A stretch of DNA of 17,856 nt from an uncultured bacterium (GTDB taxonomy: Bacteria; CSSED10-310; CAZUFC01), in assembly GCA_964619725.1 (NCBI GenBank), contig CAZUFC010000154.1, positions 1-17,856 on the forward strand. Reading direction: 5' to 3'. The notes beneath the pieces were generated by a model. The model did not search any database. It was not told where the DNA came from and saw nothing but the letters and a program-made list of their open reading frames with translations. The number at the start of each line of letters is the position of its first letter. The stretch's first letter is position 1. The translations under genes and the position numbers were made by a program. This document shows positions 1 through 17,856 of this stretch, piece by piece.

Positions 1-189
1 TTTTTTTCGCCCGTTGAAAACCGCTTCGGACCGCCTGAGAAATTATTGGATTTTTTCAGCCATTGGCCGCGAAACATAACAACCCCGATCCCGAAACAAA
101 CGACCCTCAATGAAAAAGAGGGGATTTCAATCATTCAAGTGTTTTATGAAAAAGTGTAACCCCCGGTTTGATCAGTCCCAAAAATCTTA

Positions 190-253
190 ATGAAAAGCAA
201 TCCCCCAAGCATCCCAAAAATAACCCAATCTAACTTCCCCTCTCCATTCATGG
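190..253 (+). repeat. Dispersed repeat copy: 30-bp C/A-rich unit (201-230) followed by the left half of a REP-like palindrome; homologous to 3088-3151
   Basis: 201-230 tcccccaagcatcccaaaaataacccaatc matches 3026-3055 and 3099-3128 at 27/30. It continues as taacttcccctctccattcatgg versus ttactccccctctccattcatgg at 3129-3151. Confidence 0.9.
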
Positions 254-305
254 AATACGTATTAGGATAAGCTTTACTTCATTACTTCTCAATATGTTGG
301 CTGAT
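254..305 (+). repeat. 52-bp repeat, inverted copy of 2819-2870
   Basis: aatacgtattaggataagctttacttcattacttctcaatatgttggctgat equals the reverse complement of 2819-2870 at 49/52 positions. Confidence 0.92.
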
Positions 306-307
306 GA

Positions 308-427
308 ATCGTTGTCGTTGTCAGTGAAGCGGTTGTCGTTGTCGGAGTATCGTGCGCAATGAATTTTAAACCCAATTTCACATGAATGAACTTCAGGTTT
401 AAATTCGACAGCGACAACGACAACGAT
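308..427. repeat. Inverted repeat built from (GTTGTC)n / (GACAAC)n hexamers, with an inner AT-rich inverted repeat
   Basis: 308-322 atcgttgtcgttgtc is the exact reverse complement of 413-427 gacaacgacaacgat. Inner 361-372 gaattttaaacc pairs with 396-406 ggtttaaattc with one bulge. Confidence 0.8.
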
Positions 428-501
428 CACGACAATTAATACATTTTTAACGTTTTTTGCTTTAAAAACAATGATTGGTTCCTGTTATCCTGATGCCAAA
501 G

Positions 502-535
502 CCATGAATGGAGAGGGGGCCGGGTGTGAGGTCAA
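502..535 (+). repeat. Right half of REP-like palindrome with GC-rich tail
   Basis: 502-518 ccatgaatggagagggg is the exact reverse complement of 237-253. The tail atggagagggggccgggtgtgaggtcaa closely matches 3148-3176. Confidence 0.88.
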
Positions 536-587
536 TAAGTTTTTTTCAAGTTTTAAACTGCAATCACAATCAGTATCGGTATCAGTC

Positions 588-905
588 TTATATCTCTTCT
601 TCCGTCTTGCCGGGTTCCGGCGGCAAGGGCATAAGTATCCACAGAATAAGGTAAATGAGAATTCCCCAGCCGCCGATGAAGGTCAAAATAATGAAAGCCA
701 GACGGATAAAAGTAACAGGAATGGCAAGCTGTTTCGCCAATCCTGCGCATATGCCGAGCAGCCTGGCATGCTTGCGGGACCTGGTCCATCCGACAAGAAA
801 CCGTTTTCTGTCCAGCCAGGCGCCGCAATAGCGGCACTTTATCGCCTCAGCCTTTATTTCTTCGGCGCAGAAGGGACATTTTTTTAATTTGTTTTGATTG
901 CACAT
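588..905 (-). CDS. pspC: PspC-domain membrane protein with N-terminal zinc ribbon (105 aa)
   Basis: CPFCAEEIKAEAIKCRYCG zinc ribbon, then a PspC-type motif RSRKHARLLGICAGLAKQLAIPVTFIRLAF...ILIYLILWILMP. Start moved from 968 to the ATG at 905 because AAAGGAG lies 8 nt upstream. The 968 start, overlapping the anti-sigma stop, is the alternative. Confidence 0.88.
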   Translation of the reverse strand: MCNQNKLKKCPFCAEEIKAEAIKCRYCGAWLDRKRFLVGWTRSRKHARLLGICAGLAKQLAIPVTFIRLAFIILTFIGGWGILIYLILWILMPLPPEPGKTEEEI

Positions 906-964
906 TTCTGAGGCTCCTTTGCCTGAGGCTTTTGAAAGCGTTCGGGAATAATTCCTACGCTTTT

Positions 965-1468
965 TCAAATTCTTTCATAGTTTAAAGAGTTATGGCTGCG
1001 ATTCTTTTCATTTTCATTGATTACGCCGGCCAGCAGGGGAATGGCTCCATAGGTCAATCCTGTAATAGTGAGCGTAGCGATGGAAAAGAAGACCAGGTAG
1101 AGATAACCCAGAGTCGGAGAAATATAATCGGCGAGCAGATTAAACCCGACGCTGGCCCAGAACCAGTTGATCAGGATGAGCAGGGGAAGGCAGAGCAGAC
1201 CGGCGAGGGTCAGTCTCAGGGTCAATTTTCTTGTTTTAAGCCTGGTAAACTCGTTTTCAGCCATCTCTGTGAGATTATTCAGCGTTTGCTTATCGAGCGG
1301 CTGCGGCGCTGCGGCTGAATTGAGGGAAAGCGCTGCCGGTTCGAGTTTCGCTATCTCTGTCCTGCAAAATTCACAAGATTCGATGTGCCGTTGCATGTCG
1401 GGCGACAATTCCGTACGGGGCAGCCGTTCCAGCCAATCGCCGAATTTCGGACAAATATCTTTTTTCAT
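965..1468 (-). CDS. Zinc-binding (ZAS-type) transmembrane anti-sigma factor
   Basis: N-terminal Cys plus HxxxCxxC (HIESCEFC). Two hydrophobic helices (LTLAGLLCLPLLILINWFWASVGF and LGYLYLVFFSIATLTITGLTYGAIPLLAGV). ATGA overlap with the stop of the upstream sigma gene. Confidence 0.85.
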   Translation of the reverse strand: MKKDICPKFGDWLERLPRTELSPDMQRHIESCEFCRTEIAKLEPAALSLNSAAAPQPLDKQTLNNLTEMAENEFTRLKTRKLTLRLTLAGLLCLPLLILINWFWASVGFNLLADYISPTLGYLYLVFFSIATLTITGLTYGAIPLLAGVINENEKNRSHNSLNYERI

Positions 1469-2139
1469 GATCCTTGCCTCGAATCCTCAAAATACAGTCG
1501 AAGTTTGCTCATAGCCGTATGCAGCCTGCTTTTTACAGTACCGGGAGGAATGGATAATGCCTGGGCTATTTCTTCATGCGTCAGGCCGCTGTAAAATTTC
1601 AGCGCCACGGTTTCCCGTAATTTAGGGGAAAGGGATTTCATCGCCCTGGATATTTCCAGCTCGTTTTCCGCATTACTGGCTGCCGCCGCCTGTTTATCCA
1701 GTCCTGCCGAGTCTGCATGTTCGGGATGAGCGGATAGTTTCAGGATGCTGCGCAGGCGTTCACGGCGAAAATAAGTCCGGCAACAGTTAACGGCAATTTT
1801 AATCAGCCACGGCGCCAGAGGTCGGGATGCATCATATTGATGAAATTTTCTAATGACCTGGACCCAGGTGTTTTGAAGAATATCATCGGACGCGCTGCGA
1901 GAACCCGTCATTTTAAGGAGTATGACATATATTCTGTCGGAGTAGCGAGTCGCGAGTTCGCCCAGCAGGTCGGTCCTTCCTGCCCGTATACGTTCCGCCA
2001 GGACGCTTTCCGGTGAATTAAAGCTGGTTTCGAGTTTTCTCCTCATTGGTTCTGCAGTAGCAGGCTGACACCCTTCAGCGCCGTTAAATCCGTTCAGAAG
2101 CGATGCCGGTTTCAGAATCCATGCAGAGGTGACTATCAT
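1465..2139 (-). CDS. ECF-family RNA polymerase sigma-70 factor (RpoE/SigW-like)
   Basis: Region 2: SASDDILQNTWVQV...PWLIKIAVNCC. Region 4: LSPKLRETVALKFYSGLTHEEIAQALSIPPGTVKSRLHTA. GAGG RBS upstream of 2139. Alternative start at 2046. Confidence 0.95.
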   Translation of the reverse strand: MIVTSAWILKPASLLNGFNGAEGCQPATAEPMRRKLETSFNSPESVLAERIRAGRTDLLGELATRYSDRIYVILLKMTGSRSASDDILQNTWVQVIRKFHQYDASRPLAPWLIKIAVNCCRTYFRRERLRSILKLSAHPEHADSAGLDKQAAAASNAENELEISRAMKSLSPKLRETVALKFYSGLTHEEIAQALSIPPGTVKSRLHTAMSKLRLYFEDSRQGS

Positions 2140-2244
2140 GGTTCATCCTCACATCAACAATAAATCATTATTTAACGCTTTCGGCAACCCTTTTCAGGCT
2201 GCAGATAAAATATCCCGTTGAAAGCGCTGCCCACGCTTTCCCCC

Positions 2245-2649
2245 TCAGCCATTGTTCACATCGGTCGTTGACTGATCCTCTTGGATAGTCCGGTATCCGA
2301 TGCGGCAGGCGCGTATTATCCTTTCTATCGGCGATCTTCCATTTTTTTCATAGGGCGTAAGCAACCACACGGCCAGGTATGCAATCAATCCCAGTCCGTG
2401 ATACAGAGTCAAAATGACGAATAACACTCGCCAGGCTAAAACGGGAACGCTCGTATTCACGGCGAGCATGCTGCAAACGCCGAAGATTTTTCTGCCCGGC
2501 AAATTCCGGGACCAGGAAGATAATGTCTCTGCAGCGTTCAGCGTACTGCGACACCATCTGCATTTCACCGCTTCCGCTTTAATCTGTTCAAAACAATAGG
2601 GACAGGTTTTCATCTCCTGACCCTTTTCAGAGGTTTCTTCAGAATTCAT
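2245..2649 (-). CDS. pspC: PspC-domain membrane protein with N-terminal zinc ribbon (134 aa); paralogue of 588-905
   Basis: CPYCFEQIKAEAVKCRWC ribbon, then RKIFGVCSMLAVNTSVPVLAWRVLFVILT...LIAYLAVWLLTP. Start set at ATG 2649, preceded by AAAGGAG. Alternative start at 2682. Confidence 0.85.
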   Translation of the reverse strand: MNSEETSEKGQEMKTCPYCFEQIKAEAVKCRWCRSTLNAAETLSSWSRNLPGRKIFGVCSMLAVNTSVPVLAWRVLFVILTLYHGLGLIAYLAVWLLTPYEKNGRSPIERIIRACRIGYRTIQEDQSTTDVNNG

Positions 2650-2687
2650 TTTCCGCTCCTTTCCGGTCTTCCGACCTTTCATAAGTT

Positions 2688-2715
2688 ACTACGCGCCGGC
2701 GGGGAATTTGGTTCG
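2688..2715 (-). promoter_or_regulatory. Putative ECF-sigma-dependent (autoregulatory) promoter
   Basis: Minus strand reads cGAACC-aaattccccgccggcg (16 nt)-CGTAgt. This fits the ECF pattern of AAC in the -35 and CGT in the -10 (compare SigW TGAAAC-N16-CGTA). It lies about 40 nt upstream of the first gene of the sigma cassette. Confidence 0.7.
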
Positions 2716-2818
2716 GTTTTACTTTTGCTTTTTTTTAAGGAATTTTATCGGAACAACTCAATAGTTTTATAAAACCGACATAAAAAAGTTTTTTCGGCAT
2801 TGATCAGAATTACGTCCT

Positions 2819-2870
2819 ATCAGCCGACATATTGAGAAGTAATGACGTAAAGCTTATCATAATACGTATT
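2819..2870 (-). repeat. 52-bp repeat, inverted copy of 254-305
   Basis: Reverse complement matches 254-305 at 49/52. It ends in the perfect palindrome aatacgtatt. Confidence 0.92.
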
Positions 2871-3025
2871 TCGCAAGCGGTATGGCTTTGTTTTAAATGA
2901 ATTTTTTGGATCGGCTGTTTTTTTTCGTCAAACATTTCACAATTATTACCAGTCAATCTCATGCGATGTGAATGAGGTGTAAAAAGAAACTTCTCTGAAA
3001 CCAGACATAAACCATCCCAAAGAAG

Positions 3026-3128
3026 TCCCCCAACCATCCATAAAATAACCCAATCAAATTCCAGGAATGGAAAACGGACGAATATACATGAAGCGTAATC
3101 CCCCAACCATCCATAAAATAACCCAATC
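3026..3128 (+). repeat. Two identical 30-bp direct repeats separated by 43 bp
   Basis: tcccccaaccatccataaaataacccaatc occurs at 3026-3055 and 3099-3128. A third, diverged copy is at 201-230. Confidence 0.92.
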
Positions 3129-3133
3129 TTACT

Positions 3134-3176
3134 CCCCCTCTCCATTCATGGAGAGGGGGCCGGGGGGTGAGGTCAA
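3134..3176 (+). repeat. Intact REP-like palindromic element (CCCCCTCTCCAT-TC-ATGGAGAGGGGG plus ccggggggtgaggtcaa tail)
   Basis: Perfect 12-bp inverted repeat at 3134-3145/3148-3159 with a GC-rich tail. The same element appears split at 237-253 and 502-535. Confidence 0.85.
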
Positions 3177-3354
3177 CCCACCAACAACCATCAAAACTCC
3201 AAGCCGTTAATCCGGCAAATATTTTATGTTTTCTTTGTAAGTTACCAGCCGCAATCAGTATTTGATCAGACCCAATGGCCTATATTCCAAGCAATTGAAT
3301 CATCAGCGCCTGTGCATCCTGGTGCGTTTAATTAACTTAAAAGACAGCCGCTTT

Positions 3355-5616
3355 CTAATGACTATGAATATCCATCCGTGACTTTCCCGGAATGCAGATA
3401 AAGAAGATGAAGGCTGGAAGAATCAGGAGAAGCGCTGTGCCGGTATGTGAGAGTAGTGGTATTACGGGCGGCGTTGGAGTATGTGTAATAGTAGGAGTAG
3501 GAGACGTGGGCGTAAGGGTAGCGGTCAGCGTCGGCGATTTTGTGGGCGAAGCGGTCGGGGAGAAGGAGGCAGTAGGCGTTGGCGAAAGAGTGGGCGAGAC
3601 GGTCGGAGAAGCCGTTGCTGATGCCGAAGGCGTGGCGGATGCTGTCATTGTCGGAGTTTCCGTGGGCGTGTCAGTGGTCTCCGGCGTTGTCGTAATCGTG
3701 GGTGTCGGCTGACAGTAATAGGTAAATATCCCTTCATCGGTCATCCAACCGGCAATATCGTCGACAGGCTCCGAGAATGTTGCTGGAAATTCTTCTTCCT
3801 GTTCGCATGTTTCACAAATAACCGTGAAATTGAGTAATATTATGGTGTCGTTGTTGTGGGTCGTAATGGGTTCCGAAGAGAATCCGCCTATACGCAGGCG
3901 TCCTGGTTCGGGATTATTGCAGAGCAGGTAGGGCCATTCCGCCGTCAGGGCGCCGGGTTCCCAGGAGGAGTATTCCAGAACGTTCGAGGGGTAATGAAGA
4001 TTGAACCCGAAGGCATCGACGGGTGTATCGGGATTGGATATGGATACTGGCATTTGTATTGTATCGTCGATGCATCCTGAAGCGTTTTGAATGCTGATGA
4101 GATCGCAATCAAATGTGAAAGCGCCGTCCTGGGAAGGCCACCGGTGAATATCATCAACGAAACCGCCCAGGTGCAGAGGAGAGGAATCATTAATGTTGCA
4201 GTTTTCGCAGGCGACTGTAAATTTAAGGATTAAAATACTCCCTGTACTGCCGGGAGGGATAGAATCCGCAGCGAAACCTCCGGCCCTTATCCGTCCGGCA
4301 TCTGCGGCGTTACAATGCAGGTAAGGCCAATCGTCCGTCAGATCGCCGTAATCGCAAGAAGCGAATTGAAGCATTTCCGGGTCATAATGGAAGTCGAACC
4401 CGAAGGCATCGACAGCCGTATCGTTGTTGGATATCAGGACAGGTATTTCGATTTCAGCGCCGGAGCATGCTGAGACATTTTCAACCCAGATCATATCGTC
4501 AGTGGGAGTTGAAGTGGCTTCAGGGGTGAACGTCGGTTCGGGCGTCGACGTAGGTACGGGCGTATTGGTAATGGTTGGCGTGAGAGTTACCGTCGGAGTC
4601 AGCGTGACCGTGCAGGTGGGAGTCGGAGTGCAGTAAAAAGTGAAAGCGCCGTCCTGAGAAATCCAGAGATGAACATCGTCCTTCAGGTTGCTCAAATGAA
4701 ACAGAGAGGTGTCTCCGTTATCGCATGACGGGCAGGTGATATTGAGCGTGAGGGTAAGAAGAGCGCCGGCGCTTCCCGTCGGTATGGCTTCGACCGCGAA
4801 TCCTCCTGCCCTCAGCCGGCCGGGTTCGGGATTGCTGCAGTTTATGTAGGGCCAATCCTGGGTAAGGTTTCCGGGTTCAAAATCCGCATATTCGAGCATT
4901 TCCGGATTGAAATTCAAGTCGAAACCGAAGGAATCCACGGGGGTATCGGGGTTATTGATGAAGACGGATACTTGAGCGGTTTCGCCGGTGCAGCCCGTGG
5001 CGTCGCCGGTCCAGATCAGGTCGTCGGTCGGGGTGAAAGTAGGCAAGGGCGTCGGCGATGCGGTGGGTGAAAGGGTTGGAGTTGCAGTGGGAGATAAGGT
5101 CGGGGAATAAGTGGGAGTGGAAGTGGGATAACAGAAATAGGTAAATGTTCCCGTTTCAGCCGTCCATCCGGATATGTCGTCTACCAGTCCGTCAAGATAC
5201 ACTTCACATTCGTCGAACTGATCGCACGCCTGGCAGTTCACAGTAAACGTCAGTACGGCTATGGTTCCCGAACTGCCCGCAGGGATAGCTCTCGTGCTGA
5301 ACCCGCCGATACGGACGCTTCCCTCATCCGTTTCATTGCAGTAAAGAAACGGCCAGTAAAATGTCAGTTCACCCACATCGCACTCAACGAATTCCAGCAT
5401 GTCAGGGCAATAGTGCAGGTCGCAACCGAAGGAATCGAGCGGCGTATCGTCGTTCGAGATGGATACGGCAATGTTTATAGAGTCTCCATTGCAACCTGTG
5501 CTGTTTTCGACACGGAGAAGGTCGCCCCGGAATGCCGGGGTATGTCCGGCTGCCGGGGAAACCTCCACCGCGACGAAAAACATTGCAGTTAAGCTTATTA
5601 TGACGAACCATTTCAT
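3355..5616 (-). CDS. Secreted, membrane-anchored scaffoldin-like protein: four cohesin-like domains, Pro/Thr linkers and IPTL-CTERM-like anchor (753 aa)
   Basis: Signal peptide MKWFVIISLTAMFFVAVEVSPAAG. Four 131-aa repeats (aa 32-162, 199-329, 374-504, 505-635) with a cohesin-like pattern (V.I.N.DT.VD.FGF.L.Y.P.MLEF....G.LT; AIP.GS.G.I..L.F.V). PT-rich linkers. C-terminus VIPLLSHTGTALLLIL followed by a hydrophobic helix and a basic tail. Confidence 0.85.
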   Translation of the reverse strand: MKWFVIISLTAMFFVAVEVSPAAGHTPAFRGDLLRVENSTGCNGDSINIAVSISNDDTPLDSFGCDLHYCPDMLEFVECDVGELTFYWPFLYCNETDEGSVRIGGFSTRAIPAGSSGTIAVLTFTVNCQACDQFDECEVYLDGLVDDISGWTAETGTFTYFCYPTSTPTYSPTLSPTATPTLSPTASPTPLPTFTPTDDLIWTGDATGCTGETAQVSVFINNPDTPVDSFGFDLNFNPEMLEYADFEPGNLTQDWPYINCSNPEPGRLRAGGFAVEAIPTGSAGALLTLTLNITCPSCDNGDTSLFHLSNLKDDVHLWISQDGAFTFYCTPTPTCTVTLTPTVTLTPTITNTPVPTSTPEPTFTPEATSTPTDDMIWVENVSACSGAEIEIPVLISNNDTAVDAFGFDFHYDPEMLQFASCDYGDLTDDWPYLHCNAADAGRIRAGGFAADSIPPGSTGSILILKFTVACENCNINDSSPLHLGGFVDDIHRWPSQDGAFTFDCDLISIQNASGCIDDTIQMPVSISNPDTPVDAFGFNLHYPSNVLEYSSWEPGALTAEWPYLLCNNPEPGRLRIGGFSSEPITTHNNDTIILLNFTVICETCEQEEEFPATFSEPVDDIAGWMTDEGIFTYYCQPTPTITTTPETTDTPTETPTMTASATPSASATASPTVSPTLSPTPTASFSPTASPTKSPTLTATLTPTSPTPTITHTPTPPVIPLLSHTGTALLLILPAFIFFICIPGKSRMDIHSH

Positions 5617-5634
5617 TCGATCATTTCCCTTCGC

Positions 5635-8600
5635 TTAATGCAAAAGACCGAAGCGGTCCGTATGCGTCGTTTTCGTCGACAATTTTTCATCGCCCGGCAG
5701 AAAGGTCATAACTTCATAATCTTCAATATCATCCGCCAGGCTGTGTATCGTGATGTCATTCAAGAATCCTTCGCTCAATTCATGCGTTTCGATTGCAATG
5801 ACGGCCAGCAGCGTTTCGGAATCTGCAGGGATGGCGGAAAGGACGTCAAAAGCGCCGATAATCAATTCGTTTTCAACCGGTCTGGCGCCTGTCAACAGCC
5901 AATCGCCTACCGGTCCCGGGAACTGAGTTTCGACGGATGGGGGAAGGTTCTCAGCGAATGAAATGCGTAATCCCAGCGAGTCCACAGGAGTGTCGAAATT
6001 TTTCAACCAGAGCGATATGACGGCCAGGTTTTCTCCCGCTTTTTCATTGACTTCAGCAAGCAGAATACCGGGAGCCGAGCTATCCGGCCGCAAACTTCCC
6101 TCCGATTCGACGGGAGCGGCTGATTCTTTGCGTCTAATGGACTTTTCGATATCATCGGGGTAAATGGATGCCGTTTTGGAGGTGAAGTCATCAGCCGGGT
6201 CACCTTTGGAGGGTATAGGATCGATGCAGTCGCAATCCAGTTCGAGATAGAACCAGAATATGCATTGAGCGTCTGCGGGGGTGACGTCTCCGTCGCCGTC
6301 GCAGTCTGCAGAGCAAAGTTCCTCAAAAGTCGGGTCAAGGAACAGGGAAAGGTAAATCAGAAAGGCCAGTTGACCGTCCTGGGGCGTCTTTTCGCCGTTA
6401 TTGTCCACGTCGCCGTCGTTAATGCAGATGAGTGTCGGAGTAATGGTTGGGATTTCGGTAGGTTCAGGAGTATCTGTGGGAGTCGCGGTAGGACCTGTCG
6501 GCGTAATGGTCGGCGTCAGCGTCGGGGGGCCCGGAGTTTCCGTCGGACCCGGAGTCATTGTAGGCGAAGGAACCGGACCGCTTTCCCAGTTCTCATAGAC
6601 GACTTCACCCAGAGAGGTGTTATCCCGGACGTCATATATGCGGGAAATATTCGAAGGATAGCCTTCGAGTTCCATTTCAGCGGTTACGGCTTCGCCCCAC
6701 CAGCAATATTGAGCAGCAACCGCGTAACTCGAATTGTTGTATATCTCATAGGTGTCGTTCAGATACAGGTTGTTGTAGTTGAAATCCACAACCGCACCGG
6801 CGCTGTTGATTCTGACTCCATACCCGCCGTTCCAGTGAATCTCGTTATACCTGAAGTAAGCGGCATTGCTGTTGTACTCTATACCGTATCCGCCGTTATG
6901 ATGAACCTGGTTCATGAGGAAATATCCCGGTCCATTCTCGCAATGAATTCCATATCCGACATTGCCGTAAACTTCATTGAGCGTGAAATCGCCGAAACCG
7001 CTGCTGCCGACCCTGGTTGTGAATCCTGCAGCCCCGTTGTCGTAGACGGCGTTGCCGAAGGCCGTCACTTCAACTACCGACCAGGCATAACATCCCTCTT
7101 CCGCATTCTCATATATATCGCTGTTCTCAAGGACCAGGCCGGAAATCCAACTGTAACTCGAATGTTCATACCTGCGCAATTCCAAGCCTCTTTCCCCGTT
7201 TCCGTGAAGGGCGCAATTACGGAGCTCGACATTTAAAGGCGAATACTGCCGGTAATAGCATATTTCCAGTCCGTCTCCCCCGTTGTCGCCGGAGGAATCG
7301 CCCTGCAGACTGGTAAGGAGATTGGAAGAATACGAATTGTAATAAACGTTGATGCCGTCTGCTGCATTATTATAGGTCATGTTGTTCTGGAGGGCTGCAA
7401 TCAGGTATGAACAACTTGAACCGGAGTATATGGACAACCCGTGATTTCCGTTATCCTGGCAGGTGTTGTTTTCAATCTGAAGCTCGATGTACGATGAGGA
7501 ACCGGGATAAATACAGCGAATTCCGTCGGCAAAATTGTTGGAGCAATGGTTGCCCTGTATGATGGCTGTAATGTTGGAAGCGCAGGTCAATGCCAGGCCG
7601 TGGCTGTTGCTGTCGTATCCGTTGTCGAAAATGAGGTTTCCCTGTATCAGGATATCCTGATCGGAGGTCGTTCCGGAAATGCCGCAATAGTAGTTCTCGC
7701 TTAAACTGCAATTTGTTATCGGAATCGAAGCTGAATCCAGGGAGATGCCAATATGAGCCCATTCGATGTTGCAATGATCCACAACGCACAGCAATTCGTC
7801 AGGATCGACGAAACGTATGCCGTACCAGTCCTTTTTCTTCGGTATGGCCGAATCGACGGTGAAAGTTATTTCGTTTCCCGCATCACCATCCGCTGACAGG
7901 GCCCCTTCTATGATGAGTTCCGTCCTGGACGTGTCGGCGCCGCTGATCGTATCGTCCCTGTTTGCAGCGAAAGTTACGACTGTGCCCGGTTCTATCGTTA
8001 ATGTCGTTCCGCTCGGAACTATTACATCACCCGTTATGTACATGCTTCCATTCCAGGTTTCATCCGTATACAACCGTCCCCAGGTATGCTTCAATCCTGC
8101 ATCAACCGTCACCGTTACTCCGGGCCCCGGTATCTCCTCATTAAGGTCAACGTCTACGGCCTTGGACTTAAGGGTATATTCTCCCTCGGTATTCGCAAAC
8201 CAGGGGAAGGACCAGTATTCGAACCCAACGGCTTCCTCCCAGGTTACTCCGGCGTCTATGCTGGCTTCCACATGGTCCAGTCCTATCGATGACAGGGCTA
8301 TTCCTTCTATATCATACGTGCCGTTCGGCAGCGTCATGCCGTCCATCGGATCGATTATATAGGAAACAGGGTCCACGTTTATGTCGAATCCGCCGCCGAG
8401 CCATCCCCGGTAATCGACCATGCCCAGAGCGAAATCATCATGAATATCGTGAACCTTCGCCAGGTTCGTCGTGTATCCCAATGCATCCATCTGGGCCGTC
8501 GTGACGTCTCCCCACCAGTTGATACGGGCATCGACGGCGTAAGATGAATTGTTGTACATCTCGTAGGTATCGTTCCTGAAAATGTTGTTGTAATGAAAAT

Positions 8601-11600
8601 CGTTCACTCCGTCGCATCCGTCGAAACGGACGCCGTACCCCTGGTTCAGGTATATGTTGTTGTGAATGAATGTCCCCGTCTTATTGGAAAACTGAATGCC
8701 ATGGCCCGTATTCTTCTTTATCTCATTATACGCAAATCGCGCATCAGCATTCACGCAACTGATCCCGAATCCCATGTTTTTGTATAAATAATTGCCGATG
8801 AACTCAGCCCCGCCGCTGCCCGCTTTAACATTTACTCCATTGCTTTCATTCTCAATGAAATCATTGTCGTGCAACTCAACCCGGTTAATTTCCCATAAAT
8901 TGCAACCCTCGTTAATGTTTTCATATATGCTGCAACTCGACAGCGTTAAACTCGTGATCCAACTGTAACTGGTGTGATTGTAACGGTGAGCATAAATTCC
9001 GCGGCCGCCGTTGGAATAAAACTCGCCCCCGTCGATATCTATGACCATCGGCGTATAACAGCGATAGTAATATACTTCCAGACCGTTTCCCGAATTCTCA
9101 TAGGATACGTCAGACTGGGACGTGAGCTGGAGATTGCTGGAATAGTTATTGTAATAGACATAAAGACCGTTGCCGCCGTTATTATGGACGGTGTTTCCCT
9201 GCAGAGAGGCAGTGAGGTTAGACGAATTGTCCGCATAATAAATGTGTATGCCGTGGTTGTCGTTATCATGACAGAGGTTGTTCGCCAGGAGGAGCTGGGC
9301 GGCGGCAGAGCTGCTGCCGTGAGTGATGTAAATTCCCGTGGAACAATTGTCGTAAACATGATTTCCATCGAGCGTCATGAGGGCGGAGGAAGCGGCGGTC
9401 AGAGCTATGCCTTCTGCGGCGACAGTGACGTCGGTATTCGATATTTCATTATTCTGTATGTAAAGGTCTACTGATGCCGCAGACCCGGCGATGCCCTTAT
9501 GATAAAAATTGGAAATCCGGCAGTTGCTGATGACAGGCGAAGCCGTCTCAAGAGTTATGCCCGTATGAGTCCATTGGATATCGCAGTGGTCCATCAGACA
9601 GAGAGCATGTTCAGGGTTTACAAAACGTATGCCGTGCCAGTCTCTCAGTCCCGGAGCGCCCGCATCGCTGGTAAAAACGATCTCATTGCCGGGTTCGCCG
9701 TCCGCTACTAGTATACCCTCAATAATGAGCTCGCAGCGGGAAGTATCCGTGCCGCTTATCATATCGTCCCGGTTTTTCGAAAAAACTACGGTCGTTCCCG
9801 GCTCGATCGTCAATGAAGCGCCCCTCGGAACCGTAACGTCGCCTGTTATAACCACTGTATCGCTCCAGGTCTCATTACCGAATATTTCTCCCCAGGCATG
9901 CAGGAGAGTTTCATCCACATCCACGTATATTCCGGGACCGGGCGTTTCCTCATTGGCTTCCTCATCAACAGCCTTGGAATTTACATTATATGTTCCCGTC
10001 ACACTGGCATACCAGGGATAAATCCAATCATTCGTTCCGTCTGCATCCAGCCAGAATAAGCCTCCGTCATTCGTTACATCCACATAATCTATACCCGCCG
10101 CGGCGCAGGCAACTCCCTGAATATCGATCAGACCGCGGGGAATGACCATGCCTTCCAGCGGAAAGACTATGTGAGAGGCCGGGTCTCTCGCCGTATCCAG
10201 GGGCGCATCGGTCCATCCGCGATAATCGATCATGCCCCGAGTGAAATCGTCATGGATATCGTAAAGCTTCGATATGTTCGCCGTATAACCCCAGGAGTTC
10301 ATCTGAGCCGTATTAACTGTCCCCCACCAGTTTTTTCTGGCATCAACGGCTATCGTCGTATTGTTGTAAATCTCATACGTATCGTTGTCGTAAATATTGT
10401 TGGCGTTCACAACTTGAACTCCCGATCCGTTGTGAAACCTTATACCGTAACTCCCGTTTCCGTATACATCATTCTGAACGAAAAACGCGGCTCCGTCTCT
10501 GAAATCGACTCCCATTCCTGTGTTTTCACGGATCGAATTATAACTGAATTCCGCACTCCCGCCGTTGCTCTGAATCCCGTGACCGCCGTTGAGATATACT
10601 TCATTGGCGCGAAAATATCCGTTGTCCCCGCTATATTTCACGGTTATTCCGCTGGCGATGTTCTCGTGAATACTGTTTTCCGTTAATGAAATCGACGCGC
10701 TTTCCCAGACGTAGCAACCTTCATCTCCGTTCTGATAAATATTGCACCCGGATATGCTCGTGTCAGATATCCAACTGTAACTCGAATGATTGTAACGGGA
10801 TATTCGTATGCCCTTTTCTCCGTTACCGAATGCAGCGCAACCGTCCACCGTTATATTCATCGGCGAATAACACCGGTAATAGTAAACTTCAATCCCGTCA
10901 CCCGCATTGTCATAGTAAGAATCACCGGATAAATCGAGATTCAGAACGGAAGAATATGAATTGTAATAAACATATACGCCGCTTCCGCCGTTGTTGTAAA
11001 CCGTGTTGTCCTGCAGACTCGCCGACAAATTCGTAGAACTGCTGCCGTTGTAAATATGAATGCCGTGATCTCCGTTGTCGTGACTGGTATTATTGGCGAT
11101 AGTCAATTGCGTATTTGAACTGGAGCCGCCGTAAGTGCAATATATTCCTCTGTCTGCATTATCGTGAACGTAATTGTCGAGCAGGACCGCCGTCGCAGCC
11201 GTATGACAGGTCAATGTTATTCCGTCGCCGTCCGCAATCGAACCGGAGTTGTATATCTCATTCCCCTGAAGGGTGATGTTCACGTCCGAAGCGCTGCCGG
11301 ATATTCCCCGATGCGAACTGTCGGATATGACGCAGTTGGAGATTGACGGCGATGCCGAGTCAAGTCTTATGCCTATATTACCCCACCGGATATGACAATA
11401 GGACAGCGAACATAAAAGGTCGTCTGGGTCGACGAACCTGATCCCATACCAGTCGTTCGGCTCGGGTTCCGCATCATTGCTCGTGAAAATGATCTCATTT
11501 CCTGATTCGCCGTCTGCAGTCAGAATTCCCTCAACAATCAACTCGCAGCGCGAACTGTCCGCTCCCCCTGAAGTGTCGTCCGATATCGCCGTAAACTCTA

Positions 11601-11793
11601 CCAGCGTACCCGGCATTATCGTCAGGCTGATCGCATCAGGTACCGTTACGTCGCCTGTGATGAGAATACTGCCGCTCCACGTTTCATCCGTCGTTAAAGT
11701 CCCTGATGTAGTTTGCGCTGTAATATTTGAAACACAAAGAAAAATGAAAAAAACCGCTAACGCGGCATGACGAAAAAAGTGACTCCCTTTCAT
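5635..11793 (-). CDS. Giant secreted protein (2052 aa): three right-handed parallel beta-helix modules (two with an Ig-like domain), Pro/Thr linker, dockerin-like domain and C-terminal cohesin-like domain
   Basis: Signal peptide. GGAGGAGG RBS. Many PbH1-like N..Y.N...GI repeats. Modules begin near aa 28, 632 and 1236 (ETW.G...ITGDV.VP...LTI.PGT). Duplicated Ca-binding loops DVDNNGEKTPQD and DCDGDGDVTPAD. The last ~120 aa resemble the neighbouring gene's repeats. Confidence 0.9.
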   Translation of the reverse strand: MKGSHFFRHAALAVFFIFLCVSNITAQTTSGTLTTDETWSGSILITGDVTVPDAISLTIMPGTLVEFTAISDDTSGGADSSRCELIVEGILTADGESGNEIIFTSNDAEPEPNDWYGIRFVDPDDLLCSLSYCHIRWGNIGIRLDSASPSISNCVISDSSHRGISGSASDVNITLQGNEIYNSGSIADGDGITLTCHTAATAVLLDNYVHDNADRGIYCTYGGSSSNTQLTIANNTSHDNGDHGIHIYNGSSSTNLSASLQDNTVYNNGGSGVYVYYNSYSSVLNLDLSGDSYYDNAGDGIEVYYYRCYSPMNITVDGCAAFGNGEKGIRISRYNHSSYSWISDTSISGCNIYQNGDEGCYVWESASISLTENSIHENIASGITVKYSGDNGYFRANEVYLNGGHGIQSNGGSAEFSYNSIRENTGMGVDFRDGAAFFVQNDVYGNGSYGIRFHNGSGVQVVNANNIYDNDTYEIYNNTTIAVDARKNWWGTVNTAQMNSWGYTANISKLYDIHDDFTRGMIDYRGWTDAPLDTARDPASHIVFPLEGMVIPRGLIDIQGVACAAAGIDYVDVTNDGGLFWLDADGTNDWIYPWYASVTGTYNVNSKAVDEEANEETPGPGIYVDVDETLLHAWGEIFGNETWSDTVVITGDVTVPRGASLTIEPGTTVVFSKNRDDMISGTDTSRCELIIEGILVADGEPGNEIVFTSDAGAPGLRDWHGIRFVNPEHALCLMDHCDIQWTHTGITLETASPVISNCRISNFYHKGIAGSAASVDLYIQNNEISNTDVTVAAEGIALTAASSALMTLDGNHVYDNCSTGIYITHGSSSAAAQLLLANNLCHDNDNHGIHIYYADNSSNLTASLQGNTVHNNGGNGLYVYYNNYSSNLQLTSQSDVSYENSGNGLEVYYYRCYTPMVIDIDGGEFYSNGGRGIYAHRYNHTSYSWITSLTLSSCSIYENINEGCNLWEINRVELHDNDFIENESNGVNVKAGSGGAEFIGNYLYKNMGFGISCVNADARFAYNEIKKNTGHGIQFSNKTGTFIHNNIYLNQGYGVRFDGCDGVNDFHYNNIFRNDTYEMYNNSSYAVDARINWWGDVTTAQMDALGYTTNLAKVHDIHDDFALGMVDYRGWLGGGFDINVDPVSYIIDPMDGMTLPNGTYDIEGIALSSIGLDHVEASIDAGVTWEEAVGFEYWSFPWFANTEGEYTLKSKAVDVDLNEEIPGPGVTVTVDAGLKHTWGRLYTDETWNGSMYITGDVIVPSGTTLTIEPGTVVTFAANRDDTISGADTSRTELIIEGALSADGDAGNEITFTVDSAIPKKKDWYGIRFVDPDELLCVVDHCNIEWAHIGISLDSASIPITNCSLSENYYCGISGTTSDQDILIQGNLIFDNGYDSNSHGLALTCASNITAIIQGNHCSNNFADGIRCIYPGSSSYIELQIENNTCQDNGNHGLSIYSGSSCSYLIAALQNNMTYNNAADGINVYYNSYSSNLLTSLQGDSSGDNGGDGLEICYYRQYSPLNVELRNCALHGNGERGLELRRYEHSSYSWISGLVLENSDIYENAEEGCYAWSVVEVTAFGNAVYDNGAAGFTTRVGSSGFGDFTLNEVYGNVGYGIHCENGPGYFLMNQVHHNGGYGIEYNSNAAYFRYNEIHWNGGYGVRINSAGAVVDFNYNNLYLNDTYEIYNNSSYAVAAQYCWWGEAVTAEMELEGYPSNISRIYDVRDNTSLGEVVYENWESGPVPSPTMTPGPTETPGPPTLTPTITPTGPTATPTDTPEPTEIPTITPTLICINDGDVDNNGEKTPQDGQLAFLIYLSLFLDPTFEELCSADCDGDGDVTPADAQCIFWFYLELDCDCIDPIPSKGDPADDFTSKTASIYPDDIEKSIRRKESAAPVESEGSLRPDSSAPGILLAEVNEKAGENLAVISLWLKNFDTPVDSLGLRISFAENLPPSVETQFPGPVGDWLLTGARPVENELIIGAFDVLSAIPADSETLLAVIAIETHELSEGFLNDITIHSLADDIEDYEVMTFLPGDEKLSTKTTHTDRFGLLH
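6226..6426 (-). other. Cys-rich dockerin-like domain (aa 1790-1856 of the 2052-aa protein)
   Basis: GDVDNNGEKTPQDGQLAFLIYL...ADCDGDGDVTPADAQCIFWFYL gives two loop-helix (F-hand) repeats, placed directly after a PT linker. It contains six Cys. Confidence 0.8.
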
Positions 11794-11882
11794 GAAAATA
11801 ATCCTCCTCCAAGATGTTGAAATGCCGTTCCTTTTAGATGCCGGTGCATCGTTTTTCCTGTTGCCGATAAAAGATTCGAATA

Positions 11883-11911
11883 ATTGTAACGTATGTGAGG
11901 GTAAATGTCAA
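11883..11911 (-). promoter_or_regulatory. Housekeeping sigma70-type promoter for the beta-helix/scaffoldin operon
   Basis: Minus strand TTGACA (11911-11906), 17-nt spacer, TACAAT (11888-11883). It is about 90 nt upstream of ATG 11793. Confidence 0.8.
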
Positions 11912-12355
11912 ACAGAAATTCGGTTAACTTCGCAAACCGCGGAGGTTCCAGGTCGCCGCATAATACGTCGCCTTTTGTTCCAGGCCCTTGCTTCAACCTT
12001 TAAAAGTAAAAAGGCGGCAAAAACGACGGACAGGTTCCCCGGATAGTCGCTATACTTTATTTTTCGCGTGTTTTCTTGACTTTCTCAGGTTCGTTTCCGT
12101 ATTGATAAGAGAATACGTTTTTAATGCATCGCTTCGTATTCAATTGAATGAAAGTCAAGGGGAGACGTTTTACATGAAGCGAAGCAGAACAGGAATTCAA
12201 ATGAGATACAGGCTTGGGAGTAAAAAATTTTGAGAATCTGGATAACAGTGAGGAAATCAACGAGGAGAGGAGGTTAAGGAAGAAGTGGAGTAGTTGAATT
12301 GAGGTTTTGCAAGACAAGTGAGATTTAAACGAAGAAGATCGAAGAAGGAGGGCAA

Positions 12356-15300
12356 ATGAGATACAAAGTCTTGTCGATTCTATTGTTTGCATTATTAGTT
12401 AATATTGTCTGGACATCGGCGGAAATACCGCATCAGATAAATTACCAGGGTCATTTAACGGATGATTTGGGAATGCCGCTGTCCGGCGAATATGATTTCA
12501 CGTTTGGCTTATACGATGCTGAGTTTGATGGGGAAGAGTTATGGACGGAAGCTCATGAAAACGTAATGGTCAGCGAGGGAATATTTCATGTGCTGTTGGG
12601 TTCCGTCAATCCCGTTGAGCTGGATTTTTCCGGCGCTTATTGGCTGGAAGTGGAAATAGAAGGGGAGACGTTGAACCCCCGCCTGGAATTCACCAGTGTG
12701 GGGCAGGCATATCGAAGCGAAGAAGCGGAAGACGTATATTATCGTGATATTAATCCAAAAAGCGTAACGATTGCAGATTACGGGCTGGTGATAGATGAGA
12801 CCGGTCAGTGGCTTGGGGACCCGACAGGTCTCACAGGTCCGACAGGTCCGCAAGGCGAAACCGGCCCCGCGGGTCCTCAAGGCGACACCGGTCCTATTGG
12901 GCTTCAGGGCGATACGGGATTAACAGGTCCGCAAGGCGAAACCGGTTCGATGGGCGCTCAAGGCGACACCGGTCCGCCAGGACTTCAGGGAGATACCGGG
13001 TTAACGGGTCCGCAAGGCGAAACTGGTCTGGTGGGTCCTCAAGGCGACACCGGCACGCAAGGCTTCCAGGGTGATACTGGATTGACAGGCCCTCAAGGTG
13101 ATACCGGCCTGCAAGGTCCTCAGGGAGACACCGGCTTGACAGGTCAACAAGGGGACACAGGACCGATGGGCGCTCAAGGCGACACCGGCATGCTGGGGCC
13201 GATGGGCTTTACGGGACCGATAGGGCCGCAGGGCAATACCGGCCCGCAAGGTCTTCACGGCAATACCGGCCCGGTGGGTCCTCAAGGCGACACCGGCATG
13301 ACGGGGCCGATGGGCTTTACGGGACCGATTGGACCGCAGGGCAATACCGGCCCGCAAGGTCCTCAAGGCGACACAGGCCTGGTGGGTCCTCAAGGCGACA
13401 CCGGCATGCTGGGGCCGATGGGCTTTACGGGACCGGTAGGACCGCAGGGTTCCACAGGTCCAATGGGTCCTCAAGGTGATACGGGTCCGATGGGGGTTCA
13501 GGGCGACGCCGGTCCGACGGGTCCGATAGGTCCTCAAGGGGATACCGGTCCTGAAGGTCCTTACGGCCCGCAAGGCGATACGGGACCGACCGGTCCTCAA
13601 GGCGATACGGGACCCGTCGCGGGCATGAACGGTCAGTTGATTTATAACGATGAGGGTTCTGCATCGGGTTCAGAAGTCTATTATGACAAAGCTACGGGCA
13701 ACGTAGGAATTCATACGTCAAGTCCTGCGGCTGATCTTCATCTTTATGGAACGAATCCTGTTATTACATTTGAGGATGACAGCGACGGCGACAACGGCGT
13801 CTGGATGCATTTGCAGAAAACGAGCGATTCGCCTGCCGCCAACGACCGTTTAGGCCGGATAAGATTTTACGGCAACAACGATTCCGCTGCGCCCGCGCTG
13901 ACTCAGTATGCATTCATAGAAGGATATACTTCCGATGTAACGGAAGGGGATGAAGCCGGAAAAATGTATCTGTCGACCAGCCTGGCGGGATCGACAAGCA
14001 ACATGCTTTGCCTGGACGGAGCACGTTACGGCGTTGGGGAAGGCCTGGCCAGTTTCAACAACAGTCTTCACGACGTTGATTTTCAGGTCTGCTGGGACGG
14101 CGGCTACAATGCCTTGTACATAGACGGCGAAACGGGATATACGGGACTGGGAACCAACAGTCCGAAAGGCCGGTTGGATGTCTCAGGTCTCCTTTACATC
14201 GGACGACAGTTTGCCGATTATACTTCAAGAACGATATATGTATCTCTGACCGGAGACGATACGACGGGCGACGGGTCGTCCGGGAATCCCTATTTGACGA
14301 TTAACCGGGCGCTCAATGACATTCCGACGGTTTTGAATTATTCCGTTACGATACAGTTCGAGGATGGAACTTACTATCTTACGACCGATCCGGTCCTGGC
14401 CGGAAGATGCGGCAGCCGGGGCAGGATATATATTCGAGGCAATTCCTCCGACAATTCAGCGGTTGAGCTCAACATGAACACAAGGCTTTTCTACATCAAC
14501 GACAATGATCCTCAGATTTACTTTCAGAATATGACTATAACTTCGGGGACGAATCATCCCTGGAACATCAACAGCCAGCGAAATCGGTACATAAATATTC
14601 AGAACTGCATCTTCATAAAAACTATGGACCAGGCCAACTGGCACAGCATAATGTCATTCGTCGACGACGTTTTCGTGCGAGTGGATGCTGAAGTCATTTC
14701 CCAGGGAACACACGGCGGTTACGGCGGACTTATACGTTTCAAGGGAGTAACAAACGGCTCCGTCGTCGGTTCCGTCACCAGGACAGGCGAACAAATGGGA
14801 ATTGCCGTAACGATATATGACGGGTCAAACGTCAGTGTAGGCGCTGATATCACCAATTTCAACAAGGGAATATTTATCGGCAGAGACCATTACAATTGCG
14901 AAGGGCCGGCAACGGCCATTTTAACCAGCAACGCTGTGATAAGCGACTGCTACTACGGCGCTTATATAACCCGTATGGGTTTCCTGAACACCTGTTCCGG
15001 CAACTTCTCCAACAATACATTCGATATTTACCGTTACATGGGCGCATCAGACGACGACCTGAGCATTGCGGGAAGCGTAGCCATCGGAACGCATGACCCG
15101 GGAAGCTATAACCTGTATGTTTCCGGTACGGCCTACTGTACGACAAGCTGGCAAACATCCGATGCAAGATTTAAATCAGAAGTAGCCCCCATTTCCAATG
15201 CGCTGGAAAAAGTGACGAAAATGCAGGGCATCGAATACCTCTGGAACGCGGACCAATATCCCGATTACCGTTTCGATCGAAACAGAAATATAGGATTAAT

Positions 15301-15469
15301 CGCCCAGGATGTTGAAAGCGTTCTTCCGGAAATAGTCCATACCGGTGAAGACGGGTATAAGTCCATTTCTTACGATATGTTGACCGCTGTTCTGGTGGAA
15401 GCGATCAAAGAATTGGAAGAGAAAAACGAGCTCTTGCAGGCACAGATTGACGAAATGAAAGGGAGATAA
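12356..15469 (+). CDS. Secreted collagen-like / tail-fibre-like trimeric protein with beta-helix-like head and C-terminal Peptidase S74 intramolecular chaperone (1037 aa)
   Basis: AAGGAGG RBS and signal peptide. N-terminal domain [11 protein letters not shown]...GIFHVLLG. Gly-X-Y run at aa 158-421. GNVGI.T..P fibre repeats. [14 protein letters not shown]...PY.TI..AL motif typical of pectin-lyase-like starts. S74 motifs [20 protein letters not shown] and [12 protein letters not shown] plus coiled coil. Confidence 0.92.
12827..13618 (+). repeat. Collagen Gly-X-Y repeat, 88 triplets
   Basis: 792 bp of [12 protein letters not shown]-type triplets. It contains a near-identical block recurring at a 108-bp period (13187, 13295, 13403). 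Confidence 0.95.
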
Positions 15470-15519
15470 CGGCGGCTCCAATCAGGGCTTGAGAACGACT
15501 TGGACTTCCGCGATTCAAT

Positions 15520-15558
15520 CTGTTTTCCCCATGCCGGACTCCGGCATGGGGAAAACAG
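15520..15558. repeat. Perfect 39-bp palindrome between convergent genes (possible bidirectional terminator or REP)
   Basis: ctgttttccccatgccgga-c-tccggcatggggaaaacag: 19-bp arms with a 1-nt centre. No clean U-tract follows the stem on either strand. Confidence 0.85.
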
Positions 15559-15577
15559 TATTCAATTTACCCGAAAA

Positions 15578-17856
15578 TCATTGCTTCAGTTTTTTCCCAT
15601 TTTTTTCAGCAAGTTCCCGTTCTCTTTCCTCTGCTTTATTGCGTTCCTGGTTTTCGCTTTGCCTTTTAGCGTTTTCGACGTGATGACGAGGCGGAATCAG
15701 CTCGCCGTTTTTGCCTTTAGTGTAGCCGGCCCATTTTCCAGCTTCGATGATCGTGCCGGGCGCTGTGTAATCTGCGGGTTCGTATCCGTAAACTTCGTGG
15801 TCGAGAGGCCAGTTGAAGATATTGCCGTTGCCTTGATTCGCGGCTTTTGCTTCGGGAGGATCGTAAGCGGGGTGGAGGTATCCCGGAGGCGGCGCCTGGA
15901 AGAATCTGCCTGCGCCGTAGTTTGTCCTGGGTTTTACGACAACCATGTAGTCGAATTCGATGGATTCGGCGGAAAGAGCAGTAGAGGCTTCCGCCATGGC
16001 TATCCAATGAAAAGTGAAATTATCGGAATAATCATCTGTTTCTACGGTGAATCCTTTGGTATCGACCTGTTTAATGACCAGGGCGGCAGCGCTGCCGACG
16101 GGATTGGCCGTTACGACGGGCATGGCGTCCGACTTCAGTTTTGAAGTGAAGGAATCGGAGAAAATGATCCGTACCTCTTCCGCCCCGTTGAATTGCGCCG
16201 TTCCGAAATCGCTGATCTTTTCGGGTTCGTCCTGGGTTCGACAGTAAACGCTGAATCCTGAATAATCGGATTCCACGTTGAGGACCGCCGGTTGATCGGT
16301 TTTCGGCTGCACGTAAACTTTCATGGGATTGTCTTCATCAATGAAAGTGACGTGCTTGAGGATGGGATCAAGCTCTATACGCGCCTGACCGTTGACTGTT
16401 TTGCCTGTGCCGAAATCGAAATACCAGTATTCAGGCGATTCCGGGCACACCAGAGTGACGCGTCCGTAATCCTTCGTTGGTATAATCTCTGAAACCTGGC
16501 CGGTACCGGTGATCTTGTATGTGGTTCCGTTGTGTTTGGCGCCGCAAGCTGCCGTACCTCCGTAAGTGCAGGCAAAATATCCGCCTTTCTGCCAGGTGGA
16601 ACTTCCATAGGCGTATCCGTAAACCCCGAATCCGCTTTGATCGCCGTTCTGCACGTCAAACCGCCCGCCGTAAATGGATGCGTTATAACCCGGCGTCAGA
16701 TAAACTCCGCACCCCCTGACGCCCCAACCATTCCAGGAACTGCCGGCATATCCGTATACTCCAACGTTCTGTTCGCCCAGAGAGCTCCCAATAACTCCAT
16801 GAGAGTCATAACTGCAGTTATCCCGGTCATACCAGTATCCGGCAGAACCGAACACACCGGTTCCGTTCTCATAAGTGCACCCGTACACTCCTGTTTCTCC
16901 TCCTGTGCTGTATAATCCGGTGGTTCCGCCATAAGAATAAATTCCTTTGTCAGACCCTGAAACGTCTATTCCGGTAGGACCGCCGTATGCCTGAACTCCG
17001 TAAGAATCGCCGCTGAAATATCCGCCCGTGGAATAACTTATTGCGTATACGCCCCTGTATCCGCCTTCGAAGTATCCGCCGTATCCCCAGTAGTCCTGAG
17101 GCCAGCTTCTGCCGTATACGGCATAAGCATCATTAGTGTCCGTATTGGCGTAATTCGAATACAACACGTAATATCCTGAATCAGACTCAACGTTCAGTTT
17201 GGCGCTTGTAGTCGTCGTTCCTATGCCTACCGTGTCGGATGTCGTACTTAACCGGACTACTGTGCCGTCGTCCGTCCAGCCTCCGCCCGGACCGGAAGGA
17301 CCTCGTGCGCCTGTCGGTCCCGTAGCCCCGGTCGACCCTGCAGCTCCTGTCGGACCCGATGGTCCGCGGCTGCCCTGTGAACCCGTCGGACCCGAGGGGC
17401 CGCGGCTTCCCTGCGAACCTGTCGGGCCGGACGGTCCGCGTGATCCTGTCTGTCCCTGCGGGCCTGTTGGGCCCATGGGTCCCTGCTCACCTTGCGGACC
17501 AGTATCACCGTCAGCGCCTTGAGGACCGGATGGACCCCGCGATCCTTGCGGCCCCGTCGGACCAACCGGTCCCTGAATGCCTTGGTCGCCTTGAGGTCCC
17601 TGCGGCCCCGTCGGACCAACCGGCCCCTGAATGCCCTGGTCGCCTTGAGGCCCCTGCGGTCCAGTCGGACCAACCGGCCCCTGAACGCCCTGGTCGCCTT
17701 GAGGTCCCTGCGGTCCCGTCGGGCCAATCGGTCCCTGAATGCCTTGGTCGCCTTGAGGCCCCTGCGGCCCCGTCGGGCCAATCGGTCCCTGAACGCCCTG
17801 TTCGCCTTGAGGTCCCTGCGGCCCCGTCGCTCCCGTCGGTCCCTGAACGCCCTGTT
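15578..17856 (-). CDS. Collagen-like / tail-fibre-like protein, 5' end outside the window
   Basis: The frame stays open upstream of the listed ATG 17476 to the window edge ([19 protein letters not shown]...). After the collagen come [10 protein letters not shown]...VGIGTT, Gly/Tyr-rich GVYG repeats and a [14 protein letters not shown]...NG...I.LDP C-terminal module. Confidence 0.9.
17285..17851 (-). repeat. Collagen Gly-X-Y repeat (at least 63 triplets) including a 54-bp tandem array
   Basis: About 5.5 near-identical 54-bp units ([13 protein letters not shown][IV]QGP[IV]) from about 17550 to the window end, followed by 36-bp [12 protein letters not shown] units. Confidence 0.93.

Follow-up and report, generated by a model that had tools for sequence, protein, structure and literature searches.

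Background

The Ruminococcus flavefaciens proteins ScaC and ScaH carry the cohesin before the dockerin and have no large payload. In the available text on them they are described as type-switching and not as self-binding, and the order at the locus analyzed here is different, namely payload, dockerin and then cohesin. The Archaeoglobus fulgidus cohesin 2XDH is non-cellulosomal and belongs to a protein unlike the present one in domain order and payload, and the same applies to the ANME archaeal dockerin-plus-multi-cohesin proteins as they appear in the available text of their report (PMC9012536). In the planctomycete 'planctosome' adaptor (Doc-HYR-Coh) a hyaline-repeat domain separates the dockerin from the cohesin, according to the available text (PMC6461901).

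The closest likeness is found in Paenibacillus guangzhouensis, for which the available text of a genomic survey gives payload-bearing monovalent adaptors (one dockerin plus a single cohesin), and suggests the scavenging of foreign dockerin proteins (PMC11557425). Payload-dockerin-cohesin monovalent adaptors are already published there, and the cassette of the protein reported here, P0001, which has one dockerin and a single cohesin, resembles them. As far as that text goes, both systems have one dockerin-cohesin pair per protein (in P. guangzhouensis an enzyme is frequently found at the N-terminus), almost every dockerin in a protein that also bears a cohesin, and separate anchoring scaffoldins. 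On the same descriptions, P. guangzhouensis, a Gram-positive organism, uses SLH anchors and GH payloads, whereas here an uncultured bacterium has giant beta-helix payloads, six invariant cysteines in the dockerin, and multi-cohesin scaffoldins which end in a motif, a hydrophobic helix and a basic tail and are encoded directly downstream.

The available text of the literature on non-cellulosomal cohesin and dockerin proteins gave no description of a genome-wide C-terminal dockerin-spacer-cohesin cassette, the literature search gave no paper, in the text available, testing self-binding of such a cassette, and the main text of the CSSED10-310 genome announcement has 0 occurrences of cohesins or dockerins. 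Nearly every dockerin is paired with a cohesin of its own, and the published surveys do not settle which part this cohesin plays, that of a self-cap, of an extender of chains or of a recruiter. Should the cassette work as proposed below, much of the cell surface of an uncultured and probably Gram-negative lineage would be built from plug-and-socket parts unrelated to cellulose breakdown. The family could also supply protein-assembly engineering with disulfide-braced dockerins and with about ten plug-socket sets, possibly orthogonal to one another. If the terminal cohesin is inert or merely type-switching, P0001 would be an ordinary adaptor.

Organization of the locus

The window, i.e. the whole stretch of 17,856 nucleotides, has the following features, all on the minus strand.

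5635..11793, minus strand: P0001, payload-dockerin-cohesin protein of 2052 aa, probably secreted; single ORF; Pfam Beta_helix 1.8e-80, NosD 1.3e-29
11716..11793, minus strand: signal-peptide-like N-terminus of P0001, residues 1-26; sequence inspection, hydrophobic core ending ...NITA
6562..11715, minus strand: payload of P0001, three tandem modules; Pfam and repeated TW..ITGDV module starts
6427..6561, minus strand: Pro/Thr-rich linker, residues 1745-1789; sequence inspection
6217..6426, minus strand: cysteine-rich dockerin, residues 1790-1859; two EF-hand-type loops, three helices, six Cys
6070..6216, minus strand: spacer, residues 1860-1908 (49 aa); predicted disordered, unconserved
5701..6069, minus strand: terminal divergent cohesin without Cys, residues 1909-2031 (123 aa)
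5638..5700, minus strand: C-terminal tail of P0001, 21 aa, of low confidence (pLDDT 37-55); unaligned among cassettes
3355..5616, minus strand: P0002, anchored scaffoldin of 753 aa; Pfam Cohesin 6e-30 in four stretches
5131..5523, minus strand: scaffoldin cohesin 1, residues 32-162; HMM
4630..5025, minus strand: scaffoldin cohesin 2, residues 198-329; HMM
4105..4500, minus strand: scaffoldin cohesin 3, residues 373-504; HMM
3712..4104, minus strand: scaffoldin cohesin 4, residues 505-635; HMM
3358..3471, minus strand: tripartite C-terminal tail of P0002 (PPVIPLL motif, hydrophobic helix, basic residues); sequence inspection

The payload modules of P0001 are about 604 aa each (starting at residues 38, 642 and 1246), each comprising a right-handed beta-helix and an Ig-like domain, and in Pfam the payload gives Beta_helix in 9 stretches, NosD in 5, plus Big_7. 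The C-terminus follows the layout given in the preliminary description, a dockerin, a spacer of about 50 aa and a last domain of about 120 aa, with 49 and 123 aa found for the latter two. Codon 1790, which encodes the first cysteine of the dockerin, begins at base 6426, and the terminal domain ends at base 5701. The tail which follows it has no membrane anchor in the window's copy.

P0002 lies downstream, starting 18 nt past the stop of P0001 with a ribosome-site-like motif (GAAGGGA) in between. It has what is expected of an anchoring scaffoldin, a signal-like N-terminus, four Pfam cohesins and a hydrophobic helix with a basic C-terminus, the topology being read from the sequence. The operon pairing of P0001 with an anchored four-cohesin scaffoldin is borne out by gene order, the 18-nt gap and the Pfam Cohesin matches.

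Identity of the dockerin and of the terminal domain

Pfam and NCBIfam gave no usable call on the last 283 aa of P0001, and custom HMMs were built from the genome. NCBIfam matched no family in this segment, Pfam Dockerin_1 (PF00404) gave the window's dockerin 11.8 bits (E 0.3), under its gathering score of 22.9 bits, and Pfam Cohesin (PF00963; gathering score 24.1 bits) had no match in it even at E<=10. Dockerins of the same subfamily are above the Pfam cut-off at C276/C277 (35.6 bits), C122 (32.1), C86 (31.8), C64 (29.1) and C20 (26.2), and Pfam Cohesin does match the terminal domains of the paralogues at C7, C18, C19, C25, C34 and C182.

The window's dockerin scores 116 bits against a leave-one-out HMM of its paralogues. 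Its duplicated segment consists of two EF-hand-type loops of 12 residues each, DVDNNGEKTPQD and DCDGDGDVTPAD, whose starts are 35 residues apart, having D or N at loop positions 1, 3 and 5 and D at position 12, with a helix after each loop in the AF2 model. Six cysteines are invariant across 18 aligned cassettes, and D9, G10, D11, D22 and D57 are invariant in 18/18. Residues 1790-1859 are predicted to adopt a dockerin fold with putative Ca2+ sites.

The terminal domain had been said to share three motif pairs with the four repeats of the neighbour (NFDTPVDSLG/NPDTPVDSFG, IIGAF...AIPADS/RIGGF...AIPAGS and LADDIEDY/LVDDISGW) and to have no cysteines; a MAFFT alignment shows all three pairs in collinear positions, and 0 Cys were counted, against 5-9 in the scaffoldin repeat slices. 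Its identity to the four repeats is 17-25% over 129 aligned positions, the repeats being 40-49% identical among themselves, and BLASTP aligns it in register with all four (E 5e-5, 2e-4, 3e-3 and 0.31). The HMM of the four repeats recovers the terminal domain among the 17,798 ORFs of the genome with E 0.0023, and with E 1.2e-10 after one iteration made without it. A 7-sequence HMM of the closest paralogues, from which the window's copy was left out, finds that copy with E 3.5e-23; for the four repeats of the neighbour it gives E 1.7e-12 to 9.4e-17. The cassette profile also matches the solved cohesins 6kg8_A (3.5e-5) and 4uyp_A (1.4e-3). On these sequence comparisons the similarity to the scaffoldin repeats is weak, yet beyond chance.

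The predicted fold of the terminal domain is a nine-stranded beta-sandwich like that of solved cohesins, and cohesins rank about 3 Z units above CBMs for it. Chance similarity, or a CBM in place of a cohesin, is ruled out by the HMM E-values and this Z ranking. Sequence profiles and predicted folds agree with the proposed tandem of a dockerin and a repeat-homologous cohesin at one C-terminus, and by them the C-terminus of P0001 is a genuine dockerin plus a genuine, strongly diverged cohesin.

Recurrence of the cassette

The arrangement had been treated as singular, and it is instead a cassette repeated about 22 times in the genome. Dockerins of the window's type are followed by a cohesin in 22/25 ORFs (19 intact, one cut N-terminally and one C-terminally by contig ends, and one broken), and the other three, C101, C116 and C131, are dockerin-only. 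The genome has about 21 terminal and 32 scaffoldin cohesins against these 3 dockerin-only ORFs, and cohesins of the subfamily come to roughly 56 in all. There are 10 pairs of a cassette gene with a cohesin gene in the genome, and the order of cassette and then scaffoldin gene is repeated at G003:C25, G003:C12 and G004:C199; a search for loci related to the window confirmed 7 of 113 pattern matches. Four membrane-anchored dockerin-cohesin giants (C7, C19, C34 and C182) are encoded without a scaffoldin gene of this subfamily next to them.

Outside the genome, full cassettes occur in 7 of the 14 other genomes searched in the phylum. A word-indexed homologue search with residues 1785-2052 gave 3 proteins including the query, being too insensitive, and it was replaced by a profile search with about 3,658 matches, of which 150 representatives were listed. 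Of these 150, 53 fit the profile of dockerin plus cohesin over a single stretch. In relatives a dockerin of the window's type also stands alone at the C-terminus, with 17 dockerin-only cases among the 150 matches listed from the search of the phylum's genomes. The dockerin therefore does not need a following cohesin; the terminal cohesin as an obligatory chaperone of the dockerin was considered and is unlikely, since relatives carry the same dockerin type alone. The relatives include candidate division CSSED10-310 and Krumholzibacteriia, and many metagenomic proteins carry the cassette with varied payloads, which are diverse across the 45 cassette representatives scanned. Payloads reach 12,076 aa. 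The spacers of paralogues are 27-63 aa long with no conservation in the cassette alignment, and that of P0001 has pLDDT 36-56 with one low-confidence helix. Dockerin-spacer-cohesin is a conserved C-terminal unit, and with it the giant beta-helix protein counts as a monovalent adaptor that carries a payload.

Divergence of terminal and scaffoldin cohesins

On a tree of 54 rows the label terminal or scaffoldin needs 3-4 changes, against a mean of 16-17 for shuffled labels, and 0/500 shuffles were as low. The window's copy falls within a clade of 8 terminal domains with support 100/93; a recent copying of the neighbour's repeat was considered as its origin and rejected on account of this separate clade. 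End branches in the window's clade span 0.12-2.3 (1.88 for the window's copy); among cohesins of the neighbouring scaffoldins they span 0.2-0.95. In another clade (C20, C64, C97 and C276/C277) the terminal cohesins are sister to the scaffoldin cohesins of their neighbours with support 100/99.

Polar positions on strands 3, 5 and 6 are conserved in 17 scaffoldin cohesins (D 0.76, N 0.76, R 0.76); they vary in the window's clade, the commonest residue there reaching 0.25-0.38. Only 14 positions are common to the window's clade and the scaffoldin cohesins, mostly core plus a DD pair which is 100% conserved in terminal and scaffoldin cohesins alike. The fast evolution of the clade together with the differing polar positions argues against a simple equivalence of terminal and scaffoldin sockets, and unlimited chain growth would need such an equivalence. 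Judged from the alignment, the variable polar positions may fit lost or altered binding and weak binding in cis equally well, and the divergence is compatible with type switching.

Modelling of the dockerin-cohesin contact

AF2 folded the 268-aa cassette of the window as one compact unit with pTM 0.77, and a paralogue cassette having a 27-aa spacer with pTM 0.76. As a lone cohesin in such a chain would give about 0.5 by our own estimate, we infer that the models place both domains together. A two-chain prediction of the dockerin with the terminal cohesin, made with our own alignment, scored 0.44 (runs 0.46, 0.44 and 0.42), a value which falls in a band more often wrong than right unless the pairing is likely beforehand; the best of 3 controls scored 0.00. 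The mark was reached by 116/157 solved complexes and 2/215 mismatched pairs, and was reached at <=0.60 by 18/157 solved complexes and by both passing mismatches. The runs agree in 100% of contacts, with partner pLDDT of at least 84. Cohesin-dockerin complexes have already been solved structurally, and both predictors may for this reason reproduce a remembered pose.

These predictions lend weak support to a dockerin-terminal cohesin contact (pTM 0.77 and 0.76, score 0.44), in cis or trans alike, and do not separate the two.

Possible roles of the terminal cohesin

The reading which we tentatively prefer, with a little less than an even chance of being right, is that the protein docks on the scaffoldin by way of its dockerin, and that before docking the terminal cohesin takes up the dockerin of the same chain in cis. 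P0001 would be exported, given its signal-peptide-like N-terminus, and its dockerin would plug into the four cohesins of the anchored scaffoldin, putting several copies on the cell surface; we infer this docking from the gene coupling at the 10 pairs of the genome and at the loci of relatives. The terminal cohesin, on its flexible tether of about 50 aa, would pair with a dockerin of its own family, and in the free protein it would most probably cap its own dockerin in cis, as the structure models and physical reasoning suggest. Because a tether gives a high effective concentration, a weak affinity would suffice, and this would account for how fast the clade evolves. When a scaffoldin cohesin takes the dockerin the terminal socket would be freed and, speculatively, could hold another subunit or a dockerin-only protein. 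Such a cap within one molecule, the alternative named in the preliminary description, suits the tethered geometry no less well than the chains or meshes do.

The main idea put forward earlier was head-to-tail self-polymerisation, in which the terminal cohesin equals the scaffoldin cohesins as a binder and takes the next subunit's dockerin, so that non-covalent beta-helix chains or brushes extend from each scaffoldin socket. Every subunit has both modules and the pairing is near-universal (22/25), the terminal cohesins of C20, C64, C97 and C276/C277 are sister to those of their neighbours' scaffoldins (100/99), for the dockerins of C7, C19, C34 and C182 terminal cohesins are the sole candidate partners within the subfamily, and the models weakly support the contact. 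However, with a tether of 27-63 aa closure in cis should, on physical grounds, outcompete chain growth save at very high local concentration, and the window's terminal cohesin shares only 17-25% identity with those of the scaffoldin and is without their conserved polar positions, so that we regard this as distinctly improbable. A scaffold-nucleated form of non-covalent polymerisation, to which we likewise give a small chance, would have subunits closed in cis and opened by the scaffoldin, with chains growing only from it and roughly ten loci being orthogonal. The freed terminal cohesin would then capture the dockerin of the next subunit, giving a fibrous surface coat, and the variable surface positions of dockerins and terminal cohesins would keep the about ten loci mutually orthogonal.

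It is also conceivable, and somewhat unlikely in our estimate, that P0001 is a type-switching or branching adaptor acting in trans only, its terminal cohesin having a specificity unlike that of the scaffoldin cohesins and not for its own dockerin. It would recruit other dockerin proteins, either the dockerin-only ones of the genome or those of neighbouring cells, as proposed for ScaC-like adaptors. The separate clades and the differing polar strand positions agree with it, as do the dockerin-only proteins C101, C116 and C131 and the 17 found in relatives among the 150 matches listed, and type switching is the published reading of monovalent adaptors in the available text (PMC11557425). Just 3 dockerin-only ORFs face about 21 terminal and 32 scaffoldin cohesins, however; in AF2 and in the two-chain model the terminal cohesin takes, if weakly, the dockerin of its own protein, and any trans ligand would face competition from a plug that is tethered and cognate or nearly so. 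A decayed or repurposed cohesin, which kept the fold and lost dockerin binding to serve as stabiliser, spacer or binder of envelope glycans (a CBM-like use), would account for the long branches of most of the clade, the loss of all cysteines, the variable surface positions and the missing Pfam Cohesin match in the window's copy. We consider it quite unlikely, with the domain retained in 8/8 clade members and modelled confidently at full length, the DD pair 100% conserved in terminal and scaffoldin cohesins, cohesins about 3 Z units over CBMs, and a two-chain score exceeding all controls.

Tails of the scaffoldins

The tripartite tail of P0002 may be a membrane anchor or a sorting signal, judging from its composition; the NCBIfam sorting-signal models had no match in P0002. 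The scaffoldin-type proteins of the genome all (12/12) have a signal-like N-terminus and a tail of motif, hydrophobic helix and basic residues, with variable motifs. Tripartite tails are also present on the four anchored giants; in most of the tails of both groups the motif is of the [IV]P[ASL] type, and Exosortase_EpsH has one match in the genome, at C134 with 35.5 bits.

Locus of the giant protein and its scaffoldin

The giant secreted protein of the window (P0001) carries at its C-terminus a cassette of dockerin, spacer and cohesin, which lies in the last 242 codons of its reading frame. The gene is followed on the same strand by that of a neighbouring scaffoldin (P0002), and the features of both are as follows.

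5635-11793, minus strand: giant-protein ORF, 2052 codons
N-terminus of the giant protein: signal-peptide-like
Payload: modules of about 604 aa, three in tandem, in which a right-handed beta-helix is combined with an Ig-like domain (Pfam)
Between payload and dockerin: Pro/Thr linker
Residues 1790-1859: dockerin
Spacer from dockerin to terminal domain: 49 aa
Residues 1909-2031: terminal beta-sandwich, 123 aa
C-terminal tail of the giant protein: 21 aa
Scaffoldin, 753 aa: starts 18 nt past the giant-protein stop codon, preceded by a GAAGGGA motif
3358-3471, minus strand: C-terminal tail of the scaffoldin (motif, hydrophobic helix, basic residues)

The giant protein was matched in Pfam by Beta_helix (1.8e-80) and NosD (1.3e-29), and the scaffoldin combines an N-terminus that looks like a signal peptide with four cohesins (Pfam, 6e-30 in four stretches) and Pro/Thr linkers.

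Identity of the two modules

The three motif pairs by which the preliminary description had related the terminal domain to the scaffoldin repeats are real and collinear in the alignment, and the domain is indeed free of cysteine (0, against 5-9 per scaffoldin repeat slice). The homology was borne out by BLASTP, genome HMMs and a leave-one-out HMM. Over 129 positions the terminal domain shows only 17-25% identity to the four repeats, compared with 40-49% between the repeats themselves; BLASTP aligned it with all four in register (E 5e-5, 2e-4, 3e-3 and 0.31). The four-repeat HMM picked it out at E 0.0023 among the 17,798 ORFs of the genome, one round of iteration with the domain left out gave 1.2e-10, and an HMM of the seven closest paralogues, built without the window copy, found it at 3.5e-23 and the scaffoldin repeats at 1.7e-12 to 9.4e-17. 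As judged from these sequence comparisons, the resemblance exceeds chance.

The 268-aa cassette was modelled with AF2 on an 18-row alignment (mean pLDDT 81), giving a confident dockerin of three helices (pLDDT 91-96), a spacer of low confidence (36-56) and a confident nine-strand sandwich for the terminal domain (86-98). Foldseek matched this model to cohesins and to CBM2 modules with similar E-values. Pfam Dockerin_1 scored the window dockerin at 11.8 bits, under the cut-off of 22.9, and Pfam Cohesin had no match on the terminal domain; paralogues of both modules clear the Pfam thresholds, and the window dockerin reaches 116 bits against the leave-one-out HMM of its paralogues.

Distribution of the cassette in the genome

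The genome of the window (9.17 Mb, 344 contigs, 90.9% complete, 6.5% contamination) has 31 Pfam cohesin matches (E<=0.001) and 28 dockerin matches (E<=1), and the subfamily HMMs track 56 cohesin domains in 34 ORFs and the cysteine-rich dockerin in 25 ORFs. The tail is no singular fusion; it is a repeated cassette, with a cohesin after the dockerin in 22 of the 25 dockerin ORFs and spacers of 27-63 aa. Nineteen of the 22 are intact; the cassette of C182:12613-13437 (C denotes a contig) has lost its N-terminus at the contig end, in C265 the contig stops where the cohesin starts, and that of C12 is interrupted by a stop or frameshift. Dockerins without a following cohesin are in C101 (172 aa), C116 and C131. 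The 18 aligned cassettes share, without exception, six cysteines of the dockerin, its loop aspartates and one Asp of the DD pair that comes after strand 8.

In ten cases the gene directly behind that of the cassette protein encodes one to five cohesins. No scaffoldin gene of the same subfamily adjoins those of the giant cassette proteins in C7, C19, C34 and C182 (up to 12,076 aa); these proteins themselves carry a scaffoldin-like tail immediately after the terminal cohesin. All 12 scaffoldin-type proteins end in such a tail, in which a short motif, usually of the [IV]P[ASL] type, precedes a hydrophobic helix and Lys/Arg. In the scaffoldins as in these giants it may be a sorting signal of the exosortase type, which it resembles more than a simple anchor. 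Exosortase_EpsH has one match in the genome (C134:13003-13455, 35.5 bits); none of the NCBIfam sorting-signal models matched P0002.

Some individual copies were also recorded. The largest payload seen belongs to the 12,076-aa ORF at C34:1739-37969 (+), with cassette and membrane tail at its end. The C12 cassette, at 40012-40745 (-), is spread over three short ORFs, one of 106 aa for the dockerin and two of 82 aa for pieces of the cohesin, and contains an in-frame TAG; it represents either a pseudogene or a fault in the assembly. Near-identical 578-aa cassette proteins on the short contigs C276 (2815-4551) and C277 (3-1739), with terminal cohesins identical in the tree, are a recent duplication or an assembly split, and make the cassette count one too high. 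The proteins at C86:30045-33221 (-) and C122:13844-17086 (+) have the order cohesin, dockerin, cohesin: a scaffoldin-type cohesin is joined to the dockerin without a linker (...TFTFIDCINDGDV...), and a spacer of about 41-43 aa separates the dockerin from a divergent terminal cohesin that belongs to the same clade as the window copy; the gene after each encodes an anchored protein with one cohesin. Pfam cohesins and dockerins beyond the subfamily HMMs (C106, C59, C19:55731-57030, C9, C45, C42/C81, C215) point to a second, distinct set within the genome, which likewise pairs a dockerin protein beside a cohesin protein, e.g. C106:15415 and C106:13798-14643.

Divergence of the terminal cohesins

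In a tree of 54 cohesin domains, whose bootstrap fell short of full settling and whose long rows are hard to place, the terminal or scaffoldin label changes 3-4 times, against a mean of 16-17 after shuffling (0 of 500 shuffles so low). The window copy groups with seven further terminal domains (support 100/93); end branches in this clade of eight measure 0.12-2.3 (window copy 1.88), compared with 0.2-0.95 for cohesins of the neighbouring scaffoldins. When this clade was compared by position with 17 cohesins from five matching scaffoldins, a conserved residue was common to both groups at only 14 positions, of which eleven are hydrophobic or glycine, one is serine and two are the DD pair, 100% conserved in both. 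Polar positions on strands 3, 5 and 6, which we take to be the dockerin-binding sheet after type I cohesin structures, hold conserved residues in the cohesins of the scaffoldins (D 0.76, N 0.76, R 0.76) and variable ones in the terminal clade (top residue 0.25-0.38). In the cassette alignment the dockerin helices also differ among paralogues at a few positions, e.g. L1812 and W1847 of the window copy, presumably cohesin contacts.

Proposed working of the cassette

The AF2 pTM is 0.77 for the window cassette and 0.76 for that of C7, whose spacer is only 27 aa; since about 0.5 is our estimate for a chain with the cohesin alone fixed, both models appear, from this summary number, to set the dockerin against the terminal cohesin. 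A two-chain prediction with a custom alignment (dockerin, cassette residues 1-78; terminal cohesin, 118-256) scored 0.44 (runs 0.46, 0.44, 0.42; best of three controls 0.00), to be read against a mark that 116 of 157 solved complexes attained, as did 2 of 215 mismatches; of those that passed, only 18 of the 157 complexes, along with both mismatches, scored 0.60 or less. The contacts were 100% concordant between runs, with partner pLDDT of at least 84, and the prediction weakly favours the contact. Both predictors may be replaying a remembered pose, because cohesin-dockerin complexes have already been solved.

As our favoured reading, held at somewhat less than even odds, we propose that the dockerin would attach the giant protein to the downstream scaffoldin, that the terminal cohesin would be a true second socket, that in the free protein this socket would most likely be filled by the protein's own dockerin via the flexible tether, and that once docked the vacated socket could take another subunit or a dockerin-only protein. 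The tether, by rendering even a weak socket effective, would explain the fast evolution and disulfide loss of the terminal clade. Head-to-tail chains, the main idea of the preliminary description, are a less probable reading. They appeal more in the case of the anchored giants, beside whose genes no scaffoldin is encoded, and of the C20/C64/C97 clade, in which the terminal cohesins are placed by the tree as sisters of the cohesins of their own scaffoldins; for the window copy, however, the diverged surface of the terminal cohesin and the entropic gain of cis closure count against unlimited chain growth. The proposed cis occupation and release still competes with two other readings, in which the protein is a type-switching adaptor or its cohesin has decayed.

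The cassette in other genomes and known systems

Searched against 1.84 billion representatives, the cassette profile matched 3,658 proteins (E<=1e-3), 272 of them at E<=1e-30. Among the 150 matches listed, at least 53 span dockerin and cohesin in one stretch, mostly C-terminal, and the payloads of 45 of these are varied by Pfam: beta-helix/NosD, Laminin_G_3, FG-GAP with CARDB, Calx-beta, subtilase with GEVED, LRR with MG2, and one RskA-type anti-sigma domain. Within the phylum, 10 of 14 genomes, the window's included, have a match (E<=1e-10), and seven besides the window's have full cassettes; the order of cassette gene and then cohesin gene is repeated in two relatives (G003:C25, G003:C12 and G004:C199), and the 150 rows listed from this search of the phylum include at least 17 dockerin-only matches. 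The confirmed public loci are titled candidate division CSSED10-310 (4), uncultured bacterium (2) and Krumholzibacteriia (1), and ESM Atlas holds clusters of about 200-280 aa auto-named 'Cohesin/Dockerin type I domain-containing protein'.

Dockerin and cohesin in one protein are presented in a review as established adaptor scaffoldins. In a genomic survey of 2024 the term 'monovalent adaptors' stands for proteins with one dockerin and one cohesin, of which 28 are reported in P. guangzhouensis, many with an N-terminal glycoside hydrolase; cohesin proteins there house nearly all dockerins, and the survey proposes either that some dockerins were missed or that dockerin proteins of foreign origin are scavenged (PMC11557425). 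Non-cellulosomal use is described in ANME archaea (PMC9012536) and in a hypothetical planctomycete 'planctosome' with a Doc-HYR-Coh adaptor (PMC6461901). Our literature search found no report testing self-binding of such a dockerin-cohesin pair. Particular to the window case are the order of dockerin then cohesin at the end of giant beta-helix proteins, a dockerin with six cysteines, the tight operon shared with multi-cohesin scaffoldins that are anchored by their tails, and the separate, fast-evolving clade of terminal cohesins.

Flanking genes

Three genes lie downstream of the scaffoldin, at 965-2682 (-).

2245-2682, minus strand: PspC-domain protein with zinc-ribbon-like N-terminus
1465-2139, minus strand: ECF-type sigma factor
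965-1468, minus strand: 167-aa ORF overlapping the sigma-factor gene, no family match

The last could be the anti-sigma factor of the adjoining sigma factor. In one outside representative (P0088) an RskA-type anti-sigma domain is fused to dockerin and cohesin, which hints that the assembly state might be sensed. Two large proteins with collagen triple-helix repeats flank the locus, at 12356-15469 (+) and 15578-17854 (-); the latter continues beyond the window end, and the former has at its C-terminus a 'chaperone of endosialidase' domain (Peptidase_S74, 1.1e-14) like that of fibre proteins that cleave themselves.
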